A stretch of 64,000 bases of DNA, taken from NCBI RefSeq assembly GCF_001194135.2, contig NC_068985.1, positions 106,473,516 to 106,537,515 on the forward strand, read 5' to 3'. The stretch's first letter is position 1. Every line of letters starts with the position of its first letter. The translations under genes were made by a program, and so were the position numbers. The DNA is from Octopus bimaculoides. Its lineage: Eukaryota. This document shows, one piece after another, positions 1-64,000 of the stretch. The notes under the pieces were generated by a model. That model saw only the letters and a program-made list of their open reading frames with translations. It made no database searches and was not told the DNA's origin.

Positions 1-851
1 TTCTCTTTTTGCCTATGAACGCAGAAAACAATCGCTGTTGTTTAGCCGCGTGGCCTGATTAGTTAGACCTATAATCAAAAGAATTCCAGCAATGAACATC
101 AGGGCATTTTTTTTCAGGTATCAGGTGTGTAATAATTATCCGATGTAACTCTAAACAAACTGTTCAAGGATCGCTAGAGTCTAAGAAATCATTTTTAACA
201 CGATAGGTTATGAAATTTAACTCCTAATAATAGCAGGTCAAGCGATCAATAGAGGCTCCCGTGCTGGATCATGTAAAATAGTAGTACTATTCAGAGGTTA
301 AATTCAATCTTCAACCACAACTATACTTAAACAAAACTTTGACGCGGTTTGTAAATTTTTTTTTTTCATCGTTATTAAAATTATTAGTGTTCAAATCTGT
401 TCAGGATCTACTTTCCCTTTTATCCTTCTGGATCGATCGTGTCCTCCACATCCCTAACTTGTGGTTTTCCCAGTGTAAGAAATCCTTATTGTTACCATAC
501 TAATACGGTAGTCATAGGTAAGTTCCCGAGAAACGAAACTAGCGACGCGGTTTCGATTTTCGGTTTAAGCGTATTCTATATAAATTCAAGCCAATAATGT
601 CTTTGAGAAAACAAAGATTGAACACCACAGCATTACATTTTCACCACCTTATATATCAGTGGCTAATGAGCGTAAAAAAAATTTTCTCGGTTATCAAACC
701 ATGAGTGCATATTGTAATGTCAATGAATTTGTAACATAAATACTTGTGTAAGTATATGTATATATAGATGAATTAAATATATATACTATAAATATATGAA
801 CACACATACATGAACATACGCAGACACACATGTAAGATGTATTTAACTTAC

Positions 852-936
852 CGGCAGCAGTAATAAGTCCCCACAGCCGACAGAACCAAAGCAGACCGTT
901 CCAAGGACATGTTTTTCTGCCATCGCGACAGCACAT
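852..936 (-). CDS. Probable first coding exon of a minus-strand host gene running off the left end (possible signal-peptide exon)
   Basis: Minus strand reads ATG(936) MCCRDGRKTCPWNGLLWFCRLWGLITAA+G, then a consensus donor G|GTAAGT (GT = 851-850), phase 1. An alternative ATG at 923 gives MAEKHVLGTVCFGSVGCGDLLLLP, phase 0, with the same donor. CpG-rich context, promoter motifs just upstream. No homology recognised. Confidence 0.5.
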
Positions 937-1079
937 TCCACAGATAAAAGAGGGTCCAAAAAGCAACGGGTTGCTTACTCCAATATAGTTTCTGCGATTA
1001 TTATTATTATTGTTTTTTGTTGTTATTTATTTACTTTTTTTTCGCGCCACTCCAAACAGCTGAATAGAAAGCATGAAGT

Positions 1080-1230
1080 AAAGCCATGAAGGGAGCGAAT
1101 TAACCCGGAAGTAGTCATCGCTGACCTCTCGCTTCGCTGCTCCCCATTGGTCGAGCTGCTGAGGTGAGAGCAGCCAGTGCTATATGGTGTGATCTGGCGT
1201 AACGCGTGAGCAGGGACTGTACACACATTT
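1080..1230. promoter_or_regulatory. CpG-retaining promoter, possibly bidirectional
   Basis: ETS motif CCGGAAGT at 1105-1112 and CCAAT box (ATTGG) at 1146-1150. Many intact CpGs. Plus-strand donor GAG|GTGAGA at 1163/1164; minus-strand exon and donor at 852. Confidence 0.55.
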
Positions 1231-1699
1231 ATACATTCGTTAATAGATATAAATACTTACACACAGACGGCATACGTTGACTAGCATATAATAGTACACA
1301 AAATACACACACACATACGTGTTTACGCATACACACGCGGTATTGCATATAATACGTTAAGGTACAAAAGATTATACACGCTATCATTCATATAGGCATA
1401 TACGCATACATGAATATGCATATAAATGTCTTTATATGTATGAGTACATACTACACAGGTACACACAAAAAGACGCATATACACTCACACGCACACCCAA
1501 CGCATATATTCATGTATTTGTGTGTACCCCCCAACCCCATGCACTCATTCACAAACTTATACGTACGTGTAGATAAAAACATTATTCACGTCATTCTTAC
1601 ATTTCGATGCTAACATATACACGTGTATACATACCTCCTTACACATATGCACACTACATATTTGTATGTGTGTGCGAGCACTGTATATGTGTGCTACAT

Positions 1700-2000
1700 A
1701 CATAATTAACGACACAATTACTAGGTCTTGGGTTCGATCCCACTACGTGACATCTTAAGCTAGGGTCTTTAGCCACGGGACAACCCAAAGATTGTGAGCG
1801 CAATTAGTTAAACGGAAATTCGTTGGTTACATTGTAGCTGCAATTCAAAAGTATACAATGTCACGTTGAATCTGGCTGAGGATTACGTTAAGACTACATG
1901 TGTTTGTGGAATATTCAGCCACTCGCACTAATTTAATGACCCGGTAATTTAGTTAATCGAACTATTAACTGCTCATCGCTGAAACCGACTAGGACCCATT
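1700..2000 (+). mobile_element. Degenerate tRNA-derived SINE
   Basis: B-box-like GGGTTCGATCCC at ~1730. The 3' part resembles the reverse complement of 20890-21060. Confidence 0.5.
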
Positions 2001-2059
2001 ACTTCCTATTCGCTAATAATGATGTATTAAATATATATATATATAATGATATATTAAAT

Positions 2060-2340
2060 ATATATATTAAATTTTACAAGTAAAAAGGTTGACAGTTATT
2101 TAGAAGTTTCGGCTTACTAGCCGTCGTCAAACTCTTAACCGAAATTTCGAAGTCACTTTAATTTACCGTGAGAAAGAGAATAAACAAAAAGGGTACACTA
2201 CAAAAAAGTATTGAGTGATCCTTCAATATAATAAGGTTTAACTGTTTTATATATAACTTTACATAAAGACAAAGAGTGGGAGAGAGAATGTGTGTGTCAG
2301 CGAAGGAGACTAGTCGATACACGTACGTTATATAACTATA
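2060..2340 (-). mobile_element. Probable Penelope-like pseudo-LTR with hammerhead core
   Basis: Minus strand 2130->2106 reads TTGACGA-CGGCT-AGTA-AGCC-GAAAC, a hammerhead catalytic core with stem II. Such minimal hammerheads are typical of PLE pLTRs. Confidence 0.5.
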
Positions 2341-2699
2341 GGTGAGTCAGAGGGCGGGGGCAAAGCGCATAATGTTCGCTAGCCCCTCGTCGTTGTTGAG
2401 ATCGATATGATTATGTTCAATTTGAACATCTGTCAGTAAAATAAATAAGTGGGCGATGATTAATGCTATGTTAAACGGGGTGGGTGGAGTGGTTCATTGG
2501 AAGCCTAAAAATGCGAAATAAGGAGTGATGAGAGGGAAAAGTAAAGACAGGTGGACTTGATGTAAATGGTATGCAACTACCTAGTTCTAGGAGCAGCGCT
2601 GTTGTAAGCAATAAGTATTCACAGGAAAAGGAGTCAGCACATCTTCGATGTGGACGTTGTTGTAAGTTGATGAGTGAATCTTTGCCAACCACACCCAAC

Positions 2700-2860
2700 T
2701 TCGTTCGGATATGTGGAATTAATATTTCATTAAAGTTTTATGGCGTTTTATTTGAGATCTGTGAAGGGTGAGCTTAAGTATTTCCTGGCCCTGAAGAGGG
2801 AGCTAAACTAGTCGATGCAGATTTTCTGTTATATGTGTATAATATATATGAGAGACCATC
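2700..2860 (+). mobile_element. Probable PLE pLTR remnant with degenerate hammerhead
   Basis: CTGAAGA (2791-2797) ... AAACTAGTC (2805-2813), with a palindromic helix-III ACTAGT as in PLE minimal hammerheads. The conserved G before AAAC is lost. Confidence 0.4.
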
Positions 2861-3709
2861 AGACATTGTGAGGCCTCGCATTTGTCGCAACTTCGAAGAT
2901 TCTGTTGTCTATTATTTATTCATCTGTTGGCGGTTGAAGCAGAAGATTGTTTTCTTTGTGAGTTTTGTGATTGTATCTAAGTAGAGATTATATTGTAATG
3001 TCCCTGTTTGAGGGTGTTATCAAGGCTCTCGTTCCTAGAGTAGTTGCACCACACGAGCCAACAAATCAATGTCACTACACACAAGAACCCACATCCACAC
3101 ACAACACTATTACAGTCGTATCTCACATCCGTAAAATATTAAGTTGAAAAACTTCGATCAACTGAGACTATCCAGACAATTAAACAAAAAAGTTGTCAAG
3201 GAGTGTTTAAAAGAAATAAAGCAAGTGAATTATTTTCCTTTTTTTTTTTTTAACGCTCAATGGGTTCCAATACGACCAGTGGATAAATACATTTTTTTCT
3301 TTTTGAAAATATAGACAATGCAGTTTAGAATAGATGTGGTCATTCAAGGGAACTGGTGAAAGCTATAAGCATGTTTTACACTTATTAATCCCTCTTTGGT
3401 GGAGCATATTCTACCAAGTTGTAAAGATTAAGAGTGATCACACATCACATCATCTTAAACCACATTTCACTCCACCCCATGTCATACTATACCCAAACAC
3501 TGCTCGTCTATGCAAACACACTACATTACGCACCACGTCTAAAACCACAGCACTAACCTTCACGCTACAGTACTAGCTGTATGCAACACCCTGTGCGTCT
3601 CACTACTGAGTTTCACACACTAAATACTATATTTCACAACCCCACTCTTCACACAATATTTTCCATCACTACATAACGCAGAGAGAGCCTCTACGCAGTT
3701 GCTTTACAT

Positions 3710-3995
3710 CAGTGGTTCTCAAACGGGATCCCCCATGACCCTTGGGTGTCCACACAAACAAAATAATAAATTGAGGATCCACAGTAGTATCTTAAGGGTC
3801 CATGAAAAAAAGTTTGCTTTTGATGTATCTATTGCAATAAACAGCTAGTTTTCTGTCTCTCGTGTTCTTTATAGCTTAACATATTTCCAGCCACTGAAAC
3901 ATGTTCTTTCAGAGAGTGTTGTCGCAAACCTGTACGAGTGAATGTGTGAAAAAGAAAATAGGAATTTTTTTAAGAGCTATCTTTAAAGCTAGTTT
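3710..3995. mobile_element. hAT/Charlie-like MITE end
   Basis: Begins CAGTGGTTCTCAAAC, a typical hAT-Charlie TIR. The other end is not seen because a second MITE and a gap follow. Confidence 0.4.
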
Positions 3996-4055
3996 TTAAC
4001 CCTTTAGCATTTAATCCAGCCATATCTGACTAAAATATTCTAACTGTTTTATGTT
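3996..4055. mobile_element. piggyBac-like MITE end, truncated by gap
   Basis: TTAA-CCCTTTAGCATT terminus; same family as 48530-48754. Confidence 0.5.
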
Positions 4056-4477
4056 NNNNNNNNNNNNNNNNNNNNNNNNNNNNNNNNNNNNNNNNNNNNN
4101 NNNNNNNNNNNNNNNNNNNNNNNNNNNNNNNNNNNNNNNNNNNNNNNNNNNNNNNNNNNNNNNNNNNNNNNNNNNNNNNNNNNNNNNNNNNNNNNNNNNN
4201 NNNNNNNNNNNNNNNNNNNNNNNNNNNNNNNNNNNNNNNNNNNNNNNNNNNNNNNNNNNNNNNNNNNNNNNNNNNNNNNNNNNNNNNNNNNNNNNNNNNN
4301 NNNNNNNNNNNNNNNNNNNNNNNNNNNNNNNNNNNNNNNNNNNNNNNNNNNNNNNNNNNNNNNNNNNNNNNNNNNNNNNNNNNNNNNNNNNNNNNNNNNN
4401 NNNNNNNNNNNNNNNNNNNNNNNNNNNNNNNNNNNNNNNNNNNNNNNNNNNNNNNNNNNNNNNNNNNNNNNNNNNNN

Positions 4478-4602
4478 GAGCCTCGTGGAGCTTTTAGGTG
4501 TTTTCGCTCAATAAACACTCACAACACCCGGTCTGGGAATCGAAACCGCGATCCTATGACCGCGAGTCCGCTGCCCTAACCACAGGGCCATTGCGCCTCC
4601 AC
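4478..4602 (-). mobile_element. tRNA-derived SINE 5' part (family C, young copy)
   Basis: Minus strand head GGAGGCGCAATGGCCCTGTGGTTAGGGCAGCGGACTCGCGGTCATAGGATCGCGGTTTCGATTCCC with A and B boxes. Near-identical to 21175-21295. Confidence 0.8.
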
Positions 4603-5370
4603 TGTCATAAAAATAAGCAATCACATAGGTTTGGCATGAATGCTTTTAACAGGATTTGTTAAAAACATTCATGCCAAACCTTAGATCTAATTTATGACTT
4701 CTCGTCAGTTTCAGAGACCCTGAAAAAAAAAAAAAAGATCAGGATTACTGTTCTTCTTCTTTTGAATGTCTTTTAAATAATTTTTTTTTTTTTTCAAATT
4801 CAGAAAGAAGAACACACCACACCTCATAATCCAACAAAAGAGCCTTTTATGTGGTCACTTGATGTGTTATACATAGAAACCAAATTTCTTGCAATATCAT
4901 ACTCTCTTAGAAAGCCATACATTGGAAAATGTGGTCTAATATACCCTAAATCTTAAAAAAAAGAACAGAATAGGCATGGCTGGAGCATCTTTGATCATAG
5001 AGCTGCTCGATCAGGAGCTAAATAAGTCACATATCTATACACATATATTTATATATGTACTCATGCATCTAAGCATGTATTACGTGAGGAAAAGTGCTAT
5101 TTATCTTCTCTGATAAACAAAAGTCCTGTAGTTTCAGCAGTTTTGTTGACTTCAGAGTGTGAGGACCAGTGAAATAGAAATATTTTAACAAACAGATATG
5201 AATTGGCAACAAATAGTTGTGTGTTTGACAAGTGTTACTACATTTATGGTCTTCTTCTTCTTCAAGCAGTTGCAAACAAGATGCATTTTATCATGCTCAT
5301 CACGAATCTCTGTCCATCACCAATTTTAGTAGGTCCCACGTTTCCTGTTGTGCCTCAGCTGATCTTTCTA

Positions 5371-5402
<32 letters not shown>

Positions 5403-5421
5403 ACCTATCTACACACACATA

Positions 5422-6002
5422 TTCTCTTATTCTCTTACTTGTTTCAGTCATTTGACTGTGGCCATGCTGGAGCACCGCCTTTAGTTAAGCAAATCAACCC
5501 CAGAGCTTATTCTTTGTAAGCCTAGTACTTATTCTATCGGTCTCTTTTGCCGAACCGCTAAGTTACGAGGATGTAAACACACCATCATTGGTTATCAAGC
5601 AATGTTGAGGGGACAAACACAGACACACAAACATATACACACACATACATCATCATCATCATCATCATCGTCGTTTAACGTCCGCTTTCCATGCTAGCAT
5701 GGGTTGGACGATTTGACTGAGGACTGGTGGACCAGGAGGCGACACCAGGCTCCAATCTGGTTTGGCAGAGTTTCTACAGTTGGATGCCCTTCCTAACGCC
5801 AACCACTTCGAGAGTGTAGTGGGTGCTTTTATGTGCCACCGGCACGAGGGCCAGTCAGGCGGGTACTGGCAACAGCCATGCTCGAAATGATGGGCTTCTT
5901 CCAGTTTCCGTCTACCAAATCCACTCACAAGGCTTTAGTTGGCCTGAGGCTATAGTAGAAGACACTTGCCCAAGATGCCATGCAGTGGGACTGAACCCAT
6001 GT
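5422..6002 (-). mobile_element. tRNA-derived CORE-type SINE (family A; OR-like octopus SINE) with an RTE 3' end nested in its central microsatellite
   Basis: Reverse complement of the family-A consensus seen at 16094-16490. Interrupted at 5648-5890 by an RTE 3' UTR with a (CAT)n tail. Confidence 0.85.
5648..5890 (-). mobile_element. RTE LINE 3' UTR fragment with (GAT)n tail
   Basis: Reverse complement of the 3' end at 9362-9530 and 27230-27552 (...CATGCTAGCATGGAAAGCGGACGTTAAACGATGATG). Confidence 0.8.
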
Positions 6003-6273
6003 ACTTTTTCATCAAAGCTGCAAAAACATAACAAAAACTGTTACTCTGCATTTCATGTTCTCATTTGTCAGACAGCTATGATCAAGACTGGAATAAAATT
6101 GTGATGGTACATGTAATATATGATTTGATATAAATAAAAAGCATATTTGTATTCAAGTACTATTTTTTGTATATATATATATATATTATATATCATCATC
6201 ATCATTATCTAATGTCCATTTTGCATGCTAGCGTATATATATATATATATATATATGCATATATATACATATA

Positions 6274-6402
6274 TATTGGGTCATCCCATAAATAACGCAG
6301 TTTTTTAATATTTCTTTTATTTTACAAAATTAATATAAACAAAGTTCTTTTTTAATCTAAAATATACTCTCCTTCATTTTCTACAATGCTTTTCCATATA
6401 TC
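6274..6402. mobile_element. Tc1/mariner-type terminal fragment
   Basis: TA followed by TTGGGTCATCCCATAAATAACGCAG, resembling a mariner TIR, at the edge of a (TA)n run. No partner TIR found. Confidence 0.35.
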
Positions 6403-7356
6403 TCAGAAATACCAAAATAAAATTATGGATTTACGGAGGGTCAAAGTTAGGAACAAAAACAGGACAGTAGAGACATACAAGGAAACTGAACGAAAACAAA
6501 CATAGAGGGTTGTTAGCCCTGAACGAGAAATATTTTCTTTGGAAAGAGAAAAAATAGAAGGGAGAGATAGGAGACGTCCAGTCCTTAGAACATCCGTGCA
6601 GGAAAGAAAGATGGTCACATGTGAGCAGCAAGAGAGAGAAAAAGAGAAAGAGGGGTGGGGAGACATATGTATGTATGTATAGATAGATAGATAGATGCAA
6701 AGAGAGAGACCTTTAGTAGAGTAAACAGTATATATTAGTACATGCACATATACGTTTGTGCTTGAAAAAATATGGTGAGGTGGTCATAGCTGGAATGTCT
6801 TTTTATCATAGATCATTTTGATCAGAACTGACCTGAAGCAAAGCAACAACTTCAGAAGCAAACACACACAAACAAAAGAGAAAAACAGATTCCACATACC
6901 AGTCTGTTCTATCATTGTACCTCCTCACCCTTACTTCCATTAATTCCCATGCAAGACCAAAGGCCAGTGGACATTGCTAAAGAATGACTATATATATAAT
7001 ATGACATACAAAGTCATTAAGTCCTTTGAGAGTTAGGAACAGAAGAATTTAAGGAATTGAAAACTATTAAAAAGTAATTTAAATTAAAAAGAAAAACGAA
7101 ACAGGCAAACAATTATCCCTCATGGCTTGTAAAAACTGGCCAGAAATTACTCTCCAAATGACACAGAAGAATAGTGTCTGTGATGTGGTTGTAGATGTAC
7201 AACATAATTTATGATACTTGATAATATATTATATCATAATGCTACAAAATAAAATTAACTGATTTGAAAACCGTGTGGCTGGGAAGTAAACTTCTTAACT
7301 ACACTGCCATGCCTACATTATATATATGTGTATGAATGTATGTGTGTGTATATATA

Positions 7357-7412
<56 letters not shown>

Positions 7413-7422
7413 NNNNNNNNNN

Positions 7423-7469
<47 letters not shown>

Positions 7470-7995
7470 CCACTGAGTAACAACAACAGCAAACATGATG
7501 TGTGGATCCTGAAGAAATGCAACGAAGCTGCTGCCTTAAAAAGGACATTCCTCCTTAATGCCCAGGGTATCAACCCAGCTCAAAAATGGAAAATACCCTG
7601 CATTGAGGGATGGATTGCAGCACACTCACACCCAATCCCTTTCTTTGTCCTAATTAAGACCCACCTAAACGACCGTCATTTAGAGGCTGAACAGAAAATC
7701 AGAAGTCTTCACTGCCATTTGCGCTGATCAGGCAGGCCGAAAAAAGGGTAGATTTGCTATTTTCTTCCATGATTCTTTCAGCACAGATGCCAAGGACACT
7801 TTCTCCAATGGCTGTTGTGAACCAGTCTCTGTACGCAACAAGGGTAAAGACCTGTCTGTGATTGGGCTTTACAGACCCCTCACAAGCACCCTTACACTAT
7901 TTCCAAGATCAAATCTTTCCACCTGCAATGTAACCTATGAAATATCCTGGTGATGGGTGACTTCAACCTACCCTCCGTAGATTGGTCCACTAATA
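7470..7995 (+). mobile_element. CR1-group LINE apurinic-endonuclease (APE) fragment, decayed
   Basis: Translation has FLLNAQGINP...FVLIKTHLND (E->K in the ETHL motif) and ends ILVMGDFNLPSVDW, the classic GDFN motif. Stops and frameshifts are present. Confidence 0.75.
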
Positions 7996-8016
7996 TTGTT
8001 AGACCAATATATATAT

Positions 8017-8432
8017 AGGTGTGGCTGTGTGGTAAGAAGCTTGCTTCTCAACCACATGGTTCTGGGTTCAGTCCTACTGCATAACAACTTGGGCCAAGTG
8101 TCTTCTACTATAGCCTTGCACTGATCAAAGCCTTGTAAGTGGATCTGGTAGACGGAAACTGTAAAACACTCATTGTGTGTGTATATGTGTGTGTGTGTGT
8201 TTGTGTTTTAATGTGTGCATGTCTGTGTTTGTATCCTTCCCCACCCATTGCTTGACAATCAATGCCGCTATGTTTATGCCCCTGTAATTTAGTGGTTTGG
8301 CAAAAGAGACCAATAGAATAAGTACTAGGCATATAAAGAATAAGTCCTAGGGTCAATTTCTTTGACTAAAACCCTTTAAAGCAGTGCTCCAGCATGGTTG
8401 CAATTAAATGACTGAAACAAGAATAAAAAGAG
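8017..8432 (+). mobile_element. Family-A CORE-type SINE, full length
   Basis: A-box TGGCTGTGTGGT, B-box GGGTTCAGTCC, CORE-like TTGGGCCAAGTGTCTTCTACTATAGCC, central (TG)n, and 3' end ATGACTGAAACAAG...AAAAAGAG. Confidence 0.85.
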
Positions 8433-9014
8433 CATATATATACATACATACACATACACATATATATATACATAGATACACATGTATATACATACATACT
8501 TACATATATATATATACTCTTCGAAACGCCTGTGTTAAAATGGGGGTAGCTGATGAAGGAAAATGTTCTCTATGTGGCCTGTGTGTGTTCTGTACTCTGG
8601 TTATTATTATTTTTTTTTGTCTTCGTTTTGTTTGCAATGTCCTGTACCCAGATATGCACCGATATATACAGGTTGACATAGGTATGCACAAACCTGTACG
8701 TATATATGCATATACTCATTTATTATTTGTTTTATATATATATATATATATATATATCTGAGCAATAGTGTTTCCCATGTATTCTATTTTCTGTCTCCAT
8801 CATTTGCTTTATATGAAAGATTATGTAAATGACAAAGGAACAAGAAATTATACAATGAACTTCATGACGTAATTTCTTGTACCTCTGTCATCTATAGAAT
8901 CTCTTATTACACTCTGTACTCAAGTGACATTTTTCTCTAAAGCGTACGTGTATTGAGTTCTAACATCAAGTTAAAGTATTAGTTTTATATATTTGATACA
9001 AGAACAGCAAGCTC

Positions 9015-9172
9015 TTGGAGAGTGGGATAAATTGATTATATCGACCCCAGTGCTCCTGAAAGGATGAAAGGCGAAGTCGACCTTGGCGGAATTTGAACTC
9101 AGAACATAACGATGGATGAAATGCTGCTAAGCATTTTGCCTAGCATGCTAACAATTCAGCCAGCTTGCCACC
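9015..9172 (-). mobile_element. tRNA-derived SINE family B (partial)
   Basis: Matches 12738-12965 and 42930-43155; shares the central CCTTTCATCCTTTCGGGGTCGATAAA-type domain. Confidence 0.75.
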
Positions 9173-9224
9173 AGGTTATGAGTATTGCTATGTTAAGTGA
9201 AATATCAAAAAATATATATATATA

Positions 9225-9289
<65 letters not shown>

Positions 9290-9361
9290 AAATATATATA
9301 TATATATATATCTGTATGTATGTGTATATGTATGTGTATAAATATATATATATATGAAATA

Positions 9362-9530
9362 TATCCTACACTCTCTGAGTGGTTGGCGTTAGGAAGGGCA
9401 TCCAGCTGTAGAAACTCTGCCAAATCAGACTGGAGCCTGGTGTTGCCATCCGGTTTCACCAGTCCTCAGTCAAATCGTCCAACCCATGCTAGCATGGAAA
9501 GCGGACGTTAAACGATGATGATGATGATAT
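9362..9530 (+). mobile_element. RTE LINE 3' end, 5'-truncated, with (GAT)n tail
   Basis: CTACACTCTCTGAGTGGTTGGCGTTAGGAAGGGCATCCAGC...GGACGTTAAACGATGATG, inserted next to a (TA)n tract. Confidence 0.85.
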
Positions 9531-9982
9531 TAATACACACAAAAACACAAATATGCATTTGTGCTTGGTAAAATATGATGTGGGGGCAATAGATGGAATG
9601 TCTTTTCCTCATAGATGCCTTTGATCAGAAGTAAATGCACACACACACACACATCATGCACACATTCACACATACAAAAAAAAATCCCAAAAAACATTCC
9701 ACATACCAGCCTGCACTATCATTACATCAGCTAAATCTTGTCAAATCTTCGTATAGTTTGAATGCACACAGGTCTCAATGTTCAAGTGGTTAAAAAGTGT
9801 CAGCAGAAGGGCATCGAGGGGTCATGACTTAGAAGTAACTCGGCTTAGAGTGTAAGAAGTTAAGGGCTGAAGCGTTTGCCTGATGGCGGAATCTTCTCTG
9901 AAGACCTTCTGTTGTTCAGCTCTCCCAAGAGTTTCTAACCATGTATGTTTTATACACACACACAGACACACACACACCAACG

Positions 9983-10026
<44 letters not shown>

Positions 10027-10048
10027 NNNNNNNNNNTATATATATATG

Positions 10049-10086
<38 letters not shown>

Positions 10087-12737
10087 GGATTATGTTGAAG
10101 TAGCATTAGCATTACCTTTAGTTCATGTGCGTATATAAATATATACACACACACATATATAGATATACACATATATATATATATAATACAGACATCACAC
10201 ACATACACATATATATAGATATACACATATATATATATAATACAGACACACACACACACATGATATATATACATATATATATATTTATGTGTGTGTGTGA
10301 TATATACAAACACACATACATATATGCATAATGCTGTATGGTTAAGAAGTTTGCTTCCCAACCACATGGTTCCAGGTTCAATCCTACTGTGTAGCACCAT
10401 GGGCAAGTGTCTTCTACTATAATCTCAGGTCGACCAAAAGTTTGTGAATGTATTTGACAAACAAACTAAAAAGAGCCTATTTGCATGTGTGTGTGTTTCT
10501 CGTTGCTTTGCTAGAAATAGACTCTCTTCTGAATCTAGCCAATCAGCAATCATAGTTGTTTTAATCCTACTAGAACTGGTCAAGGACTTGCAGTGTGTTA
10601 CTCCATGCAAACACCTCATTGCTCTCCAACTTAATGGTCCTCTATCACTTCCGCCTCCCATCAAAACAGACATCAACTGATGCTGTTTGGAAATAGGGAT
10701 CTTTATACTCCCTTACCCCCATCCTTCTAATCTGTATTTTATTTCTTGGTTTGGGTTTCATAATCAATGCAAAGTAACTGAAAAGCAATTTATACTGAGG
10801 TGAGCTCTCTTGTTCACAATAACCAGTCTGTCTCCTTTTCTGGTCAATACAAGTCAGTCAGATCCTGTTGTCTACCTGATTCATAAGTGACCAGTTGATA
10901 AGCCATCTTTTTGAAGCCTATGTTGTCAATGTTCATTATTTTAGTTGTTCAGCTCCAATCAGTTCTGACTAATCAGACTTACAATCATAGGTAATCTAGC
11001 TATGACCGTCCCACTTTTTTCTCCAGGCTACATTACATTCTTATCGTTGCCAAATGTGTTCTGTTTGTAATTTGAAGAAGATTTAAATGCTATTTTAGCA
11101 GATCAAGTAACAACAAAGTGGCTTCAACTGGTGAATGTTTTATTCATATTTACACATTCATATTCAATTTCTTTTGTATCAGATCCGGGTGTAAAAAATT
11201 TTTGTTTCCTAGTAACACTAGACTGAAGTTGATTAACTGCATTCCTCAATATCTTAAGCTTAACCATTGGGTGTATAATTAAGAAGCTTGCTTCCCAGCT
11301 ACATGGTTTCAGGTTCATTCCCACTATATGGAATCTTGGGCAAGTATCTTCTACAATAGTCCTAGGATGACCAAAGCCAGTAAGTGAATTTAGTAGATGG
11401 AAACTTGAAGAAGCCCACTCTCTCTCTTATATATATATATATATATATAAACAGTATCAAGCACATACACAAGGTACTTGTTTTATGCGTGTGTGTGCTT
11501 GTCTTGACATTGTGTGATGGTTGTAAACAAATATGATGTCAAGTGGTGTCATTCAAACAAAAACAAAAAAAAAACCTACTTTATCATATCTCGTAGAACT
11601 TGTATAAACTGTTTTGTATGTTGTCCAGCACTGAACAATCGTGAACACTTTTGTTCAAAATATTTCTTTGCTTTGGAAAGTTACATAAAATTTTATACTT
11701 TCTAAACTTTGTTGAAATATCCTGAGTTTACTCACAAAATTATCGATCAAATAAAAGACACCATGTCACTAGATTTCCAAAATACCTTTCTGTTTAAGTT
11801 CAATCAGATTCAATGCAAAATCATTTAGCTAAGGAAAATTATGTTCTACACTTTTCATATGTAAAAATAGTCTGATTTCACTTAAAAATTCAATAAATAA
11901 TTGGCCAAGGCTCAACTATCTTATATTAGTAAACCATTGTAAATTGATTCAACTTTGTATAAAAGTAAATTAAATTCAACTATCAAATTGGCTATCTTTG
12001 TCATAACTTTCATTATTGAAATCATTAAAGGCCTACTTTGGCACCCATTACTTCCTGATTCATTTTACATCCATTTTTCCATGCTTGTATGGGTGAGGCA
12101 AACATGTTAATGAAGCCTTGTATTATTGTAATACAGTGATACCTTTCTCATCACCAATCCTTAGTCTATTGTTCAAGTAAGGGATCTCTGATTCCATGTA
12201 GCTTTGAAGGTATGAAGTGAGCAGATGATTGGTTGATAAGAAAATTGACAACACCACCATTCATACATTGCACACATACATGCACGCACACACACACACA
12301 CACACATGTATGTATGTATGTATGTATGTATGTATGTATGTATGTATGTATGTATGAATGTATGAACAAATAACAGGCTACTTTCAGTTTCTGTCTACCA
12401 AATCCACTCACAAGGCTTTGGTCAGCCAAAGGCTATTTAAGAAAGCACACAAGCTTAAAGTACTGCAAAGTGGGGTTGAATGCAAAGCCATGTAGTTGGG
12501 AAGCTCATCAATAGTCTCCCTAAAAATTCTGTATTAAGCTAATTAAGCTAACAATGTAATATCCGTAGTCTTATCAAGTCAACAAGGAAAAATTATAATG
12601 AGCTCATTGAATACAGTACTCAGGTCAACCACAGCTTGTTGGAAAAAGGGTAAAAGAAAGGACAGAAAGCAGCAATCAGTCAAGTAAAAACAAACAAACA
12701 AAAAACAAGAATGCCAGATGCATTTCAGCCTTCTTAT

Positions 12738-12965
12738 TTCCTTATTGCCCACAAGGGGCTAAACATAGAGGGGACAAACAAGGACAGACAAAGGGATTAA
12801 GTTGATTACATTGACCCCAGTGCGTAACTGGTACTTAATTTATCAACCCCGAAAAGATGAAAGGCAAAGTCAACCTCGGCGGAATTTGAACTCAGAACGT
12901 AACGGCAGACGAAATACCGCTAAGCATTTCGCCCGGCAGGGTAACGTTTCTTTCAGCTTGCCGTC
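12738..12965 (-). mobile_element. SINE family B, near full length
   Basis: Minus strand has the B-box GAGTTCAAATTCC, the central domain TTTCATCTTTTCGGGGTTGATAAATTAAGTACCAGTT and the 3' end GTTTAGCCCCTTGTGGGCAATAAGGAAATAAG. Confidence 0.8.
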
Positions 12966-13445
12966 TTTTACTCCTTGTCGATGACATGTACTGGCAATCA
13001 CATTCTTAGACGAAATTTATTGTCTCTGATATAGGAAACAGGGAATAATGCATTCACTAATACTGTGAATAGCTGCTGGACTGCATGAAAATCAGGTGTA
13101 TGTAATTGTAGAAATATTAGATTAAAATAACCCTCTATATATCATACTTAATGCATATGGACCATTGACAGGCAAGATACTCTGGTTTTCATCTGAAATA
13201 CAATATCTTTTAGACATGCTGTGTTAAAAAACACAATATATGTATACATCAGAGAGAGACAAAAAATTGTTTTAGCAACAAGAAAGAACACCAAATGCAT
13301 TTCACCATGCTTAGGCCTTGAAAGTCAATTATAAATAAAATGGTGCACATTTAAGGAAAGCTTCTTTTATAAGCTTACTATTGCTTGCTGCTTGGTGATT
13401 TTATGTGATCAACAATACTAAAAATGGGAAAATCTTGCCAAGAAT

Positions 13446-13680
13446 TTAAACCTTTTGATGCCGACCTGCCTGAAACCACTTCTGATCCTATGTTACAAGC
13501 TTTTTGTTATGAAGTGACCTGAATTAATATCTTCCATCAAAATTTCATGTTAATATATGTTCCAGACATCAGATTAATAATGTCAAGATTATTTTACTAA
13601 ATTCTTCATTATTTGAAAAATTCTTTAAAGCAAAAACAGTGGATCTCAACAGAAATATGGTAACAAAAATGTTAGATAAG
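13446..13680. mobile_element. piggyBac-like MITE (second family), degenerate
   Basis: Similar sequences at 20010-20160 and 61615-61840. Ends resemble AACCTTTTG...GGTAACAAAA. Confidence 0.45.
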
Positions 13681-14559
13681 TTCTCTCATTAGGAGAATTT
13701 TTAATTTAGCTGTTGAAACATATATTCTTTGCAGTCTTTGATAATTTTTTCAAGAAATAACAGGTGCTTAGTGTCAAAATGCTCAAAACTAGCTTCTTAT
13801 ACAATGAACTTTACCACCCTTATCAATAGCACTATATTGTACCAATTTTGAAAACTTCAGGTGTTCCTTTTTTGGTGATAATTCAATTTTTCTTAATAGC
13901 TGTTGATGCTATTATGATTGAGTTTGGAAAAATAAGAATACAAGAACTGAAAGTAACAAAAACTAAAATCATGTATTTGTCATATTGTACTAGCCTGCAT
14001 TAACATCCAATAAGTTGCTAGTTTGTTAATTTGTAAGTAACTTTTAATTTATAGTTTGTAACAAAGTACTGTGTCATTAGATATCACTGAAAAATTTAGG
14101 GGAACTAATATAATTAACTTTTAAAATTACCTAAACATTTAATGAGCTTTTCAAAGTTTATTTTGTGTCCCTTAAAAAACAACAGTATCATTGCTGACAT
14201 CCATGTCATAAGTTTGTCATCACATCCATAAAATATAATGCAACAACCATATTCTGACTACTCAATCCTTTTGCTAGAAACTTACCTGAGACTCTCCTTA
14301 GTCTTATGATATGAATTTCCTGTTTAAAGTAGGTCAGAATTGATTTTTTTTAAACATGTTCTCCTGTACATTCACTTTCTTTCAAGTTTTTACTTTGTTT
14401 TTTATTTAAAACAAAATACTTGTTGAAACCGGTATGATATGTTGATAGATTTGTAAAAGGAATTTTAAAAGCTAAAAGTTGTTTTAAAACTTTACTGCAT
14501 TTTTCAACCCACAAACCAATCCCACCCCACCATCATCACAAAGTCCAATTCTTATAGTG

Positions 14560-14990
14560 TGGTGGCGGCTGGTGTGCTCAATGTCACTGGGAACCATCAC
14601 AGCAAAGTACAAGCTCCTCATTGAACTTCCCATGCTGGACAGACCAAAGGATAGAGGCTAGGCTAATACAGATTGCCTCTTCCTTGAGGTAAAAAATGGG
14701 TTTGTACAGGGCCAATATCTCTAACTAGAAAAAGCAAAGTTACAGGAGCATTAAAAACAATTCAAAACCAACTAGGGCTGAGAGTGGAAAGCATTCCCAC
14801 AGGGAAATGCACATATCAGGACCTAACCTGGAACCCACAAGAGAATTGAAGAGAAGACGCCCTAAATATAACTGGAGGTGAGATAATGAGACAGAACTGG
14901 AAAGGCAGGGATCCAGCCAGAAAGGAGCAGAAAAAACAGTCAGGGACAAGGACGGGAGTAAAGTTGTTGATAGGGAGGGAAGCACTTAAG
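14560..14990 (+). mobile_element. Old RTE LINE remnant
   Basis: 14820-14890 translates as DLTWNPQ..LKRRRPKYNWR, resembling the RTE C-terminal motif ALTWNPQGKRKRGRPKNTWRR. Confidence 0.55.
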
Positions 14991-15840
14991 TACACACCCA
15001 TGTTATTTCTGAATGATTAGTTAATGACTCTTTTCAGAGTCTTCATGATTGCTGAGAGGAAGTGCAGAAATTTTTCATAGACTGGGAACCTGGTCTGGAT
15101 AATGCTTGCATAAAAAGATATGTCAGTAGGAAATAAGTCACAGCAAACAGTCTTCTCTTTCCCTAGTTTTTCCTTTTATGCTTTATATTTTAACAATTAA
15201 ATTGCTGTATTAATTAAATACAGAAAAGTGAATTATTTAATTTGATCAGTAAATAGTTAATTAGTAGATTTAGATTTAATAAGTTAAGGGTAATATGATG
15301 GTATACAAGACCAATCCTTTGAAGTTTATTTTAGAGTATAATGAGAAATTGCAGCACAGGATGTACCCAGAATCCAGCAAAACAGTTGCTGTTGTTTAGC
15401 CCCAGGTCAGTCTCGGTTGTGATCATTTCATCTTACTTTCCTATATGACATATGTAGGCCAAAATTGTAGAATAGATGACGAAAGATACACATCATGATG
15501 TGCATGCATGCGTGCATGCATGTGTGCATGATCAAAGTTGTTTACTCCAGCTTTTTTGTATTAAGTAAATAAAGATTTTTCCCTGTCACGTAAACCATAG
15601 AGTGGGAGAAAAGATTTATATCAGCAGCAACATTAAAATAATATACAGATGTATGTAAATACAACGTTGGTCTATAAATAGTCTCTTTTACTTGTTGCAA
15701 TCATTTTGACTGCGGCCATGCTGAAGCACCACCTTTATAGTCGAGCAAATTGACCCTAGAGCTTATTCTTTGTAAGCCTAGTACTTATTCTATCGGTCTC
15801 TTTCGCCAAACCGCTAAGTTACGGAGACGTAAACACACGA

Positions 15841-15967
15841 GTTCTTGTGCAGCAAGATAATGCAAGACCTCATATGGCTCAAAATACTCAGAATAAACTC
15901 CAGGAATTTGAGGGAAACAAACTGATGTTCCATCCAGCATATAGTCTGGACTTAACTCCCTCAGATT

Positions 15968-15975
<8 letters not shown>
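15841..15975 (+). mobile_element. Mariner transposase catalytic fragment
   Basis: VLVQQDNARPH...HPAYSLDLTPSDYY contains the second and third acidic residues of the mariner D,D34D triad (DNARPH / YSPDLAPSD). Confidence 0.85.
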
Positions 15976-16044
<69 letters not shown>

Positions 16045-16093
16045 ATGCTTGTGTGTCTGTCTGTCCCTCCAGCATCATTTCACTCAATATAAT

Positions 16094-16490
16094 GGCGCAG
16101 GAGTGGCTGTGTGGTAAGTTGCTTGCTTACCAACCACATTGTTCCGGGTTCAATCCCACTGCATGGCACCTTGGTCAAGTGTCTTCTACTATAGCCTCGG
16201 GCCGGCCAAAGCTTTGTGAGTGGATTTGGTAGACAGAAACTAAAAGAAGCCTGTCGTATATATGTATGTGTATGTATATGTTTGTGTGCCTGTGTTTGTC
16301 CGCCCAACATCGCTTGACAACCGGTGCTGGTGTGTTTACGTCCCCGTAACTTAGCAGTTCGGCGAAAGAGACCGATAGAATAAGTACTAGGCTTACAAAG
16401 AATAAGTCTTGGGGTCGATTTGCTCGACTAAAGGTGCTGCTCCAGCATGGCCGCAGTCAAATGACTGAAACAAGTAAAAGAGTAATGAGT
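16094..16490 (+). mobile_element. Family-A CORE-type SINE, full length
   Basis: GGCGCAGGAGTGGCTGTGTGGTAAG...GGGTTCAATCCC...CACCTTGGTCAAGTGTCTTCTACTATAGCCTCGGG...ATGACTGAAACAAGTAAAAGAG. Further copies or parts at ~10330, 11270, 12350(-), 15690(-), 17065, 20162, 28415, 30645, 32324, 39880, 40525, 41045, 41575(-), 45895(-), 52640. Confidence 0.9.
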
Positions 16491-16561
16491 ATGTCAAAAT
16501 ACACACACATGCATACATATCTGTACTTGTGTGTGTGTGCAGGCACATATACGGACACTAG

Positions 16562-16593
<32 letters not shown>

Positions 16594-17299
16594 CACATGC
16601 AATAAGAAAAACTCAAATAGCCTCCTCACTAATCAGATCTTTGACGATTTGAGAAATCCTGGCTTATCTGTAAACCTGCAGTGATGTGTCCTTAAAACAG
16701 CTCCAGTAGATAAAGCAGTTGGTTTGCGCTAAAATAGAGATGTTTTAATTCCAACGTGTATTTTGAGGAATAGTTTGTTGCTAGGAAACCACAGCTAAAT
16801 GTATCTTTGTTTAAAATTTGCGTTTATATGTGATGCAGTGTTTTGTAGGCGTGAGGCAGGGCACTTATATGGGACATTGCCCCGTGTGTGTATGTGTAAG
16901 AACAACTGAAAATTTCTGTGTATGTACGTGTATGTTTGCACATGTGTATGCATTCATGTGTGTCCATCTATCAATCTATCTAACTATATACATGCACACA
17001 CACACAAAACATATAAATATATATATAAATATTATACACACACACTCATAAGTATGTATCGAAGACTCTGGCATGGCTGTATGGTCTAAGAAGTTGTGTT
17101 CTTAACCATGTGGTTTCGAGTTCAGTCCTATTGTTTGGCACCAGGGTATGTGTCTACTGTAGCCTTGGCACAATCAAAGATTTTTGAGTAGATTTGGCAG
17201 AATGAAACGTACATACATGCATGCAGGCAGGCATACATGCATGTATGTACACACACATGCATCTTCTCTTGGTATTGCAAACACCTTCCTCATGTGTCA

Positions 17300-17640
17300 A
17301 CCACTGTCAGTGAGATGATGTACATGCAGCACTATATTGGGGTAACACAGGGTTCTTTTAAGATTAGATTGAATAACCACAGATCCTCTTTCAGGACTCA
17401 GGAAAACATAATGTCATGACTTGAGCTCGTTTTACACACTTTTTAAAAAGAGAACACAATGACACATAACATTATTTAAAGATTACTAGAAAGATCTAGG
17501 TTGTATGTCAATAGCAATAGGAGATGCAGGCTATTTGGTGGGGAAGAAGATCACTTATCATTCTAAAAATCTCACATGATTTTTTGAACTCAAAAGGCAA
17601 AATTTTGGGTGTGTACTTGCATCCTCTAAAATTTTGGCGG
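17300..17640 (+). mobile_element. Penelope-like element GIY-YIG endonuclease C-terminal fragment
   Basis: HYIGVTQGSFKIRLNNHRSSFR (YIG plus the FKxRxNNHxSSFR helix), followed by degenerate YVNSNRRCRL..EE and LNSK..I motifs. Confidence 0.75.
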
Positions 17641-17908
17641 GTGCAAAATCAAAATTTGCATCCCACCAACTTATTTTCCTCAGGTTTAGAAAATGCTGTT
17701 TAAAAATTGTTCAGTAAAAGTTACCTGAAGTTAGTTAAACAAGAACAAAGAACAAAAATAAATAAAAACAGCTAAAAGTTTATTGATGAAGCTGGTCATG
17801 AAATTCTGAAGGGAATTCCCCAGAAAGATATATTATTGAACAGAAGCAGTGTCAACAACAAAATTAAAAGAATACATGCATATATACAATTATGATAACA
17901 ACAACAAC

Positions 17909-17941
<33 letters not shown>

Positions 17942-17962
17942 TGTTATTATTATTATTATTAT

Positions 17963-18403
17963 TCAGTAGTTTTATTTTTATAACGTGCTTTCACTTCACT
18001 ACCGAGCGCAGCTCTGTGCGCCTTGGGTATGTGCTGTGGTTTGCTGTGGTGCTCTTATGTTTACTGTATTGAAAGTGTTTTGCGTAGGATGTGTGCAGTA
18101 CCCAGTAGTGCAATTTTCTGTATGTTATATATATTTGTAAGTCCTGCTATTTTTGTTATGTATTTGTCTGAATATTTTTTTATTATACCTAAGGCACCTA
18201 CTATGATAGGAATTGTTTCTGTTTTTAGATTCCACATTCGAGTTATCTCTATTTCCAGGTCTTTGTATTTTGAAAGTTTTTCCATTTCTTTTAGAGAAAC
18301 GTTGTCATCTGCTGGTATTGATACATCAATTAGAAAGCATTTTTTTTCTTCATGATCTTTGACAACTATATCTGGTCTATTTGCCTTAATTTCTCTATCT
18401 GTG

Positions 18404-18406
<3 letters not shown>
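17963..18406 (-). mobile_element. 5'-truncated R4/Dong-type non-LTR retrotransposon (RLE domain plus 3' UTR) embedded in (TAA)n
   Basis: Minus frame is open: LTDREIKANRPDIVVKDHEEKKCFLIDVSIPADDNVSLKEMEKLSKYKDLEIEITRMWNLKTETIPIIVGALG...LLGTAHILRKTLSIQ*, a PD-(D/E)xK restriction-like endonuclease. (TAA)n lies on both sides. Confidence 0.9.
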
Positions 18407-18456
<50 letters not shown>

Positions 18457-19117
18457 GATGATGATGATGATGATGCCTGTGTTTGTTTTGATATTAAGAT
18501 TGAAAAAATCATCTTTGTAAAAAATTTCAGAGCTGGGTTTCAGGGCTGTGCCCTAAGCACATTTTGTTACCAGGCTATTGCTCATGAATGTAATTTTGTT
18601 CAGAAGATATGGTTGAGTCCCCTCTTTGCTCTTGGGGATGATACACATACAAACTACACACTTCATTCATGGCTATCTCCATATTCTGTACCACCTCTGG
18701 TCTTAACACTTTATATTGTTTCCACATCTCCAGCCTTTTGCCTTCTACACTCTCCTTCTTCCCAACTTGATTTAACCAGAAAATAAAGATATATGACTGA
18801 AACAATCAAGATCTAAGACAGAAATAATTAGCAGCTTTTATGTGTGTGTGTGCGTGTGTATGTGTCTGTGTACATGTATATCTCTATACATGTGTGAACA
18901 GGTGTGTGAACATGTATATCTCTATACATGTGTGAATGCTTACGTTTTGCATCTTTATATTTGAACATTTGAAGACACAAGGAATAAAAGATTCCTAACT
19001 TGAAAAATAGATAAGAGTTAGTGACAGGAAGGGCATTCAGCAGTAAATTTATGCTTCAGTAATAAATATTCATCAAACTTGTAGCAGCATAAGAAACAGG
19101 ACAAAAACTGAAAGAAT

Positions 19118-19194
<77 letters not shown>

Positions 19195-19199
<5 letters not shown>

Positions 19200-19390
19200 G
19201 AGTAAGCACATAAATGTGCAACAAGGTGAAAGAAAAGAGTACTCAAATACCAGAGGTAGAGTAATATGCTTTATTTAAAAGCAGCAGAAATATAACCAAA
19301 AAACTATTACTCAGAGTTTCATGTTCCCGGGAATGTGAAACTCCGAGTAACAGTTTTTTGGTTATATTTCTGCTGCTTTTAAATAAAGTA
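19195..19390. mobile_element. Probable PLE pLTR ending in a 120-bp fold-back palindrome
   Basis: Arms 19269-19328 and 19329-19388 are reverse complements with 4 mismatches and no loop, flanked by (TA)n. Inverted pLTR junctions are typical of PLEs (family assignment inferred). Confidence 0.55.
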
Positions 19391-20161
19391 TATATATATA
19401 TATATATACATACACACACATACACACACAGAGATAGATGTATACATTAATTCATATATACATTAATGCATGCATCATACATAAATTAACACATGCATGG
19501 ATACATGCATATGTATATGCATGCATATATTTATGCTTATATATATGTATACATCCATATATGCATATATACATACATGCATGCATACAAGAATAAGTAA
19601 AAAAAATGTAGAGAAATGGGTGGTAGTGGTTTGATGGTTAGGTCTGGGTAAGGAATGTCAGACAGTCGTCAATTTAGGACTGCAACCTAGATTTTAGTTT
19701 GCGATTCTGTTGCATACTCATACCACCACCATCATCTTCATCACCACCACCACCACCACCACCACCACCACCACTACAATACCCATTACCGCTATACCCA
19801 CTATCATTATGCTGACTACCATCAGTTGCATCAATAAAAAAGCATCCAAATGGTCATTTGAGGTGCTAGATATAGTAACCAAATCTCCCTCAAATCACAA
19901 CTTATCATCTTAAACATAAAAAGGACACATTGGTTAACATGCTTCAGGATACACTATGCTAACAAGATTAAAACTAGATATTCAATCAGTAACAACTTAG
20001 GATTAATTATTTTGATACTAACCCACCTGAAGCCACTCCTGGTTCCAGAATGCATCTACTTTTAAAGTAATCTAAATAAAAACCTTCCACCAAAATTCCA
20101 CATTAATTTATGTTCCAAACATCAGCTTCATAATTTTACAAAATTCTTCTTTATTTTCAGC

Positions 20162-20325
20162 ATAGGCGTGGCAGTGTGGTAAGAAGGTTGCTTCCTAACC
20201 ACATGGTTCTGGGTTCAGTCTAACTACATGGCACCTTGGGCAAGTGTATTCTACTATATCCTTGGGCTGACCAAAGCCTTGTGAGTAGATTTGGTAGACA
20301 GAGACTGAAAGAAGCCCGTCGAATA

Positions 20326-20398
<73 letters not shown>

Positions 20399-20645
20399 AT
20401 ATATATATTTATGTGAGTGTGTCTTTGTGTCTGTGTTTGTTTCCCCACTATCATTTGACAACTGATGTTGGTGTATTTACATCCCCCGTAACTTAATGGT
20501 TTGGCAAAAAAGACCGATAGAATAAGCACTAGGCTTACAAAGAATAAATCCCGGGGTTGATTTCTTCAACTATAAAACCCTTTAAGACGGTACTCCAGCA
20601 TGGCCACAGTCAAATGACTGAAACAAGTAAAAGAATAAAAAGAAT
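20162..20645 (+). mobile_element. Family-A CORE-type SINE, full length with expanded central (TA)n
   Basis: Same head, CORE and tail as 16094-16490. Confidence 0.9.
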
Positions 20646-20884
20646 AAAACAAGGGTAGCATATTTCAAGACAAATGTGCTAACACTAGGATTAAACAAAC
20701 ATAGCAACATGCCTAATATCACAAATCCCCCCCACCTCAAATCACCTCCATCACCACTAATATAAACAGCCACCAACACTATTACCAACATTGTCACTTG
20801 CATCATTACTACTTACACCATGACCACTTCCAACAAATATCCATTGTCACTACATGCTAAGTGAAAATTGGCCACTAATTGTGT

Positions 20885-21295
20885 TGTTGGCACTCCATCG
20901 CTTACGACGTCGAGGGTTCCAGTTGATCCGATCAACGGAACAGACTGCTCGTGAAATTAACGTGCAAGTGGCTGAGCACTCCACAGACACGTGTAACCAT
21001 AACGTAGTTCTTGGGGATATTCAGCATGACTGAATATATACCATCATATTTAGCGTGACACAGTGTGACAAGGCTGGCTCTTTTGAATTACAGGCACAAC
21101 AGAAACAGGAAGAAAGAGTGAGAGAAAGTTGTGCTGAAAGAGTACAGTAGGGTTCGCCACCATCCCCTGCCTGAGCCTCGTGGAGCTTTAGGTGTTTTCG
21201 CTCAATAAACACTCACAACACTCGGTCTGGGAATCGAAACTGCGATCCTATGACCGCAAGTCCGCTGCCCTAACCACTGGGCCACAGCGCCTCTA
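20885..21295 (-). mobile_element. SINE family C, full length
   Basis: tRNA-like head at 21295-21225 (minus), near-identical to 4478-4602; its tail resembles 1800-2000. Confidence 0.8.
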
Positions 21296-21619
21296 CGGCC
21301 AATAACTGACACAGATAGTAATTGAAAAGTCACAGATATCAAATTTTTATTCAATCTACCAGCTAAATGTGTATCAATAACTTTTCAGTCACTATTTAAC
21401 TATATCAGTAAGTGACTGATTTTCATGAAGTATGCAATGCCAAGAGATATTTGCTACTGATGAAGCTCAAAGAAGCAGAAATATGTATTTAGCAATGCCT
21501 CTACAGCCTGCTGACACATACACACACACACACACATACATGCATGCATAGATACATACATATAATGGCACCAAATAAGATCAAAATCAAAAGCAAATCA
21601 AGATCGAAATCAAAATGGA

Positions 21620-21915
21620 AATTGTAGTTGTGGCCGATGCCAGTGCCACCTGACTGGCACCTGTGCTGGTGGAATGTAGTAAGCACCATTCAAGTGTGGG
21701 TTGATGCCAGTGCCGCCTGATTGGCTTCCCATGCTGGGGGCATGTAAAAAGAACCCACTACACTCTCAGAGTGGTTGGCATTTGGAAGGGCATCCAGCTG
21801 TAGAAACCTTGCCAGATCAGATTGGAGCCTGGCACAGCCTAATGGCTTGCCAGTCCCTAGTCAAAACATCCAACCCATGCCAGCATGGGGAACGGATGTT
21901 AAACGATGATGAGGA
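21620..21915 (+). mobile_element. RTE LINE 3' UTR fragment
   Basis: Repeated GCCAGTGCC..TGACTGGC modules, then GGAAGGGCATCCAGCTGTAGAAAC...GGATGTTAAACGATGATG. Confidence 0.75.
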
Positions 21916-21924
21916 TAATGACAT

Positions 21925-22191
21925 ATATCTACATAAACACAATCTTTTACATATCCCCACAAGAAAAAAATCACACATGGTGATGTCTGGGGATCTCGTA
22001 GGCCAAGTACAAAGAGTGTCTGGGAGGAATTCTCTTATTGTATTGATGTTGCCCATGCTGCAGGTGGTGGCCACAATGAACACTTGTAAGACAGGAAATA
22101 AAAGTTGATTGTGAGTAAATACTTGTGACTTAGCTTTTCCTTATTAAAATATTGTGTAATGAAATCAGATCATTCTTTTTGAATAACCCTG
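21925..22191 (-). mobile_element. Internally deleted Tc1/mariner-superfamily transposon (TIR plus transposase fragment)
   Basis: Minus translation WPTRSPDITMCDFFLVG matches the WPPRSPDLTPCDFFLWG motif. Terminus TA-CAGGGTTATTCAAAAAGAATGATC at 22193-22168. Confidence 0.75.
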
Positions 22192-23344
22192 TATATATAT
22201 ATATATATATATATATAACAGGTATACCTCACCCTATGTCGTTAATTGGTTCCAGAAGACACGACTTGAGTTGAATTAACTTGTTTCTAGAATAGGCTAG
22301 GCTGAATTTACTAGCTTCTGGGCTAAACCATTAATAACCATTCTCAGTTCTGTATTTTATTTATGAATGCATTTTCAATAATACATGGTTAATAAAAACC
22401 TATTTTAAGCTTACAAACAAATAATTTTTCTTATTGATGATAGTGTTCTTCATCCCTGGGGCTTCGGATTTGACATGTCCTAAAATCTTGTTCTTATTAT
22501 GTACAGTTGCTCGACTCATCCCAAAAGATCATGCAATTGCTGCCACTTTTTCACATTTTTCATGGCATTTTATCATAGCCAGTTCATCTTCCAGCATTAT
22601 AGCATGACGCTTAGCACTTTCACTATGAATTTTCTGACGTACGTACGTACATACGCACATATGTATGTATGTATGTATGTATGTATTAGGACAGTGCACA
22701 GCACATAATAAAGTACAACATAAGCCTTTAATTGTAGACTTACTCAATCAGGGCTAAAAAATAACAACAACAGCGACCCCTGTATTTGGTCACAATAACT
22801 TACTAGAAATAACTGACAAAATCACCTCATGTCACACCCTACGAACTCATATAGAACAAGAGACATTATATTCTGAAGTCCTTAAATAGACAGGACGATA
22901 TGGTTGGATTGCTTTAGATCAGATGTGTGCTCAGTCATGCTTGTCTTGGGATTAAACAAGAACAACTACTAACAGACACTGCCACCATGATTTAATGAAG
23001 GGTAAACTTATTAGAAATAGCAGCTAAATCATAGCCAACAGTCTTAGGAAAAAGATACATCAGATGACACAGTACTCAATAAACTGTATCTGAAAGGAAA
23101 AAAAGTAAAAACATTGGATGGTCACGGCTGGAATGTCTTTTTGACTATAGGTTCATTTGATCAAAGATGACCTAGGGCTAAACAATACCACCCACATCAA
23201 CATCACCCTCTCCAGTGTGTATAACAACACTAATAGCAAGTTAGCTATATTATGACAACAAGAGACATTTGACAGTAAAAATAAAAGAGAAAGAAGAAAG
23301 AAAAAGAGTGAGAGAGAGTTAGATAGATAGATACATAGACAGAC

Positions 23345-23422
<78 letters not shown>

Positions 23423-23452
23423 GATAGATAGATAGATGATAGATAGATAGAT

Positions 23453-23496
<44 letters not shown>

Positions 23497-23846
23497 CATA
23501 TATAGAAAGATAGATAGAGTGAGAAATAATGAGTGATAGAGAGAAAGAGTTGATAAAAATATCAGCAGTTGACAGAGGATATGATTCTCAAGACAATTCA
23601 GAATGTTTTTTAAATGTCAACACTGAAATGTTAATAAACTCAAGTGTCCTTCTGCAAATTGCACAGTGAGACCCCACCCACCCACAGATAGCCTAACCCT
23701 TCACAGACACCCTACTCTTCACAGAACATTTTTTTTTTTCCACCATCTCAGGTCATATCTCACACACCCTTTTAATTGCCTCCCTGTCTTGGCCTTCTCA
23801 GGAGGTGTTAAAAATATGTGGGAGAGGTTCACTGCAATATATATAT

Positions 23847-24167
23847 CCGTTGGATGTGTAATGTCAATGTGAATACCCGTCAGGGTGTAAGTATCTTGAG
23901 AGAAAAGCTGAACATTAGAAGCATCAGTTGTGGCGTGCAAGAGAGACGATTGCGCTGGTATGGACATGTGGTGAGAATGGAGGAGGATAGCTGCGTGAAA
24001 AAGTGCCACACCCTAACAGTTGAGGGAACCCGTGGAAGAGGTAGGCCCAGGAAGACCTGGGTTGAGGTGGTGAGGCAAGACCTTCGTACATTGGGCCTCA
24101 CCGAGGCGATGACTACGGACCGAGACCTTTGGAAATGGGCTGTGCGTGAGAAGACCCGGCAAGCCAA
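23847..24167 (+). mobile_element. RTE-clade LINE ORF C-terminus, 5'-truncated at a (TA)n run, running into a gap
   Basis: RWMCNV...LREKLNIRSISCGVQERRLRWYGHVVRMEEDSCVKKCHTLTVEGTRGRGRPRKTW...DRDLWK, the canonical RTE C-terminal motifs. Its 3' UTR resumes at 24592. Confidence 0.9.
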
Positions 24168-24591
24168 NNNNNNNNNNNNNNNNNNNNNNNNNNNNNNNNN
24201 NNNNNNNNNNNNNNNNNNNNNNNNNNNNNNNNNNNNNNNNNNNNNNNNNNNNNNNNNNNNNNNNNNNNNNNNNNNNNNNNNNNNNNNNNNNNNNNNNNNN
24301 NNNNNNNNNNNNNNNNNNNNNNNNNNNNNNNNNNNNNNNNNNNNNNNNNNNNNNNNNNNNNNNNNNNNNNNNNNNNNNNNNNNNNNNNNNNNNNNNNNNN
24401 NNNNNNNNNNNNNNNNNNNNNNNNNNNNNNNNNNNNNNNNNNNNNNNNNNNNNNNNNNNNNNNNNNNNNNNNNNNNNNNNNNNNNNNNNNNNNNNNNNNN
24501 NNNNNNNNNNNNNNNNNNNNNNNNNNNNNNNNNNNNNNNNNNNNNNNNNNNNNNNNNNNNNNNNNNNNNNNNNNNNNNNNNNNNNNNNNNN

Positions 24592-24870
24592 CCAGCTGTA
24601 GAAACTCTGCCAAATCAGACTGGAGCCTGGTGTTGCCATCCGGTTTCACCAGTCCTCAGTTGGACGATTTGACTGAGGACTGGTGAACCAGGTGGTTTAC
24701 ACCACGCTCCAATTTGATTTGGCAGAGTTTCTACAGCTGGATGCCCTTCCTAACACCAACCACTCCGAGAGTGTAGTGGGTGCTTTTACGTGCCACCGGC
24801 ACGAAGGCCAGTCAGAAGGTACTGGCAACAGCCACGCTCAAAATGGTGTATTTCACGTGCCACCTGCATG
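24592..24870. mobile_element. Two RTE 3' UTR copies joined tail-to-tail
   Basis: 24592-24660 is forward; 24661-24870 is the reverse complement of the same UTR. Confidence 0.8.
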
Positions 24871-27181
24871 TATGTATGTATGTATGTATGTATGTATCAC
24901 GTGATCAACCAGACTATTGGATATGGATACTGTTATACATCACTGGTCATGATGTGCTTGGCATTGTTTTTTTAGCTTTTGAATGATGCCACCCCATTGG
25001 CTAGGCAAATAGGCCAACATTCTCCCTGATCAGAAGGCCAGTCTGTCACAGGGTTATTCATTGACAGTTGAGTGGACTGGAGTGTTTTGCTCAAGAGCAC
25101 AATGTACTGTTCAGACTGGGATCTAACAATTTTGAGTACAACACTCTTAACATGAGGCCACGTGTCTTCACAATATATATTGTTGCTATTATGTCAAACT
25201 GTTGTATGTCCAAATTTGGCCAAATCCCCTTTTTTTTTCTTTTCAATATTTACTTTTGCTTGCAATAGCTGTTTTTTTTTGGTCAAACTAGAGAGTAATT
25301 CTTTATGAAACTGAAACTTGGTCTATAAAGAAGCTTCAACATCACCTTGATGGTATGCAGGCTAGGTTTTTCATGAGGGCGTAAAACATCTCATGACATG
25401 ATCACAAGACCAAAGATGAAATTTATAAACAGTCATTGGCTATGTGGTTATGAAGTTTGTTTACCAACCATGTGGTTTCAGGTTCTTTCCCATTGTGCAG
25501 CATTTTTGGCAAGCTTCTTCTAACTATAGTTTTGGCCAATGGAAACTGAAAAAGGCTTGTTGTGAATATATGTGCAAGTGTGTGTGTGTGTGTTTCCTTG
25601 TCTTGACATTGTGCAACTGTCATACACAAACAACACCATCATACAAGCAGTGTCCTTCATATCCAATCTTCCATGAAAACATGACCAGTAATGGGAAATA
25701 TTACCTTGCTTGGAAACAAGGTAATTTTCCTTAAGCACCTGATCTGAATGAACTGGCATTTCCAGAGTTTGGTCATTTCATCATTCTCTGAAACCTTTTG
25801 TGGGATGTGTGGTTTGTATGGTTTGCAATGGTTAACTAATGATTTTTGCTGTGACTAGGACTTAGGTTTGTCATGAACCCTAGGACTCAAACCATGAGCT
25901 TAACCTGCTTTCCAAGGCATATAAGTGACTGAGACCACAACCCCAACCCATTCCTAAACACTAGTCCACCACAGGGTTAGCTTCTCAGCTATTGCTGGAA
26001 CTCTTTCACAGCTAAGTTGACTGGGGCAACAAGGAATGAAGTGTATTGCTCAAGAACACAACACACCACCTGATCCAGGAACTGAAACCACAATGTTATA
26101 ACAGTGAATGCAATACCTGAATCACAAGGGCACATACGTTGCTATGGTTAATTAATAATAATAACATAGTTTCTAGTGTGTGTGAGCTTAAAAACTGACA
26201 ACACTTGTGGTTAAGGTATAGATTTCCAAGAACAAATACCACAAGTCATCCAATCTTAGGTTCTACTGATTCTGTAACTCTACTATCCTTAGACTGTTAT
26301 TTTATTTATTAGTCGCAAAATGATGAAGGTCAAAGTTAACTTCGTATTTTGTAGCTATATCTATTAGTTTCTATACTTTTGAAGATTTACACTAGATATT
26401 GCACAATAGTTTTCTAGGAGCATAAAACTCCATCTTCTTAATATTCACAGTAAGCTGAATATTTATATGTCAAGATATTGGGTGGTGTATTCAAATTATT
26501 TTCCATATTTTTCTATGTAGACATACTAATTCAGTTAGTGTCCATTTGAGAATATTATACCTATAACTTATTACTGGAATAGTAAGAATATCAATATCTA
26601 TTACCTTATTTTTGGCATTTAGCTCCGAATTAAGTATGAATCTAATACCTCATTAATATTCCTTCCTGAACTTTTCTTTCATTTGTGTGTATTATATTCT
26701 ATCTAATTTATTAATTTATAAGTGTTTATAATTCTGAGTTCGGTCTAATTCTTTTATCTCTTTTCCTAATATGATATTACTGTTCTCTATTAATTTTCCT
26801 CTCTTCAACTTTCCTAACTGAATTTCTGGCCAATTTGTCCACTGATCAACAGCCTATCAAAAGAATCCTTTCTACTATAGGAACAAGGCGTGAAATTATG
26901 AGGAAGGGGGTTCTGGTCAACTATATCAACCAGAGTGCTCAATTGGTACTTATTTCATTGACTCTAAAAGAATGAAAGGCAAAGTTGACCTTGATGGAAT
27001 TTATACTTATCAAAAACAACAACTGTAATCAGAATAGGAGAACTTGTCAGCAAGTAAAGGTTGCAGTCCAAAAGCAAGCCTGTAGAATGAAGAGCAACAA
27101 ATGATAGGTTGTGGCACTTGAAATGCATGGGTGCTTGTTATGTGACAGCAGCGTGCTCACACACACACACACACACACACA

Positions 27182-27229
<48 letters not shown>

Positions 27230-27233
<4 letters not shown>

Positions 27234-27515
27234 GGCACGTGAAAAGACATGAGGTCGTTGCCAGTGCTGCCGGACTGGCTCCTGTGCAGGTGGCACATAA
27301 AATACACCGTTTGAGCGTGGCCGTTGCCAGTACCGCCTGACTAGCCTTTGTGCTGGTGGCACGTAAAAGCACCCACTACACTCTCAGAGTGGTTGGCATT
27401 AGGAAGGGCATCCAGCTGTAGAAACTCTGCCAAATCAGATTGGAGCCTGGTGTAGCCATCTGGTTCGCCAGTCCTCAGTCAAATCGTCCAACCCATGCTA
27501 GCATGGAAAGCGGAC

Positions 27516-27552
<37 letters not shown>
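27230..27552 (+). mobile_element. RTE LINE 3' UTR with (GAT)n tail
   Basis: Hairpin modules plus the canonical 3' end; long (GAT)n at ~27515-27552. Confidence 0.85.
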
Positions 27553-27554
<2 letters not shown>

Positions 27555-28414
27555 ATATATATATGTATATATATATATATAAGAGCTTTTAATTTTCACC
27601 AGCAAAATTCATCTACAAGATTTTGGTTTGTCTGACATTAAAATAGAAGACACTTATCTCAGGTACCATACAGTTCAATCGATTGTGAAGCCATGTGGTT
27701 GGGAAGCAAACTTCTCAACCACTCAAACACTCATACACATACACACGCATATGTGTATACAAGGAAGTAAATATTTATCATGAAATGAATGTGCAAATAT
27801 GATGGAATATAAAGACTTGGAAACTGCAAAGCTATAGTACATATATACTATGATAGTCAGAGAAGTAGAGGCAGTGACTATGACTGCAGTAGTCCTTCTA
27901 TAACTGATGTAATTGGTGTGGATTGATGTTCACTTTAAATGTCTGTAGGGTAATACAATCTAGGAACCATTCTCTTTTGTTAAGCAGCATGCGTTTCGGT
28001 TGAAATAACTCTGTTTATAAGAGTCAAAATGAATGTGATTTAGAGGTGACTAACAAGGACAGCAACATACATACATACATATGTGTGTGTGTGTGTACAT
28101 GTGTATGTGTGCATGTGAGTATGTGTGCACATATGTATGTATGTATATATGTACGTACGTACATACATACATACTGACATGCATTCTTCGAATCCAATCT
28201 ATTAGTGGCATAGTGAAGATTTGTAAGACATTCCAAAGATTCTTCATCTGAGATTCTTTAGATAAATACATGCATACACTTGGGTGTGTGCATCAACAGT
28301 TCAACAAACACACCAACTCAACCACATATTTACAAACATTGGGAACTCTCATTATTTTGTTGGTGACCAGCTTGAACTCTCTTCAGAAGAATTTCAATAA
28401 AACTCAAAGAAAAA

Positions 28415-28574
28415 GTATGCATGGCTATGTGGTAAGTAGCTTGCTTACCAACCACATGGTCCCGGGTTCAGTCCCACTGTGTGGCATCTTGGGCAAGTGT
28501 CTTCTACTATAGCCTTGGGCCGACCAAAGCCTTGTGAGTGGATTTGGTAGACAGAAACTGAAAGAAGCCCGTCG

Positions 28575-28605
<31 letters not shown>

Positions 28606-28822
28606 GTGTGTTTGTGTGTCTGTGTTTGTCCCCCCAACATCGCTTGACAACCGATGCTGGTGTGTTTATGTCCCTGTAACTTAGCAGTTCGGCAAAAGAG
28701 ACCGATAGAATAAGTACTAGGCTTCCAAAGAATAAGTCCTGGGGTCGATTTGCTTGACTAAAGGCGGTGCTCCAGCATGGCCACAGTCAAAAGACTGAAA
28801 CAAGTAAAAGAGTAGAGTAAAG
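28415..28822 (+). mobile_element. Family-A CORE-type SINE, full length
   Basis: As 16094-16490. Confidence 0.9.
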
Positions 28823-28989
28823 AGTATATGCATGCATACGTACAGACAGACAGACAGACCTTGCAAATCCTTAATTCATATGCTACAAATGATCACAATA
28901 TCTGGAACTATAAAAATTTGCAAGACCTTAAGATTGAAAGGATGATAGTTAAAAGAAGATGCTTTCCTTCAGAACCTTGCTACCGAGTA

Positions 28990-30354
28990 GATGGCTGCTC
29001 AAAATCGTAGTCATGGCCAATGCCAGTGCCACTTGACTGGCACCTGTGCTGGTGACATGTAAAAAGCACTGTAGTGAAACCTCACTCTCGGGTATTTATT
29101 TACGAATGATAACGTAGTGGCTAACATCTAGCTTTCGGCCGCTTGGACCGTTGTGTCCACCACCCTCATTGGCTCTTATTTGTGCGGCATTTGTCAACAG
29201 TTGTTTCGCACCAGGGTGCATAGCAACCAATCATGGCCTTCTGTTAAGGTCACGTGAGAGAGTGTTTTCTGCTGTTTCTGGAGCCTCCCTTTTATCTATA
29301 AATAGTCTTATTTTATCCACGCCAATTTGTCTCGACTTCAGACCTCTCACAGGTCTGGTCGTTTGACCACACACCAACCATCCAGTTTCCAGTGATGACA
29401 TCAACACCACCGATCTACTGTCTACTACAGTTCCGTCGCCAACACCACCACCAGAGTACACGCACCAACAGCAACCGTGATTCCGTCTCAACACTGTTTG
29501 TGTGGATTGTTTCCACCTTGAAGATAACAGCCAGAACCAACCTGCGAGGATCTTCTGTACCAAGTAACCAGTCCTAGCATCGACACTCAACTTCACACAC
29601 AACATGTGACACCACAGCCCTGCTATTTGGCCACAACTCTTGTGTACAGACATTCTACATAATGTGAAACTCTTCTATGAACTGGTACCTTTTTTATCTT
29701 TGTGTTCAGGACTCTTATAGTCTGTTAAAGACTCTTATTCCATGCTCTGTATTTCTCACTCAACTCACACCCATATTATTGTATACACAGTCTTGTACAC
29801 GAAGGCCGTCATATATATTGTATTGTTTATATCGCCGCATGCACGCACACACAGACACACAGTTGACTACCCTAATAAAACTTACTATCCTTATATAACT
29901 TACGGTTGTCACTCACTCTCATTTCCTTGCTGGCACTTGCTCGCATCTCACATGCGAGCCATCTTATGTTACATTACATGTATTGTGTTGACCGTGTGAC
30001 GCGTTTAAAGGAGCTTCTTCCGTTCGTCACCATTCTCTTTTGGTTCGCATGGTCGATTCTTTACAGCACCATTCAAGCCAGTGACATGTAAAAAGCACCA
30101 TTCAATTGTGGTCAATGCCAATGCCACCAGACCAACTCCCATACTGGTGGCACATAAAAAGCACCATTCGAGCATGGTCAATGCCAGTGCTGCCTGACTG
30201 GCCCTTGTGCCTGTGGCACATAAAGAGCACACAGTACATTCTTGGAGTGGTTGACACTAGGAACCTGGTGCAGCCTCCTGGCTTGCCAGTCCTTAGTCAA
30301 ACCATCCAACTCATGCCAGCATGGAAAGCAGACGTTAAATGATGATGATAATGA

Positions 30355-30360
<6 letters not shown>
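28990..30360 (+). mobile_element. RTE LINE 3' UTR with tandem hairpin modules (host of the solo LTR)
   Basis: Several ~65-bp ATGCCAGTGC..TGACTGGC...AAAAAGCACCATTC units, then ...GCATGGAAAGCAGACGTTAAATGATGATG. Confidence 0.8.
29070..30065 (+). mobile_element. Solo LTR (996 bp) with 4-bp TSD, probably Gypsy-type
   Basis: Starts TGTAGTGAAA and ends TTCTTTACA. GCAC flanks both sides (29066-29069 and 30066-30069). TATAAATA at 29297-29304, AATAAA at 29874-29879. It splits the module AAAAAGCAC|CATTC of an RTE 3' UTR. Confidence 0.85.
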
Positions 30361-30392
<32 letters not shown>

Positions 30393-31355
30393 CCACTCTC
30401 TAATGCTACCCTCTAACACCCACTTCTTATGCTCTCCTCCAACATACCTTTCAATCCATTGTAGAATTAGGAATAAGAATGTACATACAAATACTACCAT
30501 AAATAACACAACATGATATACTGCTTCTCTCTTATACTGTTATATAATTAGAAAAAAATACAAAGGGTTTGAGCTTACATTAATTAAGCATACTGTTAAC
30601 AAAGACAAAATGACATTTTTCTCTCCATTTGCAATGTATAGGCACAGGCATGGCTGTGTGGTAAGAAGTTTGCTGCCCAACCACGTGTCTTCTATTATAG
30701 ATTTGGATCAACCAAAGCCTTGTGAGTGGATTTCGAAGATGGAAACTGAAAGAAGCCCATTGTGTAGATATATGTATATATATCTATGATTGTGTGTCTG
30801 TCTTTGTGTCTGTGTTTGTCCCCACCTCCAACCACCACTGCTTGACAACTGGTGTGGGTGTATTTATGTCCCTGTAACTTAGCAATTCAGCAAAAGTGAT
30901 CAATAGAATAAGTACTGAGCTTCAAACAAAAAACAAAGTCCTAAGGTCGATAAATTCGACCATAAATTTTTCCATTTTTTATACCCACCAATGACTACAA
31001 AAATAATAACAATCAGAGGTGCTGATTCTAACAATTAGTAATAACTGTTCTAATTATAACTAATCTGCTACAGCTACGTAAACTAATTCTATAGCTATTG
31101 TAAGCAAGATGAAAAAAACAAAACAACTAAAACAATACACTCATATGAATAACCTTAAAGTACTTAGCATTCTGCTAGGATTCATGCATTCCACAAGAAC
31201 TAGAGGGGAACAGCTACTGCTGTGCTCTGATTAAGACAACCTTGCTTGCCTCTTTTGTAGTCACCCTCAGAAGGGACTCTCAGTAGCTGCTGAACATGCT
31301 AGAAATAGGTGATTCCCACCACTATTAACTCATCTGGTTAAAAATGCAAAATTCA

Positions 31356-31386
<31 letters not shown>

Positions 31387-31508
31387 GTAAATTTTAATGA
31401 AAAAAAAATTTGATTTAGCAAGCTATTTCCAATATTTAATTGATTGAAACATGCACTTGTGTCTGGAGAAGGTATAATAGAGTTAATAACGTCCAGCCAG
31501 AAAGAGAG

Positions 31509-31544
<36 letters not shown>

Positions 31545-32416
31545 NNNNNNNNNNNNNNNNNNNNNNNNNNNNNNNNNNNNNNNNNNNNNNNNNNNNNNNN
31601 NNNNNNNNNNNNNNNNNNNNNNNNNNNNNNNNNNNNNNNNNNNNNNNNNNNNNNNNNNNNNNNNNNNNNNNNNNNNNNNNNNNNNNNNNNNNNNNNNNNN
31701 NNNNNNNNNNNNNNNNNNNNNNNNNNNNNNNNNNNNNNNNNNNNNNNNNNNNNNNNNNNNNNNNNNNNNNNNNNNNNNNNNNNNNNNNNNNNNNNNNNNN
31801 NNNNNNNNNNNNNNNNNNNNNNNNNNNNNNNNNNNNNNNNNNNNNNNNNNNNNNNNNNNNNNNNNNNNNNNNNNNNNNNNNNNNNNNNNNNNNNNNNNNN
31901 NNNNNNNNNNNNNNNNNNNNNNNNNNNNNNNNNNNNNNNNNNNNNNNNNNNNNNNNNNNNNNNNNNNNNNNNNNNNNNNNNNNNNNNNNNNNNNNNNNNN
32001 NNNNNNNNNNNNNNNNNNNNNNNNNNNNNNNNNNNNNNNNNNNNNNNNNNNNNNNNNNNNNNNNNNNNNNNNNNNNNNNNNNNNNNNNNNNNNNNNNNNN
32101 NNNNNNNNNNNNNNNNNNNNNNNNNNNNNNNNNNNNNNNNNNNNNNNNNNNNNNNNNNNNNNNNNNNNNNNNNNNNNNNNNNNNNNNNNNNNNNNNNNNN
32201 NNNNNNNNNNNNNNNNNNNNNNNNNNNNNNNNNNNNNNNNNNNNNNNNNNNNNNNNNNNNNNNNNNNNNNNNNNNNNNNNNNNNNNNNNNNNNNNNNNNN
32301 NNNNNNNNNNNNNNNNNNNNNNNNGGGCAAGTGTCTTCTACTATAGCCTCGGGCCGACCAAAGCCTTGTGAGTGGATTTGGTAGAAGGAAACTGAAAGAA
32401 GCCCATCGTATATATG

Positions 32417-32463
<47 letters not shown>

Positions 32464-34582
32464 ATATGTTTGTGTGTCTGTGTTTGTCCCCTCAGCATCG
32501 CTTGACAACCTATGGTGGTGTGTTTACGTCCCCGTAACTTAGCAGTTCGGCAAAATAGACCGATAGAATAAGTACTAGGCTTACAAAGAATAAGTCCTGG
32601 GGTTGATTTGCTCGACTAAAGGCGGTGCTCCAGCATGGCCACAGTCAAATGACTGAAACAAGTAAAAGAGTAAAGAGAGTATGGCAAAAGCAGACCAAAT
32701 ATAAAGAGAATTGTAGAAGTTTATGTACCCCAGCAACCTAAAATAACGACAGTTCATACTTTTTAAAGCAAATATTTAATGCTGATTAAACTGGTCTTTT
32801 CTAAAATATATTTTATATCAAGAACAGAAAAAAAATTGATTTGTGAACTCAAAGCAAATACAGATAAAACCACTTTATTATTATATTGTAATGCATTAAG
32901 TAACTGCTTTACAATGCCAATATCAAACACATACACACATGCAAACATACATGTCTACATATGTGGTAATTGTATTTTATCTCAATTTCTATAAATAATT
33001 GTTTATATTTTCTGTGCTGTTTTGTTTTCTAAATCAAGACTAATATCATTCACAACATATCTCCATTAACCTACATGATTTTTCACAGCAAATCTACTGT
33101 GTAAACCAGTAAATTGGTTATATGTAAATATATTGAAGGACACAAGTAGATGCATACATACATGTTCACACACATAAATATTGGAGAAAGGGGGAGAGAG
33201 AGAGAAAAAAAGAAAGAGAGAGAGAGAAAAAGTGAATGTATGGAGGTGATATAGGGTAATGATAAATCTACAGCTTTTCAAGGACAACTTGTCTAGTACT
33301 CTTGGTATGATGAAATATACCCCGTCCATGAGTGTATTTTGTCATGCCAAGAGTGATAGGCAGGACATCCAGCTGTAAAAACCTCCACACCCCTACTTCC
33401 CAAAAGAAAACAAAGAAAGTATAAGAGAAACATAGATACTCTCCACCTGTCATCACTATCTGCTATGATATTCTTGCTCCTTTTTCACCACTCATCTTGG
33501 TTCTTCTTCTGTCATTGCAATATGCCCTCGGTTACTTTGCCTTGAATGTACATTTATGTCACAGAACACTGAGTACCCCTAACACTCATCTCTCTGTTAC
33601 ACAGTTCACTTACCACTTATATCTCATCTTTACCACTTACATCTGTATTGTTCAGACTTTTATTACTTGCATTCCAACCATTAATAAATCTATCACCTAT
33701 GCCATTGTCACTCATGCCACTATCACTCACATACGTATCACTTGCACTTCTATCAATCATACTTCTGTCAGTTATACTTCTATCACTCATTCTCCCCCCC
33801 CCCTGCATCTTCCACTTATACCTCTTCCTCTCATACTTCTATCACTCATGCCTCTAAGTCCCATACCACTAACACACTTCTATCAGCCAGGCTTCTATTC
33901 TCAGTGTCTCTTACTTGTGCTCCTGCCACCCATACTTCTTTTTCTCACATATCTCTATGACTTTTCACTGTATCTGGTTGTCAAGACTAGGAAAGTGGAT
34001 TTCTCTTCCTCATTAAATCATGCTTCAAGTGTAATTGGGGATGTCTCTGGTACTATCTGACCCTTCCATATTTCCAATGTATGACTCCTCCCTCTGATCA
34101 TCCAAATCACTATGCTTCTCTTACATTAGAAAGGAGAGAAGGAACTAAAATTCTAAATTAAAAAAAAATTTAATTAATTTATTAAAAGCAGCAGTTCCAT
34201 ATCTGACATTTTAATATTTCAATGATTTCTTTTAGGGAGTGAGCTGGCAGAATTGTTAGCATGATAGACAAAATGTTTAATGGCATTTTGTCCATCTTTA
34301 TGTTCTGAGTTCAAATTCCACCGAGGTCAACTTAGCCAGTCATCCTTTCAGGGTCGACAAAATAATTACCAGTTGAGTACTGCAGTTGATGTAATCAACT
34401 TACCCTCTTCCCAAAAATTGCTAGCCTTGTGCCAAAATTTGAAACCAATATTTCAACTTTAACTTTTAGTTGTCTTCTTAATGCATATTAAAATAAATAA
34501 TTTAAAATAAATATATCTAAATAAATAAGTATTGTGCAATATACAATATGTAATATTATGTACAATATGTATAAATATATGC

Positions 34583-34781
34583 TATAGACACAAGTGTGTC
34601 TGTGTGGTTAAGAAGCTTGTTTCCGAATTTTGTAGTGTTTCTGGTTTCAATTCTATTGTCTGGCACCTTGGACAAGTATTTTTTATTGCAGTTCCAGGTC
34701 AGCCAAAATCTTGCAAGTGAATTTCATAGATTGAAACAGGGAGAAGTTCCTCATATATATATTTGTATATGTATGTGTTTG

Positions 34782-34851
<70 letters not shown>

Positions 34852-35075
34852 ACCACTGTCTTGACATCATGGTTGTAAACAAACATCACCATCATACAAG
34901 TGGTGTTGTTTGTTTCCAGACCTCTGTGAAAAACATATCTGACAGCAGAAAAATATTACTTTGCCTGGAAAGAGGTGAGAGTTGGTAACAAGAAGGGCAT
35001 CCAACCGATGAAAGATTGCCTCAACAAATTTCGTCTGACCCTTGCAAGCATGGAAAAGTAGATGTCAAAAGCAGA
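34583..35075 (+). mobile_element. SINE with a family-A head/CORE but an RTE-like 3' tail
   Basis: Same head and CORE. The 3' end AAGAAGGGCATCCAACC...CTTGCAAGCATGGAAAAGTAGATGTCAAA resembles the RTE 3' end. Partial copies at ~11270 and ~25440. Confidence 0.7.
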
Positions 35076-35590
35076 TGGCTTCTCATCTTAACTGATTGGA
35101 AGTGTTATCATGTACATTGTTTTGTCTTGGTATAAAAGATGGGCCACAGCAAATGTCCTGCTCAATACTACAGATTTGCTTGTCTGTTGTTTGACCTTAA
35201 CATTTAGTGACTGATGATATGTGCATCTCTGATCATGAGCAGAAGTAGTGGGGAGCATCATAGCTATGTGTTGAGAGGAATTATTTAGAGTTTGAATAAT
35301 CCACCTTTGGAAACATGGATGTTTCATTCAACATTCTTAAACAACCTTATTCAGGGACTTTACTCGACCTGAAAGAAATTCTGACTGAGCCCCACCTGCA
35401 AGGTCATGTGCTGTTTATCTTGATATGAGATCACCATGTCACACACATATGGTCGTGATGCATGTGCCTGGTGTACCCTTATCAGATGGATAGTCATGAT
35501 GGGTATACTGGGCTTTGTATATTTTACCCCAGTGTCACTTTGATGGCATGCACTGCTCTCTCACACAATAATAATAATAATAATAATAAT
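35075..35590 (+). mobile_element. Probable non-LTR retrotransposon 3' UTR with (TAA)n tail
   Basis: ~500 bp non-coding segment ending CTCTCTCACAC-(AAT)n, the same tail type as the RLE element at 17963. No ORF, so the family is inferred. Confidence 0.45.
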
Positions 35591-36009
35591 GGTTTCTTTA
35601 TTAACCACAAAGGTTTACATTAAGAAAAACATTATAGACAGTACAGAACAAAACGAAGAATGTGTGTGTGTATGTGTGTGTTGTGAGGGTTTCGCATGTA
35701 AACAAGATTAACTAAATTTAAAAAAAAAGAAATGAAAGAAAGAAATCAATAATGTGTAAACCTAGCAAGGATGTTGTTTTAATGCATTAAGTTTTGTTTT
35801 CATTTCGATACTACATTCCAGTCTTGGTTATGTCACCACTCTTCCTAACTTCCCCTTCATCTCATGTCTTAATATCAACAGAAAAGGGGTAAGCTTGTAT
35901 TAAGGTCAGTTCAATAACTTGTTTAGGCAACATTTATGATGTGGTGGTTTTCTGACTGGGATAGTGGTGATGAATTGCCCTAATGACAAATTGACTGGAC
36001 ACTATATAT

Positions 36010-36048
<39 letters not shown>

Positions 36049-36127
36049 NNNNNNNNNNNNNNNNNNNNNNNNNNNNNNNNNNNNNNNNNNNNNNNNNNNN
36101 NNNNNNNNNNNNNNNNNNNNNNNNNNN

Positions 36128-36163
<36 letters not shown>

Positions 36164-36251
36164 TTAAAAAAAAGACAAAAAACAATAACAAAAAAACAAC
36201 AAAGTGAGGACGTGATACGGATAGTGTTATTAGACACTCGGGAAAGGAAAG

Positions 36252-36319
<68 letters not shown>

Positions 36320-36652
36320 GTGAGTGGACAAATGAAAGAAAGAGGCACTCAACACATTTAGAAGTTACATATATTATTGTTTAAAACAGTTTGATTTGGA
36401 GGCCCCCTGCAACTTAGAATTTTGAAGCCTCATTACAGGAGTCAGGCTTGTCAGGGCATGTGTGTGTGTGTGTGTGTGTATGTGTGTGTGTGTATGTATA
36501 CATAATATAAATAAAGTTAGAGCAGGCTGGTTTATGGGATTACTCTGGCTTAAGATCTCTCTAGTGAGTGGCCTCTCTAGAATATGGAGGAGAAAAGGAC
36601 CTCGCTACTCAATCTCAACAGCAGGAGATAGTCTCCCTTTGGCTATCAATCA

Positions 36653-36705
36653 TCAGTGACCCTGTTATCTGGTGGGTTTAACCCACCAGATAACAGGGTC
36701 ACTGA
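36653..36705. repeat. Perfect 26-bp inverted repeat with 1-nt spacer
   Basis: TCAGTGACCCTGTTATCTGGTGGGTT-T-AACCCACCAGATAACAGGGTCACTGA. Confidence 0.95.
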
Positions 36706-39700
36706 CGCTCGATAAGCTGTGGTGCCTTTACCACAGCTTGAAGTCCACACTATCCTTGTGACTAAACGAGCACTGAGAGACACCAAACTGGAAATTTTTA
36801 AGTTTTTGTGCATATGCACATCATGTAAGTGGATGGCTGTTGGCATTTCTGAGTTCATCTGCCTTTTGACAGATCTTTTGACACCAGGGTGTCATGAAAC
36901 CACCCTACTTGCCAAACTGGTTTGGTGGTGTTGCTGGTTTAGTTGCTGATAGCCTAACAATGCAGCAAGTTGCGCTAGGCTATATGTTACCAAAAACATG
37001 CAAGAGTAATTTTACACCCACGCACACACACACACACACACACATATAGTGTTGGTCAATCTATCATGAAAACAAGTAGCTATCAATATCCAAGCACATG
37101 TGTGTGCATGCACACATGCACACACACACAAAGCTGTTTAGTTAAGAAGTTCATTTCACAACCACATGGTTTTGGGATCGGTCCCAGTGTGTGATACTTT
37201 GAGCAAGAGACTTCAACCAATGGATCTTGAAGCATAACTGAAGTCTGCCTAGAGACTGAAGGAGAAAGTGGTGACAGCTTGGAATAAGCTTAGCCATGTA
37301 CCTTCCTTTTAAAAGTTATAAGAATAATACTGTCTACAAAATGTTCATAAGTTTCACATGTGTTTAGCTCTTTCATTTGTTAAATCTGTCAAGCAGTACA
37401 TGTGTGTGTGTATTTAATATTTAACAAATCAAGAGGAGTTTCTGTGCATTTGCTTGACCTGTTAGAAATAGCAACCATATTTCCTCAAACATGGAATAAG
37501 ACATTGTATAACACAATGCTAAAATATACAAAAAGATAGGATATACGCTATTGAAATAGTTTTGATCACAGGTCCACTCAACAAAGGTTGATCTGGAGTT
37601 AAGCAAAGAGATTATTTCAATACATTACAGCATTATTTTCTAGGTATGACTATTAATCCAGTAGTGGGGAGTTCTCGTGTTTTGAGGAGTGTTGAACCAC
37701 TTCCTAACCACTATTTTTCTCCAGGTCTACTCTGACCCAGAGTAGTAGCATCTCACAAGATTTCAGTTGTGGGTTAAATAGCATGTAACCACCTGAGCTA
37801 ATGTATGTGGAAAATTATGAAATGCAGCATGGTGGCTATGAACTTTTTTGGCAGATGATCTTACTGACTGAATGGTGGAAGTCACTAGATGCTGAATGGA
37901 TCAACAGACAACAAACTATCAATGGCCAGATATGGGTCAACGCTCGATTTGGATGTCTGATATAGAAGAGTTACATTGGTCTAGGCAAGTTATCTACTGG
38001 ATGAAGAAGATGGTGATGATGATGGTGATAGTAATGATGATGACATTATTCACCTTAGACACATTACATATATCCTAGCGCTTGGTTCACCTGTTATATG
38101 TGATATCTGACTCACTTTCAGGGCTGTAGTATTTTCTGGTCTTAAAGAAAAAGTTTCATAATTAAATGCCTCCTAAAGAAGTGGTTTAGCCCTACATCAA
38201 TGCTGATCGAGCAGACCTATGATCAAAGGCACTCCATTTGTGGCCATCCCATCTTTCTCCTCTATGTTGGGAACCCAGGACAGCATTATCCATCGTTTCA
38301 ATTATGCTTCTTTTTAAGACAGTAGAGCATGATTTGAAGGAGATCTGACTGCTATTTCTTACTGGTTGAGCGACTGCATCAAGACTTCAGATTGTGAGAG
38401 CTAGCTTTGACTTTTATAAGTTTTAATTGCATCTTTTTCATTAGAGTTTATATTCTTTTCTGCTCTAGACACAAGGCCCAACATTTTTGGGGAGGGGACC
38501 AGTCGATTAGATCGACCCCAGTATGCAACTGGTACTTAATTTATCGACCCCAAAAGGATGAAAAGCAAAGCTGACCTCAGTGGAATTTGAACTCAGAATG
38601 TATACCACTACGCATTTCGCCAGGCATGCTAATGCTTCAGCCAGCTCGCTGCTTTCATTAGAGTTGATATTAAGATGTAACAGTCTGTATGCATTTCTAG
38701 GTAGATATGTTGGGTGAAAGAGCTGGAGGAGTGGGGAGAGTGGTATGTAAATGATGGAATAGTGTGTGGGTGAGTGGGTAAGTGGAGTGGTGGATGAATG
38801 AGTGGAGTGGTGGATGGGTGGAGGACTGGTGTGTGTGTGTGTATATGTGTGTGTGTGTATGTATGTATTTATGTATGTATGTATGTATGTATGTATGTAT
38901 GTATTTACGTTTGTAAATATGTGTGTATGTCTGTGTGGAGAAGTGAGATGTTGGGTATATGTATGTGTGTGCATGTATTTGATTACTTGTATGTACAAAT
39001 AATAGTGTATGTATGCACATCCTTGCATGTGTATGTATCTGTACATGTTTATGCATAAATGTGCATGTTTGTGCATGTGTATGCGTGCATATATGCACGT
39101 GTTTGAATATGCATGTATTGTCACACTCATGTTTATGGGTTTATGCATGCGCAGTGTATAAATTAGTTACCCATGTGCAGAAATTCTGACTGCTAAAATA
39201 ATACTGCATAAGGGATTATCTGTAATATCAGATTACAAAGGATTATCTACTGAGTGGATTTCCTGAAGTGAAATATAAATAAATAAGGGTTAGATATAAA
39301 AAGATTAGGTTACAATAAGGTTAGCTAATAATATCTCTCATGGCCTCTAAATATGTCCTCTATCCATCCTGTGACTTCAGTGAGGAGAGAAGCTGTAGGT
39401 GAGTCTTTTTCTATCTCTTCACAGATCAAGTTTGTTACATTCTATCATAACTGTTCAACAATAATACACTATTTTACAATGTCAAAAACCCCTGCTATCT
39501 CTACCACAACTACCACCAAAACTAATATCAACACCAGCACCACACCACCCACTATCACTACCACCTGCCACCTCCATCATCACCACTACAACCTCCACTA
39601 CCACCACCTTCACCACCACGACCATGACGATCATGATGCCGACCACCACTACCACCTCCCACTCCTCCATCATCACCACGACCACCCCCACTGCCAACAC

Positions 39701-39879
39701 CTCCATCATTACCGTTAACACCACCTCCACTATCACCACCGCCTCTAGCACCATTACTTCTCAATACTAACACCACTCTGAGATTGTGCACAATCCTATA
39801 TCTTGCATAAGTTCACAGCCATATGTCATGCAGGTCTGATCACCAGGCTTGAACATCCTCACAGGATGATAAAAAAAAG

Positions 39880-40039
39880 TGCAGGAGTGGCTGTGTGGTA
39901 AGTAGCTTGCTTACCAACCACATGGTTCTGGGTTCAGTCCCACTGTGTGGCACCTTGGGCAAGTGTCTTCTACTATAGCCTTGGGCCGACCAAAGCCTTG
40001 TGAGTGGATATGGTAGACGGAAACTGAAAGAAGCCCGTC

Positions 40040-40087
<48 letters not shown>

Positions 40088-40327
40088 GTATATATATGTA
40101 TGTATGTGTGTGTGTGCGTATGTTTGTGTCTGCATTTGTCCTCCTAGCATTGCTTGACAACCGATGCTGGTGTGTTTATGTCCCACTTAGCAGTTTGGCA
40201 AAAAGAGATCGATAGAATAAGTACTAGGCTTACAAAGAATAAGTCCCAAGGTCGATTTGCTCGACTAAAGGCGGTGCTCCAGCATGGCCACAGTCAAATG
40301 ACTGAAACAAGTAAAGAGTAAAGAGAG
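39880..40327 (+). mobile_element. Family-A CORE-type SINE, full length
   Basis: As 16094-16490. Confidence 0.9.
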
Positions 40328-40679
40328 TTACAGGTTGATCCATTCCACAAAAACAGTGGCCTATGAATTTTAGCCATCCTTGTTTTGATTGACTGTCTGA
40401 CAGGCTGTAAAGATCCATATAGTGACTTGTTTGATATATGGTTAGCATAAGAAGTGTTAAGGGCCTTGCATAGAAGTGAAGGGAGATATTTACTCTTGAG
40501 TTGAAGTTGATGTCCATGAGTGACTGTGAGGTAAGAAGCTTGCTTTCAAAGCACACAGTTCCATGTTCAGTCCCACTGTGTAGCACCTTGGGCAAGTGTC
40601 TTCTGTTATAGCCTTGGCCTAACCAAAGTCTTGTGAGTGGATTTGATAGAGGGAAACTGAAAGAAGCCTGTCGTATATA

Positions 40680-40875
40680 AATATAGTTGAAATTTACAGA
40701 AAAACAAAGGATGAAGACAGGTGTATGAACAACAAGCAGGTGTATTAGTTTTATGCTCGGGAAAGTGAGAAAGTCTTTTACGTTTCAAGCCTATGCTTTT
40801 CAACAGAAAGGGACACATGGAAATAAAGAGAGAGAGAATAAAAAAAACTTGTGAATTTAGTGATCAATCATATAA
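40680..40875 (-). mobile_element. Probable PLE pLTR remnant replacing the 3' half of a family-A SINE
   Basis: Begins at the SINE's central TA linker. Minus 40806->40781 reads CTGTTGAAAAGCATAGGCTTGAAACG, a decayed hammerhead-like core. Confidence 0.35.
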
Positions 40876-42236
40876 TCATATACACACATATAAATGTTAG
40901 GAAAGGCATCTAGCGATAGAAATCATACCAGAACCAACAATAGAGCTTGGCACAGTCCTCTGGCTTACCAGATTTTATCAAACCATCCAACTCACACCAG
41001 CATGGAAAATGCTGGTGTGATGTTAAATGATGATGATATATATACAAGGGCAGGAGTGGCACTATGGTAAGTAGCTTGCTTACCAACTACATGATTCTGG
41101 GTTCAGTCCTACTGTGTGGCACCTTGGGCAAGTGTCTTTTACTATAGCCTCAGGCCAGCCAAAGCTTTGTGAGTGGATTTGGTAGATGGAGACTGAAAGA
41201 AACTTGTTGTATATATATATATATACATATATATATATAGAAAATGCTAAAATAATTTTATAAAAAACATTTCAGTACCGGTTTCAGTCATTGAGACTTT
41301 TTCAACTGTAAGTATGGAAAACAATTAAATTTTGGAAAAATTAAAAGAAAAGTGTTTTAAAAGAATATTTTCATAGTATTCAAATACAAGGGGCATTTCC
41401 CTTGTTTCTACCTGTCTCTGTCTCTCTTGTTTACTCTTGTGGGTTCGAGGTCGTTGTGAATTCTTGGCAGAGAAGAAGGAGGAGGAGGCGGGAATGCCAC
41501 GATAGTAGTAGGATGTTAAATGGTCAAGTGCCCTGAAAGTAACTTGTTGTGGATGGTAGTAGTGAGTGAAGATTCTTTCAGTCTCTGCCTGCCAAATCTA
41601 CACATAAAGCTTGGGTCAGACTGGGGCTATAGCAGAAGATACTTGCCCAAGGTACCACACACTGGGACTGAACCTGGAACCATCTGTTTATGAAGCAAGC
41701 TCCTCAACCACACAAGCATGGTTGCACCTTATAAGCCGTCATCCTCATCATCTTTATCATCATTAAATATCCATGTTCCATGCTGGCATGAGTAAGATGG
41801 TTTGACAGGAGCTGATGGATCCCGAGGCCACATCATGCTCCACTGTCTACCTTGGCATGGTTTGCTCTATCTAAGAGTAGAGAATATGGCTTAGGATAAT
41901 TTGCACAATCAAAATAAAAATAAACTCAAAGAAATAACTCAGGGTGGCCAATGGCATTAAATTTGAACAACGAACACCAAGAAAGATATACTAAATACCA
42001 TACAAGATAACTTTTAGATTTATTGAAACCAGCTTCTCTTTGAGATAAAGTAAACAAACACCAATCAGTAACCGACTCTAAATGAGAAGGGGCAATGATC
42101 TCCAGCAATCAACAATCCAATGAGTTAACATTTGCCATTAAGGAAAAAATAACTGTTTTGTTTTTTTCTGACAAAACATTTTTGCAAAGTTTCTGTTAAC
42201 GAAATTTTACTCACAAAACATTCCTGAATCCAAGGC

Positions 42237-42288
<52 letters not shown>

Positions 42289-42419
42289 NNNNNNNNNNNN
42301 NNNNNNNNNNNNNNNNNNNNNNNNNNNNNNNNNNNNNNNNNNNNTATATGTTATGTTTTATGTGTGTGTGTATAGGTATCACTAAACATTAGACCCAAGG
42401 CCATGTGTATGCACGTGCA

Positions 42420-42454
<35 letters not shown>

Positions 42455-42929
42455 AAGAGTGTGTGTGTATACAAGGGTGCATTGTACATGCATGCATAAG
42501 TGTATATGTGAGAGTGTGTATGTGTGTGTGTTTATGTGTGTGTATATGTGTGTACAGTCAGTTTTAAATTTTACAATATACTATTCTAGGTGCTATGTTG
42601 TGGCCTATGATAGTATTATTAGTGGGGGTAAAGGACACACCCACTTCATCCTCCCCCCCACACACAACAAATAATGTTGACAAATATTACTGGCTGTATT
42701 GATACTATATAACCCCAAGATTTAGTTATTATTTCTAGCAGTTCAAACAATCACTTAGAGGTTCTTTCGCCAGTTTTGTTTTTGCTGGTTAGTCACAAAT
42801 CCGTCCTGATTGCACAAATCTGTAATCAGAGACATTCCAGCCATGGCTATCCTGTCTTTTTGCATATTTGGAACTATGCTGGCTAGTGTGTTCTTCCTTA
42901 ATTTTTAGAGGGTAGAAAGATTTGGCTGT

Positions 42930-43155
42930 TACTTCTTATTTCTTTATGTCCACAAGGGCTAAACATAGAGGGGACAAACAAGGACAGACAAAGGGATTAA
43001 GTCGATTACATGGACCCCAGTGCGTAACTGGTACTTAATTTATTGACCTCGAAAGGATGAAAGGCAAAGTCGACCTCGGCGGAATTTGAACTCGGAACAG
43101 AATACCGCTAGGCATTTCACCCGGCGTGCTAACGATTCTGCCAGCTCGCTGCCTT
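42930..43155 (-). mobile_element. SINE family B, near full length
   Basis: Matches 12738-12965. Plus-strand copies at ~34240, 45690, 47190; minus-strand copies at ~26870, 38480. Confidence 0.8.
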
Positions 43156-43759
43156 GCTGTTACTTCTTGATGCTCCCTTCCCAGTGTTGCTGTTTAGCCC
43201 AGGGCCATCCTGCTAGTCTGCTCAAGCAGAACTGGCCTTGGGTCATGCATATTATCCAATGCCTTCCTTTTTTAGGCATAGTAGTGTGTGATTTGAAAGA
43301 GATTTGGCTGTTTTTTCTTGCAGGTCAAATAACCACTTAGGGGCTCCTTTGCAAGTCTCATTGATTATTTAGTTCCAGATCTGTCTTGACTAAGCAAACC
43401 TGTAATCAAAGGTATTCCAACCATGGCTATCCTGTCTTTTTGTATACCTGGAACTACACTGGCTCAGAATAGTGTGAAATTTGAGAGATTTGGCTGCTAT
43501 TTCTAGAGCCTCCCTTCCTAGTGTTGTTGCTATTGAGCAGACCTATTATCAAATGAGTTCCACCCATGATTTTTGTAGTTTTGTGAATCAAGGCCTACAC
43601 TGTCTAATGTGTCCCTCTTCATTTTCCAGAAGTTAGGATGAGATTTGAGAGATTTAGCTGCTCTTTCTAGTAAACTGACCGACCACAGAGTGATTCTATC
43701 TCATGGCTCATCCTCTTGAGTGTTGTTGTCTTTGGTGCTTGTAAGCAAACAGTGGCTCA

Positions 43760-44550
43760 GTGCTGTGTTGATGCAGGTCATACGCATGTGCTTGTTTGGG
43801 TGGTGTGATCTAGTGGATGTTTGTGTATAGAAGTGGCATTGAGGTGAGGGGAATTGAAGTCTTTGTAGTGTAGAGGGCTTGTAGAGTGAGGGTGGTGGTG
43901 GTGGTGTGATGTATGAGGTGGTACAGTAGTCTGATAGTGGTGGTGGAGAAAAGGTTGGATGTATGTTGGCAGTGGTGATTGTGGTGGTGGTGGTGGTGGT
44001 GGCATATGGTAGGTGCTGTGGTTCTTGTTTGTCATGGGTTGTGTGTAATTGTGTGAGTGTGTAAGTGCGTATGTGTGAATGTGTGCATGAGTATGTGTGT
44101 GCATGTGCGTGAGTGTGTGTGTATATGTGTGTGTGTATGTGTGTATGCATGTGCGTGTATGTGTGTGTGTTTGTGCGAGTATGTAAGTGCATGTGTGTGC
44201 GTATGTATGTGAAAGTGTATGTGTGCACATGTGTATGAGCGCTTGTATGAGTGCGTGTGAGTGTATGTATGTATGTATGTACATGTGAGTGTGCCCGTGC
44301 GTTTGTGCTTGCGTGCGAGTGTGAGACTGTGTCTATATATATGTGTTTGAGTGTGTGAGGCTGCGTCTGTATATATGTATACGCGAGAGAGAGAGAGAGA
44401 GAGAACGTGTTTGTGCATGTGTGGAGTGAAAGTGCATCTGTATACATGTGTGTGTGCATGTGTATGTATGCATGCGTGAGAAATGTGTCTGAGTGTAAAT
44501 GTGTGCACGTCTACGTGTGAGTGTGTGAATGTGAGTGCGTGTGTGTGTGT
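43760..44550. repeat. Long degenerate compound microsatellite, (GGT)n grading into (GT)/(GTAT)n
   Basis: Directly visible; explains the spurious His/Thr-rich ORFs 43701-44508. Similar tracts at 38700-39160 and 39480-39780. Confidence 0.9.
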
Positions 44551-45894
44551 TCGGGCGCGTGTGTGCTGGCTAGGTAAGGTAGTGGAGTAGGCAATGTGAC
44601 CGTGGTCAGATGAATCAGGTGATATTTACGTCAGAATATAAATAAGGTAAAAAGACAGTAACTTCCATGACACTGCCGTCACATAACAACCCTCACCCAC
44701 CACAGCTGCGCGCACACACACACACAAACCGACATCTGCTGTCAGACCACTTCCCCCTCCTCCTCCGTTAGATCACAACCACCACCACCACCACAACAAC
44801 ACCACCACCAACAACAACGACGACTGCGCTGTCCATCTTGTTAGGTGAATGACAGGTGACATGGTCCCTTAGAAAAACATTTTCAGAGACTAGACTATGG
44901 AAGACAAGAGAAAAGGTGTGGAGGGGAGAGGGATGAAGTGGTGGGGGAGGGAGAGAGGGGATTTTAATGAGAGTCACCCCCTCCCCTCTTCCTTACTCGT
45001 CTCCATTAATGAGTGGTCTTGCTGGTGATGGTNNNNNNNNNNNNNNNNNNNNNNNNNNNNNNNNNNNNNNNNNNNNNNNNNNNNNNNNNNNNNNNNNGGG
45101 GGGGGGGGGTTAGTGATGATTGTAGTAAAGGCGGCGGTGGCGAGAGTTGGGTAGTCGTGCTGCCTTGTCAGCACTGGTGGAGGCTGTAGCGGTGTTGATG
45201 GTTTTTGGTGGCGGCGGCGGTGGTAGGCGTGGTGGTGTTGCTGTTGGTGGTGGTTGTATGGTGTGATATTACCAGTCATGTTGGTGGTAGCAGGAATAAT
45301 AATAATAATAATAATGAGAAGAATGATGATGACGATGGTGGTGATTGTTGGTAGCCGCAGTAAGAGTGGTAGGGGCGTTTGTAGTAGAAACGTCAGTAAA
45401 GGTGGGTGACAAGTTATCCCCCCTATCTTACCTAATGACAGCCTAATCAGGCGATATTTGTTTACTGTTGTGACTGATTTTTAAACCGTTTCCTGTATTT
45501 AACATTTCATTTGAGAATTTCAGCATTGCTATGATAACTAGTGTATACACACAAACGTCCACTTTTATATACGTTACACACACATATGCTTGTGTCTATG
45601 CCATGCATGTAATATATAAAACTGTGCATGTTTGCCTGCACACACACACACACACACATACAACGTATATTTATTATACACGTGTGTAATGCGACAAGTT
45701 GGTAGAATCATTACCACACTGCACCAAATGCTAAGTAACATTTTCCCCAGCTTTACATTCTGAGTTCAAATACTTCTGAGGTTCCACTTCATCTTTATTC
45801 CTTTTGGTGGGTAAAGTACCAGCCGAGCACTGAGGTTGATGTAATCGACTCCCCCACACCTCAAAATTACTGGTTTTGTGTGTGATGTATTCTT

Positions 45895-46633
45895 TTATTT
45901 GTTTCACTCATTTGACTGCGGCCATGCAGGAGCACCGCCTTTATTCGAACAAATCGACCCCAGGACATATTCTTTGTAAGCCTAGTACTTATTCTATCGG
46001 TCTCTTTTGCCGAACCGCTAAGTTACGGGGACGTAAACACACCAGCATCGGTTGTCAAGCGATGTTGGGGGGACAAACACAGACACACACACACACACAC
46101 ANNNNNNNNNNNNNNNNNNNNNNNNNNNNNNNNNNNNNNNNNNNNNNNNNNNNNNNNNNNNNNNNNNNNNNNNNNNNNNNNNNNNNNNNNNNNNNNNNNN
46201 NNNNNNNNNNNNNNNNNNNNNNNNNNNNNNNNNNNNNNNNNNNNNNNNNNNNNNNNNNNNNNNNNNNNNNNNNNNNNNNNNNNNNNNNNNNNNNNNNNNN
46301 NNNNNNNNNNNNNNNNNNNNNNNNNNNNNNNNNNNNNNNNNNNNNNNNNNNNNNNNNNNNNNNNNNNNNNNNNNNNNNNNNNNNNNNNNNNNNNNNNNNN
46401 NNNNNNNNNNNNNNNNNNNNNNNNNNNNNNNNNNNNNNNNNNNNNNNNNNNNNNNNNNNNTATATATATACGACGGGCTTCTTTCAGTTTCCGTCTACCA
46501 AATCCACTCACAAGGCTTTGGTCGGCCTGAGGCTATAGTAGAAGACACTTGCACAAGGTGCCACGCAGTGGGACTGAACCCAGAACCATGTGGTTGGTAA
46601 GCAAGCTACTTACCACACAGCCACTCCTGCGCC
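45895..46633 (-). mobile_element. Family-A CORE-type SINE with an assembly gap in its central microsatellite
   Basis: 3' half at 45895-46101, gap 46102-46460, 5' half 46461-46633. Confidence 0.9.
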
Positions 46634-48189
46634 TGTATGTTTATTATATATGTGTGTGTATATTTTATTCACACACAGATAAAACAGAATGCTAAGGGAC
46701 CAGTGGAGATCTTTGTCAAAAAGTCTTGTATTTTCTGGAAAAAGAGACAGGAGGTACAGTGAAATTTCCCCTAGGGAGTAGAATACCCAATATTTCAAAC
46801 TTTCCTTCTGAGTAAAGTAGAAACTTATTTAGAAGAAAGACAGTATAGTTTTACACCCTCTGTAAAACAGTACATTAGACTTCTCTTAGTGACAACGATC
46901 ACATCATCAGGGGCAATTAATGTAATGTGGTGCATGTTATATAATGGACTGATCAGTTTTATATTTGCTAACATTATCATCTTTTGAACTCCAAATACAT
47001 TCAGATATTGAACTTGTGATTTGGCTGAATGTATGCATATGCTGTTATAACTTTTTTTAAAGGAATTTTCAGTAAGCTCTGTTTACACATGTCCTCTGCT
47101 ACCCTATCATCTATCACACTCACCGAAATGTAATTATTATTATAAATAAAATATATATTTCAACTATACTTGTTTTCGATTTATTTCTATTATAGTAGAA
47201 TTGTTACCATATTGGATGAAATGTCTACAGCTATTTCTTCTGACTCTTTATGTTCTGAGTTAAAATTCCATTGAGGTCAACTTTACCTTTCATCCTTTTG
47301 GGATCAATAAAATAAATACCAGTTGAGCAAAAAGGTCAATGTGATTGACTAACCCACTCCCACTAAAAAATTACTAGCCTCATGCCAAAATTTGACACAA
47401 TATTTCTATTATGGAACACTTGGTGGTTTGAGTAAGACATCAGGCAGACAACCATTATCATATTTAACCTTACTGTATGTATATTTGTTCAGCCTGTATC
47501 TTACACAAACACTATCAATATTAATAACTTGTAAGGACACTGTATTTTGTTATGCAACCATACTATACTATAATTTCTACAGAAAATCTGTAGAGATAAC
47601 CTTAACTGAAAAAAAAGGAACCCCCCCCCCATCGATCATGAATGACCAGAAAGTTCTCCACTGAGGCAAAAGTCCAGGCAAGGTTGTTTATGGAAGACCA
47701 TCAGTTGCCCATGTATACCAGTCTCCCCTCTCTATGCCAATGATGTTATCCAGAGGAAGGGAAAAGGCCAATACAGCTTGGCACCAGTGATGTCGGGCTA
47801 GAAATCAAACTCACTACCTCATGATTGTGAGCCTGACACTCTAACCACTGTGCCATGCATCTTCACAACTTTAACAACTATTAATATTATGAATAACAAC
47901 GTTGTGGGTAATATGATGTTGTAAGATAATTCAGGTACATACAGTTTCTGCTCAGGGCATCTTCATGCTCAAACTTTAAATCCAGTGATATGCTAATTGC
48001 CTAAGAGAAAGTGGGCTATAAGCAATTTGTAAATTAAGCTGATACATGTATAATAGAATAAAAGGACAGACAACTGTAGGGGACAATTGGCAAACCTTGT
48101 TCCTTTGTCCCTTTCAGCTTTTTAATGTTTTACCTGTGATGACCTGTTTCTGCCTCCCAAATTATATATCCACACAACAGACTTACCTT

Positions 48190-48520
48190 TTGGCTATTTC
48201 TGAAGTATACCAGTGTATATTGCAACCATTATGAACATCCCTTAGAGGAACTTTCACTGATCTCTTATGATTTATACTCTTTTGTACATTTATTTCTTTT
48301 TATGAGTCAAATAAATATATATAAATATCATAATCTGCCTTGATACCATTGCTATTGTAATTTACAAAATTATATAGAATCATTTGTGTCACAGAACTCC
48401 AAGAAATTTGATCTTTTTCCATTCCCTGTACCATGACCATATCCTTTAGGTACACTAAAGTAGCCATTGTAATGTCGCCTATCTTGTGTATTAAAATTAT
48501 CAGCCATGATAAGGTCACTG
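48190..48520 (-). mobile_element. Old RTE APE endonuclease remnant
   Basis: Minus translation DRRHYNGYFSVPKGYGHGTGNGKRSNFLEFCDTND resembles the RTE motif HGGYGFGTRNEEGERILEFCDAND. Confidence 0.6.
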
Positions 48521-48529
48521 ACACTTGAT

Positions 48530-48754
48530 TTAATCCTTTAGCATTTAAACTGGCCATATCCGGCCAATATATTCTACCTGTTTTATGTTCAAACTGGCCA
48601 GATCTGGTTTCTCACATTAAACCTACAATATTATTCTAAGAATTAAGTTACTTCATCGAAATCTCAAAGCTACAAGATAATGCATGATTAATTCAAAACA
48701 ATGTGAATAAATAAGCATAACTTCTGAGAGAATAATGTGAATGTTAAAGGTAGT
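48530..48754. mobile_element. piggyBac-like MITE
   Basis: TTAA-TCCTTTAGCATT ... AATGTTAAAGG; degenerate TIRs, same family as 3996. Confidence 0.6.
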
Positions 48755-48840
48755 TTATACAAGAAGACCTCATAAAAGCTGTCATTTGTAAGTCCTGACT
48801 TTGGTAGATAGGCAGACATCACTACTGCTATTGTATTGCC

Positions 48841-48965
48841 TAAATAATAGCATACAATCATACATACATCTATATGTACATAAATAATAGCATACAATCA
48901 TACATACATCTATATGTACATAAATAATAGCATACAATCATACATACATCTATATGTACATAAAT
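48841..48965. repeat. Minisatellite, 3 perfect 40-bp units
   Basis: TAAATAATAGCATACAATCATACATACATCTATATGTACA x3 plus TAAAT. Confidence 0.95.
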
Positions 48966-49194
48966 GTAAACACAAATACATACTTACATACATACTGATA
49001 TTCATATGTTTGTACATATACACATATGCACATAAAAATAAAAAAAATACTTGTGTACAAACATCCATTCATATATATATATTGTATTTATAACTATGCA
49101 GTTAATGAGTAAATCTCAATGAAAGCAGCTTGTTTCTGAGTTAGGAACTGGATTCTTCTCTATTGATGTAAAATTTGGCAAATAAATTCTGAAG

Positions 49195-49214
<20 letters not shown>

Positions 49215-49238
<24 letters not shown>

Positions 49239-51905
49239 GAGGTGCTGAAAAATACCCAGGTTGAAATGCCATAAGTTCGTTTTCCTTTTTCAAAGTAAAC
49301 ACCATGAAGATATACAAGAAACTCTAAGAGGTCCTTAATCTTCTCCGATAAGACTAAGAACTTATACATGATGGACACACACAATAGGCTTTTAAATGAT
49401 TCAATCACACAAAAATACGGACGCACTTCCCGACACGCTTATAATAACATTAACTGTGAAGCTAAACAGAAAGCAATTAGGCTAGATGTAGCAGACAGAG
49501 TAAAGATCTTGGTCAAGATAAATGCCTTTATCACTTTAAAGGACTACAAGCTTAATTTTGCCTCTAACCCCAAATGTCACCTGATCAACCCAAGATTGGC
49601 CAGTTGAGTGTGTATAACTGATGAAGATTAATGACGACATAAGGAGGCACACGAGCCTCCCTCTATGGCACAGCACCAATGAGGTGACCTCAAGGTTTAT
49701 TGCTAACCGGAGGAGAGGCAGGGCTAGGCTTACACAGTTTGACATTGTCAACTTTTATCCATTGATTTCAAAAGAGTTGCTGATGAAGGCACTTTCCTTT
49801 GCTAAGGGCTTCACAGATATTAGTGATAGTAATATTAGTGTTATCATCCATGCCAGGAAGACGGTGCTGTTCAACAAAGATTTGATGTGGGTCAAGTAAT
49901 CTGACCCCAAGGGCTCCTTCGATGTGGCTATGGGAGCATATGACAGTGTCGATGTCTGTGATCTTATCAGACTACACATCTCGGACATCTTAGGGAAGAG
50001 GTTTCCTTTGGTCCTTTTCAGTCTCTACAGAGATGACGCCCTAGCCATCTGTAGAGGAGCCAACAGGCACACAATATCTAAACTTAGAAAGGACCTAATT
50101 AGTGCCCTAGGCTCAATGGGACTCAAGATCACCATTGAGACTAATCTCACAGTAGATTTCCTTGATGTTACTTTAGATCTCGGCTCTGGTACATACAGGC
50201 CCTATCACAAGCTAAATGAGAAGCTGTCCTTTATTAGCACAGCCTCCTGCTACCCCACTATAGTTTTCAAGAACCTAGTGAAGGGTGTAAGCAAGAGGAT
50301 CTTGAATCTATCCTCTAGCCAAGACACCTTTGACACTGCTGCCCCCTACTACAATGAGGCACTTGCATCAAGTGGGTTTAAGGACTGCATCTCCTACATG
50401 CCAGGCCCTAGCACCCAAAAAAGGAAGAGCCACAGAAACATCGTTTGGTTTACTTCACCCTTCTCGCTCAATGTCAAGACTGGTGTGGGAAGGATTTTCC
50501 TTAGATTAATAGATAAACATTTCACATGCATACATAGATACAGGTAATTATTTAACAGGCACAACCTAAGAATCTCCTTTAGCTGTGCTCCTAAAATAAA
50601 AAGCATATTAACAAGCATCCACAATACAAGGGAGAAGGCAGGTTGCTCTTACAGGGTATACAATAACTGTCCAGTAGGAAGCCGATGCAAGACTGAAGGA
50701 GTTATCTATGAAGCTACAGTGACACCTAGACCTGCTATCCGCATTACCAGCAATGTACCATCCAACAGCAATAATAGCAGATTAACCAGGTCTCACACCA
50801 GTACAATCGCCACAGCTAGAGAAGATGACCAGTCCAGGACCAGCGCCAGAAGAGGTAACTGATGACCCCAGTACCACCACCACAGATGATGAACAAACCA
50901 TTATCATTGACACCAATAGAGTGATCAGCCCCACATCATACCTTACCACCAGTACAATTGCCACACCTAGAGATGATGACCAATCCAGGACCAGTGACGC
51001 AGAAGGGGTATCCAGCATCCCCAGTATCACCACCACAGACAATGATCAAATAATTATCATCGACACCAATGGAATGACAAGCCCTGCACCATATGTTACC
51101 AACACTCACACTAATGCCAGCAGCTACATAGCCAACCATATGACCAGAAATGATATCCATGGCGATAACACCACTGGATCATTGCGCCATATTGACAATG
51201 TCAGCAACGGTGTTGCCAACAGCATCCCCAGGCTCTGAGTCTAACAGAGATATACCAGGAGTGCGAATAGAGCCACATCACAAGTTTGTAAATATATCGG
51301 ATCGGCCAGTACATCTTTCAAACATCACTTCCACAACCACTAGTCATCCTTCTGAGTCTCAGAAAGACGTTTTGTCATGTCCCTGGCCAGCCATGCGTGG
51401 TGCCTCAAAGATCAAGGGTCTCCATGTGACATCAGGTGGAAAAATAATAGAACATCCAGGCCCATATATTAATAGGAGTGGCCATTGCAAAATCTGCATC
51501 ATGGAGAGATCCAAAATTCTTGAGGAGTATGCTAAACCTGGTGCATTAAATAGTCGTAAAGAAGTTTTCTCAAAATGTATCCATTTCAAGCGCTACCTAC
51601 TGGAAAATTGGATCTCCCTGTTTGCTGGTTAGGCTATTTTGGGTCTATAAGGGTTGTTTTATCCTCTGGTCCAGGTGAGATAACCCTTCCTCATTAATGT
51701 TTTTATACGTTAGCCATTAAATCACGATATCTGAGCGTTTCCTCATGTCTGTGTGGTAGAAAGTTTAATTTTTTTGTCTTTGTATAGAACCTGACAAGCT
51801 GTCCAAAGGGCTGTGATATGAATCCTTTGGGCCAGAATTTAACATTTTATTTTAATAATTTAATCTTTAGAGCGTGCTTCTTTTCTGATATGTGTTTTAT
51901 TGACT
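49215..51905 (+). mobile_element. Penelope-like retroelement (Naiad-like architecture: RT plus C-terminal GIY-YIG), 5'-truncated and pseudogenised
   Basis: RT motifs: DKTKNLY, AFITLKDYKLNF..NPKCHLINP, FDIVNFYP, FDVAMGAYD, LYRDDAL, VDFLDVTLDL, RNIVWFTSPFSLNVKT. EN motifs: CSYRVYNNCPVGSRCKTEGVIYEATVT (50644-50724), KYIGSASTSFKHHFHNH*SSF* (51290-), SLASHAWCLKDQG..IRWKII, GHCKIC..E, LNSRKEVFSKCIH. Flanked by (TA)n; hammerhead remnant in the 3' pLTR. Confidence 0.92.
50797..51100 (+). repeat. Two diverged ~150-bp tandem units inside the PLE endonuclease
   Basis: Unit 1 (~50797-50947) and unit 2 (~50948-51100) both encode TSTIAT.R.DDQSRTS...P..TTTD..Q.IIIDTN. Confidence 0.9.
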
Positions 51906-53234
51906 ATATATATATACATATAAATCTAATATAATAAATGCGAAAACTAATTTCTGTGTCTGTGTGTCACACTTTGAGACCCCTTCTTTCACTATTCATT
52001 GACACTCCTACTATTGCTCATGTTGGGGTGAAAGTAATAGTAGGCATAAAGACAGTAGTAGATTGATGGTTGTGATGGTAATGGAGTGATATTAACAGTA
52101 TGAGCTGTAGTTGTGATAGAGGTGGAGGTGACAGTGATGATGGTAGTGGTGGTGATAGCTGAAGCAGTCAGGGACAATGGTGATAGTAAGCGATGTGAAA
52201 GACAGTGGTGATGGTGGTGGAGGGGAAGGTGGCGAAGTCAAAGGTATTGAGGTGGTGGCATCAGAAATCTGAATGGTGGGTGTATGGCTGTTGTGGTGGC
52301 AATGGTGGTGGTACTGGTGATAGTGATGGTCGAAAACAATCAAAATAAAGAGAGAGAGAGAGAGATAAAGAAAGAGGTTAGACAGAAAAAGAAATTATAT
52401 TGACCCCTGAATGGGAAGACAAAAAATGTTTATCATGCAGCTTTGCAATAAGTTCCAAGTCGACAAATTATATCATTGCTTGGATTAAAATTGTTCATAG
52501 CTTGAAAAATATTGGTCAAGTTTAATAAAATCGAATATGTACTCAATGCATGAAGTGTCATTGTTAGGCCCAAGACCCATTGATGAGCCCTTCACAGAAG
52601 CTGGTTTAAGAGCCGCCTAATAGGTCGGCTTTTAAGCTAGTGTATATGTGTGTGTGCGTATTTGTCGCTTACCACCGCTTGGCAAGCAGTGTTGGCTTTG
52701 TTTACGTCTGTGTAATTTAGAAGTTCAGCATGCGAGACTGGAGGGATAAGCACAAGGGTTTAAAAAAAATAAGTACTTGGGTTAATTCGTTTGAGTTTCC
52801 TTCAAGGCGGCACCCTAGCAGTCCAATGACTAAAACAAGTAAAAGATAAAAATAACAATAACGCAAATTTTCTTAAAATTTAACTGAAGGGAAGTAATTA
52901 CTAAATAGCATTGCGAGAGTTATCGAACTTGAAAGCCTATGGTCGCGATCAAAAAAGACAAAAGTATGAGATTTAAAGTTTTAGAAAATTTCCACTTGGT
53001 CAGTAATTACTTTCACAACGATATTAATGTTCCAGAATACTATATCACTTATTTTTTATAATTTATATATGTTTCACCTTATATAAAATTCAACTTATAT
53101 AAAATTCGTTATTACCTTTCATCCTTTCGGGATCGATAAAAGAAGTATCAAATCAGGACTATGAATTGATGACATTGTAAGCGAATAAGACCAGATAACT
53201 TGTGAAATTTGTCATGACTCTTTGCATTTGGCAG

Positions 53235-53352
53235 CTATGTCTGCAACGACACTGGCACCAGGTTGTATTGGCCCAAATCGACGGACATTCCGTTGGATAT
53301 CGTCGTTGCGAATGAAGAAAGGCTTGAATGCCTGTGCAAATGTCAGTTTTAA
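53235..53352 (+). CDS. Candidate terminal coding exon, Cys-containing C-terminus
   Basis: Acceptor CTCTTTGCATTTGGCAG| (AG 53233-53234). Phase-2 frame YVCNDTGTRLYWPKSTDIPLDIVVANEERLECLCKCQF* in non-repetitive sequence. No homology recognised; could be chance. Confidence 0.25.
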
Positions 53353-53384
53353 TTTCAGAATACCTCTGGCTTGCGCATGCGTAC

Positions 53385-53460
53385 ATGTGTAGATTACTGG
53401 TCGTTTTCAACTAACCGTGGGCCATTTGCGACCCGGGGGACTTTCTAAAGGATACACCTA
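53385..53460. promoter_or_regulatory. Candidate regulatory element in a CpG-retaining patch
   Basis: NRF1-like TGCGCATGCG at ~53392-53401, within 52.5-53.65 kb where CpGs are visibly retained. Confidence 0.3.
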
Positions 53461-54234
53461 CGAAATATTTCTTTGAATTCTCTTAGTAGTGTGACCTATC
53501 TGATAATGAGTTATGTCTCATGCGGTCTACTTCTCGAAAAAGGTTGTCCATGCCTCTTTTAAACTGACACAGCCATCTTCAACGACCATCAAGTTAGAAG
53601 AGGCTAGTATGGGCCGTTGAATATTGCAGGTTCTTTTAGTCTTCTGAGAACTATATGGTTGGTGTCCAGCCTAAAAACTTGAAGGAAAACAAGCAGAATT
53701 TTGACGTAAACTCTCTTGGGATAGATGGGAATTTTTAAAGTGGAATTCAGCTTTTTACAAACGATAAATATGCCTGTTGTTGATGACATGCGTAAAGCAG
53801 ATGTAATTTAGTATAAATTACATCTGCTTTGACATGGGAATATCTTTCCTTTTTTTTTTTGAATTTAGAAAATGTGAAATGTTATATGGGCATGCATGCA
53901 CATGCTTGTGTGCAGGTGCACGCACACACATATACGTACATACATGCATCCATCCAACCATGTATGTATGTATGTATAATTTATATATATTTCAGCATGT
54001 GGTGACCATCTAAGTGAGACGTTTGTTCTTTTCTCTCCATTTTTTTCTTTCTTCATCTATCCGTTCCATAGAAGAGCATATGCCCAAAATATTAAAGGCA
54101 CCTTCCAATTTTCCTGAGTATCAATCTAATATACTTTGTTTGTTTATTTGCCTTGTTTTTGAGTTTTTTATTTTTACACACACACACACACATGCCTATA
54201 TATGTTTACATGTGTGTGTAAATGGTCAGCAGAG

Positions 54235-56110
54235 GAGAACTGGGCCATTGACAGAATAAAACTCAATTCCAAAGTGTTCTCATTTGCCCAAAAGCATAAG
54301 GATGCTATTTCATCTGTTGGACATCTGATTGACAAAGATTACAATTTCCATAGTGATGCTAATGACATGGTGAGATTCTGCAGAAACGATACAGCTCTGC
54401 TTTCAGCAATCCCAATATGGTAGGTCTAGAAAACATCTGCTTTCGGCAATCCCAATATGGTTGGTTTGGACAACATCTGCTTTCGGCAATCCCAATATGG
54501 TTGGTTTGGACAACACCTGCTTTCGGCAATCCCAATGTGGTTGGTCTGGACAGCACAGCCTATCTGACACATATTTTGGCACTCTGGATATCATAGTAGA
54601 TATAAATAAAATTAAGAAAATAACTTATTTGCAGGCCCCATTAAGTTCCTCACTAGAAACCTGAAAGAATGTCAACATCAATTCACATCCCCACTTGCCA
54701 TCACTGGATGTTGGTTATATTCCTTATCATTTTCTGTCTCAGTTGCCCTAGTTTTCAAAAAGAGAAGCAAGTCACTTTGAATTACCAATTAATAACTAAT
54801 CTCACTTATCTCTCATGTCATCTAATTAATTGAGAGTGTGGTGAGATTTTGAGCAACTCACTTCCTTAATTCCAACCAACATGGTTTCTGCAATGGCAGA
54901 CTGCCTAACAAAATTCCCACATCACTTTGATGACATTCTAAAGGCTCTACGAGAGGGTTCTTAGACTGATATAATATGCCTTAGCTTCAGTAAACTTTGA
55001 TCACAGCATCCTGTGGAACAAACTATCCAGCATTAGAGTCTATGGGGAAACTTTTAAACAAGAATGATAAGTGTTTTCTTGTGAACAGAACCCAGCATGT
55101 TGCAGTTGATGGTGTTCAATCAAACTCAGTGAGAATCATTAGTGGAGTCCCACAAGACATTGTGTTGGGCTCACTTCTCTTTCTTATTTACATTAGTGAC
55201 ATCATAGATGTCATCAAACTCGGCTGTGAGAAAATGACTCTAAGCCTCTGAAGGTTGTCAAAAGAGAAGACTGGGCATATCTCCAATTAGATCTGCTTGC
55301 TGTTATCCAATGGGCTAAAGAAAAAGAATAAAAAAAAGAAGAAAAACATACACAATTTGCAGCTAAATGGAGATAAATTTGAATTAATCAACTTTGGAAA
55401 AGCAGATACAGTTAACCCACCTCTTTCTCCTTCACTGGACACAACGATCATGGCATCAAACACTGCTAGAGTCCTCGGAGTAACTACCTATAATACCTTA
55501 AGCTAGGGTACCTACATAAACAGCAAAGTTGACATGGTCCACAGGATGTACTCTTGAATCCTTAGGATTCTTAGGTCCAGGAATGTTTCTACTATTCTTT
55601 TTCTTTTCTCTATCTTTTCCTCTCCTGACCTTGAATACTGCTGTCAGCTGAGGTCTCTCCACATGTAACAAAGTATTATAAAAATTGAAATCCTTCATGG
55701 ATTAGTCACAAAAAAAAAAAAAAAAAACCAGTGACAAGTCTTGATTAGTGGGATTGGTTCAAGAAACTCAAGCTCTATCCTCTTCAAAGCTACCATAAGC
55801 ACTATACCACTTGTATGCTATGGAAAATATTCCATCAACATTGCTCAAATAATATTGACATCAACTTTAAATTTTTACCCAAATCTTGGTTCTCGTGCCA
55901 TACATCCTCAGCAAAAACTGAGCTTACATCACAACACTAAGACGAATTATTTCACCTCACTTGACCCTGCTCTCTTTAATATTGTAGCAAGATGTAAAAG
56001 AGAAGAAAAAAATATCCCATAACAAACAGTTACTGGACAAATTCCAGATAAACCACCTACACTCAGATATACCTCTGCAACCAGTAATTCTTTACTTGGA
56101 TGGGTTATAG
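54235..56110 (+). mobile_element. CR1-group LINE ORF2 (linker, RT, C-terminus), heavily decayed
   Basis: AIDRIKLNSKVFSF..SSVGHL.DKD; PVFKK; SNQHGF; FLVNRTQHVAVDGVQSNSVRIISGVPQDIVLGSLLFLIYISDI; LQLNGDKFELI; YFTSLDPALFN; IPDKPPT. Many stops and frameshifts. Confidence 0.85.
54396..54555. repeat. Minisatellite, 4 x 40 bp, inside the CR1 LINE
   Basis: TCTGCTTTCGGCAATCCCAATATGGTTGGTTTGGACAACA; units start at 54396, 54436, 54476 and 54516. Confidence 0.95.
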
Positions 56111-57099
56111 TGCCCAGAGTATGACTGTAAAAATGAAACATGATTAAAATTCATCTGTAGGTGGTGCTTTTAAGTTAGTCATGGCTTGGGCCAATACCAG
56201 TTGAAATCTATCCAAGTAGCTACATACAAATATAAATATCTATCTATCTACCTACCTATCTATCTATCTACATATAAATATTTGCATGTATACATCTGGT
56301 TCTCTTCCCATCTCATAACACTTGGTTGTTTCTCCACTGCTACTTCCTTTTAGATTTTCTTTGTCTTAATCCTCCTCTCCACTATTCCTTCTTCTCTTTC
56401 ATTTTTCATATGATCCTGTCTCACTCTGTATCAATATTTATTTTATCCCCCCCCACCTATTTCTCTCTCTCAAAACTTCACCCAATTTACCTCACTGACT
56501 ACCTATTGTTACATAAATATCTCTATCTCTCTCTCTCTCTGTCACAAAACTTATATCTCCTTATAAAAATCTGGTAACATCTGAAGCACAAGAAATAAGA
56601 GCAGTATGAAAAAAAGGAGTGGGAGGAAGAAAAAATTAAACATTAACAAGGAGGGGGAGAATATGGAAGAAGAAAAATATTCTTTTGGCTGTATGTTATG
56701 TATTTCTCTCTCTCTCTTTCTCTATTTTACTATTTCTCTCTTTTACTATTTCTCCTTCTTTCTCAATAATTTGCAGGTGGTTTTGTAGATTTTACATTAA
56801 ACATTATTGAAAATATCTCACAAAAAACTATCTTTCTTTACATTTTCTATATTCTGTCATTTCAATCATTTGTGTCTTACTTTCCTTGAAATCATGTTTA
56901 AAATAATTTTTTTAACCTTATAAACCATAAGCCAGCACCAGATAGTGATGATTTCATTCTGCAGCATCAATGTTCATGTACCTTCTTGAGTGTTCTTTTC
57001 TTTAATATAAAAGTCTTTTCCTCCCTGGTATAACAGGAAGGGACGCTTGCTTACACTTACTTTCTTATAATTTGTTTCAATTGTTAATGTTACAGAAAA

Positions 57100-58200
57100 G
57101 AGTGTTCCAGTGTCTTCTGCTGCCAAACACAAGTATGCTCTGAGGGCAACAGAAACAAATGGACAGTGTCAAAACAGGCTGCTAATGCTGCCAGGAATGC
57201 AGCTCACAGAAAACTCAAGACTGGTAGTGAAGTGAAAATCACAGTGAACAGAATGCTACAAGACAACAGGAAATGTCTGATGAATGATAGGCTCACCTTC
57301 GATAGAATGCTGCCAAGTAGGATGCATACAGGTATCATGAAACCCCACAAGAGCACCAAGGCAAGCCAGGCCAGAAAGTTTAAAGAGTATGTCAAGCAGA
57401 GGCTAGGTCCAGCCAGACATACATGAGCTGCAGAAAAGAGGTACTTTCAACTATGATTCTTGACATGACTATGCTTCTGAAGACTTCTGCTACCATGGCC
57501 AAAATTCCTGAAAATTGTTTAGTCAAAAATGGAAGCAAAAGACAAATGTAATGTTCTCTTCTAATGGAGAAGTTAATGCAGCAGCCCTTGTTGATTCGGA
57601 GACCCTTAAACAGCTTCTTACTGTTGCTACTGAGGAATCCATGCATTTTTTAAGACCATCAGAAAATATAACTCTGATTTCCAAATGACTTCCTTTGGCA
57701 CCAACATCACCAGAGGAGGGGAATTTATATCAACTTTTAAAAGTACAAACCAAATCTACAAGATTGGTTCACTGCAGCCTTGTCCCAATGAAGAGTCTTG
57801 ATTTCTGCAACTGTAATTTATCGATGACTTAAAGAAACGGGATCATCTCTTCAGGCACAAAGTTTTGACTTGATTCTTGAACTTCAAGATGTGGTCCATG
57901 AAAAAAGCAGCTATGCCAAGAGTTCCAAGTATGCTTTTGAATGTACCCATTTTGGAGTTTCAAATTGTCATTGATGTATAGAGGAGGCCATCTGGAGAAC
58001 ATGTATATGATTTCAATGAATTATAATGCAATGAGGTTGCTGTTATCGTGAGTGGAGACTCACATTGCAAAAGTACAAAAAGAAGTACAAAACTATCACT
58101 ATTAGAACTGATGCATCGCAATATAACAGTTTCCAATGAAATAAACCGGTTTTCACTTAACCCTGTATTTTTATTTAATATGCTTGAATTTGATATGTTC
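57100..58200 (+). mobile_element. Helitron RepHel N-terminal fragment, decayed
   Basis: FNYDS, KWKQKTNVMFSSNGEV...LKQLL (decayed CCxxG zinc-finger region), TIRKYNSDFQMTSFG...STFK..QIYKIGSLQP...FLQL*F, ELQDVVHE, RRPSGEH...CNEVAVIV. These match the conserved Helitron pre-Rep motifs. Confidence 0.85.
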
Positions 58201-58355
58201 ATATTAAGCATATATCTATTCTTTACATGCCAGACTGCTACAGACATAGGGGAAAACAATTTAATTTCTTGGATGAAAATTAACTTCTTGAAACCAGATA
58301 TACTCCTTTATTAAGAATAACTCAGTCATTTGTAGGTATTTTGCATCCTGGTAGA

Positions 58356-58399
<44 letters not shown>

Positions 58400-61300
58400 A
58401 TAAAGAATCAATAAAATCAAATCAAATTAAAAGGAAAACAATGATAATACGACACAGTTATTTAAAAACATAAAATATACATGCGATCAAAACAGAACAA
58501 AAAAGAAAAAAAGAAATGATCAGGCATTACATTGATCTTTACATTTCATCAAAACAAATATGTATGTATGTATGTTTGTATCTAAATATACATAGATATC
58601 AACCAATAAATTATATGGACAAAGAGACATATCATAACTGGCTTTCTCACATTGTAGTTAATCTAATTGTTTAGAGAGAGATAGAATATGAAACTAAAGT
58701 CAGAGAAAGGCATCCCAATACCAGGCATTATGCAGAATCTCACTTGCGTCTCTTATTTCTTTTTATCACTTCTGCCCTCTGATTTCCAATGCCTCCACAT
58801 CTGTCTGGTGACAGTTCTTGGGATTTCTTGAACCTAGAGTTAATTTATTACACCACACATTCATTAGCTTACATGCACTGATACGCATGCACTCTGAGAA
58901 CCAATACCACTGATTGGGATGTACACAACATAAACACACACATTGTTATACACACACATACATTCACACATTCTAGCTTGAATATTCTTATCCAATTGCA
59001 CACAGCTATAGATGACTGTGCCTATACATACATACATGCATGCATGCAGTGATATCAACACATATAAACACTCGTACACAATTGACAAAAAAACCTTCTC
59101 TTTCACATATATATATTTTTTCACTCTTCTACCTTTACTGATGCCTCCATCTACAGTTTCACGTAATATCATACAGAATAAAGATGGTTCAATATAGTTA
59201 ATCTCAAGTGATTATAGTCATTGAAGTCGAAATCATGGTAGTGATAATTTTAATGAAAGGATGGTACAGTTATATAATTAATTAAGCCAAGAATATTTTG
59301 CATACAAACTGCACAAAGACATAATTTCTAAAGGTAAAATCTATTTGTTTTAATCATAATCCTTTAATGTTTTGTTTGAACCCCTATAGAAATTTACACA
59401 ATTTATACAGGCTGCCATATACCAGACCTTATACATGCATACATAGACAGAGGAATGAACTTATTAACTTATATGCCTATCTACTCATATATATGTATAT
59501 ACATACACACAAACATACTTATATGTATACGCACACATATATACCTGTGTCTGTACATGTATGTATGTATAGGTATACATGTATATGTGTATGGATATAT
59601 GTGTGTGTGTAGATATAGAGAAATGTATGCACGGATATATATGTTTGTATGTATATCTATCTTTATATATATATATATGGATAATGTAATTTATTTGTTT
59701 TGATGAAATGTAAAGGTTAATACAAATGTTCAATCATTTTTTTTTCTTTGTTGTTCTCATCACCTTTATATTTTATGTTTTTATTCAACTGTGTCTTATG
59801 CTACACTAATCCAAATGTATTGCTATAGAAATAAACAAAATGACAAGTAAAAATCAAGGTACTTTTTGAAAAGTCACCTGAGGAGATGTATCTTCATCTA
59901 TGATGCATGACAACTGATTGTACAGCATCTCACCTGTAAGGTACTGGTGCATGGTGAGTTGAAACAATCATAGTGGTTCTGAATAAAGAGTCTCATGAAT
60001 TCCATTTTCAGTTTCTCATATTTTTTTATATACACATACATATGTATATTCATAGGCACACATACGCACACACACACAAACATATATATATATATATATG
60101 TATATGTGTGTGTGTGTGTGTGTAGACATACATTGGTTTGAAACTTGAATTGTGAGGTATAAATTCAGTTTCAATAAGCTATATACTCTATAAGACAACT
60201 TGAACATTCCTTTCTCATTTTCTTTAGACACAATTCAATGATTGTGTGTGTATATATATATACACAACTGGACTCCTCACTCCATTTTCTCCCCGTCATC
60301 ACCTTATGCAGTATTCTACTGCATTAATTAAACCAGAGAACTACATATTCCATCATCCATTTCTGTGCACCCAGCTATCTTTCCTACTACCACCAACCAT
60401 TTCTGACATCCATCACTCATTCTTAACACTGCCCCCCCCCCCAACCCGCCATTCACACCCTTCTGTGCTATTACATCTCCCTCTACTTGAACCACTGCTT
60501 GTTGACTTACCCCCACCATTCACCATGTAACTCTCACTCTCTCCACACATACTTGCAATCTACTCATCACCTGTCATGTCCATTTTTCTCATTCTTCTGC
60601 TCTCTACCATATTATTACTATTAAGCTGCTCTTCATTCTTTTTGCACTGCCAGTCACCCCTACAACTCATATTTGTCATCAACCCACTCAGCCCTTGTTT
60701 ACCACTCGCTACCTTCATCTCCTTCACTTCTACTCCATCTCTAACTACCCCTTGCTCTTCCCATACACTCTTGCAACTGGCACCCACCCTTTCCATGCTT
60801 CTGTCCCCGTCCACTCCCTCTTCAATTTTCCTTTGGGTACCTTGAAAACTCAATGTGATACATCGCCACCCTCTTTCCAATTCCACTCTGATTACTCTCA
60901 TTCACTGCAAGGTGGCCATGTATCTCTTCTACACAAAACCTAGCATAAAACCACCTCCTTTTCTAGTATAATCCCACTCAGTTGAAGGGGATCTTGTCAA
61001 TTTTATGGCTACTAGAAATGGTGTTATGAAAAACGCATTAGGAAGTGGTGGTGAGAGGGCAGCTGTAGAAACCATGCTAAAAACATTGGTGCATGATCAG
61101 TCCTTGAACTCACTGGATCCCATCATATTATCCAACTCAGACCAGCACAGAAGAATATCATTACATGATGATGGTATATGTGCATATCTTGTTAAGACAT
61201 ACATACATTTTATTACAAATATACACACACACACACACACATTTAAATGTCTGCAACAACTTGTTAATTATGTTTAGCGCTATTAATCATACTTGTAGAG

Positions 61301-62804
61301 ATAAAATGTATTTTAAAAACTTTTACATCTACACGCTGTTTTAATTAGTTTGATTAATGATTATTAATAAGTGTCTTATTCCTGGATATGTGTGTAGCAT
61401 GAGATTGGAATCGAACTTGGAATCCTTATTTCTAAACCAAAGGTAGTAATTTTGTTATCAACTAGGCCCAGTGGTTTCAAAACTGCGAAATAGCTACCCC
61501 GTCATTTGAATATTTTATAAAAAATTTTACCTCTCTTCACTTCCTTCTTTGGAGATAAAACAGAGTTTGAATCTTCATAATTCTTTTTTCTTTGCTATGG
61601 AACAGGAGTTTAAAACATTCGACCTTTTCCATACTAACTTGCCCTATACTGTCCTGGTTCTATGATATAAGCTTCCTGTTTTAAAGTGAACTAAATCAAA
61701 CATTCCATCAGAATTTCATGTTATGTTCCAAAACCCAGCTTAATAATGACAAAGTTATTTTACTAAATTCTTCATTATTTTCAAAATTAATTGAAATAAA
61801 GACAGTGTATTCGAACAGAAATATAGTAACATGAAGGGTAATACCATCTTAATTTTAGTCAATGTAATTTGTCCCACATCCACCTTTCAATCCTCCATAG
61901 GGTCAGGGAGGCCCTCCCCCATCCCACCACCAATAAGAAACACTGCAATAGGCTACAGATGCATGATCTGGTGTAAACCACATCATGCATCAAAATCTCT
62001 AAAAAAAGCAATGAGTAAACAACTGTGTTTGTAATTGAAGATTAATGAAATAATAACTGTATTAAGTTGACAATATAATAGCTCTGTCCTCTCCACAAAT
62101 GTGATAATTCACTGACAAAGAAGCAGAGTTAAAACATCTTTATTGACTTTCATGTACATAACAAAAAAATAATTTTAAAAAGTTAAATAAAAAAATGTTT
62201 AAAACAAAAAAAAAGACGTTTTGATATTTTTATTAAGTTGTTTTTTTTCCAGTTTTTTTAGTAAAAAAAAATGTATTATTTATTTATATTTCATGAAAAT
62301 ATGAGCATTAAGTAAAAAGTGCTGCAAACACTGATGTTAAAACTTGTTGAAGATCTGAAATTAAGGGCAAACTCTCCACCTAGACACCATGCCCCAAGGA
62401 TCTAACTGAGAAGGAGGGGGTAAAGGTGGAAGGTGGAGAGGAAAGAGGAAGATCTAACAATTTATGGAGATAGCAGAGCAAAGGGAAGGTGTGGGTGTTA
62501 GGAAATAATTATGGGTACTCGTGGGAAGAAGGAAAGAAGATTCCAATTTCAATTGGAGAATATGAAAAAAATATATATATAAATAAATAAAACAAATCAT
62601 CTTTAATCAAAAGTAAACAAGATAAGCCTAAGGAAGAGGAGGATATATTGTTTTTCCAATGATTAAAAATATTTTCATAGATCTTTCTAGAATAGTAAAG
62701 TGGTCAAAGAGCCAAGAACAAAAGTGTGTATGTGTGTATATGGAGAGAGAAGAGAGTGGCAATCTATAATGAATTTACTGTAAGTACAATCAATAAAAAT
62801 TAAA

Positions 62805-62849
<45 letters not shown>

Positions 62850-63738
62850 TAGACCGAGATGAAGGAGAGACCAAAATTTCAGGCATGACCATGTTGAAAA
62901 TGTTAGTTTCAATTTTCACTCCATGCACAACAATCTAAAAAACACCACTCCAGTTTGTATCTCCAATCTGATTCTTGATGATGTGAATCATCACAAGACA
63001 ACCAATTCTAATTACTACTCTACACTATTAACACTGTCTAGTCACTGTTAGATGACTGAAGACAATCTCTGGATTTTCTTGAGTCACATTTCAGATAAAT
63101 ACTATTTGTGAATTTACCCCAAGATTGCCCAGTAAATGTAATAAGGCTTTGCAGAGCACACATGTACAAATATAGAAAGTAAAACAAAACAGACAATTTT
63201 CAGCCAGAATATATAAAGAAGACATTGTAAGTGAGAGGTGCCAATTGTCTGTTGTTGTACTGCAGAGGTGAGTATGTCTCACTGGGGTTACACACCTAAA
63301 TTTCTTCTGCTTAAAGAGTGAAAACATTTACAGTCCTTACCTACTCTTTTTGTATGAGATTTACTAATTGAAGCAGCGAGTGCTAGACGATACTTCTATG
63401 ACAGCCATCGTTATTGTAGTGGTGCTGCTGTTTGCAATTATTATGATTATTATTACCATTGGTAATTATTATAATACTGTCTTATTACTATACTAATGAT
63501 AAATGTGCTAATGCATAATTATTATTATTATGGTTGTTGTTCTTATCATTATCATAACAACAAGATTGATTCACTGAACTATACGTCTCCCCTACAAACT
63601 GTTTAACCTTTCAACAATCAGATAATTATCAATATTAATATCATAGTAGAAGTAGAGGTAACATTAGTAGAAGTAACAGTGAGTGAAACTAGTAGCAAAA
63701 AAATTAACTTTGACCAAGTTACATGACTTACTGAGGTG

Positions 63739-63777
<39 letters not shown>

Positions 63778-64000
63778 AAGAGAAAACAAGGAACAACAGA
63801 CAATAATAAAAAAAAGTGCTTTCTGTCATTTTTCAAAAGTGCAACAAAAGTGTGCAACAAATAGTTAACAAAGGTGAGTGATAAGTAAAGAAATGACAAT
63901 ACACAGACAAAAAAAGAAAACAGGAAACAATTTTAAATAAAATAAAAAAATATAGATTATTATTATTATTATTATTGTCATTATCATTATTATTATTATT

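Follow-up and report, generated by a model that had tools for sequence, protein, structure and literature searches.

GIY-YIG nucleases are small enzymes in which the first two strands bear the catalytic tyrosines, and a short turn usually joins these strands. In the Penelope/Poseidon, Neptune, Nematis and Naiad clades of Penelope-like elements (NCBI domain cd10442) such a nuclease is fused to a telomerase-like reverse transcriptase (RT), and the GIY-YIG hairpin hosts lineage-specific features, there two cysteines of a CCHH zinc finger. A further clade, Hydra, was described by Craig et al. (2021, Mol Biol Evol; PMC8557442). According to that description, Hydra elements have a single ORF encoding the RT and then a C-terminal GIY-YIG nuclease; they carry a DKT motif, a CxCx5C-type linker, and CxxC and CxH motifs that flank the catalytic Glu and Asn, lack the CCHH zinc finger between GIY and YIG, insert into (TA)n, and occur as 5′-truncated and head-to-head partial copies. 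The paper's section on the clade makes no mention of loop expansion. GIY-YIG cores enlarged by insertions or extensions are known from Eco29kI, Hpy188I and T4 endonuclease II (Dunin-Horkawicz et al., 2006; PMC1564403).

The element described here lies in a window of 64,000 nucleotides of Octopus bimaculoides DNA and shares the Hydra-clade traits listed above. Positions 49237–51904 on the + strand are a dead, 5′-truncated copy of a Penelope-like retrotransposon of the Hydra clade. Four further copies of the family (L001, L002, L003 and L006), 70–82% identical, were taken from public read assemblies; the read runs behind the related copies are SRR11869384, SRR11869385 and SRR11869391. The parts of the window copy and its flanks are as follows.

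49198–49235, no strand: (AT)19 microsatellite, the 5′ flank and target repeat (Tandem Repeats Finder); the element begins directly after it.
49237–51904, + strand: body of the element, decayed and 5′-truncated (RT homologues; alignment to L002; 3′ end in common with L001).
49296–49604, + strand: what is left of the conserved N-terminal region (frame mod 3 = 0), including DKT at 49347–49355.
49633–50547, + strand: RT core and thumb, frame mod 3 = 1, with YRDD at 50026–50037.
50551–50718, + strand: linker with a degenerate CxCx5C (CSYRVYNNC, 50644–50670) and the first nuclease strand, GVIY (50698–50709).
50719–51280, + strand: T/S/D/N-rich insert in the GIY/YIG hairpin loop, ~187 codons, limits not exact.
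50797–50947, + strand: repeat unit 1 of the insert, 151 nt, in which the loss of 2 nt after 50845 moves the reading frame from mod 3 = 1 to mod 3 = 2.
50948–51100, + strand: repeat unit 2, 153 nt (51 codons).
51293–51632, + strand: remaining nuclease, with YIG at 51293–51301, FKHH at 51317–51328 and the ORF stop at 51630–51632.
51633–51904, + strand: 3′ untranslated tail, in which no hammerhead ribozyme was detected.
51905–51933, no strand: imperfect (TA)n, the 3′ flank (sequence and Tandem Repeats Finder).

A protein search with the RT piece returned 419 homologues at 35–59% identity, with E values down to 1e-78, and these include Hydra vulgaris proteins, one of which (P0028) is 42% identical over 91% of the query. 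The change from DKG to DKT is found in the window copy (SDKTKNLYMM; relatives carry PADKT). The CxCx5C linker is invariant across 36 aligned relatives; the window copy has Tyr for the second Cys, and L003 reads CTCRLYNNC. The N-terminal RWK, another Hydra-clade motif, is present in the relatives P0005 and P0007, and the window copy is truncated at 49237, upstream of the RWK part. RT homology and motifs thus assign the element to Hydra and not to Penelope/Poseidon, Neptune or Naiad. It was not filed under the cd10442 clades because no Cys pair lies between GIY and YIG: a single Cys occurs in the ~195 residues between the two tyrosines of the window copy, and among 50 relatives most have none and 0/50 have a pair. 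Decay affects both the N-terminal remnant, which near 49590 lacks 10 nt present in L002 and so changes frame, and the RT, which has stops at TAA 49897 and TAA 50545.

The 3′ end of the element, ...GTTTTATTGAC at 51904, is the same in L001, and the flanks diverge beyond it. (TA)n-type repeats lie on both sides of the window copy, matching the (TA)n insertion of the Hydra clade, whereas L001 ends in a (TC)n-type repeat. Comparison of the window with itself gave microsatellite matches only and hence no further copy of the element within it. One difference from the Hydra-clade description is that a canonical hammerhead ribozyme, a further trait of the clade, was not detected in the available truncated copies: searches gave no match in 47000–54000 (E up to 1), in 51560–51960 (E up to 10) or in L001–L003, all of these copies being truncated and decayed, with the 5′ region missing.

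The principal difference lies in the nuclease. The Tyr codon of GVIY is at 50707 (frame mod 3 = 1) and that of YIG at 51293 (frame mod 3 = 2), so that the two catalytic tyrosines are 586 nt, or 195.3 codons, apart and out of frame in the window copy. The spacing among 50 related nucleases is 11–20 residues, with a sole exception of 62 (P0035). A nuclease profile built from 36 related domains matches the window copy at 50644–50826 (E 2e-5), 51266–51463 (E 1.5e-10) and 51441–51611 (E 1e-10), that is, three matches in three frames. The corresponding Pfam family (PF01541) matches the nuclease domains of 6/36 relatives (best E 8e-5), and a Pfam search with the window's own pieces gave no significant family. 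Downstream of YIG are the motifs IRW (51431–51439), CKICIME (51486–51506), LNSR (51546–51557) and CIH (51576–51584), and the CxxC and CxH motifs bracket the catalytic Glu and Asn. The window copy has both motif tyrosines, and also the His of HNH, the Glu of CKICIME and the Asn of LNSR. The catalytic Arg of FKxR, which is Arg in > 90% of relatives, is His here (FKHH), a change probably due to decay.

The insert contains a tandem repeat at 50796–51084 with a 153-bp period, 1.9 copies and 82% matches (Tandem Repeats Finder), and the region gave 79% over 158 nt when compared with itself by BLAST. Relative to unit 2, unit 1 lacks 2 nt directly after 50845 (CCAGCG--CCAGAAGAGG vs CCAGTGACGCAGAAGGGG). 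The head (50700–50796) and tail (51101–51295) of the insert gave no significant result when tried as further, degenerate repeat units. BLAST of the window against itself gave no match to the insert elsewhere, and in a search of 1.84 billion representative proteins the insert matched only copies of the element family. A protein search with the insert together with the nuclease returned P0121 only, and a profile of four copies returned P0121 and P0122 only; the 137-residue ORF of the window has no exact match on record. JGI metagenome contigs scanned with the family profile yielded no relative.

The initial annotation had identified the two tyrosine positions given above, and these were recovered when the coordinates were re-derived. 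It had further explained the frame changes by a 2-nt deletion in unit 1 and an extra A near 51441, and both are real. Unit 1 of L003 retains the two bases lost in the window copy (CCAGCAACACAGAG) and reads from GIY into the insert in frame; the A-run at 51440–51444 is one base longer than in L001, which reads DIR*EIMIHPGPY in a single frame across this region. From the tail of the insert into the downstream nuclease, the stops TGA 51236, TAA 51242 and TGA 51353 are present as annotated, and TAG 51341 had been left out. Of the stops proposed to derive from Arg or Gln codons, TGA 51236 is Arg (AGG) in L001, and TAA 51242 is Tyr (TAT) there and, judging from this alignment, may derive from Tyr rather than Gln.

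The insert is present in 4/4 other copies that cover the region, all at other loci. L001 has both repeat units, and its unit 2, YIG and C-terminus lie in a single frame; L002 aligns to 49322–51061 at 79–82% identity, insert included; L003 reads from GIY into the insert in a single frame; and L006, a more distant copy, seems to hold one repeat unit. L001 and L003 show head-to-head inverted 3′ fragments, an arrangement typical of Penelope-like elements, and because their truncation points differ they represent separate insertions. The window copy and L002 have in common the 2-nt deletion of unit 1 and TAA 50545, a stop that precedes the nuclease; the subfamily from which the window copy descends was therefore already defective. 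All five copies are decayed, and no intact one was found. The insert is thus common to five copies at different loci, both of its junctions are read in frame in independent copies and its statistics are of coding type. This supports the central inference of the initial annotation: an ancestral element with one ORF and, inside the nuclease core, a large, tandemly duplicated and probably disordered loop, present in a lineage rather than in a single copy.

The structural setting of the insert was examined by modelling the nuclease domain of the closest intact relative (AlphaFold2) and, separately, the exact insert ORF alone. The relative's nuclease was modelled with a pLDDT of 92 and has strands at residues 18–28 and 40–49 with a loop between them. 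Its top PDB match is T4 EndoII, a GIY-YIG enzyme (prob 0.84, TM 0.42–0.47, E 0.18, not significant), which is also the best profile match of the relatives' nuclease, again without statistical significance. The insert folded alone gave a pLDDT of 37, in line with a loop that is probably disordered, but with three sequences in the alignment so low a score supports disorder only weakly.

Taken together, it is fairly probable that the hairpin loop expanded during the active period of the family and remained translated, and that it was probably disordered. According to this explanation the GIY-YIG loop of the family would have grown from the 11–20 residues of its relatives to ~190 residues of hydrophilic, low-complexity sequence, with the 51-codon tandem duplication forming part of that growth. 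The master copies that were transcribed and transposed would have contained the insert, which would have been translated in one frame with the remaining protein. That its frame stayed open is most simply put down to the codons for the catalytic Arg, His, Glu and Asn, which follow the insert. Because the two ends of the insert come together at the hairpin turn, a floppy loop at that point can be accommodated by the fold. The window copy would belong to a later, defective subfamily, marked by the pre-nuclease stop and the 2-nt deletion, and presumably copied by proteins in trans. We infer that the insert-bearing nuclease was active and that the insert itself had at most a weak, composition-level function.

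Alternatively, the insert could be a neutral passenger that originated in a non-autonomous lineage with an already dead nuclease, or was confined to such a lineage, was copied in trans and never formed part of a working protein. Every copy found is decayed, the stop and frameshift shared by the window copy and L002 indicate that defective masters were propagated, the window copy has His for the catalytic Arg, and the nuclease core gives a dN/dS of ~1.0 when the window copy is compared with L001, a value that counts against the loop having expanded in a translated protein. Nevertheless, several observations make a passenger origin unlikely. Stops are few in one frame only: the predicted frame of the insert has 2 in 191 codons, the other two frames have 8 and 22, and 8.6 are expected from shuffled sequence, in which two or fewer occurred in 6/1000 shuffles. 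The insert also displays strong 3-base periodicity (chi2 = 60, p = 4e-11, unit 2 excluded), which the 3′ tail lacks; its phase, purine first and pyrimidine third, is that of the RT. Between copies, the larger indels (39, 15, 9, 6, 7+59 and 153 nt) are multiples of three, although slippage in triplet-like sequence can produce such indels without selection. In addition, L003 lacks the 2-nt deletion and its 5′ junction is read through, and the downstream nuclease residues (Y, H, W, CxxC-E, N and CxH) are mostly recognisable in the window copy. Finally, dN/dS in the insert is 0.35, 0.53, 0.42 and 0.45, against 0.74–0.84 in neutral simulations. All four values are below 1, the mark that the initial annotation had set as a check, but the lowest, 0.35, belongs to the window copy and L002, a pair with a shared pre-nuclease stop and frameshift whose divergence is expected to be neutral, and this weakens the dN/dS argument.

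A more far-reaching interpretation is that the insert, beyond being tolerated, is a selected, fast-evolving disordered module within the catalytic hairpin of a transposition-competent retrotransposon nuclease. We regard this as doubtful. Such a module could be an acidic, Ser/Thr-rich regulatory or tethering loop, and the twice-repeated DDEQTIIIDTN resembles, in sequence, an acidic-flanked hydrophobic interaction motif. However, QTIIIDTN, the most conserved-looking motif of the insert, is missing from L003 and L006, which also counts against the favoured explanation, and to regard it as a SUMO-interaction-like motif is speculation.

It is distinctly improbable that the insert is a spliceosomal intron kept by the element, or a segment whose splicing is optional. 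One in-frame GT..AG pair is available (ACA/GTGACA ... TCTAACAG/AG, giving GVIYEATRYTRSANRATSQVCKYIG), and removal of the 529 nt from GT 50719 to AG 51247 would leave GIY and YIG in one frame, separated by a loop of normal length (19 residues); the stops at 51236 and 51242 lie inside this candidate intron. Penelope-like elements are documented as retaining introns (PMC8557442). The splice sites are weak, however, with a donor that fits at 4/6 positions and no clear pyrimidine tract, and an open frame, codon periodicity and multiple-of-three indels are unexpected of an intron. GT and AG are retained in L003, L006 and L001, but since the GT and CAG also form Val and Gln codons, their conservation is neutral on this point. 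That an unrelated repeat or transposon had inserted secondarily into the window copy alone, an outcome that the initial annotation had named as refuting, is rejected as extremely improbable, since L001, L002, L003 and L006 hold homologous sequence at the same site at different loci, and the insert has no match elsewhere in the window, nor outside the family among 1.84 billion representative proteins; no support for it was found. The region is of low complexity and holds a tandem repeat.

The favoured explanation, a loop expanded in an active and translated element, can be compared with other enlargements of the GIY-YIG core. The insertions of Eco29kI, Hpy188I and T4 endonuclease II are structured and are thought to form a DNA-binding surface, whereas the insert studied here is of low complexity, variable in length and without a confident structure. 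The cd10442 clades combine a CCHH zinc finger with short spacing; here there is no Cys pair and a long hydrophilic insert. A parallel is P0035, a Hydra-clade element on metagenome contig ERZ27289266, in which an in-frame, T/N/P-rich loop of 62 residues occupies the same site. Its RT is only 37% identical, and its loop is three times shorter, has no tandem duplication and shows no detectable sequence similarity to the insert. On these sequence comparisons the P0035 loop is probably an independent expansion, which suggests that the loop has expanded more than once in the clade.

Overall, the element is an unusual variant of a known element and not a new class of system, and its family spread with the insert, so that ~190 residues at the GIY-YIG turn were kept through several rounds of transposition. 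If the insert were a selected module, domain-sized insertions would be permitted at the tip of the GIY-YIG hairpin. Should the insert-bearing nuclease have been active, homology-based annotation would cut such nucleases in two or overlook them, since ~580 nt separate the halves, and the hairpin tip would accept domain-sized insertions, which would be useful for nickase engineering. It would also mean that the Hydra clade, having lost the zinc finger at the hairpin, evolves freely there.

Three-frame translation of positions 49200-51750, with the sequence read over 48000-52500, resolved the Penelope-like element of the window into the following pieces, the frame being given as position modulo 3.

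Coding pieces of the window element
+ strand, frame 0: N-terminal remnant with SDKTKNLYMM
49633-50547, + strand, frame 1: RT with FDIVNFYPLI and LYRDDAL
3' of the RT, + strand, frame 1, as the RT: linker and CPVGSRCKTEGVIYEATV
After the linker, + strand, chiefly frame 2: long T/S/D/N-rich stretch
After the T/S/D/N-rich stretch, + strand, frame 2: SQVCKYIGSASTSFKHHFHNH-stop-SSF-stop
Last coding piece, + strand, frame 0 again: DIRWK / IIEHPGPYINRSGHCKICIMERSKI...LNSRKEVFSKCIHFKRYLL

The Tyr of GVIY (50707) and the Tyr of YIG (51293) lie where the initial annotation had placed them, 586 nt apart. The insert between the two strands (50719-51280; T+S+N+D+P+R = 61%) contains a 153-bp tandem unit in 1.9 copies (50796-51084; Tandem Repeats Finder), and its units 1 (50797-50947) and 2 (50948-51100) share 79% nucleotide identity (BLAST) and 33/50 residues as protein. 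A profile made from 36 related nuclease domains matches the window as three pieces in three frames (50644-50826, 51266-51463 and 51441-51611; E from 2e-5 to 1e-10), which shows that the nuclease is genuinely split and that the motifs did not match by chance. Directly upstream of the element, A/T-rich CATA-type simple sequence holds a perfect 40-bp tandem repeat (48841-48965; 3.1 copies, 100% identity). Downstream, a G/T-rich cryptic-simple stretch of GGT/GAT/GTG type (52000-52340) resembles the insert in its ACC/ATC-rich reverse complement; BLAST found no similarity between the two. Weak Rfam microRNA matches at 48833-49084 and 53884-53977 (mir-297 and others) are probably spurious, as they fall on CA/TA-type simple repeats with scores far under gathering level.

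Pfam recognised no family in the element's own pieces. The RT piece gave 419 protein matches at 35-59% identity, many of them 450-530 residues long and including a Hydra vulgaris protein, and their C-terminal parts have in common the pattern CxCx5-8CPLxGxC...(V/I)(V/I)Y...YIGxT..FKxR..NH..SF...ELSK..WxLK...IxWxI...CxLCxxEK...LNKRxE...CRH. Craig et al. (2021, PMC8557442) describe just this for the Hydra clade of Penelope-like elements, which are short, end in a C-terminal nuclease, have DKG changed to DKT and a linker with CxCx5C, lack the CCHH finger that lies between GIY and YIG elsewhere, have CxxC and CxH motifs surrounding the catalytic Glu and Asn, and insert into (TA)n; the window copy has these features. 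Microsatellites bound it on both sides, (AT)19 (49198-49235) 5' and (TA)n (51905-51933) 3'. The element's 3' terminus (...GTTTTATTGAC, at 51904) recurs in a second copy, beyond which the flank differs, and its 5' truncation has removed at least 100 N-terminal codons. The initial identification of a Penelope-like element thus holds, but the clade, from shared motifs and RT homologues, is Hydra and not Penelope/Poseidon, Neptune or Naiad. A hammerhead ribozyme search of the copies, all of them truncated, gave no match. Two other 5'-truncated Hydra-clade nuclease fragments in the window (17303-17640, + strand; 47053-46859, - strand; profile E 2e-10 and 7e-5) belong to other families and begin near the YIG strand, and so are uninformative on loop length. 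The window (2205 N bases, ∼63% A+T) also contains many long (AT)n microsatellites, for example near 7370, 9242, 9988, 19158, 20329, 40041 and 62808, which are potential targets for an element type that seeks (TA)n.

The position of the insert in the nuclease fold was examined using a structure model of the nuclease domain part of P0081, the closest intact relative (RT 52% identical), with 35 homologues; confidence in the model is high (pLDDT 92, pTM 0.84). In this model strands 18-28 (SAIVYEAEVKP) and 40-49 (KKYIGMTAGS) are linked by a lower-confidence 11-residue loop. The best PDB matches are to the GIY-YIG enzyme T4 EndoII (prob 0.84, TM 0.42-0.47, E 0.18), with Hpy188I lower in the list; EndoII is also the best profile match (E 0.56), and the Pfam GIY-YIG family is recognised in the nuclease domains of 6 of these 36 proteins (best E 8e-5). 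On this model, the window insert takes the place of the predicted hairpin turn. The insert modelled alone (the exact window ORF and two relatives) gave a pLDDT of 37, which is compatible with disorder but a weak pointer to it.

Searches with the insert returned a small number of translated fragments, which come without exception from the read assemblies of one run series (SRR11869384, SRR11869385 and SRR11869391), and the contigs were retrieved. L002 (79-82% identity) spans window positions 49322-51061, a stretch that takes in the RT, the linker, GIY and the two repeat units. L001 (∼70% identity) comprises an inverted 3' fragment (30-381) head to head with a copy beginning within the insert, and L003 (72-80%) an inverted 3' fragment (235-296) adjoining, likewise head to head, a copy that begins in the linker; this arrangement is typical of Penelope-like insertions. 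In L006 (RT 73% identical) a more divergent insert, apparently with a single repeat unit, follows GIICEAVV and retains the recognisable pieces ...EDEQTDTNSTSEITAPTPYIT... and ...HGNTTGTG.... Since truncation points and flanks differ, these four and the window copy are, judged by their sequences, separate insertions. Both units are present in L001, each nearer its window counterpart than the other unit, and the duplication is therefore older than the split of the copies. From unit 2 on, a single frame of L001, broken by three TGA stops, continues from the insert across the YIG region to the C-terminus. The database protein P0121 (L001 453-1217) is a gene-calling artefact of this decayed copy, with no intact ORF, because the three TGA stops were read as Trp. 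L003, in which the two bases absent from window unit 1 are present, reads in one frame as CTCRLYNNCPKGG-stop-CEVEGIIYEAWVTPKTAICIISNVPTN...RDDDQLRTSNTEKINNDPS...RDEDQSRTSDTEEG.

Once the 2-nt gap is bridged, the 191 codons of the insert frame include 2 stops (8 and 22 in the other frames); shuffled inserts average 8.6, with two or fewer in 6/1000 shuffles. The insert also displays 3-base periodicity (chi2 = 60, p = 4e-11, unit 2 excluded), significant in its head alone and its tail alone, with a purine-rich codon position 1, a pyrimidine-rich position 3 and the phase of the RT; none was found in the 3' tail or the upstream non-coding DNA. Within the insert, the larger indels among copies (39, 15, 9, 6, 7+59 = 66 and 153 nt) are all multiples of three, and L006 is missing 9 nt, the three Ile codons, although some of this pattern could come from slippage in triplet-like sequence. 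Nei-Gojobori dN/dS was lowest in the predicted frame of the three in every comparison. Set against neutral simulations on the same sequences (1000 each), insert values were 0.35 for window versus L002 (neutral mean 0.74; 17/1000 at or below the observed value), 0.42 for L001 (0.74; 11/1000), 0.53 for L003 (0.84; 151/1000) and 0.45 for unit 1 versus unit 2 (0.80; 150/1000); in the nuclease core, window versus L001, dN/dS is near 1. All four lines agree on a coding insert; the dN/dS signal is modest, and stops, periodicity and indels are the sturdier lines.

Two lesions are common to the window copy and L002: a TAA at the RT/linker border (50545-50547; ∼1480 on L002) and the 2-nt deletion in unit 1 (50845/50846; ∼1790 on L002). 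L003 lacks the deletion, and its coverage does not include the TAA position. Given these shared lesions, the master of the window copy was already defective, its nuclease untranslatable by ordinary reading and its coding capacity confined to the RT. Two or more copies that differ at their 5' ends came from it, presumably through proteins provided in trans. The window and L002 inserts are therefore expected to have diverged neutrally, yet this pair shows the lowest dN/dS of the pairs, which is taken as a caution on the test's power and not as a sign of anything exotic.

This subfamily is itself an example of an insert carried as passenger sequence in a dead nuclease, a state that may also apply to some stretch of the family's past; the coding signals argue, however, that the insert was for some time carried by masters that were translated. 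The same signals would be unexpected for a retained intron. Penelope-like elements are known to retain introns (PMC8557442), and removal of an in-frame pair, GT 50719 and AG 51247, would restore a 19-residue loop, but these candidate splice sites are weak and fall on Val and Gln codons. A private secondary insertion in the window copy is refuted, as L001, L002, L003 and L006 also carry the insert, and not in random frames. The initial proposal that the insert was part of the ancestral ORF is thus supported by shared copies and coding signals, and is refined by the Hydra-clade placement and the defective subfamily.

The insert is most likely an expanded, translated hairpin loop, and probably disordered. 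Selection for translation as far as the catalytic residues beyond it would have preserved the open frame; a separate function is a candidate only. Insertions in the GIY-YIG core of restriction enzymes are known and are thought to form a DNA-binding surface (PMC1564403), and loop expansion of the present kind is unmentioned in the section on the Hydra clade in Craig et al. (2021, PMC8557442). Tyr-to-Tyr spacing in 50 relatives is 11-20 residues, bar P0035, a Hydra-clade element on metagenome contig ERZ27289266 (37% identical) whose T/N/P-rich loop at this place runs in frame to 62 residues. Because this unrelated element also has a long loop there, the comparison suggests that the GIY-YIG loop is a site of repeated low-complexity expansion in the Hydra clade, of which the window element's family is the most extreme case among those examined.
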